DNA of 64,000 nucleotides. Origin: Deltaproteobacteria bacterium ADurb.Bin151. Lineage in GTDB: Bacteria > Desulfobacterota > Syntrophia > Syntrophales > Smithellaceae. The notes below the pieces were generated by a model that worked only from the letters and a program-made list of their open reading frames with translations, was not told where the DNA came from and did no database searches. A program made the translations under genes and the position numbers. The stretch spans positions 7,062 through 71,061 of the forward strand of contig MWDG01000002.1 in assembly GCA_002070455.1 (NCBI GenBank), in the 5' to 3' direction. Shown here in pieces: positions 1 to 64,000 of this stretch. How positions within the stretch are numbered: position 1 is the first letter of the stretch; the number at the start of each line of letters is the position of its first letter.

Positions 1-166
1 AGATATCCGTATCCGGAATGATGACCAGTTCAGGCGGCGTGACAAACGGTATGGGTGGAGGCAGCGGAAATGCGAAAGGAGGCGGAGGTGGCGCCATGGC
101 ATTGGACATGATTGGAAAAACGAAAGTGACGACCAATATAAATGTCACAAATATTGACTTTTTCAT
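1..166 (-). CDS. Secreted proline-rich protein, N-terminal part only (3' end lies beyond the left window edge)
   Basis: Absent from the >=60 aa track. ATG at 166-164 has AAGGAGG (174-180 on the plus strand) 7 nt upstream. Translation MKKSIFVTFILVVTFVFPIMSNAMAPPPPPFAFPLPPPIPFVTPPELVIIPDTDI shows a signal-peptide-like start followed by a Pro-rich stretch. The frame stays open to position 1. Confidence 0.4.
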   Translation of the reverse strand, partial: MKKSIFVTFILVVTFVFPIMSNAMAPPPPPFAFPLPPPIPFVTPPELVIIPDTDI

Positions 167-511
167 TGCTTATCCTCCTTTCGCAACGGCTTCCCTAATC
201 AAAGATTTATCGGGGAAGCCAGTCTAGGCAAAAAAATCAAATTCATTTTTCAGTTTTCTTTCAATACGGATTGAAATATATCATAAAATGAAGTTTTTGA
301 ACACAGCACATAGAAGGGGGAAGCATGAAGGAATAATCATCGATTTTCCATTGCGTCGGTCAAATACTGCTGCTGCATACCTTGTTGAACCGGCATGCAA
401 CAGCAACTGCATCCATCATCATGATCGCAGGATCATCACGAAAATTTCAATGCCGGGCAGACCTTTTTTAAACTTTCGAAAGCAGCAGAGAGCTTTTCCG
501 GTTTGAAAGCT

Positions 512-1438
512 CTACTTTTCCGCCATCCCTGAAAGAAATTCAGCTTTTGCATATTCAGGATTCGGGTAGGTATAAAATCCTTTTTTTGTCTTGGCTCCAA
601 GCTCACCCTTTTCCACATACTGTTTCAGAAAATCCGCATTGGCCTGTATCTGGTTGGCCGGGATATCCTGTGTATTTCGAGCCCAGTAATCGTTAACGTG
701 CCAGACCGTCTTAAGGCCCATCTGGTCCATCATGCCGAAGGGACCTATGGGCATGCGCATCACCCCCATCCAGGCCCTGTCAACATCTTCGACACTGGCA
801 ACGCCAGTGGTCACGAGTGTCAGGGCCGCCGTGCAGATGCTGGAAAGCATTGCGTTAAAAACATATCCGTTGTTTTCACGGTGAAGCATGATCGCAATCT
901 GGCCGATACTCACGGCAAAATCCCGTACTAACGCTGTAACTGTAGGGTCTGTACCCGGATGGGGCATAACATCCACGATATTGGTGGTGCGCACATCATG
1001 GAAATGAAGCGCTATCAACTTTTCAGGCCTGCCTGTGGCCGCGGCAAATTTCGAAGGCATGAGAAGCGATGTGTTGGTGGTAAAAATGGTACGTTCAGGA
1101 CAGAGTTTATTGAACTTTTCAAAAACTTTTGCCTTGATTTCCGGATCTTCGGGCACGGATTCGCTGATCAAATCAGTCTCTCTCGCAGCTTCTTCCGGAT
1201 TCGAAGTGGTGGTGATGCGGCCCATGATTTCTCTGAGCTGCTCTATGGTTATTCTTCGTATGGGCACAAAAAATGAAGATCCGAGTTTTTCGATGCGCTT
1301 CAAGGATTGACTCAATATTTCATCCGAGAGGTCGTAAAAAGTCACATGGTATCCGTGCATGGCACACACAAAGCCAATTTGCTGGCCCATGGTGCCTGCA
1401 CCCAGAATAAGTACCTTTTTAATATCTTTGAGTTCCAT
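512..1438 (-). CDS. NAD-dependent 3-hydroxyacyl-CoA (3-hydroxybutyryl-CoA) dehydrogenase
   Basis: 308 aa. N-terminal Rossmann motif ILGAGTMGQQIG. Length and overall pattern match the 3HCDH family (N- and C-terminal domains). Confidence 0.85.
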   Translation of the reverse strand: MELKDIKKVLILGAGTMGQQIGFVCAMHGYHVTFYDLSDEILSQSLKRIEKLGSSFFVPIRRITIEQLREIMGRITTTSNPEEAARETDLISESVPEDPEIKAKVFEKFNKLCPERTIFTTNTSLLMPSKFAAATGRPEKLIALHFHDVRTTNIVDVMPHPGTDPTVTALVRDFAVSIGQIAIMLHRENNGYVFNAMLSSICTAALTLVTTGVASVEDVDRAWMGVMRMPIGPFGMMDQMGLKTVWHVNDYWARNTQDIPANQIQANADFLKQYVEKGELGAKTKKGFYTYPNPEYAKAEFLSGMAEK

Positions 1439-1532
1439 CTGTTTTCCCCTTTCATTTTCCCGAAACAGCCCTGATCATCGTAAAATTACCGCAAATTTGT
1501 ATCATATATCAAGTCCAAGTCCAAGTTTAAAA

Positions 1533-2645
1533 TCAGAAACGATACTCCACATTCATCATTAAGGCGGCCTGATCCGACCATACTTTCACTCCGTTGTCCC
1601 AGCTTTGATCGATGCCATACACATCATGCTGCCATTGATGCGAACCTGTGGAGCGGATTCGAATATAGTCCATTTCAAAGCCCGCGCTGACATTTTCGGT
1701 CAATACGATTTTGAGGCCGACAGATGCATGCAAGGCGCCCCCTCTGGTTCTATCATAGGTCATACGGGCCCCACCGTCTCCCCTGATCAGATGTTCATCG
1801 CTGTTGTTTCCGTCAACATAGGCCCAATCCAGCTGGCAAATCACTTTCAGGCGCGGGAACCGGATATGTTTTTCCATATTGTAAACCGCCTTAATTCCCA
1901 GAAAATAATGCCAGTAGGTCTGTTTAAAATGGATGGTGTCCCCCGGCAACGGTTCCGGCGGGTCATTGCTCCAGGGGGCCGGATACATCTGGACGCCGTT
2001 ATGGGCATAAAATTCCAAATACTGCCAACGGATTCCTGCAACCGGACGCAGGTCGAACCACCCCGGCAATTTCAACCAGTCGCTAATTTTCAAATCAACA
2101 TCTACTCTCGCCATATAGCTTGGCTGCAATCGACACTGCGCTTCTGAATAAATGTCCTTGATCCAGAAATATTGCGTGTCGGTCCAGTCTGAATCCTTGA
2201 ACGAAAGGTCAGATTCCATGGGAACGGTTGCCGATACTTCCGCTCCTGCCGAAAAACGTGAAAAATTTCTTCTGAACTCTCCCCCGAACCACCACGTGTT
2301 CATGGGAAATTCCAGACGGCTCAGAGGCTCCTGAAACGGAGGATAAGGATTACCGAATTCATAGGATGTATGGCTTATGAAATAGCGTTTTACATAAAGT
2401 TCGATGGACCATGGTTTGTCCTTTGACGGAAAATTCCCAATTGCTGTTTGCCGCCGGATCGTCTGCTCCGGGCTGTCACTTACATCTTTTGTTGCTGGAT
2501 CTTCCGTATAAATGTTCATTTCAGAGGGCACAGTGTATCCGTCATCTTTTTCTCTCTCGATTTGCGCAAAACAAAATGAAGAAAAACATACGAAAAAAAT
2601 TATGGTGAATGTAAACATGAAACAATATCTCTTTTGTAATCTCAT
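1533..2645 (-). CDS. Outer-membrane beta-barrel protein of unknown function
   Basis: 370 aa. Hydrophobic signal peptide (FVCFSSFCFAQ), alternating aromatic/polar pattern, and C-terminal ...MNVEYRF ending in Phe as in OMP barrels. Confidence 0.6.
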   Translation of the reverse strand: MRLQKRYCFMFTFTIIFFVCFSSFCFAQIEREKDDGYTVPSEMNIYTEDPATKDVSDSPEQTIRRQTAIGNFPSKDKPWSIELYVKRYFISHTSYEFGNPYPPFQEPLSRLEFPMNTWWFGGEFRRNFSRFSAGAEVSATVPMESDLSFKDSDWTDTQYFWIKDIYSEAQCRLQPSYMARVDVDLKISDWLKLPGWFDLRPVAGIRWQYLEFYAHNGVQMYPAPWSNDPPEPLPGDTIHFKQTYWHYFLGIKAVYNMEKHIRFPRLKVICQLDWAYVDGNNSDEHLIRGDGGARMTYDRTRGGALHASVGLKIVLTENVSAGFEMDYIRIRSTGSHQWQHDVYGIDQSWDNGVKVWSDQAALMMNVEYRF

Positions 2646-2914
2646 ACCGGCTGACCTTCTTGTTTACGTAAGCATGGATAATAATTTTACTTGAATGAAT
2701 ATAAACCGTAAGTTCAGGCTGCGCAAGGAATTCCTGGCAGCCGGGTCATTTCCCCGATTAAATTTTTCAAATGTAAATGAAATAAGGAAGTAATTTTTAT
2801 TTATACCAGTTTTTCATCCTTTTTAAAAGTAAAATTATGAAAACATATTGACGAATTCAAGATAAAAATGTTATTTATAAATTTCATTTTTTAATCAAAC
2901 ATCAGGAGTAGATT

Positions 2915-3133
2915 ATGCCAGCAAAAAAAGAGAGCTCCCGAAAAAGTACAGCAAAGAAAGTCGCTTCAACTGCCAGGAAAACAAAAAAGCCTGACCTGCA
3001 GGAATTCCTCGACAGAGTTGAAAAAAGAGCTTACGAACTTTACCAGGAGAGAATGATTACAGGCGCGCCCGGTGATGACATTTCCGACTGGTTTCATGCG
3101 GAAAATGAAATAAAAAAAATGTATAAACTCTAG
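2915..3133 (+). CDS. Small Lys-rich DUF2934-like protein
   Basis: 72 aa. AGGAG lies 6 nt before the ATG. The C-terminal motif RAYELYQER...GDDISDWFHAENEI resembles the DUF2934 signature. An AT-rich upstream region contains TTGACG. Confidence 0.55.
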   Translation: MPAKKESSRKSTAKKVASTARKTKKPDLQEFLDRVEKRAYELYQERMITGAPGDDISDWFHAENEIKKMYKL

Positions 3134-3240
3134 CTTGCTTTTCTTTTGTCAGCTTTTTTCTATAAATTGTCTGTTATCGGTTTTTCAATGATCCTGCAAA
3201 ACCATTTTGAACGGTTGTGCGTCGAGGGTCCTGTTTGTCC

Positions 3241-3270
3241 TTGACTTACACGAAAGGGTTCCTTTATACT
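3241..3270 (+). promoter_or_regulatory. Candidate sigma-70 promoter for glgC
   Basis: TTGACT (3241-3246), 18 nt spacer, TATACT (3265-3270), about 57 nt upstream of the glgC ATG. Confidence 0.4.
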
Positions 3271-3326
3271 GATAGTGCATGACAGCCGGTTCCTGTAAAT
3301 TCTTTCTTGCCGGGAGGAAACGAATC

Positions 3327-4643
3327 ATGAGCATCAGAAAAAAACGGACGTTGAATCTCCTGGATCATTATAATTATGTTGACACAAAGATTGCTACAGA
3401 GGTGACACGCCGGACTCTGGTGCTGATACTAGCGGGAGGAGAAGGCTCCCGTCTTGGAGAATTGACAAAATGGCGTGCCAAACCCGCCGTCCCCTTCGGC
3501 GGCAAATACCGCATGATCGATTTTCCCCTCTCGAACTGTGTTAATTCAGGCTTGCGCCGCATTGGTGTGCTGACCCAGTACAAAGCACATTCACTGATAC
3601 GCCACCTGCAGCATGCATGGAGCTTCATGAGGGCGGAAATCGGTGAATTTGTAGAAATTATTCCCGCCCAGCAACGTATGAGCAAAGAATGGTACCGAGG
3701 AACAGCCGACGCCCTCTACCAGAATATCGACATCATCCACCGTCACTCGCCCGATTATTTACTGGTACTTGGCGGCGACCACATCTACACCATGGATTAC
3801 TCGAAGATGCTGATGCAGCATGTTCAGTCAAAGGCGGACATGACCGTTGCTTGCATTGAGGTGCCGCGCATGGAAGCGCGTGAATTCGGGGTCATGTCCG
3901 TTGATGAAAATATGCGCATCTCCCGCTTCACTGAAAAACCGGCCAATCCGGAGGCCATACCAGACAAACCGGATCAGTCCCTGGCATCCATGGGAATCTA
4001 TGTTTTCACGACCGGATTTCTCTACGATAAGCTGATCGAAGACGCCAAAGATGAGAATTCAGACCATGACTTTGGTAAGAACATCATCCCCCGCGCTATC
4101 CCCAACAGTCGGGCAATGGCATATACCTATCGCGATGATCAAGGCAAGATGGCCTACTGGCGGGACATCGGCACCGTAGACGCTTACTGGAAGGCAAACA
4201 TGGAACTGTGCTCCATTGAACCGGAATTGAACCTGTATAATCAAAGCTGGCCCATCTGGACTTACCAGGTCCAACTGCCGCCGGCAAAATTTGTCTTTGA
4301 CGATGAAGGCCGCCGCGGTGAAGCCATAGATTCACTGGTCAGCGGCGGGTGCATTATAGCAGGTGCGCATGTCAAGCGTTCTGTCATCTTTTTTGCGACA
4401 CGCATCGAAACCTGCAGCATGGTTAAGGACAGTGTTGTTCTGCCGGGAGTATATATTGGAAGGAACTGCCGCATCAACCGCGCCATTATCGACAAGGGAA
4501 CCCACATTCCCGATAACACCATTATCGGAGAAAACCCGGATGAGGATATCAAGCGATTTCAAATCAGTGAGCAGGGCATCGTTTTGGTGACCCCGGAGAT
4601 GATGGGACAGAACATCATGTATGACGGCACACTGATTGGATGA
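3327..4643 (+). CDS. glgC: Glucose-1-phosphate adenylyltransferase
   Basis: Motifs LAGGEGSRLGELT, KPAVPFGGKYRMIDFPLSN and a C-terminal left-handed beta-helix region. I start it at ATG 3327 (GGGAGG 9 nt upstream) rather than the track start at 3279. Confidence 0.92.
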   Translation: MSIRKKRTLNLLDHYNYVDTKIATEVTRRTLVLILAGGEGSRLGELTKWRAKPAVPFGGKYRMIDFPLSNCVNSGLRRIGVLTQYKAHSLIRHLQHAWSFMRAEIGEFVEIIPAQQRMSKEWYRGTADALYQNIDIIHRHSPDYLLVLGGDHIYTMDYSKMLMQHVQSKADMTVACIEVPRMEAREFGVMSVDENMRISRFTEKPANPEAIPDKPDQSLASMGIYVFTTGFLYDKLIEDAKDENSDHDFGKNIIPRAIPNSRAMAYTYRDDQGKMAYWRDIGTVDAYWKANMELCSIEPELNLYNQSWPIWTYQVQLPPAKFVFDDEGRRGEAIDSLVSGGCIIAGAHVKRSVIFFATRIETCSMVKDSVVLPGVYIGRNCRINRAIIDKGTHIPDNTIIGENPDEDIKRFQISEQGIVLVTPEMMGQNIMYDGTLIG

Positions 4644-4689
4644 TTTTTCGAAAGCCTATTAGACACTGTAGGTTCAAGGCTAAAGGGTT

Positions 4690-4732
4690 GGTCGCTGAGC
4701 TTGTCGAAGCCGGTCGCTGAGCTTCTCGAAGC
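4690..4732. repeat. Tandem 22-bp direct repeat (2 copies)
   Basis: GGTCGCTGAGCTTGTCGAAGC (4690-4710) and GGTCGCTGAGCTTCTCGAAGC (4712-4732) match at 20 of 21 positions. They lie in the intergenic space after glgC. Confidence 0.8.
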
Positions 4733-4890
4733 GGGGCAATGGGCAAGGTACTTTAAAAAATATCAATATAAAAATGATGTAGCATATGTTTATTTGTAAC
4801 TCGCAACATGTAATTCAAGACTCTAAAATAATCTGTGAAAATGTAACCATTTCGTGTTAGCGAGATACCATCATCATAGATTTTCATTCT

Positions 4891-7479
4891 TCACACAGTG
4901 CTTTGCCGTTTTAGTTCATCTCTTATGGCCAAACCGATTTTTTCTAGTACATAGGGCTTCTTTACATAAGCACCCGCCCCAAGTCTCTGTGCCTCTCTGA
5001 CGCGATCCGTTTCGGAAAAACCACTGACAATGATAGCCTTCTGTTTCGGGTTGATCTCCAGAATTTTCCGGTAGGTCTCCATGCCGTCAATTCCCGGCGG
5101 CATGATCATATCCAGAAGCAGCAGGTCTGCCTTGTTTTTCCCGAGGTATTCAACTGCCTCCTCCCCGCTGGAAACGGTATGAACATTATATCCAAGTTTT
5201 TGAAGCAACCCAGAAGCGATGTCCCTTTGATCAGCCATGTCATCAATAATTAATATCGATTCCCCACTGCCCATGTAACGTTCTATCGGTTCACCAGGTT
5301 CCGTTGCAATTATTTCTTGACGTGTTATGGGAAAGTAAAGAGTAAAGGTTGTCCCCGTGCCGACTTTTGTCTGCAAATCAATATATCCGTTATGATCTTT
5401 TACCGTTCCCCACACAATGGGCAAACCCAGGCCGGTTCCGCTTCTTCTCGCTGTCTTTTTTGTATAAAACGGTTCAAATATCTTTTCTCTGTTCTCGTCC
5501 GGAATCCCCGTCCCGGTATCTGTAACACTCAGGATGGCATAATCGCCATGAAGGATTTCATCATAGCCCTTAACCGGTTTATCCAGGTAGCGATTCTCTG
5601 TCCGGACGATGACCTCTCCCTCTCCTGGTATCGACTCTGCCGCATTCAACACCAGATTCATCAAAGTCTTGTCCAGATGGACAGGAGAACCTTTAATGTT
5701 CAGGAGGCCCTCTTCACATTCTGCCCTGAAGGTTACCATAGGATGATTGCTTGTTATTTTCTCAAACAATGGTGTTTTAAGAAAAGCCGACACAATATCG
5801 TTTAGATTGATCACCTCTGAAACGGTGACGCCCCTTCTGGTCAGCGTAAGAAGATCCTGAATAATCGCAGACCCTTTCTCTGTGGACTTCATAATCTTTT
5901 CAGCGTAATCTCTGGACGTATGTCCCTCCGGAATTTTCATCAGCAGCAGCTCCGAATAACCGGAAAGGGCTCCTAAAACATTATTCAGATCATGGGCCAC
6001 GCTGCCTGCCATTCTTCCGAGAATCTCCATCTTCTCCGCACGCTGAAGGCGATCCTCCAATTTTCTCTTCTCATCCTCCGCCTTTTTCTGGGCGGTGACG
6101 TTTCGCGCAATACCCCGAAATCCGATCGGCTCGCCTTTGGTATTTCGCTTCAGGGACACTGAAACTTCAAGAAATCTTTTCATCCCGTCTTTTCCGATGA
6201 TTTCTACATCGGATAACGCGACCGGTTCACCTGTTCTGTAAATTCCGTTGAACAGCCGATACATGATTTTAGCGTTTGTTTGATCCTGATACTGACGATT
6301 GTTCATCCCAATCAGTTCATCTCTGGAATATCCGAGAATTCTGCATTGCGCATCATTCACATAGGTATAATTACCTAAAAGATCGACCTCATAATAGCCT
6401 TCTTCCATCTGTTCTATGATGGTACGATATTTTCCCTCGCTTTCCAGCAACGCTTCTTCGGCCTGCTTGCGTTCGGTAACAACAAGCTCAATTCCATCCC
6501 ACCGAACATCGCCATTTTCCATCACAGTGGGAGTTGATGACAGGTGAGACCACCTTATTCCTCCCGAAGGCTCCCTCTCCCGTACCTCCACCGAAAAAGT
6601 GGATAAAGTTTTTAATGCTTCCTCTTCAGTTTTCATTAACAAGGCGATATCATCTTCATAGACGTTGCCGTATATGAGATTCGCATCAGCCATGACTTCT
6701 TCCGGTGTTGCGCCGTGCAGCCTTTTTACCGAATCGCTTACATAGGTAAATTGCCTTGTTCCGTCGACCTTCTTCATAATCTGATAGATCATTCCCAAGG
6801 GAAGATTGTCGCTGATGGACTTGATGCGAAGTTCATTCTCCCGCAAGGCTTCGTTGAGCAAACCCAGCTCTTCATTTTTCCTGTTGAGCTGTCCTTCGGC
6901 CTGTATCCTTACCCTGATCTCACTTTCATAGCTGCGGGCCAGAAGCCAGATCATAACTGATATACTCACGAGAAAACCAACAATAAGCACAACCCTGTTT
7001 ACAAATACAACTTCAGCCGTTCGGAAAGGTTTTATGTAACCAATGGATATCACCCAGGCAAGGCCAAGATACGTCGCAAGACAGATCGCAAGTGCGATCC
7101 ACATTTTCCTCGGCCCGTAAATAAACGCCACAAACATGATCAGAATTGCATACATGAAATTGCCCGGTGCATCGATTCCGCCGATATAGTTTGCGTTGAC
7201 TGCAGGGATGTACATCAGCAGCGGGAGGATGATACCGGCAGCTCGCCAGAATCCTGCTTTCGTGAGCAACATGGCCCCGAAAAGAAGGATCGAAAGAATA
7301 ACAAGAATCAGCAGCGTATCAAAAGGCATTTTGCCTAACAGATACAGGATGAAGGTTATTAGAGAAAAAGAGAATGTAATGCTAAATGAAAAAAACAATA
7401 AATTGCGGGTGATATATTCCCGCCTCGCCATTTCCGGATCGGTTTCGTTTAACTTACGGATGAATGTTAATGGGTTCAT
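4891..7479 (-). CDS. Hybrid sensor histidine kinase (multi-TM N-terminus, PAS domains, HisKA-HATPase, C-terminal receiver)
   Basis: 862 aa. About 6 N-terminal hydrophobic helices, two PAS-like segments, H-box SVAHDLNNVLG, ATPase boxes DTGTGIP and GTGLGLPIV, and a receiver ILIIDDM...LLLLDMIMPPGIDG...K. Confidence 0.9.
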   Translation of the reverse strand: MNPLTFIRKLNETDPEMARREYITRNLLFFSFSITFSFSLITFILYLLGKMPFDTLLILVILSILLFGAMLLTKAGFWRAAGIILPLLMYIPAVNANYIGGIDAPGNFMYAILIMFVAFIYGPRKMWIALAICLATYLGLAWVISIGYIKPFRTAEVVFVNRVVLIVGFLVSISVMIWLLARSYESEIRVRIQAEGQLNRKNEELGLLNEALRENELRIKSISDNLPLGMIYQIMKKVDGTRQFTYVSDSVKRLHGATPEEVMADANLIYGNVYEDDIALLMKTEEEALKTLSTFSVEVREREPSGGIRWSHLSSTPTVMENGDVRWDGIELVVTERKQAEEALLESEGKYRTIIEQMEEGYYEVDLLGNYTYVNDAQCRILGYSRDELIGMNNRQYQDQTNAKIMYRLFNGIYRTGEPVALSDVEIIGKDGMKRFLEVSVSLKRNTKGEPIGFRGIARNVTAQKKAEDEKRKLEDRLQRAEKMEILGRMAGSVAHDLNNVLGALSGYSELLLMKIPEGHTSRDYAEKIMKSTEKGSAIIQDLLTLTRRGVTVSEVINLNDIVSAFLKTPLFEKITSNHPMVTFRAECEEGLLNIKGSPVHLDKTLMNLVLNAAESIPGEGEVIVRTENRYLDKPVKGYDEILHGDYAILSVTDTGTGIPDENREKIFEPFYTKKTARRSGTGLGLPIVWGTVKDHNGYIDLQTKVGTGTTFTLYFPITRQEIIATEPGEPIERYMGSGESILIIDDMADQRDIASGLLQKLGYNVHTVSSGEEAVEYLGKNKADLLLLDMIMPPGIDGMETYRKILEINPKQKAIIVSGFSETDRVREAQRLGAGAYVKKPYVLEKIGLAIRDELKRQSTV

Positions 7480-7597
7480 CTTTTCATTATCATAAATTTT
7501 ATGTTATTTTTTTTACTATATGAAACCTGACGATATATGTCAATTCAATAACAGCCGAAAAGCACGTGGAGCATTCTCTTTGATTTTGTCCTTCATG

Positions 7598-9109
7598 TCA
7601 CTGCGAAACGTTGAACCGGATCCTGTTTTGTCCGGCAGCCTCATCGTATCGGACAGCTCCTTCTTTTCCGACCCATTCAATCTTTTCCATTATCAGAAGT
7701 TCATCCGGACCGGCATCAACGACGGCCAGGGCTCTGCCACCATTTTTTAGCCTTCCCACCACAACCCCCTGTAACGGATTGCCTGCACTGTCGTGCCGGA
7801 TCACATAGGCCTCAACGAGAAGAGATCCGGATGCCTTTTCCACGGGCACGGGGAGAGCCTGTGCATCGATGGCACGCTGTATCGACGAATCATCCCTGTC
7901 AATCCAGGGGTGGACAGGGGGCGTTCCTGCGTAGATACCTATCGCATGCTTTGTCAGGTACCAGCCGTTAGCCGTCACCATGGCTTTAAGCGCACGGTCT
8001 TTTCTGATGAGCTCGACGACCGTCGCAATGGCATGCATCACATAGTTATTGCCGGGGCCGCCAAAAAAGGGAAGTCCTCCGGTTACGCTCAAGTCCCTCG
8101 GATCGTCATCCGGAATGCCTATCTCTCTCCGGGCAATCTCAAAGGCGGAAGGGAAACAGCTGTAAATATTGAATACACTGATTTCGTCAAGCGTCAGATT
8201 AGCCTGTTGAAGAGCGATGCGTGACGCATGGCATATGGCCGGCGATTTGTGCAAACACGGTCTTCGGGTAACATACCAGATGTCGTTGAAGTCCGCCCCA
8301 CCGATGGGATAAACCCATTTATCACCGGGAATACCAAGGGAGCGCGCAGTGTCCTCCGTGGTCATAATGAGCGCAGCAGACTGATCGACATCGACATTTG
8401 CATTCATGTACTTGGTATAGGGGTATCCAATGTACCGGTTGTCCGGAGACGGCGTAGAGATGATTTCAGCCGACAGTGCATTTTGGGACCACGCAAAGGG
8501 ATTTGTCGAAGCAATCCGGGAAAGACGTTCGAAGGATTCCCCCATGTGTATCCGGTGTTCATCGGGAGATCTGCCGGATGAAGCCCGTAATGATGTCTCA
8601 AACAACGGATACATCAAAGAAGGAAAAAACAGGTTATATGCTTCCTCGATTTTATCCACACCGCTCGTATTCTCGCCGTCGATCCTTTCAGGCGGCTCAC
8701 TGGGCGGCCAGTTCAACGCAAGGGCACCCTTCATGGCACGCTTCAGCGAATAGATGGCTTCCGCTCCGGTCATGAGAACGGCCCTGCAACGGCCCGCTGC
8801 CAGGTCCCTGGCAGCGCTGTTGACCATCATCTGCGGGGTATTGCCCCCGATCGCGAGATAAGAGGCCTGATTCGGCTTGATGCCAAGCCTTTCGGAGAGC
8901 ATCCCGGGTGCGTCACGATAGGACCACTGAAACAAATTCATTACATACACGCAGTCGATGTAATCCTTTAGTTGTAACGCACCTGTATCGATCAATGCAT
9001 CTGAACTTGTTTTTTCCATGAGGCTGAGCGGATCCAGAGGTCGCTCCGTTTTCTTGTGCTGTGTGAATTGTGCTGCACCCACAATGACGGGAGTATAAGA
9101 CATTTGCAT
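7598..9109 (-). CDS. Thiolase-superfamily (SCP-x/acetyl-CoA acetyltransferase-like) protein with extra C-terminal domain
   Basis: 503 aa. Thiolase-like core (GGNTPQ, NIYSCFPSA, GGLPFFGGPGNNYVMH) plus about 110 additional C-terminal residues. Confidence 0.7.
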   Translation of the reverse strand: MQMSYTPVIVGAAQFTQHKKTERPLDPLSLMEKTSSDALIDTGALQLKDYIDCVYVMNLFQWSYRDAPGMLSERLGIKPNQASYLAIGGNTPQMMVNSAARDLAAGRCRAVLMTGAEAIYSLKRAMKGALALNWPPSEPPERIDGENTSGVDKIEEAYNLFFPSLMYPLFETSLRASSGRSPDEHRIHMGESFERLSRIASTNPFAWSQNALSAEIISTPSPDNRYIGYPYTKYMNANVDVDQSAALIMTTEDTARSLGIPGDKWVYPIGGADFNDIWYVTRRPCLHKSPAICHASRIALQQANLTLDEISVFNIYSCFPSAFEIARREIGIPDDDPRDLSVTGGLPFFGGPGNNYVMHAIATVVELIRKDRALKAMVTANGWYLTKHAIGIYAGTPPVHPWIDRDDSSIQRAIDAQALPVPVEKASGSLLVEAYVIRHDSAGNPLQGVVVGRLKNGGRALAVVDAGPDELLIMEKIEWVGKEGAVRYDEAAGQNRIRFNVSQ

Positions 9110-9412
9110 TTCCTTAAAAAAGATTATTTCATCGTCAAAACTGCCGACGCTATTTTTTATATAGCATTAGACAATAACTTCTTTTTATCGAGGAAGATTG
9201 TAATGAAAGTTGAAAGTGTATGCAATGAATAAAAACATATTTCCGGGCGAATCGTGTTTGCCGTGAATCAAAATGCTTTCTTTTAAGAAAAAAACCGGTC
9301 AGGATAATATGTGGGGAATCGTTTTTAGTTGGCAGAGCAAATGAAAATGAGGATGGCGACGGATCTCGTATCCATGTTAACCCCTCAAGGGAGCCAGAAA
9401 ATCCCCTCGTCC

Positions 9413-11149
9413 CTATTGCCGGCTCCACAGATGATTTACTGTCTCGTTGATAAAGCAGAATTCATTATTACCGGTTTTTTTTATCCTGTGCATGGCCTCT
9501 TCAGACTGCCTGCTCAGTTGGTCCAGATCATCACCGTCGAAAGGACAAAGCGCGATTACGATGCTTGTACTGACGACAGCATGTTTCCCTTCGAAAAAAA
9601 AGGGTTGAGACATTAAATGGATGATATTTCTGGCAATTTGAGATGCGTTTTCAGGGGTATGGATCCCGTTTGCAATGATTAGAAACTCATCTGATCCGCC
9701 AAGGGCAACGGTATCGCTTTCACGAACACAGACAAGAAGACGCTTCACTACTTCTTTTAGCACATAATCTCCTGCGTCATCTCCCAGAGTATCGCTGATG
9801 GAATTAAGACCGTTGAGGCCTACAAACATCAGAGCCGTCAGATTCTTGTCCCGGCGCGCCCGAAGGATGGACATCGACAGGCGATCCTTAGCCAGCCTGA
9901 GTCCCGGCAACTTCTCCAGTAAATCATCATTTTGTGCTACAGTTTTCTTGCGCCAGGCTTCCAAATTCCCACCGCCTGTTGCCATCCCCTGCAGGTATGG
10001 ACTGGCCTTATCCGGATTAACCACAGGACATCCTGCTTCTATAAATGGTGCATATTTTCTGGCAGGGGCATATTTTTTGTTCAGGCAATCTTCTATTTCC
10101 GAAGCTCTTGCAAGGTAAAAAATAATATTTTTACCTCTGGGCAGTGCTTTCTCGATATTTTCAATGACAGACAAATGCGGGTCAGCCATAGCTGCGGTCA
10201 CTTTGGTTTTACTATTGCTCAAGACGATGATGTGATTCTCCAGAGCATACTTTTCGCCGATGGTCTTTTGCAGAGAAGGATTTACCTGATAATTCTTCAG
10301 TCCGACAATGGGCATGCTGTAATGCGCGGAAAGGGCATGGATATAATGTTCTTCGCCGATAACTCCGTTGTTCGCCAGCAATGTACCCAGAGGCATGTGC
10401 ACGCCCCTCTGTTTGAGCTGCGTCTGCTGCAGGAGATTATCGTCCAACTGCGCCGCGGTTATGATGTTCAGCTCAACAAGAACCTGTCCGAGTTGTTTTC
10501 TTTTGCTGCTGTAGTGAATCCCCTTGATGATTTTGGATTGAGGAAGCCCCATTTCACAAAGAATTTGTCCCAGATACTTGTTTGGTTCCTGTTTTTTCCT
10601 TTTCAGTGCCTCATCCAGATCGCGCGACGTGATCACTTTTTTCGAAAGAAGAATCTGACCAATTTTTTCATTCGAGGATTCGGCCTGTTTAATTTCTAAT
10701 TCGAGCTTTTTTGCGGCAGCCCTCAAATTACGCAGCGCATTTTGAAGATTGACCCGGGAATTAGACTGAAATGAACTCGTTTCAAAGGACAGTTGTCCCT
10801 GTGTACTGGCTGTTGCCTGCTTGTCCTGTTTGACAGCCTCTCCAAAACCCGATGACGAGACTTGCTTTTTATGTGGAATATTCCGGTCAGGATTCACCGG
10901 CAGGGATTCAGCCTGTTTAATTTTGCTTTCCAGACTCTTCGTTACAGCTGTCAGGCGGTTCAATGCTTGATGGAGATTTTCGTATGAAGGGGGCTTAGAA
11001 GAACTATTTTCAACTTTTTTTTGATATACTATTTCGTCCGATTCTTCTTTTTGACTTTTTACGGTCTCGCCCAAACCGGATCCAGAAGAATTCCTTTTAA
11101 ATGCAATTACCTGCCCAAGTTTGTCAGGCATTATATCAAACTTTTTCAT
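9413..11149 (-). CDS. MshEN/T2SSE_N-domain protein with C-terminal degenerate GGDEF domain
   Basis: 578 aa. MshEN-like motifs KIGQILLSKKVITSRDLDEAL, YLGQILCEMGL and QLGQVLVELNIITAAQLDDNL. A GspE_N-like block (IVLSNSKTKVTAAMADPHL...). The GGDEF domain has GSDEF (ALGGSDEFLII) at the active-site position. Confidence 0.8.
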   Translation of the reverse strand: MKKFDIMPDKLGQVIAFKRNSSGSGLGETVKSQKEESDEIVYQKKVENSSSKPPSYENLHQALNRLTAVTKSLESKIKQAESLPVNPDRNIPHKKQVSSSGFGEAVKQDKQATASTQGQLSFETSSFQSNSRVNLQNALRNLRAAAKKLELEIKQAESSNEKIGQILLSKKVITSRDLDEALKRKKQEPNKYLGQILCEMGLPQSKIIKGIHYSSKRKQLGQVLVELNIITAAQLDDNLLQQTQLKQRGVHMPLGTLLANNGVIGEEHYIHALSAHYSMPIVGLKNYQVNPSLQKTIGEKYALENHIIVLSNSKTKVTAAMADPHLSVIENIEKALPRGKNIIFYLARASEIEDCLNKKYAPARKYAPFIEAGCPVVNPDKASPYLQGMATGGGNLEAWRKKTVAQNDDLLEKLPGLRLAKDRLSMSILRARRDKNLTALMFVGLNGLNSISDTLGDDAGDYVLKEVVKRLLVCVRESDTVALGGSDEFLIIANGIHTPENASQIARNIIHLMSQPFFFEGKHAVVSTSIVIALCPFDGDDLDQLSRQSEEAMHRIKKTGNNEFCFINETVNHLWSRQ

Positions 11150-11193
11150 TGGCTTGCCCGCTTAAACCTATTTTTTTCCATGGAATATATACA

Positions 11194-11208
11194 GCAATAA
11201 AAGTGCCA
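11194..11208 (-). promoter_or_regulatory. Sigma-54 (-24/-12) promoter
   Basis: The minus strand reads TGGCAC-TTTTA-TTGC, a full match to the TGGCAC-N5-TTGC consensus. It lies about 45 nt upstream of the ATG at 11149. Confidence 0.65.
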
Positions 11209-11685
11209 CAGAATTTTTTTTTAGAAAAAATAGGGAACCTCGAGGATAGCATCATTCAATGTATGAGAAACAACCTGACCCATCAGGCTATTGTAATAGG
11301 ACAAACGGCGCGTTATTACTTGCCTATCTAATGATTACCTCAGGGAAAAAATTTCATCAAGCAGTTTTTTCGAGGAATTGCACATACAGGAAACCGTATT
11401 TAGCAAAAACACCCTTCGGAAAGAGGCTAGTACAACTAATTTACAAAACTGATTTCTGAAGGTGACTTTTGCAAAAAATTTTGAAGAAAGATCAACATTT
11501 TTTGTAGATCATCGAAGATAGGCCTGGCATAAACATAACGTTTCGTGACAGCTATAACGTCTATAGACTTTTAATTTAACTAGCATTTTATTTATTCATT
11601 CTCGGATTCTGCTTCAAACTTGAAAGATGAGAATCATAATAACCTTATGAAGTGTTTTTTTGAGATGAAAATGGGATTCCTTTTT

Positions 11686-13917
11686 TTATGGAAGAACATA
11701 TCTCTTCTCACGGAATAATTTTAAACAGGCCATGGCAATAGCCTCTTCATATAAGATTCCCCTGTTTTTCTCAATTTCTTCAAGGGCCGCATCAAGCCCC
11801 AGACTCGGACGATACGGACGGTGGGAAGCCATGGCTTCCACAACATCGGCCACGGCCATGATTCGGGCTTCTATAATAATTTCATCTCCCTTCAGGTTTC
11901 TAGGATAACCGGATCCGTTGATCCGCTCATGATGTTGATAGACAATTTCCGCCAGCGGCCAGGAAGATTCTACATGCTTCAGCATTTCGTAGCCGTTCTG
12001 AGCATGTTCCTTAATCATCGAAAATTCGATATTTGTCAGCTTCGAAGGCCTGGTCAATATCTCTGCCGGGACCGATAACTTTCCGATGTCGTGGATCGAA
12101 CCTGCCAGACGGATTCCTTCAATCTTATCCTGGGCTAACCCCATCTCCGAAGCGATTGCACAGGCCAAATGCGCAACCCGGGACTGGTGACCGGCCGTGT
12201 AGGGATCCCTGGCCTCCACGGCGGAAACCAGTACCTGAATGGTCGTACCGACTGCTTTCCTGAGGCTTTCGAGGGTCTGTTGAAGCTTTGTCTCTGTTTT
12301 TATGCGTTCAGTGATATCAATGCCCATCCCGATTACGCATTGTTTATTCTCGAATTCTATTAAATTACCGGTTAAAAAATGTGGTTTGACAGAGCCGTCC
12401 TTGCAAAGAATGCTCAATTCGGCAGACACATGTTTCGTGGATAAAACCTTTTCCATGGTTTTCTTCAGTGATACACGCTCGCTTTCCACAACAACATCCA
12501 GTGGTGTCATACGGGCAAGTTCTTCACCGGAATACCCGGTGACTGCGGTGAAGTATTCATTCCACCGGATGAAACGCCCCTGATCATCATACATGTAAAA
12601 CAGCGCCGTCAGGCTGTCTAGGGCGGCCCTGCTGAAATTGCTTTCCCGCTGCAAAGCTTCCTCCGCCTTCCTACGTTCGGTTATATCACGTCCAATTCCC
12701 TTGAATCCCCGAGGGTTTCCCTGATTGTCCCGGATCAGGGAAGCGACTACTTCAAAAAACCCCTCTTCCCCGTTCTTTTTCTTCAGGTTCCAGATAAAAG
12801 GTTTACCGGTTTGTCCCGTCTGGAAAATCTCTCCAAAATATTTCATGACCTGTCCAATACCATCGGGCACACTGATCTGTTTAAAAGACATCCCGAGCAG
12901 TTCCTCTTTAGTATATCCGCTCTTTTTACAGGATGACGGGTTAACAAATGTGATCATTCCCGTGATGTCAACTTCAAAGTAAACGTCCTCCATATCTTCG
13001 AGAATCTTTCTGAATTTCTCCTCGCTTTCCCGGAGGGCGTCCTCTGTCAGTTTGCGGTCGGTGATATCACGGGCAACGGAAATGATGGCAATGATCTGGC
13101 CATTGCTTATGATGGGGGACCCGCTGACCTCTCCATATCTGATGGTTCCATCCCTTGCGATAAACTGATAAATTGTCGCCGATATGGTATTCCCCTTTAA
13201 AATCAAATCCGTATCGATGATGGCCTGTTGAAGAGATTCCGGCGTAAGAATTTTTCCTAAATCAGTTACAGGTTTTCCGATGAAATCCTGCGGTTTATAC
13301 CCCATTACTTTCTCCACACTGGGAGACATGCTTAACACCTTGAGATCCTTGTCAATTGTATAGACCACATCCGTTACATGCTCAAAATAGAGCCTGTACT
13401 TTTCTTCTAACAAGCTAATGACTTGATTGGCTTCCTCCAGGTCCGATATTTTTTTATCAAGCTTTTTGAAAAGGGCTTCATTGTGCTTCCTTAAGAACTC
13501 CATTTCTTCCTCGGTGGATTTTGTGACCGCGGGTTTGCTGGTTTTCTTTTCTTTCAGAAGTTCACACAGGATATTGATCAGGACGTCCGGGACCTCGGGC
13601 TTGATGATGAACCGGTCGGCGCCAAGTGCCAGCGAAAATTTTTCGTCTTTTTCATCCGTGTAAGTGGCTGTGTAAAAAACAAACGGGATCTGTTTCAGTG
13701 TGTCATCCAGTTTGCAGGCCCGGCATAAAGCATACCCGTCCATCACCGGCATCAGGATGTCTGAAACAATAAGATGCGGGGGATTTAGACGCGCCTTGAC
13801 CAGGGCTTCTTCACCGTTTTCCGCCGAGATCACGTCAAAACCGTGTCCCGTGAGCAGACTCTCCAGCAGATACAGATTGTCACGATTATCATCGACAATT
13901 AACACGAGTCTAGTCAT
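11686..13917 (-). CDS. Response regulator with three PAS domains and an HD-GYP phosphodiesterase domain
   Basis: REC (LIVDDN...VISDILMPVMDG), three PAS-like segments, and HD-GYP (HDIGK ... HHERINGSGYPRNLKG). Start set at ATG 13917 (GGAGG 8 nt upstream) instead of the track start at 13947. Confidence 0.9.
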   Translation of the reverse strand: MTRLVLIVDDNRDNLYLLESLLTGHGFDVISAENGEEALVKARLNPPHLIVSDILMPVMDGYALCRACKLDDTLKQIPFVFYTATYTDEKDEKFSLALGADRFIIKPEVPDVLINILCELLKEKKTSKPAVTKSTEEEMEFLRKHNEALFKKLDKKISDLEEANQVISLLEEKYRLYFEHVTDVVYTIDKDLKVLSMSPSVEKVMGYKPQDFIGKPVTDLGKILTPESLQQAIIDTDLILKGNTISATIYQFIARDGTIRYGEVSGSPIISNGQIIAIISVARDITDRKLTEDALRESEEKFRKILEDMEDVYFEVDITGMITFVNPSSCKKSGYTKEELLGMSFKQISVPDGIGQVMKYFGEIFQTGQTGKPFIWNLKKKNGEEGFFEVVASLIRDNQGNPRGFKGIGRDITERRKAEEALQRESNFSRAALDSLTALFYMYDDQGRFIRWNEYFTAVTGYSGEELARMTPLDVVVESERVSLKKTMEKVLSTKHVSAELSILCKDGSVKPHFLTGNLIEFENKQCVIGMGIDITERIKTETKLQQTLESLRKAVGTTIQVLVSAVEARDPYTAGHQSRVAHLACAIASEMGLAQDKIEGIRLAGSIHDIGKLSVPAEILTRPSKLTNIEFSMIKEHAQNGYEMLKHVESSWPLAEIVYQHHERINGSGYPRNLKGDEIIIEARIMAVADVVEAMASHRPYRPSLGLDAALEEIEKNRGILYEEAIAMACLKLFREKRYVLP

Positions 13918-13992
13918 GGTCGGTTCCTCCCTGCTGGGCAGGTCCATCCTTCTCCCGGGTTGACCGGGCGATCCCTAAGTTGAAGATTACAG

Positions 13993-14004
13993 GATTATCG
14001 ATAG
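13993..14004. repeat. 12-nt exact repeat GATTATCGATAG, copy 1
   Basis: Identical 12-mer at 13993-14004 and 14098-14109. It contains the palindrome TATCGATA. Both copies lie upstream of the REC-PAS-HD-GYP gene. Confidence 0.6.
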
Positions 14005-14097
14005 CTTCCATCTGACACGCTGCACATGATCTGCATGCCAACAAGCAAGTTTATGATTTATTTGAATATTAACTTATACAAGCAGGGAACGCAAGCA

Positions 14098-14109
14098 GAT
14101 TATCGATAG
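14098..14109. repeat. 12-nt exact repeat GATTATCGATAG, copy 2
   Basis: See copy 1. This copy lies 4 nt downstream of the phosphoglucomutase stop codon (14113-14115). Confidence 0.6.
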
Positions 14110-14112
14110 TCT

Positions 14113-15813
14113 TTATATCATTTTCTCAAATCCTGCCGCGACGTTTTTCAGCCGATTTTCCGACTCCTCCCGAGTGGTTCCACGGACCGCATAGTATATC
14201 TTGATCTTCGGTTCCGTTCCTGAAGGACGAATGCAGATCCACGCCGAATTCTCCAGAATAAGCTTGATCGCGTCGGATGTGGGGAACTCCATATCTGTCA
14301 CCGTCCCGTCAGGCGCCGTTCTCTTGCCGGAAAGATAATCCTCCGTATAGCGCACTTTCAGATCACCCACCCTGGCAACCGGTTTTACGCGCAGCCCCGC
14401 CATGATTGACTTCATTTTCTCCATGCCGTCCAGTCCCTTGAAAGCAATATTCTTCACCCCGTCAAGATAGTAACCGTAAGTCTGGTAAAGCGTTTCCAGG
14501 ACATCAAGCAGGCTTTGGTTTCGCCCCCGGTAATACTGTGCCGCCTTGCATAAAAGCAGTGCTGCAAGTACCCCGTCTTTATCACGGGCAAACGTACCGG
14601 CCAGGAAGCCATAGCTTTCCTCAAACCCGAAGACGAACCCGTCATTGGTCTGTTCATTTTTCTTAATGAGTTCGGCAATAAAACGAAAACCCGTCATCAC
14701 CGTGTAAGACACAACACCGTAATGCTGCGCGATGACGTCAGCCATGTCGGTGGAGACAAAAGATTTGACAATATAATCCGACGACTGGAGCAGCCCCGAG
14801 GATTGCCGCTTTTCAAGCAGGTAATTTGTAAGCAGGCAGCCGATCTGATTGCCCGTCAGCATGATGTAGTTGCCGTCCTTACGGCGAACGGCAGCTCCCA
14901 TGCGGTCCGCGTCCGGGTCCGTGCCAATCGCCAGATCCGCTTTCAGGCGTGCCGCCAGGGCAAGGGCCATCTTCATCGCATCCGGGTCCTCCGGATTGGG
15001 GGAATTCACTGTCGGGAAAAGGCCATCCGGCATTCTCTGCTCCTCGACAATGAACAGGTTCCTGATTCCGGCGGCGGGGAAAACATTCTCAACCGTCCGC
15101 AATCCTGACCCGTGCAGCGGCGTATAGACAACCTGGAGACTCTCGTCCGGCTCATCACCACAGAGGGCAACCATGCTCTTATAATAAATCCGGTCAATCT
15201 CTTCGCCGATTTCACGGATCATGCCTGTCTTAACCCCCTCCTGATAACTGATCCTTTTGACATCCGTGAAAGGATCCCGCCTCTGTATGTTTTTCATGAC
15301 TTCCAGGCTTTCTTCGGGACCAAGCTGTCCCCCGTATGGGGAATACACTTTATATCCGTTGTATTCCCGGGGATTGTGACTGGCTGTGATAACGACGCCG
15401 CCGTCCGCTTTCAGATGCCGTACTGCGAAAGATAATTCGGGCACACTTGTCAACTGCTTGAAGATGCAGGCCTGAATGCCGTTGCCCGCGAACACACATG
15501 CGGTTTCCCTGGCGAATTCCGCTGAGAACTGCCTTGAGTCATAGGCGATGACCATGCACCGGCCTGATTTGCCGCCGGTTAAAAGATAATCGGCCAGGCC
15601 CTGTGTCGCCCGGCCAATCACATAACGGTTCATGCGCATGGTCCCGGCGCCGAGAACCCCCCGCAGCCCCGCTGTGCCAAAAGGCAGATCGCTGATAAAA
15701 CGTTCCCTGATCTGTGTGTCATCCCCCTGGATCGAATTGAGTTCCTTTAACAGGTAATCTTCATTAACCGAGTTTTTCCAACGTATATAAGTATTCTGGT
15801 AGCTCATCATCAT
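14113..15813 (-). CDS. pgm: Phosphoglucomutase/phosphomannomutase family protein
   Basis: 566 aa. Active-site loop TASHNPREYNGYKVY, metal loop GTDPDADR, sugar-binding loop GFEESYG. Confidence 0.9.
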   Translation of the reverse strand: MMMSYQNTYIRWKNSVNEDYLLKELNSIQGDDTQIRERFISDLPFGTAGLRGVLGAGTMRMNRYVIGRATQGLADYLLTGGKSGRCMVIAYDSRQFSAEFARETACVFAGNGIQACIFKQLTSVPELSFAVRHLKADGGVVITASHNPREYNGYKVYSPYGGQLGPEESLEVMKNIQRRDPFTDVKRISYQEGVKTGMIREIGEEIDRIYYKSMVALCGDEPDESLQVVYTPLHGSGLRTVENVFPAAGIRNLFIVEEQRMPDGLFPTVNSPNPEDPDAMKMALALAARLKADLAIGTDPDADRMGAAVRRKDGNYIMLTGNQIGCLLTNYLLEKRQSSGLLQSSDYIVKSFVSTDMADVIAQHYGVVSYTVMTGFRFIAELIKKNEQTNDGFVFGFEESYGFLAGTFARDKDGVLAALLLCKAAQYYRGRNQSLLDVLETLYQTYGYYLDGVKNIAFKGLDGMEKMKSIMAGLRVKPVARVGDLKVRYTEDYLSGKRTAPDGTVTDMEFPTSDAIKLILENSAWICIRPSGTEPKIKIYYAVRGTTREESENRLKNVAAGFEKMI

Positions 15814-15863
15814 TTCTCCGAATAGTTTTTCTCTTTTGTTTCTCGCGTGCTATGAAAATCCTG

Positions 15864-17861
15864 TCAGGCGATTTTCAGCCACACACCGTTTAGGGCTTTC
15901 ATCTTCATTTCCAGCAGGCCTTCCACGAGTGTGAACTGGTTCCCGCTCATCATGCAGCCAACCGTACGGTTCAACACGGGACGCAATAATCTCTGGTGTT
16001 CCCCGTCAAAAAGAGGGTTTCTGCCGAGAAAATCAAACACAACGTGCCGTGCCGTATCTGCACGATTGATTGCAACAAAATAGACCCCGTCGTCCGCCGG
16101 CCGGCCCAGCGCGTCGCAGCCGCCGATGACGTAGCGCAGCACCCCGATACAGTCGCTGTGGGGAGCGAAGAACACAACGCGCCCTGTCTGAAGCGCGTCG
16201 GCCGAATTTCGCAGCTGTGCCAGCTGCCTGTAGTCCCCGGTCATGTCGTACGGCGCATCCGTAAAAGGTTCCCGGTTAAAGGGATCGAGAAAACCGTTCA
16301 TGCCTTTTTCATCGCCGTAATAGACGCAGGGCACGCCGGGAAGGCAATACTGCAGCATCGCGGCAAGCCGCTGGCGCCTGGAACCTTTTTTGTTCTGGCT
16401 GTCACTGATCCTGAATGATGCCTGCTGTTCACGTGAAAGTTCATGAGGGTCGATCCGAACGCTGAGTGCAGTGCGCACCCGTTCTATATCATGCGAACTC
16501 AGCAGATTCATCAGAGCATAGTACATCGGTCGGGGATAATTGGCCGCCTGGTCCACCAGAAAGTTTTTCAGGTCACAGGCGTCTGAAACCCCGTTGAGAA
16601 AACCGATCACTGCATGGCGCAGCGGGTAGTTTGTTACGGAATCGAGCATGCCCCCAAGCGCATAATTACGCTTCGCGCCATAGCTGTATTTTGTTGTCGC
16701 GTCTTCCCATACCTCGCCGATGATCACAGATTCCGGGTCCGTCTCACGCGCCGCCCGATGCATCATGGCCAGCACGTCGTCAGGAATCTCATCGGCCACG
16801 TCCAGACGATATCCCTTCGCTCCGGCCCTGAGCCAGTGACGGATGACGCTGTTTTCATCCTTAATGACAAAACGTTGCCAACCCGGGTCGTGCTCATTGA
16901 CCTCAGGCAGTGATGCAAATCCCCACCAGCACCTGTAACGGTCGGGATAATGCTCAAAAGAATACCAGGAACAATACGGAGATTCCGGATGGTTTGCGGC
17001 ACCCGGCCCCTCGTATGTTTTTTCCCTGTTAAAATAGATGCTGTCGGAACCGGTGTGCGAAAAAACACCATCCAGAATAATGCGGATGCCCAGGGAAGAT
17101 GCACGGCGGCACAGCGACTCAAAATCCGCAACGGTGCCCAGAACCGGATCGATGCTGAAGTAATCGGCGGTGTTGTATCGATGGTTGGAAGCCGCTTCAA
17201 AGACCGGATTCAAATACACGACACTCACACCGAGACCCTGCAAATATCCGAGGGACTCTTCGATGCCCTTCAGGGTCCCCCCGAAGTAATCACAGGGATT
17301 GTAGTTTTTTTCTCCCGGCATCGGGGTAAAAAGAGGTCTTTCTTCCCATTCCTCGTGATAAAGAACCTGACGTCCCCTGGAGCGGTGATACTCGATGCCT
17401 TTTTCCGCCGTTCGGTCATTGCTGCGCCGGAATCGATCCGGGAAGATCTGGTACATCACGCTCTTCTGAAACCACGCAGGCACCTCGAACCCGGGATCGT
17501 ACACTGTGATCTGATACGCTGGCGGAGGCGCGCTGTAGACACAGCCCATTCCCCCGGTACGGCCTCCGCCGGTGCCGTAATAGCAGAGTTTGCCGCCGAC
17601 TTTGACCGTAAAATAATACCAGTACACACCGGACACGACCGGTGCACTGATCTGCACCTGCCAGTATTCATCCGACTGCTGCAGGAGATATTCCTCGCGT
17701 CTCCCCTCGCCAAACAAAAACAGATAAACGCCCTGCACGTTCTCCAGTCTTGTGCGGAAACGCAGGGTCAGGAGTGTTCCGGCGGTTACCGCCCCGACCG
17801 GATCACGAAATTCACACAGGGTTGAATCGTGCAGCATTTCCTTTCTGTAATTGATCAGCAT
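15864..17861 (-). CDS. GH13 alpha-amylase-family glycoside hydrolase (neopullulanase/debranching-like)
   Basis: GH13 regions DGVFSHT, GYRLDVADEI, IGEVWED and LLSSHD, plus an N-terminal starch-binding-type domain. The track start at 17897 is a TTG overlapping glgP, so I prefer ATG 17861. Confidence 0.85.
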   Translation of the reverse strand: MLINYRKEMLHDSTLCEFRDPVGAVTAGTLLTLRFRTRLENVQGVYLFLFGEGRREEYLLQQSDEYWQVQISAPVVSGVYWYYFTVKVGGKLCYYGTGGGRTGGMGCVYSAPPPAYQITVYDPGFEVPAWFQKSVMYQIFPDRFRRSNDRTAEKGIEYHRSRGRQVLYHEEWEERPLFTPMPGEKNYNPCDYFGGTLKGIEESLGYLQGLGVSVVYLNPVFEAASNHRYNTADYFSIDPVLGTVADFESLCRRASSLGIRIILDGVFSHTGSDSIYFNREKTYEGPGAANHPESPYCSWYSFEHYPDRYRCWWGFASLPEVNEHDPGWQRFVIKDENSVIRHWLRAGAKGYRLDVADEIPDDVLAMMHRAARETDPESVIIGEVWEDATTKYSYGAKRNYALGGMLDSVTNYPLRHAVIGFLNGVSDACDLKNFLVDQAANYPRPMYYALMNLLSSHDIERVRTALSVRIDPHELSREQQASFRISDSQNKKGSRRQRLAAMLQYCLPGVPCVYYGDEKGMNGFLDPFNREPFTDAPYDMTGDYRQLAQLRNSADALQTGRVVFFAPHSDCIGVLRYVIGGCDALGRPADDGVYFVAINRADTARHVVFDFLGRNPLFDGEHQRLLRPVLNRTVGCMMSGNQFTLVEGLLEMKMKALNGVWLKIA

Positions 17862-17883
17862 CCACCGCCGTCCTTTCCATCGT

Positions 17884-20406
17884 TCAAATGGAGTCAAGCC
17901 CCCAGATCATCCGGTTATAATCTTCGATGGTCCTGTCTACGCTGAAATAGCCCGCACTCGCCGTATTGACTGCGGCTTTTCTTGTCCAGGAGGGTGTATC
18001 GTTGTATGCGCCCATGATCTTTTCAAACGCCGTGCGATATGCATCAAAATCGTAGAGAAGATAATATTTGTCCGCGCGGTCGTAGTCCCCATACAACAGC
18101 GACCGGTATAGATCCTGAAACTGGTCTTTCCCTACCCCGGGCAGCGTGCCATCCACCAGGCATGACAGGGCCTCCCGGATATGCTCATCGTGGTCAAAAT
18201 AGTCTTTCGGATGGTAGCTGTTTTCCGCCCCGATCCGATCAATTTCCTGTGCATCGGCACCGAAGATAAAAATATTTTCCTTCCCCACTCTCTCAAAGAT
18301 CTCCACATTCGCGCCGTCCATCGTTCCGAGCGTCACGGCTCCGTTGAGCATGAATTTCATATTGCCCGTACCGGATGCTTCACAACCGGCGGTCGAGATC
18401 TGCTCGCTGATATCCGCCGCGGGAATCAGGTGTTCAGCAAGGGTGACGTTGTAATTTTCCAGGAAAACAACCCGGATGTTCTCTCTTGTACGCGGATGGG
18501 AATCCACAAGAGCGGACACCACGCTGATCAAATGGATGATGCTCTTGGCCCTCCAGTAGGCGGGCGATGCCTTGGCGGCAAACAGAAACGTTACCGGCCG
18601 GGGCAGTGTAAAATGATCATTTTCGGTGAAACGACGATAGAGATGTAAAATGTGCAGAACTTTCAAAAGCTGGCGCTTATATTCATGCAGTCTTTTTGCC
18701 TGGACATCAAAGACCGACCCGGGATCCAGGGCAATTCCCTGCCTTTTTTGCATATATTCGGACAGGCGCTTTTTGTTTTGCTGCTTGACATGCGCAAAAT
18801 CGTCCAGAAACCGCCTGTCATCCACATACGGTTTGAGCCTTTCCAGCTCTCGGCAGTCCCGGATAAATTGATCACCGATATGATCGTAGATCAGTTCGCA
18901 CAGTGCAGGATTGGCCGCCGCCAGCCATCTTCTCTGCGTGATTCCGTTGGTGATGGCCGTGAACTTCCCCGGAAACATCACATAGAAATCACGGAAGGTC
19001 CTGCTTTTCAGAATCCTGCCGTGAAGCTGGGATACGCCGTTGACCCTGTTGCATACCGCAACGCATAAATTGGCTGTGCGGACTTCATCGTATGCAATAA
19101 TGGACATCCGCGCGGTCTTGTCGCGGTCATCCGGATAAGATTTGCACAGCCGCTGTCTGAATCGTTCATCGATTTCAGAAACAATCGCATAAACACGCGG
19201 CAGCATCGTTTTAAACAGCTGCTCAGGCCATGCCGCCAGGGCTTCCTGCATGACCGTGTGATTGGTATAGTTGAACATCCGGCTGACAATGTCGTATGCC
19301 TCGTCCCACCCGAGCCCTTCTGCATCAATCAGGATGCGCATCAGATCGGGAATTGCCAGAGCCGGATGAATGTCGTTGATCTGAATCACAACTTTTTCAG
19401 GCAGGCTGCGCACGTCGCCATACATTTTTTTGTGTTCGCGAACCAGACACTGCATTGTCGCGGAAGCCAGGAAATAATACTGCCGCAAGCGAAGCATTCT
19501 CCCGTTGATGTGGTCATCCTTGGGGTAAAGCACCTTGGAAATCGACTCGGCAAGCTCCTTTTGCTGCAACATGCAGACAAAATCACCCTTGTTGAAGGAA
19601 TGAAGATCAAATACGGCAGGACATTCCGCCCTCCACAGGCGCAATGTTGCGGGTACATGGCTGTCATAGCCGATGACCGGCATGTCGTAGGGCACCGCCA
19701 TGACGGTCTGGTAGTTTTTGTGCACCACCGTCAGGCCGTTGTCCGTCCAGACTTCTTCAACCATGCCGTCAAAATGCACTTCGAGCTGTTCTGCCCTGCG
19801 CTCGATTTCCCAGATATCGCCTTGTGCCGTCCAGTCGTCCGGCACTTCCGTCTGCTGTCCTTCGATAATGCGCTGGCAGAACATCCCGTATTCATAGCGG
19901 ATGCCATATCCCGTCACCGGCAGATTCAGCGTCGAGAGTGAATCCAGAAAACACGCGGCCAGCCGGCCCAGACCGCCGTTTCCCAAAGCGGCTTCATTTT
20001 CCTGCTCTTCGAGCTTTTCAAAGGGATAACCGATTTCGGTCATGACGGCCCTGTATTCCCTGAGCAAACCAAGATTGATCATGTTATTGACAAGCGCACG
20101 ACCCATCAGAAACTCAGCCGAAAGATAACAGAGCTTCTTCATCCCCTTTTTCTCCAGGGTTTCGTTCGCTTTGACCCCCCGCTCGAGGATGATGTCGCGG
20201 ATACTCATCGCCACCGCCTGGAACATTTCTTCACTCGAGGCGTTTTCGAACGAGCGGCCGTAGTATCTTTTTAATTTCCCCTCAATAATATTTTTGATTT
20301 TTGAAATTCTGTTTTTCACCTGCATGCCTTCATTTATAGAATCGGGAAACAATGACGCTCCCGTCGCAACGGATGCCTCTTTATGTGACGACGAAACGCC
20401 TGTCAA
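17884..20406 (-). CDS. glgP: Glycogen/maltodextrin phosphorylase
   Basis: 840 aa. PLP-lysine motif EASGTGNMKFMLNGA and GT35-family conservation throughout. The track start is TTG. ATG 20325 (MQVKNR...) is an alternative start. Confidence 0.92.
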   Translation of the reverse strand: MTGVSSSHKEASVATGASLFPDSINEGMQVKNRISKIKNIIEGKLKRYYGRSFENASSEEMFQAVAMSIRDIILERGVKANETLEKKGMKKLCYLSAEFLMGRALVNNMINLGLLREYRAVMTEIGYPFEKLEEQENEAALGNGGLGRLAACFLDSLSTLNLPVTGYGIRYEYGMFCQRIIEGQQTEVPDDWTAQGDIWEIERRAEQLEVHFDGMVEEVWTDNGLTVVHKNYQTVMAVPYDMPVIGYDSHVPATLRLWRAECPAVFDLHSFNKGDFVCMLQQKELAESISKVLYPKDDHINGRMLRLRQYYFLASATMQCLVREHKKMYGDVRSLPEKVVIQINDIHPALAIPDLMRILIDAEGLGWDEAYDIVSRMFNYTNHTVMQEALAAWPEQLFKTMLPRVYAIVSEIDERFRQRLCKSYPDDRDKTARMSIIAYDEVRTANLCVAVCNRVNGVSQLHGRILKSRTFRDFYVMFPGKFTAITNGITQRRWLAAANPALCELIYDHIGDQFIRDCRELERLKPYVDDRRFLDDFAHVKQQNKKRLSEYMQKRQGIALDPGSVFDVQAKRLHEYKRQLLKVLHILHLYRRFTENDHFTLPRPVTFLFAAKASPAYWRAKSIIHLISVVSALVDSHPRTRENIRVVFLENYNVTLAEHLIPAADISEQISTAGCEASGTGNMKFMLNGAVTLGTMDGANVEIFERVGKENIFIFGADAQEIDRIGAENSYHPKDYFDHDEHIREALSCLVDGTLPGVGKDQFQDLYRSLLYGDYDRADKYYLLYDFDAYRTAFEKIMGAYNDTPSWTRKAAVNTASAGYFSVDRTIEDYNRMIWGLDSI

Positions 20407-20421
20407 TGAAAATCACAGGAA

Positions 20422-21903
20422 TTATAGCCTGACTATTTCAATATAGAGCCTCGCATATTCCAGAACGCTCTTTTGAAAGCTCCAGTCCTGTTTCATGGCC
20501 CGCCGCCTGATCGAGTCCATACGCTGCCTGTTCTGATAAATGTCCAGCGCATATCTTACGGCATGAAGCATATCGTGCGCGTTATAATTTTCAAAAGAAA
20601 ACCCGTTGCCTTCATCCGTAAACTCGTTGTAGGGAACAACTGTATCCCTCAAGCCTCCCGTGGCGCGGACAATGGGAATCGTCCCGTAGCGCAGAGCAAT
20701 CATCTGCGCCAGACCGCAGGGTTCAAATTGGGAAGGCATCAGGAAAAAATCGCTTCCCGCGTAAAGCCTGTGCGCCAGCGGGTCGTTAAACTCCGTCAGT
20801 CCCATCGACCGATTTCCTGTGCGCTGTGCGATGCCTCGGAAAAAATGCTCATAATTTTTCTCCCCCGTCCCGATCATTAAAAAACCGATCCCCGCTTCCA
20901 TCATTTCGTCAAACACACGCAGAACCAGATCAATTCCTTTTTGCTTTGTCAGCCTGGTCACCATACCGACAAGCGGCGTTCCGGGATCGATCGTCAGGCC
21001 CAGTTCGTCAATCAGGGCCTCCTTGTTTTTCTGTTTAGCCGGCAGGGATTCCGCGTCATACGGAAAGGGGATCAACGGGTCTGATGCCGGATTAAAGACC
21101 GTGGTGTCAATGCCGTTAAGAATGCCCGTGAGGTCATCCGCCCGGGTCTCCAGGATACCCTCCAATCCTTCTCCGTAATAAGGTGTCCTGATCTCCTGTG
21201 CGTAGGTCGGGCTGACGGTAACCAACTGGTCCGCAAAAACGATGCCCGCTTTCAGAAAACTGGCATCCCCGTGAAACTCAATGCCTTCTTTCTGAAAATA
21301 TTTGCTGTGGATGCCCAGCAGGTCCGACACAAAACCGAAACTGAAACGTCCCTGGTAATGAAGATTATGAATGGACAGAACCGTCCGCGCCCTTCCCCGC
21401 GGTTCCTGATTGTACTGCGTCGAAAGCAGCATGGGAATGATGGCCGTGTGCCAGTCGTTGGCATGTATGATGTCAGGCTGAAAACCGGTCAACGGCAGAG
21501 CTTCGATGACTGCACGTGAAAAGTAGGCATACTGTTCCCCCTCGAAATTTCCTCCGCAATAAATGGCATGGCCGAAATAATATTCGTTATCGATAAAGTA
21601 AACGGGAATGCCCTCCCAGTCGTACAATTCAATACCCGCGTACTGGGAACGCCAGCCGAGATCGACGCTGAAGCTGGCAAGGTGCTGTACTTTCTCCCTG
21701 TATTGATCCTTGATGATCCGGTGAAACGGCAGCATCAGGCGGATATCGAATCCAAGCGCATGCAGCTCCCTTGTCAGGGTTCCGATCACATCCGCCAGAC
21801 CTCCCGTTTTGGCAAAAGGAGCGCATTCCGCACCGGTCATTAAAATCCGGGGCAGAGCATCTGTGTTTTTCGATTCCATGATATTCTGCAATTGGCGGTT
21901 CAT
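20422..21903 (-). CDS. glgA: Glycogen synthase (ADP-glucose type)
   Basis: Motif ECAPFAKTGGLADV and GT5 architecture. ATG 21903 lies 1 nt after the glgB stop. The longer track start (21999) would overlap glgB. Confidence 0.92.
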   Translation of the reverse strand: MNRQLQNIMESKNTDALPRILMTGAECAPFAKTGGLADVIGTLTRELHALGFDIRLMLPFHRIIKDQYREKVQHLASFSVDLGWRSQYAGIELYDWEGIPVYFIDNEYYFGHAIYCGGNFEGEQYAYFSRAVIEALPLTGFQPDIIHANDWHTAIIPMLLSTQYNQEPRGRARTVLSIHNLHYQGRFSFGFVSDLLGIHSKYFQKEGIEFHGDASFLKAGIVFADQLVTVSPTYAQEIRTPYYGEGLEGILETRADDLTGILNGIDTTVFNPASDPLIPFPYDAESLPAKQKNKEALIDELGLTIDPGTPLVGMVTRLTKQKGIDLVLRVFDEMMEAGIGFLMIGTGEKNYEHFFRGIAQRTGNRSMGLTEFNDPLAHRLYAGSDFFLMPSQFEPCGLAQMIALRYGTIPIVRATGGLRDTVVPYNEFTDEGNGFSFENYNAHDMLHAVRYALDIYQNRQRMDSIRRRAMKQDWSFQKSVLEYARLYIEIVRL

Positions 21904-21904
21904 A

Positions 21905-23821
21905 TCAATCTTTCTTTTCCTTTTCCTCTTCATCAAAATCAAAGTATAGGGCTGTAAGCGGCGGCAGGTCGATGACTGCCCGGAAAGGATGTCCCGCAAA
22001 CTCCTGCGACACCGTCATAATCGCTTCCGTTCGGCATTGACTCGCACCGCCGAAAATCACGTCATCGCTTGTGAATACCTCCTGCAGTTTACCCGGGGAA
22101 GGCAACCCGATCACAAATCCCTCCACCGGCACGGGCGTAAAATTGAAAGCGCAGACACAGGGTCTTCCGTTTTCCCGGCCGCGGCGCAAAAAGCTTAACG
22201 AACTCTGGTTTGCATTATCCACGTTGAGCCAGGCAAACCCGCTCCAGTCGTCTTCGATCTGATAAAAAGCGGGATTCCCCTTGTAGAAAGCATTGAGCGC
22301 CTTGACGTAGTGCCTCATCTTGCCGTGGCTTTCGTATTCCAGCAGGAACCAGTCCAGTTGCTTCCGATAGTCCCATTCAATGAACTGTCCGAATTCGCTT
22401 CCCATAAACAGCAATTTTTTCCCCGGATGCGCATACATAAAACCCAGCAGCACGCGCAGGGACGTAAATTTCTCTTCATAAGAGCCGTACATCTTTTCCA
22501 GCAACGATTTTTTACCGTGCACCACTTCGTCGTGGGAATACGGAAGAATGAAGTTTTCGGAAAACGCGTAGAACATTGAAAACGTCATTTTATTATGATG
22601 GTCTCGCCGGAAATAGGGATCCATCGACATGTATTCGAGCGTATCGTGCATAAACCCCATGTTCCACTTGAACATAAAACCAAGCCCCCCCTCATAGGGA
22701 GGCTGTGTAATCATCGGGTACGAAGTTGATTCTTCCGCGATCGTAACGGCGCCGGGATGCCTCGTCAGTATCACGGAATTCAGCTTCCGCAAAAAGGCCA
22801 CCGCGGAGTGGTCAATATTGCCCCCGTCCTCGTTGGGCACATATTCGCCTTCATTGCGGGCGTAATCCAGATAGAGCATTGACGTGACGGCGTCCACGCG
22901 GATACCGTCAATATGATAGACATCAAAGAAAAACATCGCGCTGGAAATCAGGAAACTGACCACCTCGGGGCGACCGTAATTGAAGATCAGCGTTCCCCAT
23001 TGCGGATGATTGGACTGGAGCGGATTTTCATGTTCATACAGGCATGTTCCGTCGAAACGCGCCAGGCCGTGCTCATCCCTGGGAAAATGGGCAGGGACCC
23101 AGTCCATGATAACGCCGATTCCCTTCGCGTGCATGATGTCCACAAAATACATGAAATCCTGCGGCGTACCGTAACGGCTGGTCACGGCATAGAAGCCTGT
23201 CACCTGATATCCCCAGGAATCGTCGAGCGGATACTCCGTCACTGGCATGATCTCGACGTGCGTAAACCCCATCTCCACCAGGTAATCGGACAATTCGTCA
23301 GCCACGTCGCAGAGGTTTGCAAAACGGTATTCTTCGCGTTTGCGCCACGAGCCGATATGCATCTCGTATATGGCCATGGGATTGCTTAAAATATTCTGTT
23401 CCGAACGCCGCAGCAGGAAAGCCTCGTCATGCCATGCATAACCGCTTAATTTCCATACCTTCGATGCTGTCCTGGGGCGAACTTCGGCATGAAAGGCAAA
23501 AGGGTCGGCCTTGAGCACCGTCCGGCCATCGTATCCTTCAATCTGATACTTGTAGCAGTCCCCGTCTGTGAGTCCGGGAACAAAAGCGGCAAAGACGCCC
23601 GTATCAAGGCGTTCCATCGTGTTTTTGGAAGCATCCCAGGCGTTGAAATCCCCCACAACGCTGACGGCCCGCGCGTTGGGAGCCCACAACAGAAAACGGT
23701 GCATTCCCGTTTCACCGACCCGATGACAGCCAAAGGTCGCATAAGCCTGCTGGGCCTCCCCGATATTGAACAGGTAAATCTCGTCCTGATTAATATATTG
23801 TTGATCGTTCTTCAGTGTCAT
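21905..23821 (-). CDS. glgB: 1,4-alpha-glucan branching enzyme
   Basis: 638 aa. GH13 subfamily 9 pattern: DWVPAHF, GIRVDAV, IAEEST, SHDEV. Confidence 0.92.
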   Translation of the reverse strand: MTLKNDQQYINQDEIYLFNIGEAQQAYATFGCHRVGETGMHRFLLWAPNARAVSVVGDFNAWDASKNTMERLDTGVFAAFVPGLTDGDCYKYQIEGYDGRTVLKADPFAFHAEVRPRTASKVWKLSGYAWHDEAFLLRRSEQNILSNPMAIYEMHIGSWRKREEYRFANLCDVADELSDYLVEMGFTHVEIMPVTEYPLDDSWGYQVTGFYAVTSRYGTPQDFMYFVDIMHAKGIGVIMDWVPAHFPRDEHGLARFDGTCLYEHENPLQSNHPQWGTLIFNYGRPEVVSFLISSAMFFFDVYHIDGIRVDAVTSMLYLDYARNEGEYVPNEDGGNIDHSAVAFLRKLNSVILTRHPGAVTIAEESTSYPMITQPPYEGGLGFMFKWNMGFMHDTLEYMSMDPYFRRDHHNKMTFSMFYAFSENFILPYSHDEVVHGKKSLLEKMYGSYEEKFTSLRVLLGFMYAHPGKKLLFMGSEFGQFIEWDYRKQLDWFLLEYESHGKMRHYVKALNAFYKGNPAFYQIEDDWSGFAWLNVDNANQSSLSFLRRGRENGRPCVCAFNFTPVPVEGFVIGLPSPGKLQEVFTSDDVIFGGASQCRTEAIMTVSQEFAGHPFRAVIDLPPLTALYFDFDEEEKEKKD

Positions 23822-23841
23822 ATTTTATAATGCCATCCGTT

Positions 23842-25314
23842 TCATCCCGATCGGCCGAAAAGTCCAGTCACGCGGGCAAGTTCCTGGACAATTTTGTCGT
23901 CAAACTGGTCCGGCAGCAGGCGCCACTGCCAATTTCCCTGCGCTGTCTGCGGGCGGTTCATCCTCGCGGACGCGGGAAGCCCGAGAAAATCCTGCATCGG
24001 AATGACACAAACATCCGCCACAGATCCCATGGCCAGACGGATCAGCTGCCAGTGAACGCGCCTTTCATCGACTCCGTCAAGATAAGCATCCAAAAACGCC
24101 TTCTCCGCTGAACCCAACTCACGATACCAGCCGACCGTCGTATCGTTGTCGTGCGTCCCCGTGTAAACCAGGCAGTTTTTCTCATAGCGGTGCGGCAGGT
24201 AGCTGCTGCTGCCATCGGGCGCAAAGGCGAATTGCAGCACTTTCAATCCCGGGAAACCGGTCGCGTGCAGCAGTTCAAATACTCCCGGCGTGAGGTAGCC
24301 CAAATCCTCGGCAATGAGCGGCAGGTCTCCCAGTGCATCTTTGAGTTTTCGGAAAAAGTCGATGCCGGGTCCGGGGAGCCATTCCCCCGTCACGGCGGTT
24401 TTGGCGCCGGCGGGTATTGCATAGTATGATTCAAAAGCCCGGAAGTGGTCAACGCGCAAATGGTCGCACATGGACATTTGATGGGCGATCCGCCTGACCC
24501 ACCAGGCATAACCTGTTTTCCTGAGCGCATCCCAGTCATAGAGAGGGTTTCCCCACAGTTGGCCGGTTTCAGAAAAGTAATCCGGCGGGCAGCCCGCGAC
24601 CCGGCCCTGTGGATCAAGCAGATCGCGCTCCGTCCAGGCATCGGCACTGTCAGGCGCCATGTAGATGGGCATGTCGCCAATAATGTGGATTCCTTTTTCG
24701 TTTGCATACCTGTGCAAGGCCTCCCACTGACGGAAGAAAAGGTATTGAACAAATATATGATAATGGATTTCCTTTTTTAGACTTCGCGCGGCGGCTTCCA
24801 GGGCATCAGGCCGTCTCTCCATGATTTCCCGGGGCCATTCGTGAAAAGACTTCATTCCCTGTACACTTTTTAACACCATGTAAAGCGCATAGTCATCAAT
24901 CCAGTCTGCGTGCCGCCTCCTGAAAGACGCTATCTCGTCCGCAAGGCCATCTGCACTGTGTTCGTAGGCAAGATGCAGCACCCGGCACTTGCCGTCAAAC
25001 TGCGCATAATAATCCACCGCACACGGATCACCCATGAAGAGGCGGTCACACAAATCGAGTGCTTCCCGCGGTAAAAGGCCTTGTTGATACAAATCATTAA
25101 AATCAATAAAGTAAGGGTTGCCCGCAAAGACGCTGAACGCCTGGTAGGGGGAATCCCCGAATCCCGTCGGCGAAATGGGCAGAATCTGCCAGTAAGTCTG
25201 ACGGCTTGCCTGCAGCCGATCCACAAATTCACGCGCGCCGGCCCCCAGCGTTCCTATGCCAAACCTGCCCGGCAGTGAAGAAATGCCCATCAATATGCCG
25301 CTTCCTCTTTTCAT
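23842..25314 (-). CDS. malQ: 4-alpha-glucanotransferase (amylomaltase)
   Basis: GH77 motifs GILMGISSLPG, LRVDHFRAF, IAEDLG, YTGTHDNDT. Start uncertain between 25314 and 25341. Confidence 0.9.
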   Translation of the reverse strand: MKRGSGILMGISSLPGRFGIGTLGAGAREFVDRLQASRQTYWQILPISPTGFGDSPYQAFSVFAGNPYFIDFNDLYQQGLLPREALDLCDRLFMGDPCAVDYYAQFDGKCRVLHLAYEHSADGLADEIASFRRRHADWIDDYALYMVLKSVQGMKSFHEWPREIMERRPDALEAAARSLKKEIHYHIFVQYLFFRQWEALHRYANEKGIHIIGDMPIYMAPDSADAWTERDLLDPQGRVAGCPPDYFSETGQLWGNPLYDWDALRKTGYAWWVRRIAHQMSMCDHLRVDHFRAFESYYAIPAGAKTAVTGEWLPGPGIDFFRKLKDALGDLPLIAEDLGYLTPGVFELLHATGFPGLKVLQFAFAPDGSSSYLPHRYEKNCLVYTGTHDNDTTVGWYRELGSAEKAFLDAYLDGVDERRVHWQLIRLAMGSVADVCVIPMQDFLGLPASARMNRPQTAQGNWQWRLLPDQFDDKIVQELARVTGLFGRSG

Positions 25315-25534
25315 GATTGACAGCATACACGAGTTTGGCATTGATGACTATACGATTTTCTTTGCCTGAAACAATCATTGACATAATTCTTGACTTAACA
25401 GCGCTTCCGCACCTGTGGCTTGATATTGAAACCGGACAATGAAGGCTTCCGTTTGAATATTGCTTAAACGCATCTGAAGAATAAACGGTCGTGTGCGACC
25501 ATTCTGACCAATGCTTCGAAGGAATCAATTCCTG

Positions 25535-26029
25535 TTATCTGCCCGAAACCATGTTCTCAAACTCAGCCATGGGAACTGTTTCGCCATCCATTACAACTTT
25601 GTTGTCCACAACCCTGTATAGCTTCACCGCGCAGCCGGAATGGACCGACGTGAAATCATAACCGCCGAGCTCTGATTTGACAGCGGAAAGAAATATCACA
25701 TGCAGGCTGTCATCCTGCAGACAGATCCCATACCCGCACATGCCGTACATGCACCGCACATCGATCGCATCCCTGACGGTTTTTCCCTTTAGCACCCGGA
25801 ATATTTTTATTTTGCTGCCTTCAGGAAGGGAATTACTCCTGCCCGCCCTGACCATTGGCCCTTCGTCGGCCACTTTTTTTCCGATGATAATTAAGTCGGC
25901 CCGTTTCACTGTCTCCTGAAAATTTAACTTTGCCCTGCACGGTTGGCAGGAAAATGATAAAGCGGGAAACCATAAATGAACTGTGAAAAATAACATTGCT
26001 GCCCAAAATAATGCTCTATAGAATTTCAT
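25535..26029 (-). CDS. Secreted protein of unknown function (predicted mature N-terminus CQPC...)
   Basis: 164 aa. AGGAGG before the ATG. Signal peptide MKFYRALFWAAMLFFTVHLWFPALSFS followed by CQPCRAKL...ADLIIIGKKV. Confidence 0.55.
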   Translation of the reverse strand: MKFYRALFWAAMLFFTVHLWFPALSFSCQPCRAKLNFQETVKRADLIIIGKKVADEGPMVRAGRSNSLPEGSKIKIFRVLKGKTVRDAIDVRCMYGMCGYGICLQDDSLHVIFLSAVKSELGGYDFTSVHSGCAVKLYRVVDNKVVMDGETVPMAEFENMVSGR

Positions 26030-26087
26030 GATTCCTCCTGATCACCAGAACCTCTTCTCCGTTTTTACGGATAAATTTTCTTTCAGG

Positions 26088-27467
26088 TCATGCCCGGGCA
26101 AGGAGATCATTTACCTGCTTTTCCCAGTCCTCCGGCGTTGTGTGAATGGCGCGTCCCAGGTAAGAAGCCCGCAATTCCCTCAAGGCCGGAAGATTTCTGC
26201 AGGCAATGGCGTAATGGCGGTAACGAAGCTGAGCGGCAAGAACGTCACCGGACAAATAGATGGGCTCCCGTCTGAAGTTCAGCAAAACAAGCGCCCGGTT
26301 AAGCCGCTGAATTGACGGTTCCACCGTATCTTTCGCTTCTGCCGTGTTCATTGTCCTGCCTTCCGCGCCGGCGGAAGGAATGCGAAAAAAATAGGTCGCG
26401 CGTCCGGAATGAGAAGTGGCCTCCCATGCCACAACACGGGCAGGCGCTTTCAGACCCGGTTTTACAGCAAGAGGAAACAGAAACCAGTGAAGCACCTGTT
26501 GCTGATCATCATCATTTTCTTCACGGTGTTCACCGGATGACGCATGATTTTCTTCTTCCAGCTCTGTGTTTTCATTTCTGGCGGGGGAGATTTCATTCGA
26601 ACCGACATCCTCCATCTCGTTTTGCCCTTCCGGCCTGATCATTTTGAAACCTGAAAATAAGCCTTCTTCAACGGCCAACCGCTTCTCCAATAGGTCAAAA
26701 TAAGGTTTCATGCTTGGGCAAACCGTCTTTTCTATCAAAACCGGTTTTATTCGGGGATGAACAGCCTCCATCCTTGAAACTTCGATTGCGTGTCCTTCTT
26801 TCATCATTCCGGCAAGCTGCATAAACTGGTCCGGAGAAAGAAACGGAAAAAGAGAATGAAGAATAACGGCTTTGTTTTCTGAAAGATCCTGCATTGCTGA
26901 TTTCAGGCAGTCCATGAATTCACGGGCACGTTTTGCCAGTTTTGTAATGATGATTCGCCCCGCTTGTGATCGAAGCTCAAGCCGGCATGCGGCCTCATCA
27001 AAATCCACACGGTCGATATCGCTCAGCCTCCAGTGCAGGCCTCTGGTTGCAGCGGGCAGGATCACCAGATTGCTCCTGCAGATTCTTAATTCCGCCGGAC
27101 CCGAAAAATCATCACTGGATGAATCCAGATCTACAAATCCGTCAAATCGCCCAATCTCCTCGAGATCTTCCAGAAGGAGACATTGCAAAACACGTCTTTG
27201 ATAGGCTTCCTGAAAATCGTGACAAATGCTCTGAAACGTTTTGCCCAGATGGCTTAAGATTATGCAGTTTCCGGTATAGAGATTGAGGGATATCCGGTAA
27301 TCACCGGGAGAATAAACATCAATGTCGCCCAGATCCATCGCGAGCACAGGACCTGTTTCGGGGATGAGACGGAAATCGGCGCCGTCAATCGTAAAACTGC
27401 AGGCACCTTTTTGGACCGCGCTCCCTGACAGGTCCAGGTATTCGAACTTCCCTGAAAACGTATTCAT
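26088..27467 (-). CDS. Hypothetical 459-aa protein (two related N-terminal modules, acidic linker, conserved-looking C-terminal domain)
   Basis: The long ORF starts 4 nt after the stop of the upstream zinc-ribbon gene and has no SD of its own, consistent with translational coupling. I recognise no known motif. Confidence 0.6.
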   Translation of the reverse strand: MNTFSGKFEYLDLSGSAVQKGACSFTIDGADFRLIPETGPVLAMDLGDIDVYSPGDYRISLNLYTGNCIILSHLGKTFQSICHDFQEAYQRRVLQCLLLEDLEEIGRFDGFVDLDSSSDDFSGPAELRICRSNLVILPAATRGLHWRLSDIDRVDFDEAACRLELRSQAGRIIITKLAKRAREFMDCLKSAMQDLSENKAVILHSLFPFLSPDQFMQLAGMMKEGHAIEVSRMEAVHPRIKPVLIEKTVCPSMKPYFDLLEKRLAVEEGLFSGFKMIRPEGQNEMEDVGSNEISPARNENTELEEENHASSGEHREENDDDQQQVLHWFLFPLAVKPGLKAPARVVAWEATSHSGRATYFFRIPSAGAEGRTMNTAEAKDTVEPSIQRLNRALVLLNFRREPIYLSGDVLAAQLRYRHYAIACRNLPALRELRASYLGRAIHTTPEDWEKQVNDLLARA

Positions 27468-27471
27468 GGGT

Positions 27472-28104
27472 TTAAGTCATCTTGTTGCCGCATTCCGGGC
27501 AAAATTTCGTCCCTGCATCTGTTTTTGTCCCGCATCGGGGGCACTCGTTCTTCGGACGGAGTGGTTTCCCGCATTCCGGACAAAACTTCGCTCCCTGGGT
27601 GCGGGCACCGCAGGCGGGACACAGAGCCGCAGCTTCACTGATGATATCAATATCCTTCGTTAGATCAACTTTTTGAACTTTTTCCCGCATCTGTTCGACA
27701 GTCGCCTGTGCCTGAGCGGCGGCCAGTTCGGTTTCCACATTTGGCGCGCAATCGTAGCAAAGGCCGCGTCTCTCATTCCAGCAGGTACTGGTACATGCCC
27801 ATGACGAGCATTTCGGACACTTCCGGAAGTGAACCTTGATTTCATCAATCGCGTCGCGGAACGCCTTGTCGTGCTGAGGCCCCAGAATAGCCCGCTGAAT
27901 CTCGTAACCTCCCCTGCTTGCCTGACTGAACAAGCCTCCGAAGATGTCCCCAGCCGCTTTCAACGCACCGACAGCAATACCGGTAGCGTTCGCCCTGAAT
28001 TCGCTCATAAACCCATTGCCACAGCGGTCACAAAAAAACTCAAACTGAAATCCCTTGTCCGTGGAATGATCCGTGTGATTTCGTGTAAACTGAATAGCAG
28101 CCAT
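27472..28104 (-). CDS. Multi-zinc-ribbon protein
   Basis: 210 aa. CxxC pairs: CDRCGN, CPKCSS...CYDCAP, then C-terminal double ribbon CPACGARTQGAKFCPECG...CPRCGTKTDAGTKFCPECG. GGGAG SD 6 nt upstream. Confidence 0.7.
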   Translation of the reverse strand: MAAIQFTRNHTDHSTDKGFQFEFFCDRCGNGFMSEFRANATGIAVGALKAAGDIFGGLFSQASRGGYEIQRAILGPQHDKAFRDAIDEIKVHFRKCPKCSSWACTSTCWNERRGLCYDCAPNVETELAAAQAQATVEQMREKVQKVDLTKDIDIISEAAALCPACGARTQGAKFCPECGKPLRPKNECPRCGTKTDAGTKFCPECGNKMT

Positions 28105-28135
28105 TTAGATCTCCCTGAAGATTTGAATACCTTTC

Positions 28136-28489
28136 TTATATTGTTCCCGGTTTCTCGATGAGGACCAGGGCGGTTTCCGGCCCGATGGAAAATGCCTCTT
28201 TCACGCTTCCTTTGACTGTGATTTTTTCGCCCCTTGCGGGCAGCGTTCTTTGCGTGACAACCGCAATCTCGCCGGAATCATCGCGCACCATAAAGTATTT
28301 GATAAAAATCATCGAAAAGGATTCGGTTACTTCACCCGAAATAGTAACTTCTTTCCCCGCAAAGTCTCTTGGATGACCGACAATGTCACCGATCTTTGTT
28401 GTCCGAACATCACAGGATACAGCAGCGATAAAAAGGACGCAGACCAGACCAACCACTGCAGGGAACTTAAAGCTGTTGAACAGATTCAT
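28136..28489 (-). CDS. Small exported/lipoprotein OB-fold (BOF/YgiW-like) protein
   Basis: 117 aa. Signal peptide ending IAAVSC, then the pattern KEVTISGEV...DDSGEIAVV...GEKITVKGSV, typical of bacterial OB-fold proteins. Confidence 0.5.
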   Translation of the reverse strand: MNLFNSFKFPAVVGLVCVLFIAAVSCDVRTTKIGDIVGHPRDFAGKEVTISGEVTESFSMIFIKYFMVRDDSGEIAVVTQRTLPARGEKITVKGSVKEAFSIGPETALVLIEKPGTI

Positions 28490-28574
28490 TCTTCAATGCC
28501 TCTCCATACACAATGTGAATTTCTTTTCTTCGCATGCCAATCTTCAGTTCCCGGCGGTTCCTGATAGGTATTAA

Positions 28575-28868
28575 CTATTTATCTTCATTTACAGAATAAC
28601 CTGCCACCCGAAAATCAGCCAGCACCGGATCCGGCGAAAATGTCCAGAACTCCACCACTTTCTTTATTTTTTTATTTTCATGGATGAATATAAATCTTTT
28701 GTTGATCAATCCCCTTCTGAACAATACCGACTGAATGTCTTCTTTTTTTAATTGAGCATCCCGGATGCCGATGTTCAGGTTAATTCCATCATAGTTGATG
28801 GACAATTTTCCAAAAGGCCAGGATGAACTGACCATGCCGATTTTTCCCCCTCCAATATGTTCGCCCAT
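28575..28868 (-). CDS. Hypothetical 97-aa protein
   Basis: The ORF starts 11 nt downstream of the STAS gene stop. No recognisable motif. Confidence 0.45.
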   Translation of the reverse strand: MGEHIGGGKIGMVSSSWPFGKLSINYDGINLNIGIRDAQLKKEDIQSVLFRRGLINKRFIFIHENKKIKKVVEFWTFSPDPVLADFRVAGYSVNEDK

Positions 28869-28879
28869 ACCTCTTGTCC

Positions 28880-29260
28880 TTATGAATTCTGAGATGCCAA
28901 AACACTTTTTTGCATGGCGTCAAAATATGCGTCCGCTTCGCTGATACTGGCAAAGAGTCTGATGCCATTGAGCATATTGGCAATCTCAAATACTTTTTCG
29001 ATTTGCGGCTGCACATTGATCATGTAAACATGGCCGCCCTGCTGTTCAATCATTCTCCGGGTTTTCAGAAATATGCGCAGGCCCATGCTGCTGATGTAAT
29101 CCAGATTCGTCAGCTCGAACAGGATGGTCTTGGTCGATGGAAGCAGGATTGTGCTGATCCTTGCGTCGCAATCGGGGGATGTTGTGCTATCCAGCCGTCC
29201 GTTCAACGTGACAAAATACGACCCGGGTGATTTGTTTTCAACATTCATGATCAGGGCCAT
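28880..29260 (-). CDS. STAS-domain protein (anti-sigma-factor antagonist family)
   Basis: 126 aa. AAGGAG 7 nt before the ATG. Pattern FELTNLDYISSMGLRIFL...VYMINVQPQIEKVFEI is typical of SpoIIAA/STAS. Confidence 0.8.
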   Translation of the reverse strand: MALIMNVENKSPGSYFVTLNGRLDSTTSPDCDARISTILLPSTKTILFELTNLDYISSMGLRIFLKTRRMIEQQGGHVYMINVQPQIEKVFEIANMLNGIRLFASISEADAYFDAMQKSVLASQNS

Positions 29261-29429
29261 TGCTATGCTCCTTTGATGGTATGAACCGATTTCATTATTT
29301 GTATGATTCAGATTCTTTATTTATTCTACCACAAAATCATGGATTGTTAAAAGAAGAATCAAAAACAGAATAAAAACCGTTATGCATCATTATTCGTTCA
29401 TCCGTTTTCAGCTTTTGATTCGTCACACC

Positions 29430-31373
29430 TCACTCACCCGTCAACCGTCGAAACTCTTGTGTATGCCGGATATTATCAAAATCAATCTCGGTCCTTGCAT
29501 CCTTTTTATAGGAAGATTTCAGCTGAATGGCTGTCGCCAGGTCCCGCAAGGCGCCTTTCACATTCCGCATCATGGAATAAAGGCGGGCCCGGCGGTAATA
29601 GGGGCTCGCGTATTGCGGTTCCAATTTAATCGCCCTGGTCAGATCAACAATAGCCTGCTGATATTTACCCAGAGCGTAATAAGAAGCACCGCGGTTGTTG
29701 TATGCAGAACGGATATTCGGATCCAGTTCGGTCGCACGATTATAATCCGATATGGCTTCCTTATATTTTCCTAAATAATAATAGGCATTGCCCCGGTTGT
29801 GATACGCAATCGCATCCCCCGGGGCAAGTTCAATGGCCTTATTATAATCTGCCACCGCTTCGTTATATTTGCGAAGATCATCATATGCGCTTCCGCGGTT
29901 ATGATAGGCAATGGCATACTGTGGATTGAGGTTAATCGCCACATTGTAATCCGCAATAGCCTCCTGATGTATGCCCATTCTGGAATAGGTATTGCCCCGG
30001 TTATGATAAGCAACCGCGTTTCCCGGATTGAGTTCGATCGCCTTGTTGTAGTCCGCCAAGGCATCATGATAGTTCCCCAGGTCAACATAAGCGCCCCCGC
30101 GGTTGTTATAGGCAATGATATATTTTGGATTGATTTCAATCGCTTTATTGTATTGAGCGACGGCTTCATGGTGTCTGCCGAGCAGGGAATAAACATTGCC
30201 GGAGTTGTTGTACGCCACGGCATCCTTCGGATCGAGTTCAATCACTTTATTGTAATCGGCCATGGCTTCATGATATTTGCCCAGGGCCACATACGCGCTG
30301 CCGCGGTTGTTATAAGCCATTGCGTAATCTGAATAAAGTTGAATCGCCTTACTGTAGTCGGCTACAGCTTCCGGATGGATTCCGAGCCTGGAATAGACAT
30401 TACCGCGGTTATAGTAGGCGGTTGCAGAATGTGTGTCCTGTTCAATCGCTCTGGTACACTGATCCAGGGTCTGCTCCCGTTTACCGGGGATGGAATAGAC
30501 ATTACCGCTGGTGTCATAGGACACCGCATGACCCCGATCAAGCTTGACCGCTTTATTCAGTTCTGCAATGTCTTCATGGAAGATCGGGTCAACGATTCGA
30601 TAAATTTCCCCTGATTGATGGTTGAATATCACTACTTTTTTTAAATCCACTTTAAGAATATTTGAATAGCGGGACACCGGTCCGTCGATTATCGCTTTAC
30701 GGACAGGATGGTCCGTGAGATTGCATATCAAAAGTACCCTCATGTTGTCGCTTGCCCGTTTTGCCTCCGCTGGCTTCATATCGACCGCGACCCGCATCAC
30801 TGCCTGCCGGTCTTTGTCTGCAATCACAACCCTGTAAAGAACGTCAATCTTTTCTCCGGAAATCATTGAATCTTTTCTATACTTACCCTGCTTGCTTTTC
30901 ACACTCTGTATGGCTTTCTCTCCCGGATATTCGAGCTCATGGCTATCAACCACCCGGATTTTTTTGACAAGGATGCCGTCAGATTTTATGTGTTTTATTT
31001 CAAAAATAAATTTTGAATTTCCTGAATCATATTTTTTTTCGGGCTGCTGCAGGACAAAGGCAAACCGGTCCCGAACGGTCATGTTCCCGACGACATTTTT
31101 ATTCTGATCATGACCGGTTTTCTGTTCGGTCCGGCCATTTGCCGCAGATTCCTCTTTTTTGACCGGGTATCCTACCAAGAGACTTCTGTATACAGCCGCA
31201 ATATCGTGGCCGTTGTATTTTGAGGGAAGCGACTTCCATTGATCCTGAAAAGGCTCTGTGGAATAAGGATCTGAGGATTGTATTGATTTCTTTGCCGCGA
31301 AAGGGGCTCCCGGCAGAAGAAGAAAAAAGAAGATCATGGAATAAATAAGGATGAAAAAAATGCTTTTTTTCAT
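29430..31373 (-). CDS. Exported TPR-repeat protein
   Basis: 647 aa. Signal peptide, a non-repetitive domain of about 290 aa, then about 10 tandem 34-aa TPR units (AYNNRGNxYxxLGxYxEAxADYNKAIELxP). Confidence 0.85.
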   Translation of the reverse strand: MKKSIFFILIYSMIFFFLLLPGAPFAAKKSIQSSDPYSTEPFQDQWKSLPSKYNGHDIAAVYRSLLVGYPVKKEESAANGRTEQKTGHDQNKNVVGNMTVRDRFAFVLQQPEKKYDSGNSKFIFEIKHIKSDGILVKKIRVVDSHELEYPGEKAIQSVKSKQGKYRKDSMISGEKIDVLYRVVIADKDRQAVMRVAVDMKPAEAKRASDNMRVLLICNLTDHPVRKAIIDGPVSRYSNILKVDLKKVVIFNHQSGEIYRIVDPIFHEDIAELNKAVKLDRGHAVSYDTSGNVYSIPGKREQTLDQCTRAIEQDTHSATAYYNRGNVYSRLGIHPEAVADYSKAIQLYSDYAMAYNNRGSAYVALGKYHEAMADYNKVIELDPKDAVAYNNSGNVYSLLGRHHEAVAQYNKAIEINPKYIIAYNNRGGAYVDLGNYHDALADYNKAIELNPGNAVAYHNRGNTYSRMGIHQEAIADYNVAINLNPQYAIAYHNRGSAYDDLRKYNEAVADYNKAIELAPGDAIAYHNRGNAYYYLGKYKEAISDYNRATELDPNIRSAYNNRGASYYALGKYQQAIVDLTRAIKLEPQYASPYYRRARLYSMMRNVKGALRDLATAIQLKSSYKKDARTEIDFDNIRHTQEFRRLTGE

Positions 31374-31480
31374 TTTCCCGTTCTTTTCAATGGTTTTGAT
31401 GAATGTAATGATGACTCAGGCACCGGCATTACAACCTTAAACTGAAATCTATTTCATCATCATTCAAAAACAACCTCTGC

Positions 31481-31780
31481 CTAAAAAGAATGACATGCCG
31501 CGCATTTCAGCTTATTCTTACCATTCTTGTGGATTTTATGGATTTCCACTGAAAAATTTGTCGGTTCATGATCGGCCGGATCCGGTGTGTGACAGGACAA
31601 ACAGGCTTTTATATCACCGACCTCAGGATGTTTTTTGGGCATGATCTTACTGTAGTCCTTGTGACAGGCAGCACACGCATCTTCCTTTAAAGGTGGTTCA
31701 GCGGCTAAAACGATTGTTCCTGTCAAGAAGCATATCAATATTACCACACATGCATAAATGAAGTATTTCCCCACATGCAT
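31481..31780 (-). CDS. Small trihaem c-type cytochrome
   Basis: 99 aa. N-terminal signal/anchor and three CxxCH motifs (CAACH, CLSCH, CAACH). Confidence 0.8.
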   Translation of the reverse strand: MHVGKYFIYACVVILICFLTGTIVLAAEPPLKEDACAACHKDYSKIMPKKHPEVGDIKACLSCHTPDPADHEPTNFSVEIHKIHKNGKNKLKCAACHSF

Positions 31781-31812
31781 TTTTGTCCTCCTTTTACTTC
31801 TTTATCAAGCTG

Positions 31813-32853
31813 TTACAGGCCCTGAAACTTAAAGGGATTTGCGTTTCTGAATGAATCCAGGGCATCGCCTGCATAAATTTCATTTTTTTCCAGCGAAAGT
31901 TTTTTAACCGGCGCATTTTCACTGAAATCGATTTTCTTGAGATTCACCCAGAAGACATTCGGCGTCAAGACATTTTCGAAATAGTAAACAAGATTTTTCT
32001 GATCAGAGACAGCTCTCCAGCGTGTCGAAGAAATATTGGGCTGATCTTTCGTGGATATTCCGTAGGGCACTGAACAATTCCTGATCACGCTGAAAACACC
32101 GGCAACGGCAATCCTGGGATCGCTTGTCTGGCGTATGGTCCTGATATAATAGGACGCCCTGACAAAACGGTCTGCGGCGCGATTGGTCCCCGGGAGCATG
32201 ACGGTGCCCGGTATCCCGCTCCAATAATCGTTCAGGGCCAGCTGCTTTGAAAAGACCGGGGAGTTCGTCATGACATTGTATGTCCGATCATGATGGATCA
32301 CCAGTTTTCGCCCTATGTATTCAAAAATCGCATTATCGCCCGTCGCATCTGAAATCGACAGATGCAGCGTTGACAGCATGTCCGTTCCGGGAATCACATC
32401 CGAGAATACCATAAACTTTTCTTTTTTCAGTTCACGAACAGCCTCTTTGACGGTCGCAAAATTATCCAGCACATACTGCGCCCACGCGGCAATGGTCACC
32501 CCTTTCTGCTTGAGATCATACGGAGGATATTCGGACTCCGCCAGCCACAGGAGATTCGCCGCCAGTCCCTTTTCGTTCATGCCGTCGACGGTGGAATTTT
32601 CAAATGAGCTGATCACGAGACTGCCGTACCGTGATTTCCATTTGATGGAATTCGGGCCCGCTTCGCCGTTTCGCTGCATTCCGCGGGGAAATATCCACAT
32701 ACCGGCCGGTATTTCATCCTTCCAATCCATGGACCTTGCGGTGATGATGGTACTTTCAGGCCCCTGGTAGACCACGCGTGTACAGGCCATTGCCTCCGTG
32801 TTCAAAACAATGTTCATGAGCATACAGACCAGAAATACAAACAGTTTTTTCAT
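31813..32853 (-). CDS. Choloylglycine hydrolase / penicillin V acylase family Ntn hydrolase (exported)
   Basis: 346 aa. Signal peptide ending ...TEAMA followed by CTRVVY...ARSMDW. The nucleophile Cys sits at the predicted mature N-terminus, the family hallmark. Confidence 0.85.
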   Translation of the reverse strand: MKKLFVFLVCMLMNIVLNTEAMACTRVVYQGPESTIITARSMDWKDEIPAGMWIFPRGMQRNGEAGPNSIKWKSRYGSLVISSFENSTVDGMNEKGLAANLLWLAESEYPPYDLKQKGVTIAAWAQYVLDNFATVKEAVRELKKEKFMVFSDVIPGTDMLSTLHLSISDATGDNAIFEYIGRKLVIHHDRTYNVMTNSPVFSKQLALNDYWSGIPGTVMLPGTNRAADRFVRASYYIRTIRQTSDPRIAVAGVFSVIRNCSVPYGISTKDQPNISSTRWRAVSDQKNLVYYFENVLTPNVFWVNLKKIDFSENAPVKKLSLEKNEIYAGDALDSFRNANPFKFQGL

Positions 32854-33034
32854 GGGTTATTCCTTTCAGATATCCTGGACCCACCGGTTTTTTTTATTCG
32901 GTGGCTTTTCTCATACCGGATTCGCTTCCAGGCTTTTTTCGAGACCGGTGCACCCAAACGAGGGGCTGCGCATCACTCGATTTTTGAGGATTTTATCCTA
33001 ATTGAGACAGAATGAAAAGTCCCGATGTTGCCCA

Positions 33035-33064
33035 TTGACTTCACTGATCATTTTTTTCTATAAT
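33035..33064 (+). promoter_or_regulatory. Candidate sigma-70 promoter of the AmmeMemoRadiSam operon
   Basis: TTGACT (33035-33040), 18 nt spacer, TATAAT (33059-33064). Confidence 0.45.
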
Positions 33065-33109
33065 TAAAAATATTCAATGCTGATTCACGGTAAGAAATCT
33101 CCTGAGGAT

Positions 33110-34309
33110 ATGATGATGATTTCAAGACGTGATTTATTGTTAACATGCCTAAAAATGCTGGCGGCGTCCGGCTGCGGCATCATCCTGTCCGATCCGTTCT
33201 GGCAGAGGATTTTGTCAGGCGACGATTCGGGGCTGGCCTTCGGAGCCTCTTATCTTGATGAGATCGTGCGTCTGGCCCCCGTGGCCCGTTACTGGAAACC
33301 GCTCGCCGGTCAAGGCGAAGGAGCCTCCCGTGAAAAGACGATTGTCAAATGTCTTCTTTGCCCCAACGGATGCGCCATCGCCAATGGTAAACGCGGGACG
33401 TGCCGGACACGCATGAATGTCAACGGAGAACTGCGCAGCCTTGTCTATGGCCGCCCCGTGTCCATCCATATCGATCCCATCGAGAAGAAACCCCTGTACC
33501 ATTATCTTCCTTCCTCCTCCGCATTTTCGCTTGCGACCGCCGGCTGTCCACTCAGCTGCAAATTCTGCCAGAACTGGGAGATATCGCAGGCATCCCCCGA
33601 AGACCATCAGGGGCCATTCGCACATCCTTCCAGGATTGCTGATGCCGCAAAAAACAGCAAATCGCCGGTTATCGCCTTTACATACAATGAACCGACTGTT
33701 TTCTCCGAATATATGGTTGATATCGCCGGAGAGGCCAGAAGAAAGAATATCCGATCCGTGATGATCAGCTGTGGATTCATCAACGAAGATCCTCTCGCGG
33801 AACTGTGCGGGGTTCTTGACGCAATCAAGATCGACCTGAAGGGATACAGCGAGAATTTTTACCGTACCGTTTGCGGGGCCTCGCTGCGTCCCGTTCTCAA
33901 AAGCATCAAACAGATCGCGAAAAGCCGCGCTCATCTTGAAATTGTGAACCTGGTTGTCCCGACATTAAATGATTCGGACAAGATGCTGCAGGATTTGATC
34001 AACTGGATTTTGGGAGAAGTGGGCGCGGACATTCCGGTTCACTTTACGCGCTTTCATCCGGATTACCAGCTGAGGAATCTTTCGCCCACACCGGTTGCCA
34101 CTCTGGAACGGGCCCGGGATCTGGCCCTGGCAAAGGGAATGCATTATCCCTATGTGGGAAACGTACCCGGCCATCCGGGGAATCATACCTACTGCCCGGG
34201 CTGCGGAAAGGTCGTGATCGAGCGACAGAGTTTTTTCGTGACAGCAATGAACATCAATAACGGGCAATGCAAATTCTGCGGACAAAAAATTGCCGGTGTA
34301 TGGGCATAG
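33110..34309 (+). CDS. amrS: AmmeMemoRadiSam-system radical SAM enzyme with twin-arginine signal-like N-terminus
   Basis: CPLSCKFCQNWEISQ (CxxxCxxC). Upstream CLLCPNGC...GKRGTCRTR and IDPIEKKPLYHYLP are typical of this rSAM family. The N-terminus MMMISRRDLLLTCLKMLAASGCG matches the Tat motif S-R-R-x-L-L. The start lies somewhere within 33077-33116. Confidence 0.88.
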   Translation: MMMISRRDLLLTCLKMLAASGCGIILSDPFWQRILSGDDSGLAFGASYLDEIVRLAPVARYWKPLAGQGEGASREKTIVKCLLCPNGCAIANGKRGTCRTRMNVNGELRSLVYGRPVSIHIDPIEKKPLYHYLPSSSAFSLATAGCPLSCKFCQNWEISQASPEDHQGPFAHPSRIADAAKNSKSPVIAFTYNEPTVFSEYMVDIAGEARRKNIRSVMISCGFINEDPLAELCGVLDAIKIDLKGYSENFYRTVCGASLRPVLKSIKQIAKSRAHLEIVNLVVPTLNDSDKMLQDLINWILGEVGADIPVHFTRFHPDYQLRNLSPTPVATLERARDLALAKGMHYPYVGNVPGHPGNHTYCPGCGKVVIERQSFFVTAMNINNGQCKFCGQKIAGVWA

Positions 34310-34326
34310 AAAGCGATGAATGAAAA

Positions 34327-35868
34327 ATGAAGATTTTGCGGTTGTGTGTTATATTGTTGATCAGCAGTCTATTTTGTTCCACATCATGTGAGGCAAATAA
34401 AATGTCAAATGCAGATATTCGTGAACCCGCTGTTGCAGGAAGATTTTATCCGGATTCCCCGGTCAAGCTCAAAAGCGCCATTCTACAATTTTTACAGGAT
34501 GCTCTTCCGGCAAAGTTGAAAAAGCCGGTCGCCATCGTCGTTCCCCACGCGGGTTACATCTTCTCCGGTCAAATCTGCGCCGACGGATTCAAACAGGTCA
34601 GCCATGAAAAGTATGATGTGGTCGTCATTCTGGGGACCAATCATACCAACTCAGGTTTTCAGAAAATTTCTCTTTATCCCGGCAGCGGTTTTCGCACTCC
34701 CCTAGGAACGGCGCACATTGACCGGAGCATCGTTTCCGCTCTTGTCAAAGAAGCTCCGGCGGACTGCACGCTCGATACCTCGCTTCATGAATCCGAGCAT
34801 TCCGTTGAAGTCATGGTGCCCTTTATTCAGGTGATCTTTCCGAAGGCAAAAATTGTCCCTGCCGTTGTCGGTTCACCGGACACACAGATGTGCGCCCGCT
34901 TCGGCCGTGCCCTGGCAAAGGTATTGAAAAACAGACGGGCGTTGATTGTCGCGAGTTCCGATCTTTCTCACTATCCTTCGGCGGAAAATGCGGATTTCGT
35001 GGACAGGGAAACCCTCGCGGCCGTTGCAAAACTTGATCCCGGCATTTTTCAGGCAACTGTAAAGTCTCAGGCAAAAAGAAACATCCCCAACCTTCATACC
35101 AGTATCTGCGGTGAAGCACCGGTCCTGGCAACGATGGCGGCAGCCGAGGCCCTTGGGGCCGTCCGCGGTGTGGTGGTCAGCTACGCCAATTCAGGAGATA
35201 TGTCGGTGGGGGATCGTTCGCGGGTTGTCGGGTACGGCGCTGTTGTTTTTACGGCAGAAGCCCAATACGAGGGAATACCAGCCGCCAAATCCTCTCAGAA
35301 GGCGACCTCTGCCTCCAGCGAGCTCACGCCGGCAGATAAAAAAGCGCTGCTTGCATTTGCCAGAAAAACTCTATCCGGGATCTTTGCGACAACGACCGTC
35401 CCCCTGGCAAGAGGTTTTGACGCTAGGCTCCAACAGCCACGTGGCGTTTTTATCACCCTCAGGAAAAAGGGTGATCTCCGCGGCTGCATCGGCCGAATGG
35501 TTGCTGATGAACCGCTTGTTAAACTGGTCGGCATCATGTCCCTGCAGGCAGCCTTTAACGACCGGCGTTTCCCCCAGTTGACAGCGGATGAACTGAAGGA
35601 CATCGAAATCGAGATATCCGTATTGACCCCGATGAAACAGGTGGCCGGCGCTGACAAAATTGTCGTTGGAAGGGATGGTGTTTTACTGACCAAAGACGAT
35701 CATTCCGCTGTTTTCCTTCCTCAGGTGGCAACGGAACAGGGATGGAACCGGGAACAAATGCTCGACCATCTCTGCCTGAAAGCGGGATTGACGACCGGCA
35801 GCTGGAAAAAGGGAGCAAAATTCTCAACCTTCCAGGCAATCGTTTTCAGCGAATCGCAATTCAAATAA
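34327..35868 (+). CDS. Fused Memo-like (AmmeMemoRadiSam protein B) and AMMECR1 (protein A) protein with signal peptide
   Basis: 513 aa. N-terminal hydrophobic signal MKILRLCVILLISSLFCSTSC. Memo motifs PAVAGRFYP, VPHAGYIFSG. AMMECR1 motifs RGVFITLRKKGDLRGCIG, AVFLPQV. Confidence 0.88.
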   Translation: MKILRLCVILLISSLFCSTSCEANKMSNADIREPAVAGRFYPDSPVKLKSAILQFLQDALPAKLKKPVAIVVPHAGYIFSGQICADGFKQVSHEKYDVVVILGTNHTNSGFQKISLYPGSGFRTPLGTAHIDRSIVSALVKEAPADCTLDTSLHESEHSVEVMVPFIQVIFPKAKIVPAVVGSPDTQMCARFGRALAKVLKNRRALIVASSDLSHYPSAENADFVDRETLAAVAKLDPGIFQATVKSQAKRNIPNLHTSICGEAPVLATMAAAEALGAVRGVVVSYANSGDMSVGDRSRVVGYGAVVFTAEAQYEGIPAAKSSQKATSASSELTPADKKALLAFARKTLSGIFATTTVPLARGFDARLQQPRGVFITLRKKGDLRGCIGRMVADEPLVKLVGIMSLQAAFNDRRFPQLTADELKDIEIEISVLTPMKQVAGADKIVVGRDGVLLTKDDHSAVFLPQVATEQGWNREQMLDHLCLKAGLTTGSWKKGAKFSTFQAIVFSESQFK

Positions 35869-35872
35869 ATCC

Positions 35873-38035
35873 ATGGTCATTTCACTGATTGCCATCGGCC
35901 TGATTTCGATCCTGGGTCAGGTTGTCCTGATCCGGGAATTGAATGTTGCCTTCTATGGCGTCGAACTGATTTATCTCCTTGCTCTGGGAATATGGTTGTT
36001 ATGGACTGCGGCAGGCGCTGTCATCGGGCGGCGGAATCACTTCCCATCACCGGGCCAAGTCGCAGTGCTTTTCATCCTTTTCGGAATCTCCCTCCCGGTG
36101 GATGTAATGTTCATTCGATCCAGTCGTCTCATCTTTGGCGGAGTGCCCGGTGCCTACCTTCCCATCATTTTGCAATTCACCATCGTGGTCGTTTCCCTGC
36201 TTCCGGCGGGATTGCTGTCCGGTCTGCTGTTTCAGTGGGCGGCAAAGACTTACATGAAGGACGGCAGAACCCTTGCTCTTGCCTACGCAATAGAAAGTGC
36301 GGGCGGATTCATCGGCGGATTCGTGTCCACCCTGCTGATCCTGTGGGGGATTCGTAATTTCTCGGCGGTGCTTGTTTGCTCACTCGTATCCGTTATAACG
36401 CCTCTCTTCCTTCTCAAAGGGGTCAGGGGAGTTCTCGTCCGTTCGTCGGTTATCCTTCTTAGCTGTGTCATTCTGCTGCTCCTGTGGAACACTTCCTTGC
36501 TGGACCGCCGGATGACCATGCTGAATCACCCGAACCTGGTGGAAAGCAGCGATTCTCCTTACGGCAGAATCAGTGTTACGCGGCTACACAACCAGATTCC
36601 CGTTTTTGAAAATGACGCCCTGGCGTTTGAAACGGAAGGAACGGAATCCGAATACTTCTGCCATTTAACGGCGCTTCAGCACCCGAATCCGAAGGATGTG
36701 CTGATCCTCGGCGGCGGAATCGAAGGTCTCGTTCGGGAAATGCTGAAATATACTCCCCGGCGGATTGATTATATTGAACTCAACCCCGTCCTGTTCCAGC
36801 TCACCATCCAACATCTCCCTGATGACATCCGCAATTCTCTCGGCAACCCGAAAGTACGGATTGTCTTCGCCGATCCCCGCCGGTATCTGAAAGAAAGCGG
36901 CTCATACGATCTCATTCTGGTCGGAATGCCCCAACCATCCTCGGGCCAGACCAACCGTTTTTACACGCGGGAATTTTTCGAACAATGCCGTGTAAAACTC
37001 AAACCCGGAGGAATTCTGGGCTTGAGGCTCCACACGGCTGAAAACCTGTGGACCGTTCCGCTTGCACGCCGCAACACAAGCATCTACCGGGCCCTGCAGT
37101 CGGTTTTCCCCGCAACACTGTTTCTGCCGGGAAGCACAAACGTTGTCACCGCCTCCGATGTGCCCCTCCCGGAATCTCCGGAAATCATGTTTCGCCGCCT
37201 TCAAAACAGGCAGCCTTCAACAAGATTGATTTCAAAAAGTTACATCGAATACCTTTTCACCAACGACAGATATTACAAAATCAGGGACTTGCTCCATCAT
37301 GAACATGCACCTGCAAACACCGACATCAGACCCGTCTGTTATCCGTATGCCATCATTATCTGGCTTTCACAGTTTTATCCGCGCATCGCCCTGCTTGATC
37401 CCTTTTTCGTGATCGACCGGGGATTTCTAAAATCTTCATGGGTCTGGTTGTCCGGCATTGGGTTCATCATCTTTTTGCTTGTCATTCGCGTTCAGCCCGC
37501 GCTGAAACGAATCATCCTCGTTGCCGCAGCCGGATTTACAGGCATGGTGCTGGAAACCATCCTACTACTGTATTATCAGGTTACGCACGGGGTGCTTTAT
37601 CAGGATATCGGAATTCTGATGATGAGTTTCATGGCAGGTCTTGCTGCAGGCGCAATGGCAATTCACAAAAAGATGTCGGATAGCATGGAGCACAGGCCAT
37701 TCAAGCGTTTGTATGGTGCGTTCTTGCTTATTGGATTCTGTTTTTTATGCGCTTATACAGGAATCACTTTAACCATGGGCAACTCACTTGGCCTGGCCCC
37801 GATTTCATTTCTTCTGGGAGCATCGGGCTTTGCAGTGGGAGGCATTTTTGCCTATGCTAGTATCCATAAAGTAGAAGACCGGATAAAAGTAATTTCCCCG
37901 CTGTATGCCGCCGACCTGATCGGCGGATGTGTCGGCTGCCTGCTTGGCAGCCTCATTTTCATTCCGCTTGCAGGCATGGATGTAACCGCATGGGGACTGT
38001 TTCTCGTTGCGGCGCTTTTGCTCATTCTGGTTTAG
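35873..38035 (+). CDS. Polytopic membrane protein with central spermidine-synthase-like domain (fused MFS/spermidine synthase type)
   Basis: 720 aa. About 7 TM helices, then a class I methyltransferase/aminopropyltransferase-like core (VLILGGGIEGLVREML...IDYIELNP...DLILVGMP), then about 6 more TM helices. It starts 4 nt after the upstream stop. Confidence 0.75.
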   Translation: MVISLIAIGLISILGQVVLIRELNVAFYGVELIYLLALGIWLLWTAAGAVIGRRNHFPSPGQVAVLFILFGISLPVDVMFIRSSRLIFGGVPGAYLPIILQFTIVVVSLLPAGLLSGLLFQWAAKTYMKDGRTLALAYAIESAGGFIGGFVSTLLILWGIRNFSAVLVCSLVSVITPLFLLKGVRGVLVRSSVILLSCVILLLLWNTSLLDRRMTMLNHPNLVESSDSPYGRISVTRLHNQIPVFENDALAFETEGTESEYFCHLTALQHPNPKDVLILGGGIEGLVREMLKYTPRRIDYIELNPVLFQLTIQHLPDDIRNSLGNPKVRIVFADPRRYLKESGSYDLILVGMPQPSSGQTNRFYTREFFEQCRVKLKPGGILGLRLHTAENLWTVPLARRNTSIYRALQSVFPATLFLPGSTNVVTASDVPLPESPEIMFRRLQNRQPSTRLISKSYIEYLFTNDRYYKIRDLLHHEHAPANTDIRPVCYPYAIIIWLSQFYPRIALLDPFFVIDRGFLKSSWVWLSGIGFIIFLLVIRVQPALKRIILVAAAGFTGMVLETILLLYYQVTHGVLYQDIGILMMSFMAGLAAGAMAIHKKMSDSMEHRPFKRLYGAFLLIGFCFLCAYTGITLTMGNSLGLAPISFLLGASGFAVGGIFAYASIHKVEDRIKVISPLYAADLIGGCVGCLLGSLIFIPLAGMDVTAWGLFLVAALLLILV

Positions 38036-38136
38036 CGCCACTAATCCCTTGTAAGTGCATGAACATCCGCAGCAACAACAATAACTTTTCTTTTCTTGCC
38101 CGGTGCACTTCCAGGACAATTAACTTACTCTTTCAA

Positions 38137-38556
38137 TCAAATCAGGTCATCGCCCTTCGTCGCCATCATAAATCCGGCATGCTTCACGCTCTTAATGGAT
38201 TTCAATTTCCGATAGAGTTCTTCAATTTGCTTTGGTTTACCCCTTGTCACAATAATCTCAAAACAATTGTGATGATCCAGATGAATATGCTGACTGGACA
38301 GAATGCAGGTATGATAATCATGCTGGACATCCAGCACTTTTGTGACCAGGGCCTTTGCATGATGATCATAAACCAGGGTAATGGCGCCGGTCACCTCCCT
38401 GTTATCCGTCCATTCCTTCTTGATAAGCTCTTCCCGGATCATGTCGCGTATCGCTTCGGATCGGTTCGTATACTTTCTTTGCCTGATCAGACGGTCGAAA
38501 CGCGTCAGCAATTCTTCTTCCAGAGAAACACCGAATCGTACCAGTTTGGAGTTCAT
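38137..38556 (-). CDS. nikR: Nickel-responsive transcriptional regulator NikR
   Basis: 139 aa. N-terminal RHH (RFGVSLEEELLTRFD...YTNRSEAIRDMIR) and a C-terminal metal-site His/Cys cluster (HDYH...HIHLDHHNC). Confidence 0.9.
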   Translation of the reverse strand: MNSKLVRFGVSLEEELLTRFDRLIRQRKYTNRSEAIRDMIREELIKKEWTDNREVTGAITLVYDHHAKALVTKVLDVQHDYHTCILSSQHIHLDHHNCFEIIVTRGKPKQIEELYRKLKSIKSVKHAGFMMATKGDDLI

Positions 38557-38581
38557 CGTTCCTATCCCGAGGTAATATATT

Positions 38582-38635
38582 TTGTTGATATATATAAAAA
38601 AATGAATGAATGGGTCAAGGGATATATTTCAACAA
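38582..38635. promoter_or_regulatory. Large imperfect inverted repeat upstream of nikR
   Basis: TTGTTGATATATAT (38582-38595) pairs with GATATATTTCAACAA (38621-38635). The outer arms TTGTTGA and TCAACAA are perfect. It lies 26-79 nt upstream of the nikR ATG. Confidence 0.3.
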
Positions 38636-38707
38636 ATCTTTTTGGTCATTCAGCAACATTATTGATTGACAACCGCGATATTCTATGTCACGAAAAACTA
38701 ATTCGTA

Positions 38708-38744
38708 GCACGATGACCGCCCGTGCATTTCGCAGTGATCGTGC
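38708..38744. promoter_or_regulatory. Candidate NikR-type operator (10-bp inverted repeat with 17-nt spacer) upstream of the TonB receptor gene
   Basis: GCACGATGAC (38708-38717), 17-nt spacer, GTGATCGTGC (38735-38744). 9 of 10 positions are complementary. It ends 38 nt before ATG 38783. The geometry resembles the E. coli NikR site (6-bp half-sites, N16). Confidence 0.35.
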
Positions 38745-38782
38745 CTCATGAGAATAATTCATTTTTCCTGCAAAGGGTCATT

Positions 38783-40738
38783 ATGATGAAGTGTCGGTTC
38801 TGGGGTCCGCTGTGCCTGTTTGCTTTGCTCTTTTTTCAATATCCGGCGTTTACCGCGGATCAAAAGTCTGAAGATCCTGTCCGGATGGAAGAAGTAGTGG
38901 TGGTGGCATCACCGATTATCGAAGGAAACCGGGTGACCCATTCGGGAAATCAGGTCACCATCGTCAGTAAAAAACAAATCGACGATTTAAATGCTCAGGA
39001 TCTGCCTTCGGCGCTCAGGCGCACGCCCGGCATAAACATTTCGCGCCACAATTTCGTAGGAAGCTTCGGCGGCGGCGATGGCGGCGCGATATACATTCGA
39101 GGCATGGGAAGTTCCCGTCCCGGCGCGGAAATCCAAATGCTGGTGGACGGGGTTCCGAAATTTGCCGGCATCTGGACTCACCCCCTGATGGATATCATGA
39201 GCGTGGATATCGCCGATCGAATCGATATAACAAAAGGTGCCCAGCCGGTCCTGTTTGGCAACATGACAGCCGGAGCAGTCAATATCATCACCAAAACGCA
39301 AAAAGAAGACGGCTTCTCAACCAGCATTCGCGGTGCGGCAGGTTCTTACCATACATGGATTGAAAGTATTGAGCATGGCGGAAAAATCAGGAATACGGAC
39401 TATTATCTTCTCCAAAGCTTCAAACAGTCCAGAGGCCACAGGGAAAATGCGGGAGGAGAGCTTCAGAATTACTTTGGACACATCGGCCATCAACTTTCCG
39501 ACAAGTGGAAGATTTCAGTTACAGCCAATGCAACCCATAACTCCGCTGACGATCCGGGGCCGGAGAACCGCCCGCAGGAGAGGCAGGGAACTTTTAAAAC
39601 GGAAGACTATCTGGGCATTGCCACCCTTTCGCATGCCTATGGCATTGTTCAGGGTGACTGGAAGGTATACTGGAATAACGGCATAGCCAGATGGACGGAT
39701 CAGTATGACCTTGCCGATCATTTTTATTACGATACAATTACCAAATTTGACAATTACGGGATTCGGGCGCGTGAAGCCATCCAGCCCTGGACAGGCGGAA
39801 CTTTCACGGTCGGGGCCGACTGGGACTGCACATCCGGAACGGTGACCATCAACAGGGGACTGCTCCGACAGGACAGCTACTTCTCACGTGATACATTCCG
39901 CATTCTGTCTCCCTTTTTTTTACTGGGACACGAATTCAATCTCATCAAGGAATGGAAATTGATTCCCTCGGCGGGCGTTCGTTACTACAACCACAGCGAC
40001 TTCGACGCCCGCTGGGCGCCTCAGGCAGGAATTGTTCTGAAAGATTCTCTTACAGACCTTCATCTGTTTTACGGCCGGGGAGTCAATTATCCTGGGCTTT
40101 ACGTCGTCGCCCAATCCAATATGCTCTGGAGGGGCAATACACGCTGGAAAGACCTAGACCCGGAAACCGTTGATCACCTGGAAGCGGGGATCGGCCGCTT
40201 TTTGGGCCCTAAAACCCGGATCGATCTGACCTGGTTCTACGATAAAGGCAGCAATCGCCTGATTATTATTACCAGCCCGGCTCCGCCTCATTATGAAAAT
40301 ATCGCGAACTTTGAAACGCAGGGACTGGAGGCAACCCTCTCCGTCGAACCGATTCAAAACCTGTCCCTGTTTACTGGAGGCACCTGGCTTTATAAACGCT
40401 CTCCGGACAATCTGCCTTATGCGCCTGAGTGGACTGCTTCAGCCGGCGGCAACCTGCGGCTTTTCCGATATCTGAAAATCAGTCTGGATACCACCTACCA
40501 GAATTCCCAATACGTCGCCAATAACCGTAACCTGAATTATGGAACCAGCATCTCAAAGATTGACGGATTCTGGATTTTAAACGGGAAAATCAGCTGGGAG
40601 TTCAACCTGCCGAAGCCTGCACTGACGGGAGAAGTTTATCTGGCAGGAGAAAATCTGACCAATGTCCATTATGCATACAAGAAAGATTATCCCATGCCCG
40701 GCATTAACTGCCTCCTGGGCGTGAATATCAGGTTTTAA
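38783..40738 (+). CDS. TonB-dependent outer-membrane receptor
   Basis: Signal peptide, TonB-box-like EEVVVVAS, plug-domain motifs (GINISRHNF...IRGMG), and a barrel ending ...GVNIRF. Start taken at ATG 38783 (MMKCRF). Confidence 0.9.
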   Translation: MMKCRFWGPLCLFALLFFQYPAFTADQKSEDPVRMEEVVVVASPIIEGNRVTHSGNQVTIVSKKQIDDLNAQDLPSALRRTPGINISRHNFVGSFGGGDGGAIYIRGMGSSRPGAEIQMLVDGVPKFAGIWTHPLMDIMSVDIADRIDITKGAQPVLFGNMTAGAVNIITKTQKEDGFSTSIRGAAGSYHTWIESIEHGGKIRNTDYYLLQSFKQSRGHRENAGGELQNYFGHIGHQLSDKWKISVTANATHNSADDPGPENRPQERQGTFKTEDYLGIATLSHAYGIVQGDWKVYWNNGIARWTDQYDLADHFYYDTITKFDNYGIRAREAIQPWTGGTFTVGADWDCTSGTVTINRGLLRQDSYFSRDTFRILSPFFLLGHEFNLIKEWKLIPSAGVRYYNHSDFDARWAPQAGIVLKDSLTDLHLFYGRGVNYPGLYVVAQSNMLWRGNTRWKDLDPETVDHLEAGIGRFLGPKTRIDLTWFYDKGSNRLIIITSPAPPHYENIANFETQGLEATLSVEPIQNLSLFTGGTWLYKRSPDNLPYAPEWTASAGGNLRLFRYLKISLDTTYQNSQYVANNRNLNYGTSISKIDGFWILNGKISWEFNLPKPALTGEVYLAGENLTNVHYAYKKDYPMPGINCLLGVNIRF

Positions 40739-40752
40739 ACTATGGAAACGGA

Positions 40753-41379
40753 ATGCCTATGCAGGAAGTGATCTTCGACTCAGCCAGGGAAAAATTCTTC
40801 GATGAATTTTCCAACAGATGGGACCAAAGCGGACCGTCACCCGCAACCGATGTGGTGCTGACCTTTCTGCGGAAACTGCACATTGATTCGGCCAAAACCG
40901 TGCTGGATGTAGGAACAGGGACCGGTTTGCTGATTCCGCACATTTTTTCCTTTCATCCGGCCAGGGTCATCGCCCTGGATTTGTCGGCAGGCATGCTGGA
41001 AAAACTGCGGGAAAAGCATTCCACCCGGTTCGGCGCCGGACTGGTGATTCTGCAGGGTGATGTCCATTTGCTGAATCTGCCCGATACCACCGTGGACGTT
41101 GCCGTTTGCAACGGCGTTTATCCGCATTTCCGCGATAAATCTCTGGCGTTGTCCCAACTGCACCGCGTGCTGAAAAAGCGGGGCGTTCTGGCCGTCAACC
41201 ATTTTGCCGGAAGGGAATTCATCAACAGCATTCACGGATCCTCCTCTCACGATCTGATCCGTCAGGACCTGCTGGATCCCGCAGCGACCTTGTCTGAAAC
41301 CATTGCCGGTTACGGATTCCATGTCAAAGAGCTGCGCGACGACACAAACGAATTTTATGTGATCGCGGAGAAAATATGA
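40753..41379 (+). CDS. Class I SAM-dependent methyltransferase
   Basis: 208 aa. Motif I VLDVGTGTGLL and motif post-I ALDLSAGML, of the Methyltransf_11 type. Overlaps the next gene by 4 nt. Confidence 0.8.
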   Translation: MPMQEVIFDSAREKFFDEFSNRWDQSGPSPATDVVLTFLRKLHIDSAKTVLDVGTGTGLLIPHIFSFHPARVIALDLSAGMLEKLREKHSTRFGAGLVILQGDVHLLNLPDTTVDVAVCNGVYPHFRDKSLALSQLHRVLKKRGVLAVNHFAGREFINSIHGSSSHDLIRQDLLDPAATLSETIAGYGFHVKELRDDTNEFYVIAEKI

Positions 41380-42059
41380 CGCGGGAGGCAGTCGTCGAAA
41401 TTCATGGACTCATTGCCGGTTACGGCCGTCATCAGGTATTAAACAAACTGGATTTAACGGTTCGGCAAGGCGAAGCCCTGGGCATTGCGGGAGATAACGG
41501 AACAGGCAAAACAACCCTGTTCAAGGTCATTCTGGGTTTGATTGCGCCCATGGAGGGTAATGTGCGTTTGCAGGGACAGGAACTGGACACTCCCCGTTTG
41601 CGCAGGCTAATGAGATGCCGGATCGGATATGTGCCACAGTTGTATACACCGGGGAAAATGCCTGTCTCCGTACATGATGCCGTTCTCATGGGAAGATGGA
41701 GCATGGGGTTCGGTTTTTTCAAGAGCCCGACGGTGCAGGACCGTCAGAAAGTAAGCGAGATTCTCCAGGAAGTAGGAATGTCTCACAAGGAATGGCAACC
41801 GGTGCATCTTCTCTCCGGCGGAGAGCAGCAGAAGGTATCTATTGGACGCGCGCTGGTTCGTGAAGCGCCGATCCTGCTTATGGATGAACCCAGCACCTAT
41901 CTGGATCACGCATCACAGGCGGAAATCATCGAACTGATCCGAACCATTCAATTGAAACATCACCTGACACTGATCATGATCAGTCACGATCCGGAGCACC
42001 TGGAGGCAATGAGTGACCGCATTCTTTTATTGAAAAACGGCCGATTGGAAGAACGATAA
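41376..42059 (+). CDS. Metal ABC transporter ATP-binding protein (ZnuC/TroB-like)
   Basis: Walker A GDNGTGKTT, signature LSGGEQQKV, Walker B ILLMDEP. Confidence 0.9.
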   Translation: MTREAVVEIHGLIAGYGRHQVLNKLDLTVRQGEALGIAGDNGTGKTTLFKVILGLIAPMEGNVRLQGQELDTPRLRRLMRCRIGYVPQLYTPGKMPVSVHDAVLMGRWSMGFGFFKSPTVQDRQKVSEILQEVGMSHKEWQPVHLLSGGEQQKVSIGRALVREAPILLMDEPSTYLDHASQAEIIELIRTIQLKHHLTLIMISHDPEHLEAMSDRILLLKNGRLEER

Positions 42060-42881
42060 ATGTCTTTATATGATTTTCTGACCATCCCCCTGTTTCAAAA
42101 GGCCTTGCTTGCCGCCTTTCTTTCCGGCGCAGGGCTCTCTTTGCTGGGTGTGGTTATTTTAAACCTCAACCTGACGACAATCCGCTTCGCCCTTATGCAT
42201 ATTGCTCTGCTCGGCGCTGCGATTGCGATGGTTCTCGGGCTTTCACCCCTGGCGGGCGCCATAGCGGGAATACTCCTGGCATCCCTGCTGCTCGGTCCCG
42301 CAGGCGATTTTTTAAACATGGATACCGGTGTCAGCGGCGTGCTTTTCATGACCGGGTCTCTGGGTCTGGCTTTCCTGATATTTTACAAAGCCGGCGTTCC
42401 GGCAATGGATGCCTTTGCTCTTTTTTCCGGCAGTATCCTCGCCCTGAACACACTGGAGATCTGGGTGATCGGGGGGCTTGCCGTTTTGATCATTCTCATC
42501 TTCTTATTTTTTTACCGTGAAATCCAGATGGTGTTGTTTAATCAGGAAGTAGCCGAAAGCCTGGGCGTTCCGGCCAAACAGATTCGCAACGCACTTTTAT
42601 TGCTGACCGGCCTGGCCATTGGCGTCAATATCCGTATGGTCGGGGTTTTGCTGATTGATGCCGCGGTTCTCCTTCCTGCCATTGCGGCGCTCTCCATTGC
42701 CAAAAGCCTCCGCGGTGCGTTAATGCTTTCCGCCTTTTTCGGCATTGTTTCGCAGGTGGGAGGAGTCGCCTTTTCCATGGCTTATGATTGCCCCAGCGGC
42801 GCCAGCATCACGATTGCCGCGGTGCTGATGGTTTGTCTGGCCGCAATTTACGGCCATATCGTAAAATCTTTCAGGAGATGA
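42060..42881 (+). CDS. Metal ABC transporter permease (ABC-3/ZnuB-like)
   Basis: 273 aa, about 8 TM helices. The start codon abuts the preceding stop codon. Confidence 0.85.
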   Translation: MSLYDFLTIPLFQKALLAAFLSGAGLSLLGVVILNLNLTTIRFALMHIALLGAAIAMVLGLSPLAGAIAGILLASLLLGPAGDFLNMDTGVSGVLFMTGSLGLAFLIFYKAGVPAMDAFALFSGSILALNTLEIWVIGGLAVLIILIFLFFYREIQMVLFNQEVAESLGVPAKQIRNALLLLTGLAIGVNIRMVGVLLIDAAVLLPAIAALSIAKSLRGALMLSAFFGIVSQVGGVAFSMAYDCPSGASITIAAVLMVCLAAIYGHIVKSFRR

Positions 42882-43669
42882 ATCCGTCCATGAACATATT
42901 TAAAAAACCTTTTTTCCCCGTTTTATGCTTTCTTTGGATTGTCTTGTCCGTTTTGCTTTCCGCCGGTGCGACAAAAGCTGATGATAAAGTCATTGTTGTA
43001 GCCTCAACCAGCTGGACGGGCGCCATTGCGGAAGCTGCCGGCGCTGATGAAATCCGCATTCTGGCACCGTTTGAATTGAAGCATCCCCCGGAATATGACT
43101 ATCGGCCGTCGGATATCGCCCGGTTGCGTTTCGCAAGCCTGCTGGTTTACGGCGGCTATGAACCATTTGTTAAAAAACTCGCCGTTGCCGCCGGTTTGTC
43201 CCCGGATAAAATGATGGTTATTGTTACCAGCAACAACCCCGACAATCTGAAAAAACAGGCGAGGCTTTTGGCCGAAAAATTAGGAACTCAAAAAAAGGAA
43301 GCCGTCTGGGAAAAATCTTTCGACAAAGTATTGGCTGATATTCAAAAGCAGGCGCAAAAAAATAATGTCAGGCAAAAAAGAGTTCTGGTGCAGAAATATC
43401 AGGTCCCCTTTGTTAAATGGCTGGGATTTGACATCATCGGCGTTTTTAGCGCGGATGAGTTAAGTCCGAACAAAGTAATGCAATATGCCCGAATGAAACC
43501 CGACATGATCATCGATAATTTTCATAATCCCCAGGGAAAGCCGATTGCTGAAATCACCGGATGTGGTTACGTGGGCTTGATCAATTTCCCTTCGTCCAAT
43601 GCGCGCACCCTGATCGAATTGATGAAGGAAAACGCGGAAAGACTTGGCTTGATGGCTCATCATCCATAA
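42878..43669 (+). CDS. Metal ABC transporter periplasmic substrate-binding protein (cluster A-I/TroA-ZnuA-like)
   Basis: ATGA overlap with the permease stop. Signal peptide, then VIVVASTSWTGAIAEAAG...HPPEYDYRPSDI...LLVYGGYEPF. Start is 42878 or 42890. Confidence 0.78.
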   Translation: MNPSMNIFKKPFFPVLCFLWIVLSVLLSAGATKADDKVIVVASTSWTGAIAEAAGADEIRILAPFELKHPPEYDYRPSDIARLRFASLLVYGGYEPFVKKLAVAAGLSPDKMMVIVTSNNPDNLKKQARLLAEKLGTQKKEAVWEKSFDKVLADIQKQAQKNNVRQKRVLVQKYQVPFVKWLGFDIIGVFSADELSPNKVMQYARMKPDMIIDNFHNPQGKPIAEITGCGYVGLINFPSSNARTLIELMKENAERLGLMAHHP

Positions 43670-43746
43670 ACCGAAGCGATAACCACCATACCGGGAATGT
43701 CCAGAGCAGCAAGGACGGTTTATTCCCCGCCAAATTTTGTTATTCT

Positions 43747-44421
43747 TTATTCGCCTTCCGCCAGTGATTCCAGTGCATGATGATCCAGGATGGTAATGAC
43801 CCGCCCCGAGGTGGAGAGGATGCCGTCATTTGCCATTTTTCTCAGGGTACGGGAAAGCGCTTCGGGGGTCGCCCCCAGAATTTTGGAAAGCTCTCTTTGT
43901 GAAATTGTCAACCTGATAGCGGCACTTTTCGCTTTTGCATCCCCGGCCGGCAATGAATGACGCAGGAAAGAGGCCAGCCTGCCGGGAAGCTCTTTCAGGG
44001 CAAGCGATTCTATCAGGGTCATGGACTCTTTGAGACGCTGCGACAGGATTTGGATGATGTTCAGCAGGAGCGCCGGTTCCTGCATGGCTGTCGCTTCCAT
44101 AACGGTACCGGGGATCAGGAGCACCGTGCTCTCCACAATGGCCATTGCACTGGCCGGAAAGGAGTCCGTGGCAAAAGCCGTGCAAAGGCCGAAAGGATCT
44201 CCCGGACCGAGCAGCTGCAGCGTCTGCTCTTTTCCTTCCGACGAACTTCTGTAGAGCTTTAACTGGCCGGATATGACCACGTAAAATGATTTGATCGGAT
44301 CTTCCTCGCCGAGAACCATTTCGCCGGCTTTGTATTTTTTGAATGTGGCCTGCGCCGTAAGGGTTCGTATTTTTTCCGGAGCAACACCCTGAAAAAGCTT
44401 TATATCCATGATTTGATTCAT
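43747..44421 (-). CDS. Crp/Fnr-family transcriptional regulator
   Basis: 224 aa. cNMP-binding-like barrel and a C-terminal HTH ISQRELSKILGATPEALSRTLRKM with the E--SR recognition motif. No FNR-type N-terminal Cys cluster. Confidence 0.9.
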   Translation of the reverse strand: MNQIMDIKLFQGVAPEKIRTLTAQATFKKYKAGEMVLGEEDPIKSFYVVISGQLKLYRSSSEGKEQTLQLLGPGDPFGLCTAFATDSFPASAMAIVESTVLLIPGTVMEATAMQEPALLLNIIQILSQRLKESMTLIESLALKELPGRLASFLRHSLPAGDAKAKSAAIRLTISQRELSKILGATPEALSRTLRKMANDGILSTSGRVITILDHHALESLAEGE

Positions 44422-44452
44422 GACATCCCTAGAATAAAATTTCCCGTCGAAG

Positions 44453-44494
44453 TTGATTTAGATCAATGAAACACAAATCACCAGCATGTATATT
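44453..44494 (+). promoter_or_regulatory. FNR/CRP-type box plus -10 element (class II geometry) upstream of trxA
   Basis: Perfect TTGAT-TTAG-ATCAA at 44453-44466. TATATT lies at 44489-44494, so the box centre is about 41.5 nt upstream of the expected start site. The box centre is also about 38 nt upstream of the divergent regulator ATG. Confidence 0.6.
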
Positions 44495-44549
44495 TTTACC
44501 ATAGACGAGCCAAAGAAGCTAAACAAAAGATTAAGGAGAATATAAAAAA

Positions 44550-44891
44550 ATGAGTAATTCAGAATATGTAAAACATGCGGACGATGGTAATTTCAATTCA
44601 ATGGTTTTAAAGGCGGAGAAACCTTCCCTGGTGGATTTCTGGGCCCCCTGGTGCGGGCCATGCCGTGCAATAGGTCCGATCCTGGAGGATGTGGCCACCC
44701 AGTATGAAGGAAAGGTGAATGTGGTAAAAGTCAATGTGGATGATAATCCCGCAACGGCATCACGGTATGGCGTAAGAAGCATCCCCACCCTGCTTCTCAT
44801 TCACGGGGGAAAGGTGCAGGAAACGCAGATCGGTTTGCTGTCCAAACAGCAGCTGACAACCATGATCGAACGTCATGTCACATCAATGTAA
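44550..44891 (+). CDS. trxA: Thioredoxin
   Basis: 113 aa. WAPWCGPCR active site. AAGGAG upstream. Confidence 0.95.
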   Translation: MSNSEYVKHADDGNFNSMVLKAEKPSLVDFWAPWCGPCRAIGPILEDVATQYEGKVNVVKVNVDDNPATASRYGVRSIPTLLLIHGGKVQETQIGLLSKQQLTTMIERHVTSM

Positions 44892-44909
44892 CTGGAAAGG
44901 ATAAAGGAG

Positions 44910-45068
44910 ATGAGCGATATTTTGATCTTGTTGCTGATCATCGGAGTGTGGTTTTTTGTTCAGGCTTGGCTACTGCCCAGACTGGGCATATCCACCTGAA
45001 TGCGTCCCGCCTGTCCGGTTCCGGACAGGAAGAAAAAAACGAAAGTAACAGAATCGACAGAACCTTAA
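44910..45068 (+). CDS. Candidate small membrane (seleno)protein; conventional ORF ends at TGA 44997-44999, possible read-through to TAA 45066-45068
   Basis: Not in the track. AAGGA lies 8 nt before ATG 44910. Translation: MSDILILLLIIGVWFFVQAWLLPRLGIST-TGA-MRPACPVPDRKKKTKVTESTEP. A hairpin begins 11 nt after the TGA (next feature). Confidence 0.35.
45010..45029 (+). promoter_or_regulatory. Strong hairpin after the TGA, SECIS-like and not a terminator
   Basis: CCTGTCC-GGTTCC-GGACAGG (up to 9 bp if the loop closes to TT). It is followed by AAGAAAAAAA rather than a U-tract, and the apical loop contains GGUU. Confidence 0.35.
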
Positions 45069-45073
45069 AAAAA

Positions 45074-45099
45074 GCCGTCCCGCGGACAGGCGGGACGGC
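45074..45099 (-). terminator. Rho-independent terminator of hup (possibly bidirectional)
   Basis: GCCGTCCCGC-GGACAG-GCGGGACGGC, a 10-bp GC-rich stem followed on the minus strand by TTTTTTT. Confidence 0.8.
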
Positions 45100-45128
45100 T
45101 TAAGAAAACCATGCAATAAAGCCTTTAC

Positions 45129-45398
45129 TTATTTTACCGCATCCTTTAAATCTTTCCCGGCCTTGAACACCGGAACTTTCTTCGCGGAGATCTTAATGGC
45201 TTCACCCGTCTGCGGATTTCTTCCGGTACGGGCTTTTCTCTTGCTGACACCAAACGTACCAAACCCGACAAGCGTTACCGTGTCGCCTTTCTTAAGGGCC
45301 TTTTTGATTGCCGTCAATACTGCGCCTACAGCTTCTTCCGCTTCTTTTTTGCTGCTTGTAACCTTTGCCACTTCTTCGATCAAATCTGCTTTGTTCAT
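45129..45398 (-). CDS. hup: HU-family nucleoid protein
   Basis: 89 aa. MNKADLIE...GFGTF...RTGRNPQTGE..I, the canonical HU/IHF signature. Confidence 0.95.
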   Translation of the reverse strand: MNKADLIEEVAKVTSSKKEAEEAVGAVLTAIKKALKKGDTVTLVGFGTFGVSKRKARTGRNPQTGEAIKISAKKVPVFKAGKDLKDAVK

Positions 45399-45564
45399 TA
45401 TTCCCTCCTTTTATGGACATTGAAATGTTTGATTGAAAATACAGGAACCAAGGACAGAAATCAACCGGAATTTCAGGGGACAATATTTGATTGACAGGCA
45501 AAAACTTTTTTCCTAGTCTCAAAGAAAAGAGCCCGTTTCAAAAAGAAATCCGTGAGGAATATCA

Positions 45565-45981
45565 ATGGTTTTTACAAAGGCAATCTCGCTTGACACGAAA
45601 GGATTCAGCGACATTATCGATATCACATCCAGTGTGATTTCGATCGTGAAGCAGTCCACCATCACAAGCGGTCTGGTCACCCTCTTTTGCCCCGGATCCA
45701 CGGGTGCGCTGACGACTATTGAATATGAAGACGGTGTGCTGCAGGATCTCAAGGACGCCCTCGAAAGGATCGCCCCGTCAGCCATCCCATATCAACACGA
45801 TGCACGATGGGGAGACGGAAATGGCTTTTCCCATGTCCGCGCTGCATTGATGAAGCCGTCCCTGTCGATTCCCCTGGTCAGCCGGAGGCTGACCCTTGGA
45901 ACATGGCAGCAGATTGTCTTCATCGATTTCGACAACCGCGGAAGGCACCGGGAAATCATTGTTCAGATCATGGGGGATTGA
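45565..45981 (+). CDS. yjbQ: YjbQ/UPF0047-family protein (secondary thiamine-phosphate synthase)
   Basis: 138 aa. Motifs TGALTTIEYE, GFSHVRAALMKPSLSIP, LGTWQQIVFIDFD. Confidence 0.88.
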   Translation: MVFTKAISLDTKGFSDIIDITSSVISIVKQSTITSGLVTLFCPGSTGALTTIEYEDGVLQDLKDALERIAPSAIPYQHDARWGDGNGFSHVRAALMKPSLSIPLVSRRLTLGTWQQIVFIDFDNRGRHREIIVQIMGD

Positions 45982-46038
45982 AAAAGCGCAGGGACTTCCC
46001 CGAAGCACTGCAAAGCAGAAGCCGGCCGGATCCGGCGT

Positions 46039-47952
46039 TTACTTTCTTTCAAAAATAATATTCCTGACACTCGTCTTGTATTTCTTTCTTTCCAGCGCGC
46101 GTTCTTTAAAAAACTCAAATTCACCGGGTTTCAATGCATACTTTAAATCCTTTATTTTTCCTTCCATGACAAACGCATTGCCTTCAAATCCGCATTTTAT
46201 CTCGTTGATATTGTAGGGATCTTCTATTTTATAATTCGCCGGCAATTTCCGGATCCTGTAGCCTTTGGGAAAATAAAAGAATTTTTTAAATCGAACAAGA
46301 CCGCTTCCCGTAAATCTTATGGGGTATCTTCTTGATTTCACCGCCGTCAGTTCATCATAATCCCTGATCATTGCGGCACCCGATAAAATCATTTCATTAT
46401 CGTCAACTTTATGAATTTCATTCCTCATCAACCCCCTGACTTTCACAACAAAAGGTGATTCCAGTTCATCAAGGTTCAATATTTCCAGTTGCTGAAGCTC
46501 TATCCCCTTTGCTTCGAAATGCTGCTCCCTTGCCCTGGGTGACAGGTTTCTGAATTTGTTTCTTTCCGCTTCTGCACACTTGCCATAACTGCTGTAAATA
46601 TATTCAACTACAGCATCTCCGCTTTCTTTCACATGGACCCGCTGCATAAGATCCGTATAATCCCTGCTGTCTTCAAGATCAGGGGTCTTCACGAATTGAT
46701 AGCTTCCGTCCTCGTTGATCTGCAGGACTCGCGTGGGAACAAGAAACGGCACCGAATCAATAACGGCCACCTTGTTGGTCGAATCCAGCCAGTAAAAGGT
46801 ACCATCTTTTTTGGGGACAACCGCAATGACATGGTTAAAATAACCCATGGATGGGGCAGCTTCATCCAGTGCGTCCGAATCTTTCGGCACAAGAGCCGGA
46901 CGGCCTTCAATGCCCACCGTTTTGAGCATGGTCAACAAAAGTGTTGTCTTGTCCTTGCAGTCCCCGTATTTTTTCTTAAGAACATCGCGTGCAGGGTGAG
47001 GCGTCATCGTATGAGGGCCGATTTCAACGGCCACATACCGGACCTCACGGGCAACAAAATCAAAGATTGCCCTGATTTTATCTTCATCAGTAGTTTTACC
47101 TGCTGTCAGCTTACGGGTGAAATCATCCAGTGCCTCATCGGACTGCATCTGTTCTTTCACAAGCCCTGCATACCATTTTGAAATGACATTCCAACAGCTC
47201 AGGGTCCAGCAGTGAACTTGGGGAAAAACATCTTTGTCCGTCGGGCGCGGCATGTTCGGCTCGGGAATGATTTCCGGACTGTTTTCGCTTCTAAAAGTGT
47301 ATTTTGTTTTACCACCGTACTCCTCGACCGTTGGTTTAATATCGGTTTTAAAGTTGGCCATGTGCAACTGCCTGCCGTTTGGCAGAATGATTTCCATCAC
47401 TTTTTCTTTTACCGGGAAAAATTCCCGAAGGGCAAACCGGGTATAATAATCATGAAGCAGAAATGGTTTTGTGTGTTTAACTTCGTAGGCGTATTCGACA
47501 ATGCAGCCCGGTTCGATCGCGGCCATGGTGAATTTCTTTTCTTTGATGTCTGTGTATTCTTCATACTGTGAATACGCCGCGGAATCTATGATATCTTCTT
47601 CTCTGAGCGGCACGGTGGTTCCGTCCGGTCTGATCGTGTTTGCGTAAAGAATCTTTACGCGGCTATAGCCCTCCCGATAACTGATGGATTTCCTGGCGAG
47701 GTAATATCCTCTTTCGTTCAGGATTTTGCAGCGGACAGTATGCTTGTAGACTTGCGTCCCGTCGTCAAACATCTCCATGCTTCCGTAATTCAGCAGGAAG
47801 ACGGCCGTTGCGTCGGGATGGTCTTCCTGCATCGGGAATGCGCTCAAAGCACCCCTGATATCCGGACCGGACAAACTCCTGTAAGGCAAAGAGGCCGCGC
47901 AGGAGGCCAGTAAAAAAGTGAGAAAGATAATGATGCACTTCGCGATTTTCAT
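46039..47952 (-). CDS. Lipoprotein with DUF3857-like N-terminal and transglutaminase-like cysteine-protease core
   Basis: Lipobox LLASC after ATG 47952. Transglutaminase-core motif KKYGDCKDKTTLLLTMLKTVGI...H...D. Confidence 0.78.
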   Translation of the reverse strand: MKIAKCIIIFLTFLLASCAASLPYRSLSGPDIRGALSAFPMQEDHPDATAVFLLNYGSMEMFDDGTQVYKHTVRCKILNERGYYLARKSISYREGYSRVKILYANTIRPDGTTVPLREEDIIDSAAYSQYEEYTDIKEKKFTMAAIEPGCIVEYAYEVKHTKPFLLHDYYTRFALREFFPVKEKVMEIILPNGRQLHMANFKTDIKPTVEEYGGKTKYTFRSENSPEIIPEPNMPRPTDKDVFPQVHCWTLSCWNVISKWYAGLVKEQMQSDEALDDFTRKLTAGKTTDEDKIRAIFDFVAREVRYVAVEIGPHTMTPHPARDVLKKKYGDCKDKTTLLLTMLKTVGIEGRPALVPKDSDALDEAAPSMGYFNHVIAVVPKKDGTFYWLDSTNKVAVIDSVPFLVPTRVLQINEDGSYQFVKTPDLEDSRDYTDLMQRVHVKESGDAVVEYIYSSYGKCAEAERNKFRNLSPRAREQHFEAKGIELQQLEILNLDELESPFVVKVRGLMRNEIHKVDDNEMILSGAAMIRDYDELTAVKSRRYPIRFTGSGLVRFKKFFYFPKGYRIRKLPANYKIEDPYNINEIKCGFEGNAFVMEGKIKDLKYALKPGEFEFFKERALERKKYKTSVRNIIFERK

Positions 47953-48161
47953 TTCCTGATAACCTGCCCCGGACTCCAGACACAATCCGGAACAAGTTCC
48001 TTATTTTATTCTTCACGCATTTGACCTGATCCGGCCCGTCACCGACCCGGCAGACCATCGCTACCCGGCCTGCGACAGACCGGGGCAGAGAAAGAATATG
48101 CTGGAGTCTCTTTTATTTTTCGGTCTTTTCAGAATCTTTATCCGCTATCCTGCCATAAAGG

Positions 48162-49055
48162 TTATCGGGGCGGGGGGACTCCCCTTTTTTCCAGGGACAC
48201 CAGGCACTCGTCGATGCTGACGCGCTTTTTTCTGTTCTGGTTGATCAATGCCTTGACAACATTCCAGCCAACCAGTCCGTTCTCAGCCATTTTCGTTATT
48301 TCTTCAAGGGCCGTACGTTTATCGTAAGAAGACGGGCGGTAAGGTCTTGAAGAAATAAGGGCATCGTATACATCGGTGACGATGACAAGCTCGATCATCG
48401 TATTGTCTATGCGGATTCCCCGGGGATATCCCGAACCGTCCCGTCTTTCATGATGGTCCCTTGCGACTCTTGCCGTGATATTTTCCGGGTCCCCGAAATA
48501 ATGGCTCAGCAATACATAACCTGTCAGCGTATGTTGCTTCAGAATTTTATGTTCATCAGACGTTAGCGGGGTTTGTTTATTCAGAATATTCACAGGCACG
48601 GTTATTTTCCCGATGTCATGGGACGGTGCCCCGACAACGCCATCCATCATGGATATTCTGTCTTTTACGAGACATTCAGCCAGCAGTGTTGAAAGCGCAG
48701 AAACCGTGAGGAGATGCCGATATGTGTAAAAATCATACTCCTTGAAGAAATATATTGATTCCAGTATCGGCAGCGGCAGCTCAACCTTCAACATCCTGGC
48801 CAAAAGCCTCAGACGGGTTTCCCTGCTGTCAAATACGGAAAGATAATTGTCCTGATCAAGGAACTCCAGGATGTCCGACTTTATCGATCCGAATTCCAGA
48901 AGTCTGCCAGTAAGGACCGGGGATCGGTTGCCTGAAATCATTTTTTGCAGGTTTTCGTCCGACAAGACCGTTCGGGCCGGAAGCAGTTCCCTGCCATCAA
49001 TCGCGCGTATAGGATATTCAATCATCAGTTCAGTCATGGCACATTCATCTTTCAT
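48162..49055 (-). CDS. HD-GYP domain protein (c-di-GMP phosphodiesterase family)
   Basis: 297 aa. HDIGK ... DHHERRDGSGYPRGI. Confidence 0.88.
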   Translation of the reverse strand: MKDECAMTELMIEYPIRAIDGRELLPARTVLSDENLQKMISGNRSPVLTGRLLEFGSIKSDILEFLDQDNYLSVFDSRETRLRLLARMLKVELPLPILESIYFFKEYDFYTYRHLLTVSALSTLLAECLVKDRISMMDGVVGAPSHDIGKITVPVNILNKQTPLTSDEHKILKQHTLTGYVLLSHYFGDPENITARVARDHHERRDGSGYPRGIRIDNTMIELVIVTDVYDALISSRPYRPSSYDKRTALEEITKMAENGLVGWNVVKALINQNRKKRVSIDECLVSLEKRGVPPPR

Positions 49056-49209
49056 ATTCAGGAGGCATTCCGGTTATTCCCATACCATCGCAAATCCGTA
49101 AAATTCACCACGGCGCCTGACTTTCCAAACATTTATTAACGATGGATTTATATTTGTATCACATAGTCGACTGAAGTTCAGCCATTTTATGATGAAATCC
49201 GATAAAAAT

Positions 49210-51594
49210 TTACGGAACCAGACGGAGTTTTTCCAGCGCGTGTTCGCGGATTTTTTGATCGCCAAACCACCAGTATCGCTTCTCCCCGTCCATAAAAGGC
49301 CCGACCTGGTCCTGATGATGGGGATCGAACTGACGGCCGGACGCGCCGCCCGGCAGGACGGCCAAAACCTTGTCGGGATCACCAAGATCGGCCACCATGC
49401 GCAGGGATGCGGAAACTGTTACATCATAGGGTTTATTATAATCAAATCTGGACCGCAAAAGGGTCTCCTGCGATCCTCCCATGGCATGGGAACCGCCTCC
49501 CAGCAACCCGCTGCCGAACCCCTTGAGTCGCAGCGGCGAAACCAGTTTAAGATGATGCACGCTGCCCCATTTCCACTTCTGGGGATCATTCCCCTGAAGA
49601 CGGCTCATTTCCCGGTAAGTTTCAAGGGCGGCCCTGTGGAAGAGATCATCCCGTGATTGAGAAAACCAGGGCGTCTTGCCCGCCAGGACCATTCGCTGAA
49701 GGGATTCCTGCCAGAAATAGGGATGATCGATGAGCAATTTGGTGAGGTCCGCCCCCAGTTTATCCTGATAAACGGCAAGGAAGAAATGACGATAAACGGA
49801 TTGAAAAACAGCCGGTGCGGCCTGGTCCGGATCATCACGGTAATCCCAGTCCCTGAGAATCCTCCCCATGGCTTCCGTATCCTGATGAGCAAGAAGTGCT
49901 TTTGACATGACAGGGGCAATCTGCCTGGCCATCACATTCAAATGATCACGCTGAAAATTCCAGTGATCATCAACCGTCTTCTTCCCGGGCCTGTTCATCA
50001 ATTCAGTCAGACGGCGGTAACGATAGGACGCCGAGGCATGGGAAGTGTAGTAATAGGGGTAATCGCACGGGACGGCGTAATGATTGCAGGTGCCCAGCCA
50101 GCCTTTCGCGGCGTCATAGGACTGCGGCATCTTTTCGTATTCTATCCAGCCCCTCCAGTTATCGCGGCCGTCAGTCACCCGGAACGGAACCAGACCATTT
50201 CCCCTAACGCGAATAGGAATGCGTCCCGTCGTCTGCCACCCGAAATGCCCCTCCCCGTCGGCAAAAACGAAGTTGAGCATGATGGTCGTGACCTGTCGAA
50301 GTGCTTCACGGACCTCGGCAACATTTCGGGCCTTCATCAGTTGATCAAGACCAAGCGACGGCGCCATGTTTTGAAAGGGAGACCAGCGCATGGTAATGAC
50401 CTTGCGACTATCGAGCCCTTTCAATACCCCGGAAACAACAGGTCCCCGTTTCGTCAGGCGAATGGCAATTTCTTCCTCCTGAAAACCGCCTGCGCTTTTT
50501 GAATCCTTTATTCGGATCTTTTCCTTCAGAATCTCGAAGGGAAGAGACCTGCCGCCTTCCATGTAGCGGTTCGGGTTTGCCGGATCGATGGTCTCGATGA
50601 AAAGATCCTGCGTATCGGCATACGAATTCGTCATTCCGATGGCAATGTGCCCGGTGCGTCCGGCCACCATTCCCGGAATCCCCGGAACGTTCACGCCGAC
50701 TGCCTTCAACTCCGGTGCAATCAGTCCGCAGGGATACCAGGGACCGGGAAGGATGCGGGCATCCAGGTGTGGGTCATTTGCTACGACAGGCTTTCCGCTT
50801 ACGGAAAGCCCTGGGCCAACAACCCAGTTATTGCTGCCGATGTGCAACCCGGAAACTTGTTCTTGCCACAGGGACATGAGAGCAGGATCAGCTGCAAGGT
50901 CAAGATTTGTCTTTTCAGGCAGGTAATCATTTGCTGTTTTTTTCACCGGTGGACAAGTGTTTTCCGTGTCCGGATTGATGTTGAGCGGGAAAAGGTCCTT
51001 CGCCTTTTCGGGACCCAAAGTCTCCACGAGCAGTTGGGCGATGATTTCGTCCTTGACATTGGCCGCCGTGGACCATCCCATGTAATAGACAAGGGCAAGG
51101 GAATCAGCGATCGTCCACGGTTCCGGATTAACTCCGGAGAGATTGAATTCCAGCGGCAAATCATCCTTACGGGCAACAAACGCATTGACACCTTCCGCGT
51201 AGAGTTCAAGGTAACGCCGGTTCGCCTCGTTCAGCATGGCCGCATGCTTTTCGGCCTGGCGGACAAAGCCAAGCGCGCGCATACGAATGTCCGATTCCAG
51301 GCCCGGCCTTCCCACAAGCTCGCTGATGCGCCCGGAAACCATAAGCCGGGTCAGATGCATCTGAAAGAGCCGGTCCTGTGCCGTCACAAACCCCTGGGCC
51401 AGCCACAAGTCTTCCTCATTTGCTGCGAAAATATAAGCAATGCCCTGTTCATCGCGCAGAACCTCGACCGCTGATTTCAATCCCGGAAAATGAATCTCAC
51501 CCTCTCGCTGAAACGTATTGAGATTTGCGCATCCCGTATGGATCATACAGGCAAGACTTACGATGATGAAAAGAATATTACGCCCTGGATACAC
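49210..51594 (-). CDS. Penicillin G acylase / AHL-acylase family Ntn hydrolase (exported)
   Basis: 794 aa. N-terminal signal/lipoprotein-like sequence. Beta-subunit nucleophile motif GSNNWVV. GVN.PG and DxQD motifs typical of the family. GTG start. Confidence 0.9.
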   Translation of the reverse strand: MYPGRNILFIIVSLACMIHTGCANLNTFQREGEIHFPGLKSAVEVLRDEQGIAYIFAANEEDLWLAQGFVTAQDRLFQMHLTRLMVSGRISELVGRPGLESDIRMRALGFVRQAEKHAAMLNEANRRYLELYAEGVNAFVARKDDLPLEFNLSGVNPEPWTIADSLALVYYMGWSTAANVKDEIIAQLLVETLGPEKAKDLFPLNINPDTENTCPPVKKTANDYLPEKTNLDLAADPALMSLWQEQVSGLHIGSNNWVVGPGLSVSGKPVVANDPHLDARILPGPWYPCGLIAPELKAVGVNVPGIPGMVAGRTGHIAIGMTNSYADTQDLFIETIDPANPNRYMEGGRSLPFEILKEKIRIKDSKSAGGFQEEEIAIRLTKRGPVVSGVLKGLDSRKVITMRWSPFQNMAPSLGLDQLMKARNVAEVREALRQVTTIMLNFVFADGEGHFGWQTTGRIPIRVRGNGLVPFRVTDGRDNWRGWIEYEKMPQSYDAAKGWLGTCNHYAVPCDYPYYYTSHASASYRYRRLTELMNRPGKKTVDDHWNFQRDHLNVMARQIAPVMSKALLAHQDTEAMGRILRDWDYRDDPDQAAPAVFQSVYRHFFLAVYQDKLGADLTKLLIDHPYFWQESLQRMVLAGKTPWFSQSRDDLFHRAALETYREMSRLQGNDPQKWKWGSVHHLKLVSPLRLKGFGSGLLGGGSHAMGGSQETLLRSRFDYNKPYDVTVSASLRMVADLGDPDKVLAVLPGGASGRQFDPHHQDQVGPFMDGEKRYWWFGDQKIREHALEKLRLVP

Positions 51595-51651
51595 TGTTTT
51601 CTCCTTTGATGCCTGACCATCAGCAAAGCACCATTCTTACACAGTCGCGGG

Positions 51652-52026
51652 CTATTGACTCTGGCAAACTTCGTTTATTTTTTTAACCAGTTCGTCGATT
51701 TTAACGGGCTTCGCGATCAAGGCTTTACCGCCGGAAATGCCCGCACCTTTTTGTACGTCAGCTTCATTCACGATGGCGGTCACATAGATGATGGGAATGG
51801 AACGGGTATGCGGATCCGCTAATAACGCATCCGTTACTTCGGTTCCGGACATGCCGGGCATCATAATATCCAGGAGAATAACATCCGGCTGCTCATCCTT
51901 CGCAAGGTTTATCCCCTCATCCCCCCGCGTCGCGGTCAGCACCTGAAATTCGTCATTCGTTTCCAGGTTCTTCTTGATGGCTCTGCAAAAAAATAATTCG
52001 TCATCGATAATCAGTACTTTTTTCAA
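51652..52026 (-). CDS. Stand-alone CheY-like response regulator receiver
   Basis: 124 aa. KVLIIDDE ... VILLDIMMPGMSG ... AKP. Confidence 0.9.
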   Translation of the reverse strand: MKKVLIIDDELFFCRAIKKNLETNDEFQVLTATRGDEGINLAKDEQPDVILLDIMMPGMSGTEVTDALLADPHTRSIPIIYVTAIVNEADVQKGAGISGGKALIAKPVKIDELVKKINEVCQSQ

Positions 52027-52071
52027 ATTCCTCTCCCCGCCCCTGTCCTTTATTTATTGTCCGTTTCCCTT

Positions 52072-52617
52072 TTACGGTAGATACACACCCGTTCCGATGA
52101 AGTAGTCTGTTCCCGGAATGGGCTCAACATAACCGACCTTTTTCTGTTCGCCCTTGGCGCCCGGTTTCAGCCAGTAGAAATCAACGAATCCCCCGCCGGT
52201 TTTTGCCGTGTCGCTCAGTTCACGAATGACATATTTCCCCTTGGCATCTTTATGCTTGTAAAGATTTTTGCCCTGCAGCTCTTTCTGGATTGCATGGGCG
52301 ACATTCACGCAATTGTATTTATAGACATAGAAATATCCCGTGTTGTCCGCGTAAAAACGAACGGGACTGACAAATTTCCGGGCCAGGGCAATGCGCTTTT
52401 TTTCTCCCTTCACATCCCTCAGAATTTCACCTAGTCCCAGTGCGGTTCCATGCACAATGGTTTTGGCAATTTCTTTCTGGCACTCGATGGATTTTTCATC
52501 GGTTGCCTGCGCAAAACCCGTGGCGGCGGGAAGCAGGGCCAGTGTGAACAAAAACGCGGCTGTCAATAAAACAGCCGCCCTGATCGTGTAATGAACCGGG
52601 ATATTTTCCTTTTCCAT
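52072..52617 (-). CDS. Exported single-Cache (sCache_2-like) domain protein without output domain
   Basis: 181 aa. Signal peptide. YFYVYKYNCVNVAH...GKNLY..KD..G ... GGGFVDFYWLKPG is typical of Cache_2. Confidence 0.7.
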   Translation of the reverse strand: MEKENIPVHYTIRAAVLLTAAFLFTLALLPAATGFAQATDEKSIECQKEIAKTIVHGTALGLGEILRDVKGEKKRIALARKFVSPVRFYADNTGYFYVYKYNCVNVAHAIQKELQGKNLYKHKDAKGKYVIRELSDTAKTGGGFVDFYWLKPGAKGEQKKVGYVEPIPGTDYFIGTGVYLP

Positions 52618-52653
52618 ACTCGTTGCTCCTGTATATATTTTGATAAAAATTTC

Positions 52654-52676
52654 TCACAAATCAGCGGATTTGTCAA
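52654..52676 (-). promoter_or_regulatory. Inverted repeat overlapping a TTGACA -35 upstream of the Cache gene
   Basis: Plus-strand ACAAATC-AGCG-GATTTGT (52656-52673). The minus-strand TTGACA occupies 52676-52671. Confidence 0.3.
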
Positions 52677-52709
52677 TTCGCTTCGGAGACTCAAGTCACT
52701 GCTGCCCTA

Positions 52710-53144
52710 TTACGATTTCGTTGCGGGCTTACGCGTTTTCATATATTCATGTTCCATGGCAAGATGTTCGATATACTCGCTAAAAGTCCATGTAAGAGCC
52801 GTATCGGTTATGATGGCAAAGATCATATGTTGAGGATCGGGCAAAACGGCCTTGAAGCTCCTCATCACGTGCAGAACCTGCTCCCGTTCCATCGCGTTGA
52901 CCATCACCGCCCTGTATTGCCCCTGCACCGGAGAGGAGCCTTGCTTTTCTCTCACATTGTCCTGCCCCATCCCGCCCGCCGACACTCGTTCCAATACTTC
53001 TCCCACTCCCACAGGCATCATGTTTTCCGTAAGGGGAATCACTTCCAGTTCAATCTTTTCCGGATGAACTTCACAAAACGAAATCTTTCCCTTTTCTATG
53101 TCCTCGCGGGACAATCCCAGGGAAAAGCAAATGATCTTCTCCAT
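52710..53144 (-). CDS. Hypothetical protein (DUF3783-like C-terminus)
   Basis: ATG 53144 is preceded by AGGAGGGGAG. The C-terminal IFAIITDTALTWTFSEYIEHLAMEHEYM resembles the DUF3783 pattern from memory. Confidence 0.45.
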   Translation of the reverse strand: MEKIICFSLGLSREDIEKGKISFCEVHPEKIELEVIPLTENMMPVGVGEVLERVSAGGMGQDNVREKQGSSPVQGQYRAVMVNAMEREQVLHVMRSFKAVLPDPQHMIFAIITDTALTWTFSEYIEHLAMEHEYMKTRKPATKS

Positions 53145-53233
53145 GATGCAGTACTCCCCTCCTGTCATTCATTCCCGTATTGCGCCGATTTCAGAAAATC
53201 TGTGTTTCGTGATCGGCCCTGCAGCAGCCATCA

Positions 53234-53575
53234 TCAATCCTCTTTGCCGTCATCCTTCTTGCAGGCTTCAGCCAACCATTCATTGACACTTTTGTTTTCC
53301 TTCCTGGCGGCCACGGCTATCAAACTGTGCAAAGCCGCACTGATGCGTACCACTGAACGCGCTTCGGAAGGCTTTTCCGGTTCTTCGTTTCTTTCGGCGC
53401 AACCGGCCAGATAACCGTCAACGGCCTGCTCAAAAGCCTTTTTGATGCTCTCTACGGAATCACCCTGGAAACTGATTTCATGTTGAATATCGAAAACACA
53501 GCCAACAAGGCATCCCCGTTCCTCGCTGTATTCTATCTTTGCACAGTAGCCTTTATAGGTCATTGGCTTGCTCAT
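53234..53575 (-). CDS. hicB: HicB-family antitoxin (with C-terminal RHH)
   Basis: 113 aa. YKGYCAKIEYSEERGCLVGCVFDI...FQGDSVESIKKAFEQAVDGYL..C...G.EPEKP closely follows the HicB pattern. Confidence 0.85.
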   Translation of the reverse strand: MSKPMTYKGYCAKIEYSEERGCLVGCVFDIQHEISFQGDSVESIKKAFEQAVDGYLAGCAERNEEPEKPSEARSVVRISAALHSLIAVAARKENKSVNEWLAEACKKDDGKED

Positions 53576-53674
53576 GGTTTTTTCTCCGGTTCGTGCAAAT
53601 TTTTCGTCGTGCCGCAGTTTTTAGAATCTCCGGGACAGGGACATAAAGCATCAGACGTCCAGTCCGGGTTCAAA

Positions 53675-54022
53675 TCAGGTTTTCATGATTTCTGCCAAAG
53701 CCTTACTGTCCACCCCAAAATAAACTTTTCTGTCAACCTTCACGATGGGACGGCGAATAAGGCGCGGTTCTTTCAGCATCAGGTCAATCAGATCTTTATC
53801 CTTGAGATTTGCCTGATCCAGCCCCAGTGACTTAAAACTGGGTGAACGAAAACTGAACATCTCCGAAGCCGGCTGTTTCTGCAGCAGTGCGTTGATTTCT
53901 GTACGTGTAAAAGGTGTCTTGAAAAAATCCCGTTCGTTGATTTCCACTTTCTTTTGCAAGAGATACTCCCTTGCTTTACGGCAGGTGTTTCATTTATTCC
54001 AGCAGAAAAAGTCAATTTTCAT
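53675..54022 (-). CDS. ArsC/Spx-family thioredoxin-fold selenoprotein (UxxC); in-frame TGA at 53990-53992
   Basis: ATG 54022 has AAGGAG 5 nt upstream. Translation: MKIDFFCWNK-U-NTCRKAREYLLQKKVEINERDFFKTPF...LIRRPIV.... The TGA replaces the first Cys of the family's CxxC (compare Spx SPSCTSCRKARAWL). The track only shows the TTG-started remainder (53675-53959). Confidence 0.8.
53956..53974 (-). promoter_or_regulatory. Candidate bacterial SECIS hairpin
   Basis: The mRNA reads GCAAGGG-AGUAU-CUCUUGC (7 bp including one G-U pair). It starts 16 nt after the UGA, and the apical loop carries GU 23-27 nt from the UGA. Confidence 0.55.
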
Positions 54023-54135
54023 ATCATCTCCTTATCGTGCAGTTTTAATAAAAACTTTATCACTCCAATCTACTTCTGTCATTCATTTTTTATTATCTCT
54101 GCAATTCAATATATAAACGATTACAGTCGCTATGT

Positions 54136-54272
54136 CCTCCGCCGGCGGAGGTGGCGCGGAGCGCCGGAGGTGGTAATTGTAGGGATTGCTCCCCGAGCAA
54201 TCCGCTTCGGCGAGTTTGGCATATAACCAAACGGGTAAGCGGAGCGCACTGCATTAAAAAGAATCCTCCGCC
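54136..54272. repeat. Cluster of GC-rich palindromes and short direct repeats in a 400-bp divergent intergenic region
   Basis: Perfect 16-nt palindrome CCTCCGCCGGCGGAGG (54136-54151). Hairpin GGCGC-GGA-GCGCC (54153-54165). 9-bp stem GGATTGCTC-CCC-GAGCAATCC (54183-54203). Direct repeats GCGGAGCGC (54156-54164, 54239-54247) and CCTCCGCC (54136-54143, 54265-54272). Confidence 0.7.
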
Positions 54273-54428
54273 TGCCCCCTCCAGAGAGGGACAATAGAAG
54301 GTAAAAACATCCAAAGGGGGCAAAAGAATGCAACCCCTATGCACCACCTATTGACAGGCTTCCGGCTAAATAGTAGGTTACAAAAAAATTTTTATTGATC
54401 ACCGGTTTTTCCACCTAGCGAGGATCAT

Positions 54429-55172
54429 GTGCGAAACGAAGACGTTCTGGCAAGAATCCACATGGATGCCGTACTTTCAAATTTTGAAATCCTGACAAAG
54501 GAGGATGCAGACGCATTTTCCCTTGCACGGACATGGAACGGCAGGATCTTTTTCATCGTCGGCCTGAAAGGCCCGAGGGCCACCCTGGAAATGAAAAACG
54601 GCGCCATCAGCGTTGCAGAGGGGAAAACCGGAAAGCCCGACATTGTCCTGTTTTTCCCCACCGCAAGTATCCTCAATAACCTGTTTACCGGCACCGGTTC
54701 GGGCTTTCCGATCCCTTTAAAAGGTCTGCTCAAGGCCAGGGGACTGAAGGTGTTCTCAAGCCTTGCCAAAAGAATGGAGGCCATCCTGAAAGGCGCCAAC
54801 CCTCCCCGTAAAATCAAGGCCAGACTTCTCATCAACACGGTGGGCAAAGCCATTGCCGCCATCGCCGCATCTGAACCCGAGTCACAAATCATTGCACGAA
54901 ACCTCAGGGGAATTGCCGAAGTCAGGATCAAAGACGACGAAGCTGTCAATATCACTTTCAACGGGCAGGATGTAACCGCCCGCAACGGTCGCGCGACAGA
55001 TCCTGATCTTGTCATGGAATTTGCCACCCGGGACCTGTTCCTGGATATTGTTGATGACAGGGTGGACGTGTTTGCCGCAATCTGTCTGGAAGACATTCTG
55101 GTCGAGGGTGATCTTCACATGGGCGAAGCCATCAACCTATTTCTCGACAGGGTCGGCGTCTATCTGCAATAG
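54429..55172 (+). CDS. Hypothetical protein, SCP2/sterol-carrier-like fold suspected
   Basis: 247 aa. GTG start with GAGGA 4 nt upstream. Two segments resemble SCP2 domains (ATLEMKNG...PDIVLFF; TFNGQDVTA...PDLVMEFATRDLFLDIVDDRVD...GDL). Confidence 0.5.
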   Translation: MRNEDVLARIHMDAVLSNFEILTKEDADAFSLARTWNGRIFFIVGLKGPRATLEMKNGAISVAEGKTGKPDIVLFFPTASILNNLFTGTGSGFPIPLKGLLKARGLKVFSSLAKRMEAILKGANPPRKIKARLLINTVGKAIAAIAASEPESQIIARNLRGIAEVRIKDDEAVNITFNGQDVTARNGRATDPDLVMEFATRDLFLDIVDDRVDVFAAICLEDILVEGDLHMGEAINLFLDRVGVYLQ

Positions 55173-55182
55173 GAGACAAAGC

Positions 55183-56418
55183 ATGGCCTATACCTTTGAG
55201 CAGTCTAAAGCGCTGTTTCAGCGCGCCGCCAAAGTCATTCCCCAGGGTATCTACGGGCATTTCAATCCTTCCACAACCATTCCCGGATCCTATCCCTACT
55301 TCATTGCCAAGGCCAAAGGTCCGCGCTTCTGGGATGTGGACGGCAATGAATACATCGATTATTCCTGCGCCTATGGCCCCATGATTCTCGGCTACGCCCA
55401 CGACCGGGTTGACGAGGCCTTCGCCGTGCAGGCCAGGAAGGGAACGGCAACTATGCCGCCTTCCACCCTGCTGATTGATCTGGCTGAAAAAATGGTGGAG
55501 GTGAACGACTGCGCCGACTGGGCCGTGTTCGCCAAGAACGGCGCGGACACGACCTCCTGGGCCCTTGTCCTGGCCCGGGGCTACAGAAGGCGAAACAAGA
55601 TTGTGCTGTCCCATGGAGGCTATCACGGGACCCAGCCGTGGGCAGGCTCCAACCATACCGGAATCAGTCCAGCCGACCGGGCGGATATTATCATGGTTCC
55701 CTGGGGAGACCTGGATGCCTTCCGGCAGGTTGTGGAAGATAATAAGGGCCAGATCGCCGGAGCGATGTTCACGCCTTACCATCACCCCGTCTTAGAGCAG
55801 CAGATGCTCCCCTCTCCGGGATACTGGCAGGGCATGCGCCGGGTCTGCGATGAAAACGATATCGTGCTGATCATTGACGATGTGCGCGCCGGATGGCGGC
55901 TTGACATAAAAGGTTCGGCCCATTATTTCGGCTTCAAACCCGATCTGGCCTGTTACTGCAAGGCAATCGCCAACGGTTATCCGATATCCGCCCTGGTCGG
56001 CACAGACAAAATGCGGATGGTCGCCTCAAAAGCTTTTCAGACCGGCTCCTACTGGAACAATTCTCCGGAAATGGCGGCGGCGCTGGCCTGCATTGATGAA
56101 ATGCAGAAGATCGACGCCGCCGGCATCTGCGACGCGCGCGGCCTGCAACTCCGCCGGGGTCTCGAAGAACGCGCCACCGCCCGTGGACTCCAGTTTAAAA
56201 TGTCCGGACCAAATGCCATTCCCTTCCTGCATTTCACCAATGAAAAGAATTTCAGGCGGGCCCAGCTTTTCTGCAAAGAATGCTCTCTGCACGGAGTATT
56301 CTTTTTCTGGCATCACAACATGTTTTTGAGCGCGGCTCATACCGAAGACGACATCCGAAAAACCATTGATGTGGCAGACCAGGCATTTAAGACCGTAAAA
56401 GAGCACTTCGGGGGGTAG
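55183..56418 (+). CDS. Class III PLP-dependent aminotransferase (glutamate-1-semialdehyde aminomutase-like)
   Basis: ATG 55183 with AGGAG 7 nt upstream. GxYGH, DGNEYIDY, GYHG, IIDDVRAG, and the catalytic-Lys region CYCKAIANGYP. Confidence 0.88.
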   Translation: MAYTFEQSKALFQRAAKVIPQGIYGHFNPSTTIPGSYPYFIAKAKGPRFWDVDGNEYIDYSCAYGPMILGYAHDRVDEAFAVQARKGTATMPPSTLLIDLAEKMVEVNDCADWAVFAKNGADTTSWALVLARGYRRRNKIVLSHGGYHGTQPWAGSNHTGISPADRADIIMVPWGDLDAFRQVVEDNKGQIAGAMFTPYHHPVLEQQMLPSPGYWQGMRRVCDENDIVLIIDDVRAGWRLDIKGSAHYFGFKPDLACYCKAIANGYPISALVGTDKMRMVASKAFQTGSYWNNSPEMAAALACIDEMQKIDAAGICDARGLQLRRGLEERATARGLQFKMSGPNAIPFLHFTNEKNFRRAQLFCKECSLHGVFFFWHHNMFLSAAHTEDDIRKTIDVADQAFKTVKEHFGG

Positions 56419-56613
56419 CTGCTGGTGTAATGTTTCAATAAAAGCTTTACACCAATGTCATAACCCTTTCATTTACTCGTTTCGAATCCTTCCGCTATGC
56501 TCAAGATAAACTCTGTGAGAAATCTTCATGAATTCGGAGTATAAAAAAGATATCTCCCGCTGGTCGATATGACAAGATTATAATGAAGCACCACAATAGA
56601 GCGACAATCACTG

Positions 56614-57258
56614 TCAGGTTTTTTCCCCCAGGATCGACCAGTACAGTTTGACACCGCAAATTGTGAAGTATTCAATTTCCTGGATTTTACAACCAGATCC
56701 TTCCACAAGGCCGGCGTAATTCCACACGGGATGGAAGACTGCCTCAGTGGTCAGGCTGTAGAAAGAGATGGCGAAATACCAGTTCAGTCTTTGCACAATT
56801 CCCCTCCACCCTGTCTTTTCCGGCAGGACAAATTCTCCCACAACAAAATAGCCGCCGGGTTTGACGAGTGTTCCAAGGTGGTTTGCAACCTCGACCACCC
56901 TAGTCTCGGAGAAAACATTCAGAAAGAAGTTTGAAATCACCATGTCATACTGACCCGTCTCCCTGATATTGAAAATATCATCATTGATCACACGGATCTC
57001 GTTCGGCGGGTTCTCCTTTGCAATGCGTTTGCGGAATTGACTGATCATGGTTTCCGACAGGTCAACAGCCGTCACCTTCGCGCCGAGCTTGCTTGCTTCT
57101 ATGGCCTCCGTTCCATGCCCGACCCCGGCAACGAGTACCCTGTCGCCGGGCTTCAAATGCTTGAGCATCGCAGACTTACATTTGGGGATTCGTCCCAGGC
57201 TATACAGATTCCCGGTTAACTCGTATTGAAATCCAACCAGCCAGTACCCGTCTTTCAT
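56614..57258 (-). CDS. Class I SAM-dependent methyltransferase
   Basis: ATG 57258 with AAGGAG 6 nt upstream. Motif I RVLVAGVGHGTEA, post-I VTAVDLSETM, and DMVISNFFLNVF. Confidence 0.8.
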   Translation of the reverse strand: MKDGYWLVGFQYELTGNLYSLGRIPKCKSAMLKHLKPGDRVLVAGVGHGTEAIEASKLGAKVTAVDLSETMISQFRKRIAKENPPNEIRVINDDIFNIRETGQYDMVISNFFLNVFSETRVVEVANHLGTLVKPGGYFVVGEFVLPEKTGWRGIVQRLNWYFAISFYSLTTEAVFHPVWNYAGLVEGSGCKIQEIEYFTICGVKLYWSILGEKT

Positions 57259-57575
57259 GGAGTGCTCCTTTTTCAGAATTTGCCTCTCTTCTGTGAGAAG
57301 GCGCAACAATCGATAACTTTCTTATGCGATATAAAAAAATGGAATCTATGGACACGGGCTTTCTGCACCCGAAAAAAGTATATGAGGTGAAGAATTATGT
57401 GTCAAGCAGCTTTTGATAAGGCACCCCCGCGATAAATTTCTGTACATCAAATTTCATGGTTAATATTTTTTGACATATAAAACTTTTTGTATTTTCCTGC
57501 GCTAAAAAAGTGTACTCTATTTCCGACAAATCTAAACCGGTCAAGATCATGCCTGATCTTATGGAGACAAAGTAA

Positions 57576-60485
57576 ATGAACAAACATCTTTTAGCATTTG
57601 TTCTCATCCCGCTCATTCTTTTATGCTCCACCCTGACAGGCACAGCACAAATGGAGACTTATTCCGACTCTCTGGTTAACGCCAAGACGAACGCAGACGC
57701 ACCGATAAACTGGATGGCGGCCTACGATGACATCGTAAAAATCTCCACAGCCGCCTCGGTAGGGGCCAATCCCTTCGACCTGAAATACTACGGCGACCAG
57801 TTGATCGTTCGCACAGCCAGCACGGAACGGGCCTACAACGGTTATTACTGGCCTAACATACCGACCACTGCAGGGTCTTCCTATGCGGTACGGGATGGCA
57901 CAACCATCATGAGGTCCTGGGTCACGACGGGGAAAGAAGTTACTTCCTTCATTGACAGACAGAATCTGAACGCCAATACGATCATCCGGGGGTTGGAAAA
58001 GGGAACGGGGATGAGCAGCACGGGAACCCATGACGCCATCTTTGAAATGGCGGTGACCATCGGCGATCATTACAATCCCCACCTGCTGCGTCCGACACGG
58101 AACCCCGACCCTGCTAAATACAGCACTAATCCCGGGGAATACGGAACGTATGGAAAATTTGCCCCCGGCGACACTCCCTTTCCCGCCAGCCCCGAGGAGG
58201 CTGGCATTGGAAGAAACGGGGATCCGGCAGCAGAAGCGGTTTATGCCAATTACAAGGCAGCATACAATGCATGGGCAACACAATCCCATTCCGATCCTGA
58301 TGTAAATAACCGTTTTCCCTGGACGGAGCTGGGATATACATACCACTGGGGACAGGCTCCAAACGTTCCCACAAAACTGTCGGAGGTGCAGGGACTGTCG
58401 GAATTCATCCTGCTGGGCGGCACGCGCAATTCCGATCCGGCAAAGACACCATCCGGTACGAATGAGGAAGGTAAAGTCGTTGTCGTCGGCATCTACTCAA
58501 CACAATCCTATCTTTATACAAAAAATGACGGAACAAAACTGCGCAACGCCGCAGGCGCTCAATATGGAAACGGCTTTGCCAGCTTCAACGTGACCGGTCC
58601 CTGCAATACGCTCTGGGCCGGCGCCGCTTATCAGGTCGGTGCCCGCCGGGACACCGGCTTGCCCCATACCATCACCATCGGCCCGGACGGATTGATCAGT
58701 TCTGCTCAAAACCCCGGCCAGGGCATCCTGGTTTCATCCCGGGATTATACGGTCACAAACGCAGGGTCGATTACCGCGACTGCGGACACGAAAAAATTCA
58801 ATATTGCCGGAACTGAAAACATTGCGCTCCTGTTCAAGGGAGATGCTGCACCCTATAGTCCTCAAAACCGTGAAGTGAAAAACACGCTCATCAATTCCGG
58901 TACGATTGTAGCCCCAGGGGCCAATGGAACCGCCGTGGCAGCTTGGGCGGGTGATACGGAAATCATCAATTCCGGCACGATCACCGGTACCGGAACAGGC
59001 TACGCCATCAGGACCGGCGCCGGAAATGACACACTGACCATCAATGACGGTCAAATCGACGGGAGCATAGACCTTGGTACAGGAACAAACCGTTTTAACT
59101 TCACCCTGAATAAAGACATGGCCACCTCCGCACTGATCGTTAACGCCAACACGGTCACTCTTGAAGGCAACACGCTTGCTGTAAACGTTACCCGAACAGG
59201 CAACAATATAAGAAACAATGACTCGTTTCTCATCGTGGATGCGGTGCAGCCGATTCTTTACAACGCAAAGCTGTCCATCCTCAATGACAGTGCCCTTCCG
59301 ATGATCACCTTTTCCGACTGGCGAACGGCAGACAACCTGAATCTCTATTTCATTGCTGCACGTGACAATACCTTCTACACGCTGCGGTCCGGCAATGCCT
59401 CGCTGGGCTTCGTTCTCGACAGTATGGCAAACACGGCAACAGGCGATATGGCCGCCGTCCTGGAGGATCTTGACTTTTCCGGCAATCCCCGCAATGCCCG
59501 GCAAATGGAACCCAACGTCAACAACGGACTGGTGCAGACGAGTTTCGGGACCGTGGGCCAATACAATAATACCATCCTGAACAGAATTGGGCAGGTACAG
59601 GCGTGCCAAACGGAAGATATCAACATGACCGGTGCCCGGACCTGTCACGAAACCGCCAACAATTCAGCCTGGGTGCAGGGATTCGGCAGTTATCTCCACC
59701 AGGGAACCACGGGAGTAAGCGACGGTTATACGGCAAATATATGGGGGCTTTCGCTCGGCTTCGACAGATTTCTTTATAAGAATATTCTTGCGGGTTTCAG
59801 TTTCGGTTCCGCGCGAAACTACGTGACAACCCATGATGTGAACACCAACACCGATGCCGACAGTTACCAGGGAAGCATCTATGGCAGCCTGGCTCAGGAC
59901 GCCTATTATCTTGACGCCATCCTTTCTTTTTCCTACAACCGGTATGACACATCAAGGCACATTGTTTTCAGCGGGATCAATCGCACGGCAAAAAGCAATT
60001 ATGACGGCTGTCAGGTTTCCGGTTATCTCGAAGGCGGTTATGCCTTCAACATCAGGGGCATCATCCTGACTCCCCTCATGTCGCTCCAGATGATTCACCT
60101 GAGTCTGGAGGACTATACGGAAACACAAGCCGGTGCCCTGAACCTGAAAGTAGACCGTCAGAACTACAATCTCTTCCAGACCGGCCTGGGTATGAAAGTC
60201 GCCTACCCTATCATAAATAAAAACGTCAGAATAACGCCTGAGCTGCATGCCAAATGGCTTTATGACTTTGCAGGAGACGCCCAGCAGATCACCTCTTCAT
60301 TTGCAGGGGGCGGTACCTCATTCGTCACGCAAGGTGTTGACCCGGCCCGCTCAAGTGGCAGCATTGGTGCAAAGCTGACCATTATGACCCCAACAAGCTG
60401 GTCGGTATCGCTGAACTACGATTTTGAAACGAAGCCGGATTTCTACGGCCATCATGGTTGGATCAGCCTGCGGTATGAGTTTTAA
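57576..60485 (+). CDS. Autotransporter (type Va) outer-membrane protein
   Basis: 969 aa. Signal peptide, a Gly/Thr/Asn-rich beta-helix-like passenger (INSGTI...GTGYAIRTGAGNDTLTINDGQIDGSIDLGTGTN), and a C-terminal autotransporter barrel ending WISLRYEF. Confidence 0.9.
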   Translation: MNKHLLAFVLIPLILLCSTLTGTAQMETYSDSLVNAKTNADAPINWMAAYDDIVKISTAASVGANPFDLKYYGDQLIVRTASTERAYNGYYWPNIPTTAGSSYAVRDGTTIMRSWVTTGKEVTSFIDRQNLNANTIIRGLEKGTGMSSTGTHDAIFEMAVTIGDHYNPHLLRPTRNPDPAKYSTNPGEYGTYGKFAPGDTPFPASPEEAGIGRNGDPAAEAVYANYKAAYNAWATQSHSDPDVNNRFPWTELGYTYHWGQAPNVPTKLSEVQGLSEFILLGGTRNSDPAKTPSGTNEEGKVVVVGIYSTQSYLYTKNDGTKLRNAAGAQYGNGFASFNVTGPCNTLWAGAAYQVGARRDTGLPHTITIGPDGLISSAQNPGQGILVSSRDYTVTNAGSITATADTKKFNIAGTENIALLFKGDAAPYSPQNREVKNTLINSGTIVAPGANGTAVAAWAGDTEIINSGTITGTGTGYAIRTGAGNDTLTINDGQIDGSIDLGTGTNRFNFTLNKDMATSALIVNANTVTLEGNTLAVNVTRTGNNIRNNDSFLIVDAVQPILYNAKLSILNDSALPMITFSDWRTADNLNLYFIAARDNTFYTLRSGNASLGFVLDSMANTATGDMAAVLEDLDFSGNPRNARQMEPNVNNGLVQTSFGTVGQYNNTILNRIGQVQACQTEDINMTGARTCHETANNSAWVQGFGSYLHQGTTGVSDGYTANIWGLSLGFDRFLYKNILAGFSFGSARNYVTTHDVNTNTDADSYQGSIYGSLAQDAYYLDAILSFSYNRYDTSRHIVFSGINRTAKSNYDGCQVSGYLEGGYAFNIRGIILTPLMSLQMIHLSLEDYTETQAGALNLKVDRQNYNLFQTGLGMKVAYPIINKNVRITPELHAKWLYDFAGDAQQITSSFAGGGTSFVTQGVDPARSSGSIGAKLTIMTPTSWSVSLNYDFETKPDFYGHHGWISLRYEF

Positions 60486-60712
60486 ACACTCTGGCTCGCT
60501 TCTGCTTTCGAATAGTAAACATCGATTCTCCAGATGCAAATGTGTATTACATTGTATGCATCCGAAATTCTGAAAATGGATCATCGCAGATTTAAATTTC
60601 CAGCTGGCTGTGCCACCTGGACAACTGGAAAAAATCTGAAAAAAATATTGACAAAGTGCACAAGCAACGTTACAAGAAATAATAACCCTGTTACTTGTAA
60701 CAAGTATAATAG

Positions 60713-61195
60713 ATGAAAAAACCATCAGATAGAATAAAAATCTGGCGTGAAAAGCAAAAAGCCGAAGGCAAGACCTCTATAACGGTCTTGTTGTCCCATG
60801 AGGCCCGGGCAATCCTTGCCGAGGAAAAGGAAAAGACCGGTGAGAGCTATTCCGTCATCGTAGAAAATGCTCTTCAATCTCTGAATAAAAAGAGCTATAA
60901 ACTGCCTGGTCAAAAACAATCCAGGCGAGACGACAAGCTAGTGAAGTTATCCACAGGTTATCAACAGCCTGTCATTCCTGTCCCGATTCAAGAAAATGCG
61001 GGGAAACCAAAGCTACTGATCGATGATCTGGTCCAGTATCCAAGCGTTAAGGATATCGAGTTGGAGCAGAGATTGAAAAAGCTGAGGGGGATTTCCGATA
61101 CTAAACTCAAAAAAGGACTTTTCAGCCGCCTGTTTCGTTTCTCCACCGGTCCAAAAAGCCGCAAATCAATCATCAAGCCCAGAGGATCTTCTTGA
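60713..61195 (+). CDS. Hypothetical protein with RHH-like N-terminus and Lys-rich tail
   Basis: 160 aa. N-terminal KTSITVLLSHEARAILAEEKEKTGESYSVIVENALQSL fits a ribbon-helix-helix pattern. No obvious SD. Inverted repeats lie upstream. Confidence 0.45.
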   Translation: MKKPSDRIKIWREKQKAEGKTSITVLLSHEARAILAEEKEKTGESYSVIVENALQSLNKKSYKLPGQKQSRRDDKLVKLSTGYQQPVIPVPIQENAGKPKLLIDDLVQYPSVKDIELEQRLKKLRGISDTKLKKGLFSRLFRFSTGPKSRKSIIKPRGSS

Positions 61196-61212
61196 AAACC
61201 GGACATGGCATA

Positions 61213-63342
61213 CTATTCCCCGTAGAATTTCCTGCCGCTTTGCACAATGTCCTTAAGGATCTGAGGGGGTGCAAAACGATTCCCGTAAGTTTTTTCCAGG
61301 GATTCCAGCGTGGCCTTGACCGAAGAAGCTCCGACACGATCGATATAACGGAACGGCCCTCCCTCAAAAGGCGGAAACCCCAAACCGAAAACAGCGCCGA
61401 TATCCCCGTCACGAGGGCAGGAAATAATCCCCTCCTGCAAACAAATCAGCGCTTCATTAATCATCATCATACTTACCCGCTGCTGAATCAATTTTGCATC
61501 AAATTTTTTGCGGGGCGCAGCACCCAGCAGGGCATAGACTTCTTCATTGGGTATCTTTTTCCCTTTCTTCTTTTTTCCATCATATCGGTAAAACCCTTTT
61601 TTGTTTTTCTTTCCCTTGTACCCTTTTGCGGTCAGTTTCGGGAAAGCATCGGAAGACTGCATGCCCCTTGCCGCAAACATCTTTCCCAAACCCATGGCGA
61701 CGTGCGCACCCACATCAATCCCCACCTCGTCAATAAGGGTGATCGGACCGACAGGGTAGCCGAATTGCCTCATTGCCCTATCTATATCGACGGAATCCGC
61801 ACCTTCCTCCACAAGAAGAACGGCTTCATTCAACAGAGGCGCCAGAATCCGTGTCGTGTAAAAACCGGGGCCGTCCTTGACGACAATGCAGGTTTTCCCT
61901 TGGGCGATCCCCATGTCAAGGGCGGTGGCTGTCACCCATGGCGCAGTTTTATCTGTCGTAATGATTTCCAAAAGAGGCATTTTGGGAACAGGTGAGAAGT
62001 AGTGCATCCCGATCACATTCTCCGGTCTTTTGCATCCTTCGGCAATATCATGAATGGGAATGGCCGAGGTATTGGATGCGAAAATGGTTCGCTCGTCCGT
62101 CGCGGTTTCCACATCGGCAAGAACGCGCTGCTTAACAGCGAGATCCTCAAATACGGCCTCAACTACAAGATCTGTATTTTTAAACAGGGAGTAGTCGTCG
62201 CAGGGAACAAGCTTCCCATACTGGACATGACTGTCAAATTCAAGAATAGCGCCCGATTTGACTTTCTTTTCCAGTCCTTTCCACATCTCCTTCATTCCGC
62301 GGGCGGCGTCATCCAATTTAACATCCTTCATTAAAATGGTATCGCAAATGGCCGTGGAGACGGAGGCAATGCCCTGTCCCATCAATCCGGTTCCAATGAC
62401 GCCCATTTTCCCCACTTTCCTGGCAAGGCTTTTCTGGGGATTTTTTTTCAGATCGGTCATGCCGAAAAAAAGGCTCATGAGAGCTTTAGACTGGGCAGTT
62501 GTCACCAGTCGACCGAAAAGTTCGATTTCTTTTTTCAGCCCCGCGGTCTTTCCGTGTTTCTGTCCATGCTCCACTGCTTCAATGATGGCATATGGTGCGG
62601 GGTAACAGCCGTAAGTCTGGCGGGTAACCATTTTTCTGGCCTGTGAAAACACGATGGACCTTCCGACAGGATTGGATTCCAGAAGGAAAGAGGAAAACGA
62701 ACGCTTGCGCTTTCTTTTGATATTCCCTCTCCCGGCCAGTTCCAGCGCTTTTTTAGCAGCCGTTTCTTTAATCCCATAGGGAGGAATCAGCTCATCCACC
62801 AGTCCTGCGCGTTTGGCTTTCTTCACCCGAAGATTACGCGCGGTAAGCAACATGGGCAGGGCGGCCGTCAGACCGATAAGCCGGGGGAGCCTCTGCGTTC
62901 CGCCTGCAGCAGGCAGCAGCCCCAGCTGCACTTCCGGGAATCCCAGAACCGTCTGCGGACCGTTGACCGCCATCCGATAATTACAGACCAGCGCCAGCTC
63001 CAGGCCGCCGCCCAGGCAGTTGCCATGAATACAGGCCACCACGGGGATTTTCATTTTTTCCAGGCTGTTGAGGATAGCGTGACCTTTGCTGATGTAGGCA
63101 ATCACTTCCTCTGTGGTTCGCATTCCTTTCAGTTCATCAATATCCGCTCCGACAACAAAGTTGTCTTCTTTGCCGCTCGCAATCACCATCCCCTTGATGC
63201 TCTTATCATTTTTTATATCATCCAAGACACCGGCCACTTCATCCAGCAGGCCCGATGAAACCTTGTTTACTTTGCTTTCAGGACAATCAATCGTTATGAT
63301 AGCAATTCCATCTTTTGTTTTTTCCATTGCCAGATATTTCAT
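61213..63342 (-). CDS. fadJ: Multifunctional fatty-acid oxidation protein (enoyl-CoA hydratase / 3-hydroxyacyl-CoA dehydrogenase)
   Basis: 709 aa. Crotonase fold (ACIHGNCLGGGLELAL) followed by the Rossmann motif VIGTGLMGQGIA and 3HCDH domains. The thiolase-first gene order resembles fadIJ. Confidence 0.9.
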   Translation of the reverse strand: MKYLAMEKTKDGIAIITIDCPESKVNKVSSGLLDEVAGVLDDIKNDKSIKGMVIASGKEDNFVVGADIDELKGMRTTEEVIAYISKGHAILNSLEKMKIPVVACIHGNCLGGGLELALVCNYRMAVNGPQTVLGFPEVQLGLLPAAGGTQRLPRLIGLTAALPMLLTARNLRVKKAKRAGLVDELIPPYGIKETAAKKALELAGRGNIKRKRKRSFSSFLLESNPVGRSIVFSQARKMVTRQTYGCYPAPYAIIEAVEHGQKHGKTAGLKKEIELFGRLVTTAQSKALMSLFFGMTDLKKNPQKSLARKVGKMGVIGTGLMGQGIASVSTAICDTILMKDVKLDDAARGMKEMWKGLEKKVKSGAILEFDSHVQYGKLVPCDDYSLFKNTDLVVEAVFEDLAVKQRVLADVETATDERTIFASNTSAIPIHDIAEGCKRPENVIGMHYFSPVPKMPLLEIITTDKTAPWVTATALDMGIAQGKTCIVVKDGPGFYTTRILAPLLNEAVLLVEEGADSVDIDRAMRQFGYPVGPITLIDEVGIDVGAHVAMGLGKMFAARGMQSSDAFPKLTAKGYKGKKNKKGFYRYDGKKKKGKKIPNEEVYALLGAAPRKKFDAKLIQQRVSMMMINEALICLQEGIISCPRDGDIGAVFGLGFPPFEGGPFRYIDRVGASSVKATLESLEKTYGNRFAPPQILKDIVQSGRKFYGE

Positions 63343-63353
63343 TGCTGCCTCCT

Positions 63354-64000
63354 CTACTGTGCATTTTCTAAAATGATGGTATTGCCCACAGCCCCCGCAC
63401 CGCAGCCCGCGATCAGACCGAACTGTGCATTTTCCTCCTGCATGCGGTTACAGCAACTCGCAATCAGCCTTCCTCCCGTGGCGCCGAAAGGATGGCCCAG
63501 AGAAAGAGATCCACCTCTTGTATTAAGAAGCTCCAAATCAATCCTTCCCATTGGGGCGGCAAGTCCCAGACTTTCCCTGCTCCATTTCTCGGATTCCATG
63601 TAACGGATGTTGGCAAGGATCTGGGCGGCAAATGCTTCATGAATTTCCAGAACCTTAATATCGGCAAGTCCGATGCCCGCTTTTTTCAATGCACGCGCGG
63701 AAGAAAAAGCCGGCCCCAGCAGCAGTTCTTCCCATGGATTGGAGCCTGCCTGGGCGTATGCCCGGATAAATGCCTTCGGTTTCAATCCCAAAGATTTCGC
63801 TTTTGATTCCTTCATCAGGAGGACGGCCGATGCGCCATCTGTAAGAAACGAGGAGTTGCCCGCTGTAACGGTTCCGTAGCGTTTTTCAAAAGCCGGTTTT
63901 ACTAAGGCAAGCTTTTCGGTCGAGGCGTCCGCACGGGGCCCGTTATCATCCGTCACCACCTGACCGGTATGGGGGACAACAACGGGGATGACTTCCTTTT
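63354..64000 (-). CDS. fadI: 3-ketoacyl-CoA thiolase, C-terminal part (5' end beyond the right window edge)
   Basis: C-terminal thiolase motifs NEAFAAQ, NTRGGSLSLGHPFGATG, GCGAGAVGNTIILE. The frame stays open to position 64000. Confidence 0.9.
   Translation of the reverse strand, partial: KEVIPVVVPHTGQVVTDDNGPRADASTEKLALVKPAFEKRYGTVTAGNSSFLTDGASAVLLMKESKAKSLGLKPKAFIRAYAQAGSNPWEELLLGPAFSSARALKKAGIGLADIKVLEIHEAFAAQILANIRYMESEKWSRESLGLAAPMGRIDLELLNTRGGSLSLGHPFGATGGRLIASCCNRMQEENAQFGLIAGCGAGAVGNTIILENAQ

Follow-up and report, generated by a model that had tools for sequence, protein, structure and literature searches.

We propose that a three-gene operon of a Smithella-like anaerobe codes for a variant AmmeMemoRadiSam system located outside the cytoplasm, a reading to which we give a probability of about 0.6. 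The operon lies within the 64,000-nucleotide stretch of DNA that was analyzed (the window) and codes for a radical SAM (rSAM) enzyme, a Memo-AMMECR1 fusion protein, and a polytopic membrane protein with a spermidine-synthase-fold domain, here called SpeL. The evidence is entirely in silico, with export inferred from signals and topology. AmmeMemoRadiSam (TIGR04335/TIGR04336/TIGR04337) is a set of AMMECR1, Memo, and PflA-like rSAM proteins of archaea and bacteria whose function is unknown. Radical SAM enzymes are assumed to be active solely within the cell, the compartment that contains SAM, their cofactor, and a periplasm-facing variant matters because of this presumed restriction; we found no description of exported rSAM enzymes in the literature searched. 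An extracytoplasmic site is favored by the hydropathy contrast between Tat- and Sec-type rSAM signals, by signals on all of the fusion proteins compared, by rSAM chains fused to FMN_bind or Memo-AMMECR1 domains, and by the distribution of positive charge in SpeL.

Organization of the operon

The three genes are separated by only 17 and 4 nt on the same strand (Table 1), and the outer neighbors are divergent or convergent. A sigma-70-like promoter lies inside the 220-bp divergent intergenic region, and sites matching at 11 or more of 12 positions are scarce, with only three on both strands of the whole 64 kb (0.68 expected). From this layout, the rSAM, fusion, and SpeL genes are a single predicted transcription unit.

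The rSAM protein passes the TIGR04337 model (373.1 bits; cutoff, 220), matches Pfam Radical_SAM, and is conserved over its full length in 17 homologues. Besides the cysteines of the cluster motif, the N-terminal C79, C82, and C96 and the C-terminal C360, C363, and C385 are conserved in alignment A3, and C388 nearly so. The nearest solved structure is a pyruvate formate-lyase (PFL)-activating enzyme, a weak match (E, 4.7e-5). The fusion gene begins 17 nt 3' of the rSAM gene, an arrangement seen in 42 of 83 related loci, and its product scores 255.5 bits against TIGR04336 (cutoff, 26; Pfam Memo, PF01875) and 168.5 bits against TIGR04335 (cutoff, 99; Pfam AMMECR1, PF01871), with LRGCIG present in the translation. 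Its PHAGY, GTNH, SSDLSH, and ICGE segments can be aligned with motifs that are conserved in human MEMO1, and we take their residues (His, His, Asp/His, and Cys) to be metal ligands. The original prediction of three tightly packed genes behind a good promoter, the first two encoding an AmmeMemoRadiSam-type rSAM enzyme and a single Memo-AMMECR1 polypeptide, is thus borne out.

Table 1. Features of the operon, in window coordinates
Feature	Coordinates	Strand	Basis or remark
Sigma-70-like promoter	33035..33064	+	TTGACT (33035-33040), 18 nt, TATAAT (33059-33064); 11/12 positions match
GAGGA ribosome-binding site	33104..33108	+	7 nt before ATG at 33116, read from sequence
AmmeMemoRadiSam-type radical SAM enzyme	33116..34309	+	397 aa from conserved start MISRRD
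Twin-arginine-type N-terminal signal (predicted), MISRRDLLLTCLKMLAASGCGIILS	33116..33190	+	RR codons 33125-33130; M-I-S-R-R nearly invariant
CX3CX2C radical-SAM cluster motif (CPLSCKFC)	33545..33568	+	C144/C148/C151 invariant, alignment A3, 22 sequences
Memo-AMMECR1 fusion, 513 aa	34327..35868	+	TIGR04336 at residues 32-308, TIGR04335 at residues 340-507
N-terminal Sec-type signal of fusion (predicted), MKILRLCVILLISSLFCSTSC	34327..34389	+	Hydrophobic segment, residues 1-22
SpeL, 720-aa polytopic membrane protein	35873..38035	+	6 TM + TM7 + spermidine-synthase-fold domain + TM8 + 6 TM
SpeL TM helices 1-7, residues 2-210	35876..36502	+	Hydropathy, AF2 helices
SpeL soluble domain, spermidine-synthase (class I Rossmann) fold	36509..37417	+	Best PDB match 1uir, E 4.8e-18
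SpeL TM helices 8-14, residues 522-720	37436..38032	+	Hydropathy, AF2 helices

Start codon and N-terminal signals

The mechanically called rSAM open reading frame opens at 33077, an ATG that stands just 12 nt past the -10 box and has no ribosome-binding site. This start is replaced by the conserved one, the third ATG at 33116, from which 17 homologues with identities down to 66% share an almost unvarying MISRRD; the RR motif therefore lies within the rSAM protein, as originally predicted. A true start 3' of the RR motif, together with linkage arising by chance synteny in one lineage, would reduce the whole arrangement to an annotation artefact, and the TIGR04337 match, which starts at residue 86, does leave the first part of the 410-aa open reading frame uncovered. 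However, MISRRD and the next 60 residues show conservation throughout the 17 aligned homologues, the ribosome-binding site fits 33116, many phyla have the same motif, and both of the surveys described below recover the linkage. We reject this explanation, which is extremely improbable.

The rSAM N-terminus, MISRRDLLL followed by a moderately hydrophobic h-region, meets the Tat motif criterion at the true N-terminus. The h-region hydropathy is 1.54 in RR-bearing N-termini of the family, within the Tat range, versus 2.43 in those without RR; lower hydropathy in Tat than in Sec signals is the classical contrast. The Tat model TIGR01409 (cutoff, 16.7) does not match the window N-terminus, whereas orthologues score 25.5, 22.3, 20.1, and 17.0, with others at 16.2 to 13.7, 10.5, or 9.1 or without a match. 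The window signal contains an h-region lysine and lacks an evident AxA cleavage site, and the AF2 model of the enzyme is uninformative about the N-terminus. The good twin-arginine motif first claimed for the rSAM enzyme is supported by its near invariance in orthologues, several of which also pass TIGR01409, a model that gives no match to the window sequence.

A Sec-type signal was also expected on the fusion protein and is likewise predicted here, with hydrophobic signals on 87 of 87 distinct Memo-AMMECR1 fusion N-termini. Twenty-nine of the 87 have a strict lipobox ([LVI][ASTVI][GAS]C), and a cysteine lies near the signal end in 56. The window signal ends in LFCSTSC and fails the PROSITE-like lipobox pattern at position -4, where it has a cysteine.

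The missing TIGR01409 match and the lack of a clear signal-peptidase site on the rSAM enzyme are also compatible with a membrane-located but cytoplasm-facing module, in which the RR N-terminus is a tether or is vestigial and non-exporting (compare the remnant motif of NarG), the SpeL domain is cytoplasmic, and the usual SAM and reductant pools are used. To our knowledge, SAM and low-potential reductants are indeed found only in the cytoplasm. Nonetheless, when a lone hydrophobic segment comes after a positively charged N-terminus, the next domain is placed outside, and the uniform presence of Sec-type signals on the fusion partners argues the same way; we consider a cytoplasm-facing module improbable, and further evidence on it comes from SpeL and from relatives of the rSAM enzyme.

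Topology and soluble domain of SpeL

SpeL was predicted to be a 720-aa protein with about 13 TM helices; the length and polytopic character stand, but hydropathy and AF2 give 14 helices (7 + 7). The AF2 model is of moderate quality (pLDDT, 67.7), with seven helices before the soluble domain. Comparison by hhalign supports homology between the N- and C-terminal 6-TM bundles (97.4%; E, 1.5e-11), and across 32 homologues loops 2-3, 4-5, and 6-7 hold more K and R than loops 1-2, 3-4, and 5-6. In the second half, mean K+R is 2.1, 4.0, and 1.8 in loops 8-9, 10-11, and 12-13 versus 1.0, 0.1, and 0.0 in loops 9-10, 11-12, and 13-14; in all 32 homologues the proposed inner loops total 9 to 18 and the outer loops 2 to 6. 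The positive-inside rule is thus consistent independently in both halves, which speaks against a cytoplasmic domain. With parallel bundles joined by two extra helices, the inserted domain would be outside, and it is predicted to face the periplasm on a TM count taken from hydropathy and the moderate AF2 model. Residues 435 to 520 are modeled poorly (pLDDT below 50), so the TM count could be wrong, a point in favor of a cytoplasm-facing module. We note that a hidden membrane-crossing segment at about residues 488 to 505 would flip the side of the domain. The TM domain looks like a duplicated, MFS-like 6+6 transporter core, with a weak match to MFS_1 in the C-terminal half only that stays below the gathering score (17.1 bits versus 33.4; E, 0.0027).

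The soluble domain matches Pfam Spermine_synth (PF01564) over residues 258 to 382 (71.4 bits; cutoff, 22.9), and its Foldseek matches are SpeE structures of the same family as 1uir. SpeL falls below the equivalog cutoffs of TIGR00417 (75 versus 249.6), PRK00811 (89 versus 260), and PRK03612 (101.8 versus 472), and it also misses that of the fused MFS/spermidine synthase model NF037959 (MFS_SpdSyn; 30.4 bits; cutoff, 40). Among 32 homologues GGG, E302, D334, and D346 are conserved, R362 is invariant, and N361 is nearly so. In the alignment to 1uir, VGMPQP stands in place of VDSxDP and GGGIEG in place of GGGDG, with loss of both the catalytic and the dcSAM-selecting Asp; SpeL has a hydrophobic residue at the Asp position of GGGDG, and the catalytic position is Gln in the window protein and Glu or Asp in 21 of the 32 homologues. 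Judged by these residues, SpeL keeps the adenosyl-binding positions without the catalytic Asp in the window protein, is not an ordinary spermidine synthase, and is not expected to produce spermidine. The central domain is thus aminopropyltransferase-like, as predicted, in fold but not in its catalytic motifs.

The acidic residue in 21 of 32 homologues means that many members may be catalytic, and it is conceivable that the system is extracytoplasmic while SpeL has a role other than cofactor supply: it could be the target of the PflA-like rSAM enzyme, a holder of the substrate (either a membrane lipid or the periplasmic domain of SpeL itself), or a true alkyl-transferase (aminopropyl, aminocarboxypropyl, or methyl) acting on the same envelope molecule. 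The rSAM enzyme is similar to glycyl-radical activases, whose substrates are proteins, and lipid binding by the large TM domain is possible; in 2019, Burroughs and colleagues reportedly linked Memo contexts to aliphatic isoprenoid modification. We regard these roles as rather unlikely, given the Gln at the catalytic position of the window protein, the transporter-like TM domain, and the lack of any identified glycyl-radical-like motif; they also leave unexplained the source of SAM outside the cell for two proteins with SAM folds.

Distribution of the system and its relatives

A survey seeded with the rSAM gene covers 80 species genomes with 84 rSAM genes, with linkage counted on 83 loci (the 80 plus three fetched earlier); one seeded with SpeL covers 80 metagenome loci, 24 of which have adequate flanks. 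The rSAM N-termini, from many phyla, are Tat-type in 50 of 84 genes and Sec/TM-type in 23. SpeL is near the rSAM gene in 50 of the 83 loci, again in many phyla, and, in the other direction, the rSAM and fusion genes are both present in 20 of the 24 well-flanked SpeL loci, with SpeL identities down to 29%. The RR motif is on 42 of 46 complete rSAM genes that adjoin SpeL homologues, and the trio has the same order within unrelated flanks in three loci (L001 to L003). Judged from sequence, the rSAM/fusion/SpeL trio is conserved across at least seven phyla. The two features originally singled out as unusual, the signals and the linkage to a membrane spermidine-synthase-like protein, are therefore conserved rather than accidental, holding in orthologues, with different flanks, and in both seeding directions. 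SpeL is absent within 8 kb in about a third of the well-flanked Tat-type loci and is thus not obligatory.

Relatives of the rSAM enzyme bear further on its location. Cleavable-looking Sec signals, a lipobox, or additional domains are present on several rSAM chains and are hard to reconcile with a cytoplasm-facing module. Representatives P0246 and P0255 have a TM segment, FMN_bind, and rSAM with no TM segment between the last two, and the FMN-binding domain of RnfG, NqrC, and NosR is extracytoplasmic. P0276 combines a Sec signal, Memo, AMMECR1, and rSAM on one chain, and CBM_11 or beta-propeller domains are present in P0248 and P0251. Partners of the DsbD_2 (CcdA-like) family are confined to Sec/TM-type enzymes (18 of 23, versus 0 of 50 Tat-type), also at odds with a cytoplasm-facing module. 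Such a module is favored by three loci (L045, L056, and L065) in which separate AMMECR1 proteins without signals adjoin Tat-type rSAM genes.

A proposed model for periplasmic radical SAM chemistry

In the preferred, extracytoplasmic reading, the rSAM enzyme would fold and gain its Fe-S clusters in the cytoplasm and then cross the inner membrane via Tat, perhaps remaining tethered through an uncleaved signal. The Memo-AMMECR1 fusion would be exported via Sec and may be a lipoprotein in some lineages. SpeL would be an MFS-like 6+6 TM protein in which two extra central-loop helices put the adenosyl-binding domain on the periplasmic face. A tentative inference is that SpeL supplies or handles the adenosyl cofactor on the periplasmic side; it might export SAM and present it on its Rossmann domain, or it might bind 5'-deoxyadenosine or MTA, the by-products, and return them to the cell. 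The rSAM enzyme and the metal-binding Memo-AMMECR1 protein could then modify an envelope-located substrate; the originally suggested sharing of such a substrate with SpeL is likewise only inferred. Two considerations weigh against the extracytoplasmic reading: we know of no mechanism by which SAM reaches the periplasm, and the operon encodes no reductant.

A broader generalization is possible but doubtful: many anaerobic bacteria may carry out periplasmic radical SAM chemistry, with SpeL exporting and presenting SAM on an outward cofactor-holding domain, the rSAM enzyme arriving either folded through Tat or through Sec with CcdA-like DsbD_2, and electrons in some lineages coming from FMN_bind or NapH-like modules outside the cytoplasm. 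The long-unknown function of AmmeMemoRadiSam would in that case include a reaction on an envelope substrate.

Comparison with known systems

The PFL-activating enzyme and other glycyl-radical activases are the closest characterized rSAM relatives, although weakly (E of about 1e-5 to PDB entries and below family cutoffs); unlike them, the window enzyme has extra N- and C-terminal Cys clusters, and no glycyl-radical enzyme partner is present. In its S-R-R-x-F-L type motif and weakly hydrophobic h-region, it resembles Tat-exported Fe-S proteins such as hydrogenase small subunits, DmsB/NrfC-type ferredoxins, and the Rieske protein with its uncleaved Tat anchor. Like them, it is an Fe-S protein that would have to fold before export. 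We know of no rSAM enzyme among the Tat-exported iron-sulfur proteins, nor was one found in the literature searched, and these proteins, unlike the rSAM enzyme, need no diffusible cytoplasmic cofactor such as SAM.

SpeL shares its soluble fold and nucleotide-binding motifs with SpeE of Thermus thermophilus (1uir/3anx) and Thermotoga maritima (1inl), but GGGDG/GGGEG becomes GGGIEG, VDxxDP becomes VGMPQP, and the domain interrupts a protein with 14 TM helices. Like the PRK03612/NF002956 and NF037959 proteins, it has multiple N-terminal TM helices ahead of a spermidine-synthase-fold domain, and PRK03612 aligns over SpeL residues 6 to 382. In contrast to them, it scores far under the cutoffs, has a second, homologous TM bundle after the domain, lacks the catalytic and dcSAM-selecting Asp residues, and has a domain predicted to face the periplasm.

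Classical AmmeMemoRadiSam loci (e.g., L081) code for an rSAM enzyme of about 335 aa without an N-terminal extension and for separate, signal-less Memo and AMMECR1 proteins. The window proteins pass all three family models well, with the rSAM cysteines, the MEMO1-aligned motifs, and LRGCIG intact, but differ in the Tat-type signal of the rSAM enzyme, the fusion of Memo and AMMECR1 behind a Sec-type signal, and the linkage to SpeL as a fourth domain family. Family models and gene neighborhoods thus confirm that the trio is a variant of the known AmmeMemoRadiSam system and not a local oddity.

Gene organization and family membership

The products of the operon, a radical SAM enzyme (rSAM) of the AmmeMemoRadiSam type, a Memo-AMMECR1 fusion protein, and the 720-aa membrane protein SpeL, make up a conserved three-gene module with export-type N-termini and an adenosyl-binding fold in SpeL. 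We infer, with a probability of roughly 0.6 to 0.7, that all three soluble parts (rSAM, the fusion, and the SpeL domain) face the periplasm.

The genes are as tightly packed as originally predicted, and their neighbors on both sides lie on the other strand, so the trio is a self-contained unit. The good promoter claimed for it also stands; sites matching at 11 or more of 12 positions occur only three times on both strands of the whole 64 kb, and first-order Markov simulations give an expectation of 0.68. The mechanically called rSAM start (33077) is only 12 nt past the -10 box, and position 33116 is most likely the true start, because of the GAGGA spacing and of homologues beginning MISRRD; this choice would keep the RR motif within the protein. 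A start codon downstream of the motif was rejected on the same two grounds.

Features of the operon, its surroundings, and related loci (L) and rSAM cluster representatives (P)
Feature	Position	Strand	Remarks
Secreted-looking protein, 647 aa	29430-31373	-	About eight or more tandem TPR repeats
Multiheme c-type cytochrome, 99 aa	31481-31780	-	Three CxxCH motifs; divergently upstream
Choloylglycine-hydrolase-family (CBAH) protein	31813-32853	-	Signal peptide, N-terminal Cys; divergently upstream
Promoter TTGACT-N18-TATAAT	33035-33064	+	11/12 match
Ribosome-binding site GAGGA	33104-33108	+	7 nt ahead of ATG 33116, third of three ATGs
rSAM ORF	33077/33116-34309	+	First of three
Memo-AMMECR1 fusion ORF	34327-35868	+	17-nt gap after rSAM gene
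SpeL ORF	35873-38035	+	4-nt gap after fusion gene
Opposite-strand downstream gene	38137-38556	-	
NikR locus	38137-42059		
rSAM apparently without N-terminal extension	L038:5190-5460, L067:1786-2056, L048:2198-2468		Three unrelated MAGs
DsbD_2 protein, about 215 aa	e.g., L021:4177-4815		Also L026, L027, L033, L037, L040, L042-L044, L066, L068-L071, L074, L078, L080
DUF362 protein beside Tat-type rSAM	L020:5287-6273, L072:6899-7879, L133-L161 (e.g., L143:6893-7909, 13149-14162)		
P0246, P0255			N-terminal TM, then FMN_bind, then rSAM; no TM in between
P0254, P0258			NapH/NosR-type Fer4_5 membrane module in addition
P0262			DsbD_2 in addition; DsbD_2-rSAM fusion also in P0242, P0253
P0276			Sec signal, Memo, AMMECR1, rSAM
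P0248, P0251			CBM_11 or beta-propeller domains on rSAM chain

The identities proposed for the first two products are secure: the rSAM scores 373 bits against TIGR04337 (cutoff, 220), the fusion is above cutoff for TIGR04336 (Memo, residues 32 to 308) and TIGR04335 (AMMECR1, residues 340 to 507), and both genes are true AmmeMemoRadiSam family members. The PHAGY, GTNH, SSDLSH, and ICGE motifs of the Memo half, which we take to carry the metal ligands, align with matching conserved motifs of human MEMO1, and the AMMECR1 half contains LRGCIG. The closest proteins to the trio products are from Smithella/Syntrophales MAGs. No TIGR04337 member has a solved structure, the nearest being the PFL-activating enzyme (E 4.7e-5).

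The divergently encoded CBAH protein and cytochrome are likely periplasmic, and their linkage to the operon is not kept in the three loci fetched earlier (L001-L003). Downstream, a NikR gene on the minus strand faces genes for a TonB-dependent receptor, a class I methyltransferase, and an ABC ATPase, the last of which is syntenic in L004; the arrangement resembles a nickel-regulated uptake locus.

Conservation of the linkage

The rSAM/fusion/SpeL order is kept in L001-L003 despite unrelated flanks. Surveying the family neighborhoods upheld the proposed link to a spermidine-synthase-like membrane protein, with SpeL present on either strand in 50/83 rSAM-seeded loci (18/27 when counting only Tat-type loci flanked by at least 4 kb on each side) and the Memo-AMMECR1 fusion alongside the rSAM in 42/83. 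These loci span phyla including Thermodesulfobacteriota, Acidobacteriota, Latescibacterota, Ignavibacteria, Aminicenantes, Omnitrophota, Zixibacteria, Planctomycetota, Lentisphaerae, Kiritimatiellae, and Elusimicrobia. The reverse survey, of 80 metagenome loci seeded on SpeL (69 to 29% identity), found Memo/AMMECR1 or rSAM in the available flank of 67, and among the 24 loci whose two flanks both reach 3.5 kb, 20 have both partners; 42 of the 46 complete rSAMs carry the RR motif. That the module is an annotation artefact is refuted.

Export signals

The twin-arginine motif predicted for the rSAM proved to be conserved, although export itself is inferred. Across 17 homologues with as little as 66% identity, the 70-residue extension aligns over its whole length and M-I-S-R-R hardly varies. 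Among 1.84 billion cluster representatives, 1387 rSAM relatives fell below 1e-30, and the best 150 of these, classed by N-terminus, include 23 with a strict RR motif and h-region, 4 with a Sec-like signal or TM helix, 9 with large membrane-anchored extensions, and 90 without an extension, which is absent in only 4 of the 30 closest. A large, phylogenetically wide rSAM clade appears to be exported: of the 50%-identity representatives, roughly one in four among the nearest 150 and the majority of the nearest 30 belong to it. A strict RR motif is present on 50 of 84 rSAM genes (80 rSAM-seeded species-representative genomes plus L001-L003), with a KR variant on 3 more and a Sec-like signal or TM helix on 23. 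Mean h-region hydropathy is 1.54 for RR-bearing (n=97) and 2.43 for non-RR N-termini (n=27), parting Tat-type from Sec-type as in textbooks. The small Tat HMM TIGR01409 is passed by 4 orthologues, with 5 just under and the remainder poor; the window's own N-terminus has no match to it, which is a weakness for this copy specifically. The first 170 residues of the AF2 rSAM model are too poor to show whether the linker after the signal packs on the core.

In L038, L067, and L048, the ORF upstream runs in a different frame and codes for a TM helix and ..AGLxPxEA[KR]Y[YW]R, ending just ahead of the first Cys motif; judged by sequence alone, the three genes are split or frameshifted, all at the same point.

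The Sec-type signal predicted for the fusion is supported by a strongly hydrophobic segment on all 87 distinct fusion N-termini of both data sets. A lipoprotein signal was dropped, as the window's N-terminus fails the strict lipobox test and only 29/87 homologues match; the signal is predicted to be Sec-type, and lipoprotein in some lineages. The rule of export for every part has exceptions in L045, L056, and L065, where a separate AMMECR1 without an N-terminal signal accompanies a Tat-type rSAM gene.

Fusions and additional partners

FMN_bind domains in RnfG, NqrC, and NosR are extracytoplasmic and are flavinylated outside the cell. The rSAM fusion proteins, found among the close representatives, argue independently for an rSAM domain outside the cytoplasm, and the fusions to FMN_bind, Fer4_5, and others hint at an extracytoplasmic electron supply. 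A CcdA-like DsbD_2 protein (PF13386; GPCxxxCGP in TM1, APCAP in TM4) adjoins the rSAM in 17 loci, and only with Sec/TM-type rSAM genes (18/23, versus 0/50 Tat-type), which fits Tat-exported rSAMs leaving with their clusters and Sec-exported ones needing help outside. Part of this association is phylogenetic, as it occurs mostly in Omnitrophota and PVC; Omnitrophota with Tat-type rSAMs (L034, L055, and L075) are without DsbD_2. A Tat-signal DUF362 protein (PF04015) is a recurrent neighbor of Tat-type rSAMs, and in a peat/bog group flanks the module on both sides (DUF362, SpeL, fusion, rSAM, DUF362). Both DsbD_2 and DUF362 are absent from the window's 64 kb.

Predicted topology and function of SpeL

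The original prediction of about 13 TM helices with an aminopropyltransferase-like domain was right about the fold; the helices number seven ahead of the soluble domain plus another six or seven behind it (hydropathy and AF2 model, pLDDT 67.7), and the catalytic Asp is Q in the window. Residues 4-179 are homologous to 549-719 (profile-profile, hhalign 97.4%, E 1.5e-11), and SpeL therefore comprises two parallel 6-TM bundles with TM7, the soluble domain, and TM8 inserted between them. In Pfam, the N-terminal TM half has no match and the C-terminal half only MFS_1, weak and below threshold; Foldseek with the model matched only soluble SpeE structures, and none for the TM domain.

In each of 32 phylogenetically diverse homologues, summed K+R counts are 9-18 in loops 2-3, 4-5, 6-7, 8-9, 10-11, and 12-13 and 2-6 in the alternate loops, from which the positive-inside rule places the N-terminus in the cytoplasm and the soluble domain in the periplasm. 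Both halves back this topology independently, the C-terminal half more clearly, and the two extra helices are sensible only with the soluble domain outside. The AF2 model is poor at residues 435-520, and a hidden membrane crossing there would invert the topology. Such an inversion would suit a module tethered at the membrane but facing the cytoplasm. We know of no characterized radical SAM enzyme acting outside the cytoplasm or a compartment equivalent to it, nor of SAM, low-potential reductants, or Fe-S assembly elsewhere. Given the charge bias and the rSAM fusions, we consider this arrangement quite unlikely.

The soluble domain contains Pfam Spermine_synth (residues 258-382) and has Thermus SpeE (1uir, E 4.8e-18) as its nearest match, with Foldseek leading to the same family. 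SpeL is nonetheless far under every aminopropyltransferase equivalog cutoff, is also under the "fused MFS/spermidine synthase" cutoff, and by membership tests does not belong to SpeE, PRK03612, or NF037959. Conserved in the 32 sequences are GGG, E302 (ribose), D334 (adenine), D346, N361, and R362, and a hydrophobic residue after GGG replaces the dcSAM-selecting Asp/Glu. The domain probably binds an adenosyl ligand, and SpeL is not an ordinary spermidine synthase. It could still be the target, a substrate holder, or a true transferase, and 21/32 sequences have E or D where the catalytic Asp would be; we hold this to be unlikely.

In our own, still tentative, proposal, SpeL could be the solution to the extracytoplasmic cofactor problem: its transporter-like core would export SAM and its outward domain would hold it, or else SpeL may salvage adenosyl by-products. 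In this scheme the rSAM and Memo-AMMECR1 would then act on an envelope substrate.

Implications

The literature searched mentions "AmmeMemoRadiSam" only incidentally, in 6 papers, holds no relevant joint treatment of AMMECR1 and spermidine synthase, and describes no Tat-bearing, periplasmic, exported, or secreted radical SAM enzyme. The search did not cover Burroughs et al. 2019, who reportedly extended the known Memo-AMMECR1-rSAM gene contexts and whose abstract is said to tie Memo to nucleotide-base and isoprenoid modification.

If the export prediction is true, exported rSAMs must either find SAM outside the cell or carry it along. The alternation of Tat with Sec plus DsbD_2, together with the FMN_bind fusions, suggests how cluster integrity and electron supply are secured outside the cell and makes the export hypothesis directly testable. 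Memo and AMMECR1 are conserved up to humans and disease-linked, and SpeL, as their conserved membrane partner, is a concrete handle on their role, as well as on the purpose of many "membrane spermidine synthase-like" proteins. In classical AmmeMemoRadiSam systems (e.g., L081), Memo, AMMECR1, and the rSAM are separate and all without a signal; in contrast to these cytoplasmic systems, the one described here is predicted to be exported, is fused, and is linked to SpeL.

Follow-up and report, generated by a model that had tools for sequence, protein, structure and literature searches.

A nickel-responsive repressor gene, nikR, lies divergently to a tightly packed operon for a TonB-dependent receptor, a class I SAM methyltransferase (MT), an ABC ATPase, an ABC-3 permease and a binding protein of the ZnuA fold in the Smithellaceae genome of the Smithella-like anaerobe Deltaproteobacteria bacterium ADurb.Bin151; the window analysed is a stretch of 64,000 nucleotides. 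The best explanation we can offer, tentative when taken as a whole, is that the operon serves TonB-dependent nickel acquisition under repression by NikR and that its MT would act on the cargo at the cytoplasmic exit. Gene order and coupling, the domain assignments, the conserved box and the association and fusion of the MT with importers are observed; beyond these, nickel is very probably the cargo, and there is equally good reason to think that the MT takes a working part in transport, while methylation of an imported ligand as its job is plausible, and here we are more reserved. A preliminary description of the same DNA had proposed that the operon is linked to NikR and scavenges metal through a TonB-dependent receptor, nickel being the best candidate, and this proposal is upheld by the divergent, sole nikR gene and by a conserved box in front of the operon. 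The locus and the nickel link of that description thus stand, but its two operators and its view of the MT as an oddity are not supported.

Gene order and coupling

The genes of the locus are as follows.

38137–38556, minus strand: nikR, 139 aa, nickel-responsive repressor with RHH and NikR_C domains
38783–40738, plus strand: TonB-dependent outer-membrane receptor, 651 aa, Plug domain 67.4 bits (Pfam)
40753–41379, plus strand: class I SAM methyltransferase (MT), 208 aa, no signal peptide, Methyltransf_11 70 bits (Pfam)
41376–42059, plus strand: ABC ATPase of the ZnuC/AztA type, PF00005 111.7 bits, start overlapping the MT stop
42060–42881, plus strand: ABC-3 family permease, PF00950 116.6 bits
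42878–43669, plus strand: exported substrate-binding protein of the cluster A-I (ZnuA/PsaA/YfeA) fold, alternative start at 42890

Pfam and NCBIfam matches bear out the gene and domain assignments made previously. The NikR protein, which carries the metal-site motif HIHLDHHNC with HDYH upstream of it, matches PF08753 (95.5 bits), PF01402 (RHH_1, 36.8 bits) and the NCBIfam equivalog NF003381 (173 bits against a cut-off of 105), and its gene is the only NikR_C gene recovered from the genome by profile search. The receptor has a signal peptide, a TonB-box-like EEVVVVAS, the plug domain and a C-terminal Phe, and is one of only two Plug-domain proteins encoded in the genome; in seven further Thermodesulfobacteriota genomes its relatives (40–45% identity) immediately precede genes of the MT family. 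Direct reading of the junctions likewise agrees with the overlaps and abutments reported before: a 14-nt gap separates the receptor from the MT, ATGA overlaps join the MT to the ATPase (at 41376) and the permease to the binding protein (at 42878), and between ATPase and permease a TAA is followed by ATG without a gap (42057–42062). The ATGA overlaps couple genes of the operon and are counted in favour of the MT as a transport partner. Contigs from RNA libraries bridge the receptor–MT, MT–ATPase and permease–binding protein junctions, which is a weak indication, these contigs being assembled and possibly of DNA origin.

The nikR–receptor spacer

The spacer between nikR and the receptor gene (226 nt) was compared with the corresponding intergenic regions in an alignment of 11 Smithellaceae loci. 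Its elements are listed below.

38581–38636, no strand: AT-rich inverted repeat TTTGTTGATATATAT-N26-ATATATTTCAACAAA, the second operator candidate of the preliminary description
38666–38671, plus strand: TTGACA hexamer, invariant in 11/11 Smithellaceae loci
38685–38711, no strand: probable NikR operator aTGtCAC-N13-GTAgCAC, from conservation and the published consensus
38708–38744, no strand: GC palindrome GCACGATGACCGC...GCAGTGATCGTGC, the first operator candidate of the preliminary description

The element that proved invariant across the orthologous nikR spacers is not either of the palindromes singled out earlier but the 27-bp box at 38685–38711, which is kept in all 11 loci with TG.CAC and TCGT..CAC unchanged. 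It agrees at 11 of 14 positions with the delta-proteobacterial NikR consensus GTGTTAC-N13/14-GTAACAC (Rodionov et al. 2004, PMC545781). The same study gives a Desulfuromonas site, GTGccAC-N13-GTAACAC, which the box resembles. A genome-wide scan found the local motif in a single copy; matches at the 11/14 stringency occur at chance level, and the weight of the box therefore rests on its conservation and position. When cytoplasmic nickel is low, NikR would leave this box and the five genes would be co-transcribed.

Both palindromes do exist as inverted repeats, but neither is supported as an operator. The AT-rich repeat (15-nt arms at 38581–38595 and 38622–38636, 93% match) exceeds chance: when the 226-nt spacer was shuffled 300 times with its dinucleotides preserved, 0 shuffles equalled it. 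In the alignment, however, the arms are inverted copies of each other only in the window and in the two loci nearest to it, L002 and L010, and on that ground the repeat is not supported as the NikR operator. Its right arm shares positions with a conserved block (GGGTCAAG.GATATATTTCAA, 38612–38632) that may belong to the nikR promoter. The GC palindrome (13-nt arms at 38708–38720 and 38732–38744, 85% match), which runs with its left arm into the right half-site of the NikR box, lies within chance: of the 300 shuffles, 99 gave a 10-nt arm with nine matches and 40 gave a 13-nt arm with 11 matches or more. An inverted repeat occupies the same position in 10/11 Smithellaceae loci, with altered sequence and register (RNA-folding z from −0.4 to −2.9), and this candidate is not supported either. 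Folded as RNA it reaches −15.8 kcal/mol (z = −2.6), and it could be a 5′-UTR hairpin or a secondary site. The TTGACA hexamer may be a −35 element; a scan of the spacer found no canonical −10 at 16–18 nt from it and did not locate the operon promoter or the transcription start.

NikR boxes also precede MT operons beyond the Smithellaceae, in other Thermodesulfobacteriota and in Bacillota. In L105, a locus from another family of the same phylum, nikR is followed by GTGTTAC-N13-GTAGCAC and then by exbB, exbD, tonB and genes for a receptor, binding protein, ATPase, permease and MT, in that order. A GTAACAC-N13-GTAAYAC box stands directly upstream of Bacillota MT operons, where 10/10 matches to the pattern in 695 kb were on target; the genome of the window has 0 matches. 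The locus L017 has its module split in two with a NikR box on both halves; also found there are nikR, a nikM gene preceded by a perfect box, and a hypA gene that immediately precedes the MT gene. Pairs of an ECF S-component and an MT are preceded by perfect or one-mismatch boxes, so that the boxes before MT operons span three transporter classes and two phyla.

The predicted NikR regulons of delta-proteobacteria (nikMNQO/nikKMLQO, hydAB; Rodionov et al. 2004, PMC545781) share the repressor family, operator architecture and half-sites with the window, but drive the ECF-type NikMNQO rather than a TonB receptor, a ZnuABC-like importer and an MT in a genome that has no CbiM/NikM homologue. NikR-repressed, TonB-dependent nickel uptake is known from Helicobacter pylori (FrpB4, FecA3, ExbB/ExbD/TonB; PMC11247825), whose outer-membrane nickel receptors are likewise under NikR; the likeness is one of function and does not imply orthology of the receptors. 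L105 resembles it further in having exbB-exbD-tonB within the operon. The inner-membrane step in H. pylori is taken by NixA or NiuBDE, whereas the window has an ABC-3 system, and the H. pylori systems include no methyltransferase.

The importer and its cargo

The importer of the window has the same permease family (PF00950), the same type of ATPase (its closest NCBIfam model, AztA, scores 147 bits, under the AztA cut-off) and the same binding-protein fold as ZnuABC, PsaABC, MntABC, YfeABCD, TroABCD and AztABCD, but it differs from these cluster A-I importers in being under NikR and in having an obligate MT partner, fused to the permease in some lineages. The binding protein itself also departs from them: its match to the ZnuA family PF01297 is weak (30.8 bits) and confined to the N-terminal lobe, although the top PDB fold matches of its AF2 model (pLDDT 88) are all A-I metal-binding proteins (TM about 0.63–0.66). 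In profile alignments an invariant Pro (Pro70) takes the place of the first canonical His of ZnuA and PsaA, and the family shows motifs of its own, [H/C]-P-[P/G]-[E/H]-Y-D, Q175, D213-N214 and N236-F-P. Judging from these alignments, the ligand set is remodelled and the canonical zinc/manganese ligands are replaced. Binding pockets of the A-I type do not normally have room for large chelates, and this counts against the favoured explanation.

Every transporter part comes from Zn/Mn/Fe-type families, and the operon could be a second Zn/Mn/Fe or cobalt importer placed beside nikR by chance, its MT being an unrelated member of the regulon, such as a metal-independent isozyme. The same module is found behind regulators of the Fur or DtxR family in other lineages, and the metal may therefore not be the same in all of them; cobalamin riboswitches and cbiM genes often lie close by, near several MT loci, which makes cobalt a possible cargo. 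We nevertheless consider this explanation highly improbable for the window: the genome already has a canonical znuA-znuC-znuB operon on contig C5 (ABC-3 permease 201 bits), NikR boxes recur across transporter classes and phyla, hypA and nikM are adjacent in L017, the first canonical His is replaced, and the MT–importer linkage, fusions included, is too consistent for a mere regulon passenger.

If nickel is the cargo, it would pass the outer membrane through the receptor, more probably in the form of a small chelate than as the bare ion, and the binding protein with its replaced ligands would pass it to the permease and ATPase.

HypA and a LarA-like gene are present in the genome and were counted as nickel demand; no CbiM/NikM gene was found there, which was taken as a lack of alternative importers. 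The genome search gave only a NicO match under the Pfam cut-off for the NiCoT family. A point against the explanation is that the genome, which is 96.7% complete, yielded no match to the large subunit of [NiFe]-hydrogenase (PF00374).

The methyltransferase as a partner of transport

The MT, described previously as embedded oddly in the operon, is a member of a large family without a name, which comprises at least 1155 clusters at 50% identity and accompanies importers widely. The recommended survey of its co-occurrence with TonB/ABC metal loci revealed recurrent linkage: MT genes adjoin ATPase, permease and binding-protein genes in about 50 of 62 loci (Smithellaceae, Bacillota, Chloroflexota, Hydrogenedentota, Nitrospirales), and the family occurs beside five importer types, namely ABC-3, FecCD (with a Peripla_BP_2 partner), Nik/Opp, the ECF S-component and the TonB receptor alone. 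Fusions of the MT to the ABC-3 permease occur in at least seven diverged clusters or lineages, all of which keep the family signature. No other partner of this class of importer is conserved as widely as the MT. No paper on MT-bearing nickel importers was found in the literature, in keeping with the earlier remark that an MT in such an operon has no described role. That the family goes with nickel importers in many anaerobes suggests that nickel acquisition includes a chemical step not described so far.

No NCBIfam equivalog matched the MT at or above its cut-off, and the fold matches of its AF2 model (pLDDT 93) are generic class I. The signature of the family comprises F16, W23, D52-x-G-x-G-x-G58, D76, C119, P124-H125-F126, H150, N158 and H161. 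Within it, C119, H125, H150 and H161 are invariant (Cys149 is added in many members) and would form a Cys/His3 pocket at the substrate position; H125 aligns to the catalytic His of phosphoethanolamine N-methyltransferases.

These residues are composed like a transition-metal site, and the protein might be a nickel acceptor or sensor rather than an enzyme modifying a small molecule: the pocket would take Ni(II) from the permease, as a chaperone, or shut the transporter by trans-inhibition, SAM being structural or regulatory. The MT fusions sit at the permease C-terminus, a site of regulatory domains in ABC importers, and in L017 hypA directly adjoins the MT gene. We regard such a role as unlikely, however, because the whole SAM-binding signature (D52, G54, G56, G58, D76) is invariant in 69 members, which argues for catalysis, and because in some loci an outer-membrane receptor is the sole partner of the MT, so that it would have no inner-membrane transporter to regulate.

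Metallophore loci usually have synthesis genes beside uptake genes, and those for staphylopine and pseudopaline, with SAM-using enzymes beside importers, offer a precedent for a different role of the MT: it might methylate a common metabolite and in this way produce or tailor a simple nickelophore, which would be secreted and then re-imported through the receptor and ABC system. Tandem or second MTs in several loci and fusions would fit, as would the genus of locus L098, where an ABC-2 exporter and a class IV aminotransferase follow the receptor–MT pair. Against this stand the absence of any conserved exporter or further biosynthetic gene across the more than 100 loci examined, the limitation of the Smithellaceae unit to five genes and nikR, and the permease fusion, which suits post-import processing better than synthesis for export; we find nickelophore synthesis distinctly doubtful. 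The staphylopine Cnt and pseudopaline CntOLMI systems do share with the window nickel/zinc chelate uptake by a receptor and/or ABC importer together with a Rossmann-fold SAM-using enzyme, but a domain search of the window operon found no nicotianamine-synthase-like (CntL), opine dehydrogenase (CntM) or exporter gene, and SAM is presumed to be the methyl donor of its MT, although it could also serve as an aminobutyrate donor.

Under the favoured explanation, the cytoplasmic MT, its SAM site intact, would be a built-in part of the importer, most likely at the cytoplasmic exit of the permease, where methylation of a donor group on the incoming ligand or complex would bring about nickel release or irreversible uptake. 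A parallel is offered by anaerobic heme uptake, where a SAM-dependent methyltransferase encoded in a TonB/ABC operon (ChuW/HutW/HmuW) is reported to free the metal from an imported chelate (PMC10404700, PMC10114669). Those enzymes are described there as class C radical SAM proteins acting on heme, whereas the MT of the window is a 208-aa class I protein with no radical SAM domain and a nickel-linked cargo.

Genes of the nikR locus and their products

The gene set of the preliminary description, in which nikR is divergent from an operon for a TonB-dependent receptor, a class I SAM methyltransferase (MT) and a ZnuABC-like ABC importer, was confirmed by an ORF listing and by Pfam and NCBIfam searches. 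The close junctions described there were likewise found on reading, being, in order, a 14-nt gap, an ATGA overlap, a TAA followed directly by ATG, and a second ATGA overlap.

Genes of the nikR locus (positions in the window)
38137-38556, minus strand: nikR, with RHH and NikR_C domains
38783-40738, plus strand: TonB-dependent receptor of 651 aa, with plug domain, signal peptide, EEVVVVAS and terminal Phe
40753-41379, plus strand: class I SAM methyltransferase (MT) of 208 aa, PF08241 at 70 bits
41376-42059, plus strand: ABC ATPase, PF00005 at 111.7 bits
42060-42881, plus strand: ABC-3 permease, PF00950 at 116.6 bits
42878-43669, plus strand: exported binding protein (SBP), with a weak ZnuA match (30.8 bits) confined to the N-terminal lobe

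The nikR product matches PF01402 (36.8 bits), PF08753 (95.5 bits) and the NikR equivalog NF003381 (173.4 bits against a cut-off of 105). The motif, read by eye against the Escherichia coli pattern (H87/H89/C95/H76), contains the ligands of the high-affinity nickel site, i.e. H-x-H-x5-C and the His contributed by the neighbouring chain (...HDYHTCILSSQHIHLDHHNC...). In the receptor, a plug domain (PF07715, 67.4 bits, residues 55-166) and the TonB-box-like EEVVVVAS near the mature N-terminus are accompanied by a PF14905 match at 18.7 bits and a partial TIGR01783 match at 91 bits, both below cut-off; the length of 651 aa and the terminal Phe would fit a 22-stranded C-terminal beta-barrel. At the sequence level the PDB offers a single match, 9gbc (36 bits), a TonB-linked receptor of generic kind. 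For the ATPase and permease, the NCBIfam equivalogs AztB, ZnuB and AztA all scored below cut-off.

The AlphaFold2 model of the SBP (pLDDT 87.9) has the fold of cluster A-I metal-binding proteins, with a helix at residues 138-161, and the 50 best Foldseek matches in the PDB are all A-I proteins (E about 1e-11, TM 0.62-0.66), with ZnuA, YfeA, PsaA, MntC and AztC at the top. In the model, the two alpha/beta lobes and the long rigid helix of this group are present. The canonical His/His/His(Glu)/Asp ligand set of A-I proteins is, however, absent from the SBP. Its invariant Pro70 aligns in profile alignment with ZnuA His60 and PsaA His67, this first ligand position being the one that is confidently aligned, and the family conserves Gln175, Asp213-Asn214 and Asn236-Phe-Pro at places where His, Glu or Asp is usual in A-I proteins. 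Y73, D74, P121, W181, D213, N214, N236, F237 and P238 are invariant in the family, Q175 is nearly so, and the family motif reads [H/C]-P-[P/G]-[E/H]-Y-D. A remodelled site of this kind, with amide side chains, would be better suited to a small metal-ligand complex than to a bare ion. A nickel tetrapyrrole such as F430 was set aside as the cargo because the binding sites of A-I proteins are small and buried; nickel-pincer cofactor salvage is a further conceivable role.

The candidate NikR operator and the identity of the metal

Two inverted repeats in the 226-nt spacer between nikR and the receptor gene had been put forward as operators. Both exist, but when scored against 300 dinucleotide shuffles of the spacer, the GC palindrome (38708-38744) proved unremarkable, being matched by 99/300 and 40/300 shuffles; the AT-rich repeat (38581-38636) was reached by 0/300, and in an alignment of the spacers of 11 Smithellaceae loci it is confined to the window and the two relatives nearest to it. 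The columns invariant in all 11 spacers are a block at 38612-38632, TTGACA at 38666-38671, and most notably TG.CAC ... TCGT..CAC, corresponding to aTGtCAC-N13-GTAgCAC at 38685-38711. In its architecture and half-sites, this last element agrees with the NikR signal derived for delta-proteobacteria, GTGTTAC-N13/14-GTAACAC (PMC545781, Table 4), and is very near the Desulfuromonas variant GTGccAC-N13-GTAACAC (PMC545781). It matches 11 of the 14 consensus positions, which carries no weight alone because scans of the loci and of the whole genome at 2-3 mismatches returned matches at chance frequency. Its weight as a candidate NikR operator comes from conservation, position and independent loci elsewhere. 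A second consensus match with three mismatches, consistent with chance, lies at 36465-36492 inside a spermidine-synthase-like gene.

In 10 of the 11 loci the candidate box is followed by an inverted repeat of varying sequence and register. Evaluated as an RNA hairpin, the GC palindrome gives modest z-scores from -0.4 to -2.9 with registers shifting across loci, and the repeat behind the box may serve either as a secondary site or as a hairpin in the leader. The locus has no match to known RNA elements in Rfam at E <= 1, hence no known riboswitch in the leader. A sigma-70 scan returned a single weak candidate (TTCGCA-18-AATAAT), no better than shuffles, and did not place the promoter or transcription start.

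Boxes of the same type recur at related loci in other genomes. L105, which belongs to a different family of the phylum, reads nikR, GTGTTAC-N13-GTAGCAC, exbB-exbD-tonB-receptor-SBP-ATPase-permease-MT. In Bacillota, GTAACAC-N13-GTAAYAC lies upstream of the MT-ATPase-permease-SBP operon. The pattern of the latter box, drawn from its own sites after they were seen, has 10 matches in 695 kb of loci, all just upstream of MT/ABC genes, and none in the window's own genome. The Bacillota locus L017 carries the box on both halves of a module divided by an inserted MerR cassette, and has in addition nikR and a nikM-type gene preceded by a box that fits the consensus perfectly; hypA immediately precedes the MT there. 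The pairs of an ECF S-component with an MT have the box reversed upstream, perfect in L149 and with one mismatch in L147. These independent loci speak for nickel as the metal in the window's clade. As a whole, L017:4395-14134 is a 'nickel island', with a perfect GTGTTAC-N13-GTAACAC box ahead of a nikM(PDGLE) gene, then nikR and a boxed hypA-MT pair, followed by the MerR/aldo-keto reductase/Fe-ADH cassette and a second box before ATPase-permease-SBP.

The window's genome, which is 96.7% complete, has one nikR copy, HypA and a LarA-like gene; CbiM/NikM was not found in it, and NicO had no match above cut-off. A caveat to the nickel reading is that no hydrogenase large subunit (PF00374) was found either. 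A canonical znuA-znuC-znuB operon lies elsewhere in this genome (ZnuA 241 bits, ABC-3 201 bits). TonB genes are present, with only two TonB receptors; the other one, at G000:C133:3186-5433, adjoins a weak ABC-3/FecCD-like permease match and possibly belongs to a cobalamin or iron-chelate system.

Taken as a whole, the operon is likely a NikR-repressed nickel uptake system. We regard as very unlikely that it is a non-nickel importer with a passenger gene; the NikR boxes and the recurrence of the MT beside importers speak against this reading, and related modules with other regulators speak for it. Those of Dehalococcoidia follow a gene for a Fur-family regulator and one for a small HNxEH protein, and a regulator of the DtxR family occurs at one Bacillota locus. 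Cobalt may also be the metal, since cobalamin riboswitches or cbiM genes occur near several MT loci. Five of the 28 loci scanned have such riboswitches within a few kb of the MT-importer module (L014:13896-14090, L015:11159-11344 and 14384-14566, L100:7620-7814, L102:11426-11626, L144:7739-7924); they control neighbouring btu-/cbiM-type genes, not the MT operon, and their proximity may mean that genes for cobalt/B12 uptake and for nickel uptake tend to cluster. The Dehalococcoidia order (L026:3813-8600, L031:4423-8588, L042:4475-8603) is a Fur-family regulator with an HHHH-x-C motif, a helical protein of 72-83 aa with WIEHNxEH, and SBP-ATPase-permease-MT; in L026 and L036 a membrane methyltransferase of the ICMT/PEMT type precedes the SBP.

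The methyltransferase family and its possible role

The MT has the class I SAM signature (D52, G54, G56, G58 and D76 invariant), and its AlphaFold2 model (pLDDT 93) matches class I methyltransferases at E about 1e-14, these being generic matches that give no clue to the substrate. None of the named NCBIfam equivalogs reached its cut-off (BioC 62.7/185, DVU_1556 59.5/155, UbiE 51/158, ArsM 42/263, CpaM 40/180), the protein atlas placed the MT in generic methyltransferase clusters only, and the class C radical SAM domain with a CxxxCxxC cluster that marks ChuW/HutW-type chelate-degrading methyltransferases is absent, the protein having no PF04055 match and a single Cys. Across 69 members from all contexts, F16, W23, D52/G54/G56/G58, D76, C119, P124-H125-F126, H150, N158 and H161 are invariant. 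The signature combines an intact cofactor site with a Cys/His3 set that follows strands 4 and 5, the region of substrate binding in class I enzymes. In phosphoethanolamine N-methyltransferases the position of H125 is occupied by the catalytic His.

What had looked like an odd insertion turned out to be a regular companion of the importer. Scanning 185,579 species genomes with a pattern gave 62 loci, in about 50 of which the MT adjoins homologues of the window's ATPase, permease and SBP; the MT comes first in Smithellaceae and Bacillota (the Bacillota homologues having 46-55% identity) and last in Chloroflexota, Hydrogenedentota and Nitrospirales. Added sampling of 400 genomes from the window's phylum and 400 from the Bacillota-type phylum revealed four further contexts: receptor-MT pairs without ABC-3 genes, with a receptor 40-45% identical to that of the window; receptor-FmdE-second MT-Peripla_BP_2-FecCD-ATPase-MT; NikABCDE-type operons with the MT last; and the ECF S-component-MT pairs. 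An exhaustive profile search collected 1155 clusters at E <= 1e-30 and brought up longer fused forms, none of which had appeared in the search with the window's MT alone. In a follow-up search, at least seven clusters, ranging from Chloroflexi to Odinarchaeota and only 33-41% identical to one another over full length, carry the MT as a C-terminal extension of the ABC-3 permease, with the signature retained in all. Fusions with TM1506/DUF1893, Maf, DUF4198 or a second methyltransferase domain occur once or twice each (P0114, P0073, P0171, P0095, P0055, P0102, P0197); the one with DUF4198 (a NikK-like periplasmic domain) could be an artefact of gene calling.

Several variants have further partners. 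A DUF1559/prepilin-type (N_methyl) protein comes first in the SBP-ATPase-permease-MT operon of Nitrospirales and Hydrogenedentota (L050:4532-5497, L052:4578-5543, also L056, L058 and L060), in the place that the TonB receptor has in Smithella. The FmdE-domain proteins of the receptor/FecCD/MT variant have a C-terminal DksA/TraR zinc ribbon (L110:2420-9562, L102:3413-10544, L098:10889-11599) and come with a second, unrelated class I methyltransferase.

The MT is probably a functional part of the nickel uptake system. Its association with the cargo through five importer architectures, and its fusion to the permease in several lineages, argue that it acts on the imported cargo at the cytoplasmic exit. 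The reading that we prefer, if tentatively, is that it would methylate a donor group of the imported nickel ligand, and methylation would free the metal or block its back-flow. A general form of this idea is conceivable, though somewhat more speculative: anaerobes of many phyla would share a SAM-dependent step of nickel acquisition in which an MT with a Cys/His3 pocket, docked on or fused to the importer, methylates the nickel ligand or complex at the exit. It is unlikely that the MT is instead a nickel acceptor or gate using its Cys/His3 site; the invariance of these residues speaks for this proposal, and that of the cofactor site against it. Still less likely is the making or tailoring of a secreted nickelophore by the MT. 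The features of the Cnt opine metallophore system (the nicotianamine-synthase-like CntL and the opine dehydrogenase CntM) are absent among the six genes and their conserved neighbours. A methyltransferase inside a chelate-uptake operon has its nearest analogy in ChuW/HmuW of anaerobic heme use, which is a radical SAM protein whereas the window's MT is class I.

Helicobacter provides the established case of TonB-dependent nickel uptake under NikR control, and for delta-proteobacteria NikR regulons have been predicted. A full-text literature search found no description of a nickel importer of the ZnuABC type that includes a class I methyltransferase. The locus and its relatives define an importer class with zinc-type parts under NikR control, and an MT family of more than 1000 clusters that accompanies five architectures of nickel importer, in some cases as a fusion with the permease. 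How anaerobes acquire nickel at the trace levels of sediments and digesters is partly known; the metal is needed for hydrogenases, CO dehydrogenase and the LarA cofactor, and for F430 in partner methanogens, and is a known limiting additive in biogas reactors. Modification of the cargo by the MT would be a new chemistry of metal uptake and would point to a nickel chelator not yet described, whereas a role as metal acceptor or gate would put the methyltransferase fold to a new use. A SAM-dependent step, if real, would imply that a nickelophore is in wide use in anoxic habitats and that metal can be released from its carrier in a new way.

Origin, expression and minor features of related loci

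In a FastTree phylogeny of 69 MTs with midpoint rooting, the Smithellaceae clade (support 0.99) is nested in a Bacillota clade (0.995), with L014/L015 as its sister at 0.81, and the remaining Thermodesulfobacteriota MTs form a distant clade. Because of this nesting and the permease identity of 74% between the two phyla, the MT-ABC block of Smithellaceae was probably gained horizontally; it then probably joined a receptor of a kind that, elsewhere in the phylum, is paired with MTs of the other clade.

The locus is present in four metatranscriptome runs from two studies as low-depth contigs, single ones of which span the receptor-MT, MT-ATPase and permease-SBP junctions. These contigs lend weak support to co-transcription of the operon, for they are assemblies, uninformative on strand, 5' ends and expression level, and may include DNA carry-over.

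About 10 genomes of the Bacillota-type phylum (G461, G659, G591, G516, G663, G487, G451, G517, G518, G567) have one stop codon (TAA, TAG or TGA) in frame within the MT match; it may simply fall in read-through sequence ahead of the true start codon, but pseudogenes or recoding are further possibilities. Fragments of group II intron domains (RF02001) lie directly downstream of a receptor-MT pair at L099:8758-9151. Finally, a Bacillota group (L018:386-560, L019:7802-7980, L020:7804-7980, L024:7803-7980) has a conserved GC-rich leader of about 170 nt, from the NikR-like box to the MT start codon, that contains GGAGCCGATCGATTCATGGGCC; it may be structured, or it may hold a small ORF.

Follow-up and report, generated by a model that had tools for sequence, protein, structure and literature searches.

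A probable 52-residue single-pass membrane selenoprotein encoded with thioredoxin behind an FNR-type box

Results

The 64-kb stretch of DNA analysed here (the window) contains a short transcription unit composed of trxA and a small downstream gene. trxA (44550–44891, plus strand) encodes a cytoplasmic-type thioredoxin of 113 aa with a WCGPC motif, which scores 126.9 bits against TIGR01068 (cut-off 96.8). After a gap of 18 nt follows an ORF (44910–44999) that reads MSDILILLLIIGVWFFVQAWLLPRLGIST and then TGA, with a Shine–Dalgarno-like AAGGA (44897–44901, plus strand) visible in the sequence 8 nt before the ATG; similar AAGGA/AGGAG motifs stand 5' of its homologues. These elements had been described in the initial annotation as a 29-codon ORF, and its position, upstream motif and TGA end all match the sequence. 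Reading through the TGA (44997–44999, plus strand) adds U-MRPAC-PVPDRKKKTKVTESTEP up to a TAA at 45066–45068, in agreement with the earlier description of a U-x4-C pair and a basic tail. On read-through translation the complete candidate gene thus covers 44910–45068 of the plus strand and comprises 52 codons, UGA30 among them, followed by the TAA stop. Based on the conservation of the TGA and the alignment with Cys in the family (see below), UGA30 is regarded as a probable selenocysteine codon (U30). The TGT codon at 45012–45014 (plus strand) encodes Cys35, the presumed partner of Sec30 in the U-x4-C pair; no Sec form deviates from this Cys at U+5.

Upstream of trxA lies a divergent gene for a CRP/FNR-family regulator of 224 aa (43747–44421, minus strand), which matches the FtrB, Fnr and CRP models of NCBIfam with scores under the respective cut-offs; a homologue of this regulator is divergent from trxA in 16 related loci. 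An FNR/CRP-type box, TTGATTTAGATCAA (44453–44466), is the sole TTGAT-N4-ATCAA site in the window and is conserved 5' of trxA in 19 related loci. A consensus scan placed a promoter-like site (ATGAAA, 17 nt, TATATT) at 44466–44494 on the plus strand; the −10 element predicts a transcription start some 42 nt downstream of the box centre. In four metatranscriptome runs, contigs have their 5' ends at 44518–44525. One contig corresponds exactly to 44518–45108, i.e. trxA, the peptide gene and the terminator; an RNA contig of run X25 ends at 45108. The peptide gene shares a transcript with trxA, and the FNR-type box in front of the unit is conserved. The strong hairpin at 45072–45101 (12-bp stem) is shared with a convergent HU gene. 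The TAA had been placed just upstream of the real terminator; it does end 3–5 nt before this hairpin, but the T-run lies on the minus strand, so that the element chiefly terminates the HU gene and is bidirectional at best. At least 20 independent metagenome runs contain the locus with identical DNA.

The product of the read-through gene consists of a short acidic N-terminus, one transmembrane helix, the juxtamembrane motif L-P-x-x-G-I-x-T-U-x4-C-P and a Lys-rich tail. The helix was assigned to about residues 4–23 (44919–44978, plus strand) from the hydrophobic stretch ILILLLIIGVWFFVQAWLLP, and W14, W20, L22 and P23 vary little or not at all across homologues. In an AlphaFold2 model the helix extends over residues 2–26, with a pLDDT of about 90 for residues 1–20 and values <60 for motif and tail. 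The positive-inside rule suggests that motif and tail face the cytoplasm. A search of the PDB gave no sequence relative.

The recoding of the TGA, as proposed in the initial annotation, was addressed with homologues of the 29-aa sequence gathered by metagenome scan. This set of close relatives comprises 28 loci with 26 distinct sequences. All 28 related loci contain the TGA, the in-frame extension, the Cys at +5 and the hairpin, so the extension predicted for the annotated gene is conserved in its relatives. The TGA is kept in 26/26 distinct sequences while the preceding Thr codon appears as ACC, ACT, ACA and ACG, and the terminal stops of the homologues are a mixture of TAA, TGA and TAG, unlike the invariant internal TGA. 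Frame 0 stays open for 17–25 codons past the TGA in every homologue, the other two frames do not, and the indels among homologues keep the frame. Arg codons past the TGA include CGT, CGG, CGA, CGC, AGG and AGA, and Pro is encoded by CCC, CCT, CCG and CCA. The codon-position entropies of codons 1–4 past the TGA are 0.85/0.45/1.17, as compared to 0.55/0.21/1.19 in the upstream ORF. By this coding periodicity, the sequence past the UGA is judged to be coding. TGA is the commonest ordinary stop of long ORFs in the window (13/30), so that the codon is not reassigned genome-wide.

The element downstream of the UGA (45010–45029, plus strand) is a hairpin of sequence CCUGUCC-GGUUCC-GGACAGG, which begins at the 11th nt past the TGA, with ten nt in between. 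Its stem comprises 7–8 bp, the 8-bp alternative having the loop GUUC instead of GGUUCC, and the same nucleotides encode A-C-P-V-P-D-R. The hairpin is followed by an A-run, and a T-run is absent on either strand, in line with its original description as a non-terminator. The loop starts about 18 nt past the UGA and opens with GG. In the close clade, 97% of cells are paired, compared to 33–50% in slid controls, and two pairs show compensatory changes (C-G to G-C and U-A to C-G, in either direction), a modest covariation as both sides change in only 2/7 pairs and three pairs never vary. Variation at third codon positions (synonymous) is suppressed within the hairpin, and TGT and CCG are invariant. 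As the stem overlaps the conserved codons for A-C-P-V-x-D-K, the constraints on protein and RNA are partly confounded. More diverged Sec forms have a hairpin 11–17 nt past the UGA with unrelated stems and loops of AGUU, AGUC, CGUGC or GGUC. In all Sec forms examined the loop starts 17–24 nt past the UGA and has a G among its first positions; GU is not universal, since the loop of some members is GGCUCC. Four Cys-form loci lack a hairpin at the equivalent position, the contrast between the two forms being based on these four only. The 45010–45029 hairpin occurs once in the window (chance expectation 0 matches) and is hence not a generic repeat. The region 44990–45110 folds better than 200/200 shuffles (z = −4.8), with most of the excess due to the terminator. 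Conservation, compensatory changes and recurrence at the same place in diverged Sec forms with unrelated stems all back the earlier suggestion of a SECIS function, and the hairpin behaves like a bacterial SECIS as far as sequence comparison can tell.

A profile search over 1.84 billion representatives, clustered at 50% identity, revealed a family of at least 385 clusters. TGA forms make up about 85 of the best 150 of these, and some 53 have a Cys at the exact position of the UGA, including the kind of Cys-containing homologue that had been suggested as a check on the annotation. Of the same 150 clusters, 61 stop directly after the Thr and 23 show W at this point; the DNA was retrieved for five of the W forms, and each of them (5/5) has TGA. 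The W forms in databases arise from calling under the wrong genetic code; the other entries are mostly 29-residue fragments. The Cys-form homologues are single polypeptides across both halves, with the motif GIxT-C-MSGA-C, and the second Cys at +5 is present in 48 of the about 53 Cys-form clusters among the best 150. Family members are 47–55 residues long and stem from Deltaproteobacteria-type anaerobes, Planctomycetota, and marine and soil metagenomes. From these alignments, the gene is assigned to a large unnamed family in which Sec and Cys forms appear to alternate at one position. A 63-aa protein of an NCBI record (P0007) was considered as a full-length homologue and discarded, as it results from a frameshift in the reading of a near-identical locus. 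The peptide family is matched by no model of Pfam or NCBIfam. Table 1 of a 2026 inventory lists 119 selenoprotein families, and none of these is similar or represents a single-pass U-x4-C peptide (PMC13188914). Literature searches on DUF2892 or YgaP with selenoprotein, and on the CMSGAC motif, retrieved nothing relevant. The family is widespread and uncatalogued, and databases hold mostly fragments cut at the UGA codon.

The genomic context of the family is dominated by thiol and persulfide functions. Of the 27 related loci with enough flank, 22 have trxA immediately 5' of the peptide gene. A DUF2892 gene is located directly downstream in 13/28 related loci and nearby in two of the four Cys-form loci. 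In loci L085, L092 and L107 a rhodanese gene adjoins the peptide gene. Neighbours of the Cys forms include genes for Trx, rhodanese-YgaP_TM, persulfide-dioxygenase-like, TauE, DsbD_TM-Trx and ECF sigma/anti-sigma proteins. Diverged Sec forms have mixed neighbourhoods (cupin, TGS GTPase, ECF sigma). A contig scan with TrxA retrieved only generic thioredoxins, the best at 61% (a Syntrophales MAG), and no syntenic relatives.

The end of the 29-codon product had been likened to that of DUF2892/YgaP domains, a resemblance that profile comparisons did not support as homology. PF11127 gave no match at E ≤ 10 with either the 29-aa or the 52-aa form, and hhalign against eight neighbouring DUF2892 proteins yielded profile–profile probabilities of 0.6–1.5%, equal to the reversed control. 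An untrimmed alignment had returned 99.8% in hhalign. Reversed and column-shuffled controls reached 99.7%, identifying the score as an artefact of the ragged tail, and trimming lowered it to 1.5%. Homology to DUF2892 is not supported, and the link is one of gene neighbourhood only; the presence of DUF2892 next to the peptide gene in many loci suggests that the earlier association had nevertheless picked up a real genomic link. A comparison of both proteins is in keeping with this. DUF2892 (PF11127) likewise describes a small membrane protein with Cys-Pro near the helix end and occurs with rhodanese; it has two helices and G-F-C-P-L-Y, whereas the peptide has one helix and W-L-L-P-R-L-G-I-S-T-U without C-P-x-Y. 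The DUF2892 protein is a neighbour and a possible partner of the peptide, not a relative. DUF6132 (PF19628; G-C-x-[ST]-G-x-C-P) shares a helix followed by C-x-S/T-G-x-C(-P), similar to C-M-S-G-A-C of the Cys forms, albeit with two helices rather than one. PF19628 did not match Sec or Cys forms at E ≤ 1 to 10, with no Pfam match in either direction, and hhalign gave 13% over 14 columns centred on the motif, with column-shuffled controls at 0.2–25%; any relationship to the peptide is tentative at best. A DUF6132-like gene is found immediately upstream of one Cys form, between thioredoxin and DsbD_TM-Trx genes.

A second gene in the window bears on the use of selenocysteine. This ArsC/Spx-like gene reaches the TIGR01617 cut-off only if a TGA at its CxxC site is read as a residue, which indicates, on the basis of the gene sequence, that the organism uses Sec. 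The 64-kb window contains no tRNA gene, for tRNA-Sec or otherwise. Several adjacent ORF pairs split by TGA in the window were also checked as selenoproteins and turned out to be ordinary glycogen-metabolism genes.

Discussion

Taken together, the 29-codon "peptide" downstream of trxA very probably forms the first half of a membrane protein of 52 residues that spans the membrane once and has selenocysteine at the UGA. We are similarly confident that 44910–45068 constitutes one gene for this putative selenoprotein, transcribed with trxA, with Sec inserted at UGA30 by means of the SECIS-like hairpin. The ribosome arriving at UGA30 would encounter a stem-loop 11 nt further on that acts as a bacterial SECIS, and SelB with Sec-tRNA would insert selenocysteine instead of termination, as conservation of the elements suggests. 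The arrangement resembles that of bacterial SECIS genes with E. coli fdhF as prototype, which likewise have an in-frame UGA, a stem-loop shortly past it (in the peptide gene 11 nt on, with the loop about 18 nt on), an early loop G, Sec alternating with Cys in homologues, and a second Cys nearby. The fdhF SECIS loop is GGUC and starts at nt 19, and bSECISearch allows a UGA-to-loop window of 16–37 nt.

Two alternatives concern the decoding of the UGA. It is very unlikely that the gene simply ends there as a 29-residue membrane peptide, with the hairpin and the downstream conservation reflecting mRNA stability, attenuation or a re-initiated 22-codon ORF. Such an end is what gene callers and databases report, and ATG or GTG stands directly past the TGA in 20/26 sequences; in the other 6/26 this codon is GTC, GTA or ATA, so that re-initiation of a separate ORF is not conserved. 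In L117 it is CTC, and the second part has no Shine–Dalgarno sequence. Were the TGA an ordinary stop, it should be exchanged for TAA or TAG in some relatives, as happens at the terminal stops, whereas here it is not, and the coding periodicity runs straight across the TGA. The about 53 Cys-form clusters among the best 150 are single polypeptides in which Cys takes the place of the UGA and the downstream motif is the same. Some termination is expected in any Sec gene, and the 29-residue peptide therefore probably exists as a by-product. An even smaller probability is assigned to read-through without Sec, i.e. near-cognate insertion of Trp or Cys, or a suppressor tRNA, stimulated by the hairpin. 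Hairpins 3' of stop codons can indeed stimulate read-through, and Rfam scans identified no SECIS, neither at the gathering threshold, where there was no match at all, nor at E ≤ 10, where only sub-threshold matches appeared, mostly on the terminator. To our knowledge, Rfam holds no curated bacterial SECIS model. Against this reading, the aligned residue is a Cys beside a second invariant Cys, the classic Sec/Cys signature, the position of the hairpin (loop start 17–24 nt past the UGA) and its G-containing loop fit a bacterial SECIS, and the ArsC/Spx-like gene provides another UGA in the window, at a CxxC site.

Regarding function, the peptide could be a true selenoprotein that serves as a membrane-face Sec/Cys chelator of soft metals or metalloids (Hg, Cu, Zn, As), in the manner of small Mer-type membrane proteins, although we consider this rather unlikely. 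Several catalogued membrane selenoproteins are metal transporters (PMC13188914). A C/U-x4-C-P motif next to the membrane is characteristic of metal-binding sites. One Cys form precedes an ArsR-type regulator and an RND (CzcB/CzcA-like) efflux system, and another is part of an ArsR-headed operon. ArsR/BigR-type regulators, however, also control sulfide and persulfide operons. Moreover, thioredoxins, rhodaneses, YgaP-like TM, DsbD_TM-Trx and persulfide-dioxygenase-like genes are the dominant neighbours, and Smithella-type loci are devoid of a metal transporter or chaperone.

The motif and the gene neighbourhood instead lead us to suggest a thioredoxin-coupled redox role. The second Cys close to Sec is suggestive of a selenenylsulfide, and the U30/C35 pair may cycle between this and the reduced form, with reduction by the co-transcribed cytoplasmic thioredoxin. 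The peptide would then serve as a thiol/persulfide relay or sensor at the membrane face, with YgaP-like (DUF2892) membrane proteins and rhodaneses among its partners. We put forward this redox cycle, and the relay or sensor role alongside these proteins, as a tentative proposal with less than even chances. Compared to redox UxxC/CxxU families such as Sec-thioredoxin, the peptide is distinct in its 47–55 residues, single helix, U-x4-C spacing and lack of a thioredoxin fold. A counterpart in architecture is found among eukaryotic proteins. SELENOK and SELENOS are single-pass ER membrane proteins with an N-terminal helix and a disordered cytosolic tail that bears the Sec, and the Cys-Sec selenenylsulfide of SELENOS is reportedly reduced by thioredoxin. 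Both rely on a eukaryotic 3'-UTR SECIS and have the Sec at the extreme C-terminus, whereas the Sec of the peptide adjoins the membrane; the analogy is limited to architecture, with no sequence relationship.

Conclusions

The broadest interpretation is slightly more doubtful than the redox proposal itself. It holds that the peptide defines an undescribed bacterial selenoprotein family, possibly the smallest and perhaps the first single-pass membrane one, which would act as a thioredoxin-recycled selenol/thiol relay at the cytoplasmic membrane face and pass or sense sulfane sulfur (or selenium) together with YgaP-like (DUF2892) proteins and rhodaneses. It would form an architectural counterpart of SELENOS/SELENOK, with a SECIS that at the same time encodes the conserved C-P motif. 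Since selenoprotein catalogues draw chiefly on ORFs of sufficient length for recognisable domains, a membrane protein of 50 residues that is truncated at codon 30 is easily missed; recognition of the family would correct many annotations. The SECIS stem, its sequence shaped jointly by RNA pairing and the conserved C-P motif, would provide a clean example of such a dual constraint. If true, the proposal would supply a concrete partner and a testable role for two large families that lack an assigned function, DUF2892/YgaP-TM and perhaps DUF6132, and would add a membrane-face element to the thioredoxin-dependent thiol/persulfide metabolism of syntrophic digester bacteria.

Gene layout and expression

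The gene studied (44910–45068, plus strand) follows trxA, which encodes a cytoplasmic-type thioredoxin (44550–44891; TIGR01068, 126.9 bits), after a gap of 18 nt, and its ATG at 44910 is preceded by AAGGA (44897–44901). The frame opened by this ATG, MSDILILLLIIGVWFFVQAWLLPRLGIST, stops at a TGA (44997–44999), and 10 nt beyond it lies the perfectly paired hairpin CCUGUCC-GGUUCC-GGACAGG (45010–45029), followed by an A-run. Reading through the TGA adds U-MRPAC-PVPDRKKKTKVTESTEP up to a TAA at 45066–45068. This arrangement had been described correctly in the initial annotation, and the first hairpin is no generic repeat, as it occurs once within the 64-kb window. The TAA is located directly 5′ of a strong 12-bp hairpin (45072–45101), which is attributed mainly to termination of the convergent HU gene (45129–45398) because its T-run is found on the minus strand only, with an A-run before the hairpin on the plus strand. 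Despite this minus-strand T-run, plus-strand RNA contigs stop near 45108 in one run.

Identical DNA is found for the locus in at least 20 metagenome runs from digesters or sludge, which rules out an assembly error as the source of the TGA. Metatranscriptome contigs from four runs start at 44518–44525, and one RNA contig of 598 nt is exactly 44518–45108, spanning trxA, the small gene and the terminator. These contigs indicate that both genes share a bicistronic mRNA, albeit as weak evidence for its ends. Upstream, a perfect TTGAT-N4-ATCAA FNR/CRP box, TTGATTTAGATCAA (44453–44466), is the single such site in the window; it is positioned about 42 nt upstream of the trxA transcription start predicted from the −10 element TATATT (44489–44494). 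Nineteen related loci keep the box, next to a divergently oriented gene for a CRP/FNR-family regulator. This regulator has a single Cys.

Conservation of the TGA and its extension

A word-based protein search with the peptide returned homologues of 29–36 residues only, all with an ...LG[IV]ST end. A scan of metagenomes that used an alignment of these homologues provided, together with one exact look-up, 28 loci with 62–83% peptide identity. The in-frame extension proposed in the initial annotation is conserved throughout: in 28/28 loci the frame continues after the TGA with [MVI]-[RK]-x-[ASTG]-C-P-[VAG]-x-D-[KR]-K..., and the true stop comes 17–25 codons further on. The TGA is unchanged in all 26 distinct sequences, whereas all four synonyms (ACC, ACT, ACA and ACG) occur at the Thr codon before it, and TAA, TGA and TAG are all used as terminal stops. 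The four codons after the TGA vary in a coding-like manner (entropy by codon position 0.85/0.45/1.17; upstream ORF, 0.55/0.21/1.19), with Arg written by six different codons and Pro by four. Indels are in frame, and the remaining two reading frames close early. A separately initiated ORF after the TGA is argued against by the codon 3′ of it, which is GTC, GTA or ATA in six of the 26 distinct sequences. As TGA is also the most frequent ordinary stop of long ORFs in the window (13/30), recoding must be local.

From its sequence, a gene at 53678–54022 (minus strand) is assigned as the window's second selenoprotein gene, suggesting that the organism uses Sec. In this ArsC/Spx-like gene a TGA takes the place of the first CxxC Cys (…FCWNK-U-NTC…), the TIGR01617 cut-off is reached over the full length (78.7 bits against 75.05) only when the TGA is read through, and an 8-bp hairpin with a GUA loop follows the UGA. 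A tRNA search within the 64-kb window gave no hit.

The hairpin as a putative SECIS element

In the close clade formed by the 28 loci the stem is CUUGUCC/GGACAAG and the loop GGUCNA; without exception, the hairpin begins at nt 11 after the UGA. Among 20 distinct rows, 97% of the cells pair, versus 33–50% with the partner slid. Compensation is seen at two of the seven stem pairs (C-G to G-C at one; U-A to C-G, through a U-G intermediate, at the other), and three do not vary. Third-codon-position variation falls to 0.52 within the stem, where TGT and CCG are invariant, a drop that signals an RNA constraint added to that on the protein. Two loci (L094 and L105) have lost half of the putative SECIS loop by a 3-nt in-frame deletion about 30 nt after the TGA; the stem persists with one G-U pair (CUUGUCC-GGU-GGAUAAG), and this loop of 3–5 nt may mark the lower size limit tolerated by SelB.

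Five diverged Sec forms, more distant members with TGA at the U position, are more telling than the close-clade pairing. Each carries a hairpin located 11–17 nt downstream of the UGA, but the stems are unrelated in sequence: CCUGUC/GACAGG, CUGCC/GGCAG, ACCUCCC/GGGAGGU, GCGGGCCG/CGGCUCGC and AUGCUC/GAGUAU (loops AGUU, AGUC, CGUGC, AGUU and GGUC, respectively). The 3′ arm of one of these five hairpins is read in a frame differing from that in the window. Across the Sec forms the loop starts 17–24 nt after the UGA, with a G within its first two positions, a geometry which fits the E. coli fdhF SECIS and the bSECISearch criteria. No hairpin was found at this position in four of four loci of Cys forms (members with Cys in place of U30), a small sample. 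Rfam scans gave no SECIS match; Rfam is not known to include a curated model of the bacterial SECIS.

Cys forms and relation to known families

A profile built from 25 distinct read-through products was searched against 1.84 billion representative proteins and matched 385 clusters. Among the best 150 of these, the U position is a stop right after Thr in 61, Trp in 23 and Cys in about 53, of which 48 hold a second Cys at +5; the Cys-containing homologues sought in the initial annotation thus exist. Where DNA was fetched for Trp forms, TGA stood at the Trp position in 5/5, gene-called under genetic code 4, and the 23 Trp clusters arise from the application of code 4 to short contigs by gene callers. 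Together with P0007, an NCBI record that is a 63-residue frameshifted reading of a near-identical locus, these annotation artefacts (P0013–P0082 and others) conceal the family. The Cys forms, from Deltaproteobacteria and Planctomycetota MAGs, are annotated as "hypothetical protein" only. The family consensus is M-x-D-x-L-x6-A-x-W-x2-L-x2-W-x-L-P-x2-G-I-x-T-[U/C]-M-S-G-A-C, and L22, P23, T29, U/C30 and C35 are invariant in an alignment of 35 sequences. Such pairing of Sec with Cys within an invariant motif is the criterion by which selenoprotein families are normally recognised.

Two members depart from this pattern. P0008, a 65-residue metagenomic protein of the Smithella-type clade, carries Cys where Sec is expected, but its second Cys is replaced by Phe (…STCVREAFLVKNRKKK…); it may be a degenerate copy or stem from an error-rich contig. 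L116:569-751 has GGA (Gly) in place of TGA, but a SECIS-type hairpin (CUUGUC-AGGU-GACAAG) is retained at the expected position. The contig has only 1.8x coverage; the Gly codon may be a sequencing error, or Sec may have been lost very recently.

Pfam and NCBIfam contain no model that matches the Sec form or any of ten Cys forms, and no sequence relative is present in the PDB. No family like a small U-x4-C membrane protein is found among the 119 families of the prokaryotic selenoprotein inventory of May 2026 (PMC13188914) or in the deep-Sep paper (PMC12013277). A likeness to DUF2892, suggested in the initial annotation, did not hold up as homology in profile searches and comparisons; an hhalign value of 99.8% is an artefact reproduced by shuffled controls. 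DUF6132 shares a motif with the family, C-x-S/T-G-x-C-P right after the helix, but the profile comparison (13%) was no higher than for shuffles. A DUF6132-like gene adjoins one Cys form: L113:773-949 encodes a 58-residue two-helix protein (22.7 bits, cut-off 23.2) with G-C-Q-S-G-S-C-P, located between a thioredoxin gene and the Cys form, with a DsbD_TM-thioredoxin fusion next. Hence, two distinct small membrane proteins sharing a C-x4-C(-P) motif are encoded at L113.

Topology, gene neighbourhood and function

AlphaFold2 predicts one confident helix (residues 2–26; pLDDT about 90 for 1–20) and a flexible remainder. Given an acidic N-terminus and an abundance of Arg/Lys beyond the helix, we infer an N-out, C-in topology, which would place U30 and C35 on the cytoplasmic face.

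A thioredoxin gene is directly upstream in 22/27 Sec loci, a DUF2892 (YgaP-like TM) gene of 67–68 residues directly downstream in 13/28, and a rhodanese gene adjacent in three loci without trxA (L085, L092 and L107). The Cys forms are found between two Trx genes (L112), after Trx and the DUF6132-like gene and before DsbD_TM-Trx (L113), in the order ArsR, rhodanese-YgaP_TM, metallo-beta-lactamase-rhodanese, small gene, TauE, pyridine-nucleotide disulfide oxidoreductase (L109), or in the order rhodanese, YgaP_TM, Trx, ECF sigma, zf-HC2 anti-sigma, small gene, ArsR, RND efflux (L111). Thiol, disulfide and persulfide chemistry is the theme common to these neighbourhoods. Around some diverged Sec forms, the neighbouring genes are unrelated. 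Our best guess, a tentative one, is that U30 and C35 would act at the membrane face as a relay or sensor, through a selenenylsulfide recycled by thioredoxin, possibly with DUF2892 proteins as partners. The main functional rival is a role of the small selenoprotein in metal handling.

In summary, we regard 44910–45068 as a genuine, expressed and uncatalogued selenoprotein gene, and Sec decoding to give a single 52-residue product is very probable. The selenoprotein family is new, the function of the gene product being our reading of its context, and it stands out by its small size, membrane location, wide distribution and tight coupling to trxA.

Follow-up and report, generated by a model that had tools for sequence, protein, structure and literature searches.

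Gene anatomy and reading frame

The window, i.e., the whole stretch of 64 kb of DNA that was analysed, carries on its minus strand a gene for a small protein of the ArsC/Spx family, in which ten codons behind the start an in-frame TGA is found. The following features were assigned to this gene:

54054..54082, minus strand: match to a sigma-70-like promoter, ATGACA-17-TAAAGT plus TG extension (consensus scan only, weak evidence)
54028..54033, minus strand: Shine-Dalgarno sequence AAGGAG, 5 nt 5' of the ATG at 54022-54020
53675..54022, minus strand: predicted full selenoprotein CDS, 115 codons plus TGA stop, ArsC/Spx-family thioredoxin-like fold
54002..54004, minus strand: Cys7 codon (TGC), by conservation the third redox-candidate residue of C7-x3-U11-x2-C14
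53990..53992, minus strand: in-frame UGA, predicted selenocysteine codon 11, a TGA column in 50 + 6 related genomes, equivalent to Spx Cys10
53981..53983, minus strand: Cys14 codon (TGC), presumed resolving Cys of U-N-T-C, invariant in the alignments, equivalent to Spx Cys13
53956..53974, minus strand: SECIS-like hairpin, 8 bp, loop GUA at 53966-53964, 15 nt after the UGA
53957..53959, minus strand: artefactual TTG start of the ORF list and of gene calls, located inside the 3' arm of the hairpin
53675..53677, minus strand: the gene's own terminator, TGA, as read in the sequence

Translation from the ATG at 54022 yields MKIDFFCWNK, followed by TGA at 53992-53990 and then by NTCRKAREYLLQKK / NTCRKAREYLLQKKVEINERDFF... 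up to the stop codon TGA at 53677-53675. In the mechanical ORF list the gene starts at the TTG at 53959 and the product has 94 aa. An earlier note on this DNA had already claimed that the ORF track starts at this TTG and thereby loses the N-terminal redox motif, that AAGGAG lies 5 nt before the ATG at 54022, and that MKIDFFCWNK, the TGA at 53992-53990 and a 115-aa product are read from there. The 94-aa ORF was confirmed, the AAGGAG was located at 54033-54028 (minus strand sequence), and the same translation was obtained. The position of the promoter match fits, as weak evidence, a transcript containing the ATG at 54022.

A reassigned genetic code was ruled out because the gene's own stop is TGA, which is thus an ordinary stop codon here. 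As TGA acts as ordinary stop in the organism, codon 11 requires a local recoding signal.

Gene neighborhood

Two further genes follow downstream:

53234-53575, minus strand: orphan HicB-family antitoxin-like gene (PF05534, 2.4e-12)
52710..53168, minus strand: DUF3783 gene, the conserved downstream partner in the Smithella clade (Pfam PF12646, 4.2e-08)

Homologues of the DUF3783 gene were found 3' of the ArsC-like gene in at least ten loci of the Smithella clade (L001, L003, L005, L011, L012, L017, L018, L020, L027, and L029), and in L011 the gap between both genes is only 10 nt. A functional link of the DUF3783 gene with the ArsC-like gene can at most be inferred. The HicB-like gene sits between these two genes only in the window and in its five closest relatives (L001-L005), and no HicA-sized ORF adjoining it was noted.

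In the Dehalococcoidia clade the partner is a different one. A gene with a Staygreen domain (PF12638, 2.3e-51) is located 0-2 nt 3' of the ArsC-like gene in Sec as well as in Cys forms (L022, L028, L036, L039, L042, L044, L047, L053, L054, L057, L063-L068, and L073; e.g., L063:2404-2865), so that ArsC-like and Staygreen genes form a tight conserved pair in non-phototrophs. Between the DUF3783 and the Staygreen protein no similarity was detected. Genes for Fur, rubredoxin, SOD, ferritin, a rubrerythrin-like protein, DJ-1/PfpI and peroxidase are encoded near the Dehalococcoidia-clade gene, which hints at an oxidative-stress flavor of this neighborhood.

Elsewhere in the window an ordinary glycogen-metabolism pair is encoded at 21905-25341 on the minus strand, consisting of the branching enzyme GlgB (866 bits) and the 4-alpha-glucanotransferase MalQ (647 bits).

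Protein family and fold

For the family searches the 115-aa product was used with U replaced by C. The product matches the Pfam family ArsC (PF03960) with 1.9e-17 and 63.8 bits, above the gathering cutoff of 24, and thus belongs to the ArsC family. The NCBIfam model TIGR01617 (Spx/MgsR) was passed by a small margin (78.7 bits at a cutoff of 75.05) and the N-terminal UxxC is present. The protein stays below the cutoffs of the glutaredoxin-coupled arsenate reductase ArsC (TIGR00014, 54.1 bits vs. 106.05) and of NF041106, the curated model for ArsC-family (seleno)proteins (33.8 bits vs. 85). No ars operon genes were seen adjoining the ArsC-like gene.

The best sequence matches in the PDB are Spx structures (1e-11 to 1e-12, phmmer). 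In these alignments U11 falls on Cys10 and C14 on Cys13 of Spx, which bears out the proposal that the TGA replaces the first Cys of the Spx CxxC and gives UNTC. The structure was modelled for P0002, the closest full-length Cys homologue (73% identical). In the AF2 model of P0002 (pLDDT 93.8) residues 2-7 form strand beta1 and residues 12-23 form helix alpha1. The Sec/Cys residue thus lies at the N-terminus of the helix, the classic position of a CxxC motif. With this model Foldseek gave a TM of ~0.8 to Spx, YffB and ArsC structures.

The TGA codon in related genomes

A scan of species-representative genomes returned 62 loci, the hosts being Smithella, Smithellaceae, Syntrophales and Dehalococcoidia. 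In 50 genomes TGA is present at column 11, with the conserved residues M-K-x-D-F-[FY]-C-W-x-[KR] before it and x-T-C-R-K behind it, and six further, more distant loci carry TGA at the same column, which gives at least 56 related species-level genomes. A few relatives carry a Cys codon at this position, among them L007 (TGC) and L055 (TGT). Inspection of the aligned column for Cys or Sec and of residues 1-10 for conservation had been suggested beforehand, and on both points the homologues agree with a selenoprotein: the column holds TGA or, in the Cys forms, TGC/TGT, and the N-terminal peptide 5' of the TGA is kept.

The ten codons 5' of the TGA vary mainly at third positions. For the codon TTT the fractions of non-consensus bases are 0.02/0.02/0.31 and for TGC 0/0.02/0.24, compared to 0.57 in the 5'UTR. 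This variation, together with the conserved peptide, argues that the region upstream of the TGA is translated within the same protein. In addition, a GGAG-type motif precedes the start codon in most of 51 orthologous loci. Cys14 is invariant in the orthologue alignments. Cys7 is invariant in one alignment (A4) and kept in nearly all loci; only the two most distant ones, L056 and L058, show W or H at this position.

The subfamily is common to Desulfobacterota (Smithella/Syntrophales) and Chloroflexota (Dehalococcoidia), with ~60-70% protein identity. Between the two phyla the position of the UGA is identical and the hairpin is near-identical (loci L001-L059), which suggests that gene and SECIS may have been transferred horizontally together.

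Two diverged MAGs of Dehalococcoidia have an in-frame TAG (L041:3022-3024 and L057:3022-3024) in place of TGG, the conserved codon for Trp8. The sequence there reads TGC TAG GTG/GTA AAA TGA, and the remaining gene and the hairpin are intact. This could reflect a shared pseudogenization, read-through or a restart of translation. A reassignment of TAG in these two genomes is unsupported, as other ORFs of these loci still end in TAG.

The hairpin behind the UGA as candidate SECIS

Behind the UGA the mRNA can form a hairpin with the sequence GCAAGGGAGUAUCUCUUGC (GCAAGGG-AGUAU-CUCUUGC) at 53974-53956. The earlier note had described exactly this hairpin with GU in the apical loop, and both the sequence and the loop hold. 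Its spacing was slightly refined: the spacer is 15 nt long and the stem begins with the 16th nucleotide. Also the stem is slightly longer than assumed, as RNAfold adds one A-U pair, resulting in 8 bp and a GUA triloop.

The published bSECIS criteria for bacterial SECIS elements (PMC13188914) ask for an apical loop with 3-9 nt, an upper stem with 4-16 bp, G among the first two loop nucleotides, a UGA-loop spacing of 16-37 nt and an MFE of at most -7.5 kcal/mol. Checked by hand, the hairpin agrees with all of them: the loop is GUA (or A-GUA-U), the stem has 8 bp, the distance from UGA to loop is 23 nt and the energy is -8.6 kcal/mol. The proposed SECIS-compatible distance is therefore supported, as 23 nt lie inside the range of 16-37 nt (PMC13188914). 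The 19-nt hairpin alone has a z of -3.99 and none of 200 shuffled sequences folded as well. In contexts of 48-56 nt the fold energy is unremarkable (z -1.6 to -1.9), and thus the decisive evidence is comparative while the single sequence is suggestive. Rfam scans at the gathering threshold and at a permissive E-value returned chance snoRNA-like matches only, which says little either way.

For the analysis of covariation, 51 sequences of the Sec form were aligned starting at the UGA; in this alignment the helix is formed by columns 19-26 with 30-37. In these sequences 95.1% of the cells of the helix are paired, compared to 34-75% in controls with the 3' strand shifted by 1-3 columns. Two pairs show compensatory changes. 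Pair 21:35 occurs as GC in 31, AU in 10 and GU in 9 sequences, with one other combination, and pair 23:33 as AU in 26, GC in 23 and GU in 2 sequences without any other combination. Double-sided changes were counted in 33 cells, a number that was not attained in any of 500 shuffles (12.5 +/- 6.1). Column 23 corresponds to position 2 of an Arg/Lys codon and column 33 to position 3 of a Leu codon, where changes are synonymous. Because A:C never occurs between columns 23 and 33 even though the Leu position is synonymous, protein conservation is not the cause of this pairing.

In the Cys forms (10 distinct sequences) the helix is weaker, with a mean of 6.3 of 8 pairs and -4.45 kcal/mol, compared to 7.6 of 8 pairs and -7.75 kcal/mol in 52 Sec forms. 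In the Cys form L071 the same AKEFLS peptide is encoded with 5 of 8 pairs left. The Cys forms nearest to the Sec forms (L063, L065, and L073) still have a perfect hairpin, which would fit a recent Sec-to-Cys conversion or a partial coding constraint. As the hairpin overlaps with the conserved peptide A-[RK]-E-[FY]-L-[LS]-Q and is kept in these nearest Cys forms, part of its conservation is due to coding constraint. A check of the hairpin in orthologues had also been called for: it is kept with compensatory changes in the Sec forms and degraded in most of the Cys forms. An extended lower stem (columns 6-10 with 44-48) is paired in 75.7% and broken in the window itself; it is not claimed here.

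Annotation of the subfamily in public databases

The closest relatives in the protein database (72-99% identity) are all 89-96 aa long and start 3' of the UGA, whereas full-length relatives (114-116 aa) have C or W at the UGA column. The best 120 protein clusters include 73 truncated ones that begin behind the UGA, 29 with W and 15 with C at the Sec column. The named NCBI entries among these clusters are 94-aa fragments. The expectation that gene callers truncate or miss the gene thus holds for the 73 of the best 120 clusters that begin after the UGA.

The clusters with W at this column include P0009, P0010 and P0013. For one case, L067, the DNA was checked; the codon (L067:145-147) is TGA, and the stored protein disagrees with the code-11 translation. 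Evidently the W calls on short contigs were produced by gene calling with TGA as Trp (code-4 style), the DNA having been checked in this one case.

The public gene calls for this subfamily are therefore wrong, and the databases lack the active site of this redox protein, which is widespread in syntrophic and organohalide-associated anaerobes. With 51 sequences of the Sec form, 10 of the Cys form and a covarying SECIS, a clean comparative set is available, which could seed a curated model.

Selenocysteine machinery and the reading of codon 11

With E. coli SelA, SelB and SelD as tblastn queries no match for selA, selB or selD was obtained in the 64-kb window and 383 kb of related loci, a sample too small to be informative. 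ARAGORN detected no tRNA-Sec in the window or in the 383 kb of related loci, and the window is devoid of any tRNA gene. NCBIfam assignments for ten large or neighboring ORFs gave GlgB, MalQ, a TPR protein, an aminotransferase and others, with no Sel proteins among them. A scan of ORF pairs for other selenoprotein candidates with in-frame TGA in the window returned none, only read-through past ordinary stops. For related organisms the machinery has been described: Syntrophus aciditrophicus has SelD and 19 selenoproteins (PMC1794560), and a Smithella composite genome is listed among the genomes reported with a complete selABCD set (PMC5389517).

On the comparative evidence, UGA codon 11 of the gene at 54022-53675 (minus strand) is very probably recoded to selenocysteine, giving a 115-residue protein of the ArsC/Spx family. 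Three other readings of the codon have to be weighed against this.

Instead of selenocysteine, cysteine could be inserted at UGA11, either always or facultatively, by a selC* tRNA(Cys) with a UCA anticodon that is delivered via SelB or SelB* at the same hairpin, and the product would then have CxxC. Such selC* tRNA(Cys) genes are reported in delta-proteobacteria including the composite Smithella genome, a second selB adjoins selC* in Syntrophobacterales, and experiments with a Desulfobacterales tRNA demonstrated opal-to-Cys suppression (Mukai et al., 2016, PMC5389517); the sequence evidence presented here does not separate Sec from Cys insertion. However, genomes with selC* are reported to possess the full Sec apparatus as well (PMC5389517), the relatives that use Cys encode it by plain TGC or TGT, and the window contains no selC* gene. 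Moreover, the costly combination of UGA and hairpin is kept in at least 56 genomes including Dehalococcoidia, for which a benefit of Sec is the simplest explanation. We regard reading as Cys as very unlikely.

Still less probable is that the TGA is a real stop and that the product is the 94-aa protein starting at the TTG at 53959, the upstream ten codons being a leader ORF or non-coding. An SD-like AGGGAG is indeed located 6-7 nt 5' of this TTG, and the 73 truncated calls among the best 120 clusters in public databases correspond to such a product. Yet the TTG is TCG (Ser) in many orthologues, which cannot start there, and the ten upstream codons are conserved with variation at third positions behind a conserved SD and ATG. 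The Cys-form relatives are continuous full-length proteins, and judging from the structural model the 94-aa product would be without strand beta1, nearly all of helix alpha1 and the active site.

A pseudogene, or a normal CxxC gene in which the TGA arose through faulty sequencing or assembly, has only the stop codon itself in its favor. This reading is effectively refuted, since at least 56 species-level genomes that were assembled independently share the TGA in a frame that is otherwise intact.

Proposed mechanism

If codon 11 is read as selenocysteine, the hairpin at 53974-53956 would function in the mRNA as a bacterial SECIS, with its G-U-containing apical loop 23 nt after the UGA. With the ribosome paused at the UGA, it would bring in SelB-GTP-Sec-tRNA(Sec), and Sec would be inserted where translation would otherwise terminate. 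In the predicted product U11-N-T-C14 would stand at the beginning of helix alpha1, as do the CxxC of Spx and the catalytic Cys of ArsC, and the conserved Cys7 would be placed at the end of strand beta1. Most likely the protein would cycle between the selenol/thiol and the selenenylsulfide form and act as a small redox enzyme or redox sensor. SelB-dependent decoding, selenium incorporation, the selenenylsulfide chemistry and a physiological substrate are what we infer from these data.

A more far-reaching reading seems unlikely to us. The window gene may belong to an uncatalogued C-x3-U-x2-C subfamily of ArsC/Spx proteins, common to Syntrophales and Dehalococcoidia with ~60-65% identity, in which UGA and hairpin would serve a dual use, with Sec being inserted when selenium is available and Cys via selC* tRNA(Cys)/SelB* when it is not. 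As a further possibility, the protein might be a selenium-containing Spx-like redox-sensing regulator and not an enzyme.

Comparison with known systems

Spx of B. subtilis (PDB 1Z3E/3GFK) is the best match of the window protein in sequence and structure, with U11/C14 at the positions of C10/C13. The equivalents of R60 and of R91/R92 (RRP motif) are kept. In difference to Spx, Sec replaces Cys10, Pro51 is found at the position of Gly52 with two residues deleted beside it, and the C-terminal tail is absent (115 aa vs. 131 aa in Spx). In Spx, Gly52 is the contact to the RNAP alpha-CTD, and together with the C-terminal extension it marks an RNAP-binding regulator. Judging from the alignment, the window protein appears to have neither feature. 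With R60 and the RRP motif conserved on the one side, and Pro at the Gly52 position and the missing tail on the other, the protein may be either an enzyme or an Spx-like regulator.

The SECIS of E. coli fdhF is likewise a hairpin in the coding region directly 3' of the UGA with G-U in a small apical loop. In fdhF the G-U of the loop lies at +23/+24 from the U of the UGA, compared to +27/+28 here. The two hairpins share no sequence similarity, the upper-stem bulged U is missing in the window hairpin, and the loop is a triloop or pentaloop instead of GGUC.

The remark of the earlier note that ArsC-like selenoproteins are already reported is correct, as they have been catalogued since 2005-2008. 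A UxxS arsenate reductase selenoprotein was described from the Sargasso Sea (PMC1088965), ArsC-like selenoproteins from Desulfotalea psychrophila and Desulfuromonas acetoxidans (Zhang et al., 2006, PMC1794560), and "Arsenate reductase 2", a cd03032 Spx-like protein with UxxC, from the GOS selenoproteome (PMC2398784). In reviews of 2022 and 2026 NF041106 appears as "Arsenate reductase-like protein, UxxC"; it is likewise an ArsC-family UxxC protein, and with 33.8 bits vs. 85 the window protein lies outside this curated subfamily.

The ArsC-like/"Arsenate reductase 2" UxxC selenoproteins belong to the same ArsC/Spx fold family and have Sec as first residue of UxxC at the position of the active-site Cys. 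They also have a SECIS hairpin in the coding region, and known examples include delta-proteobacterial anaerobes. The window subfamily, which was compared to them by description, differs in an extra conserved Cys (C-x3-U-x2-C) and has its hosts in Smithella/Syntrophales and Dehalococcoidia. The window gene works like the known ArsC-like UxxC selenoproteins and extends this known class without adding a new principle.
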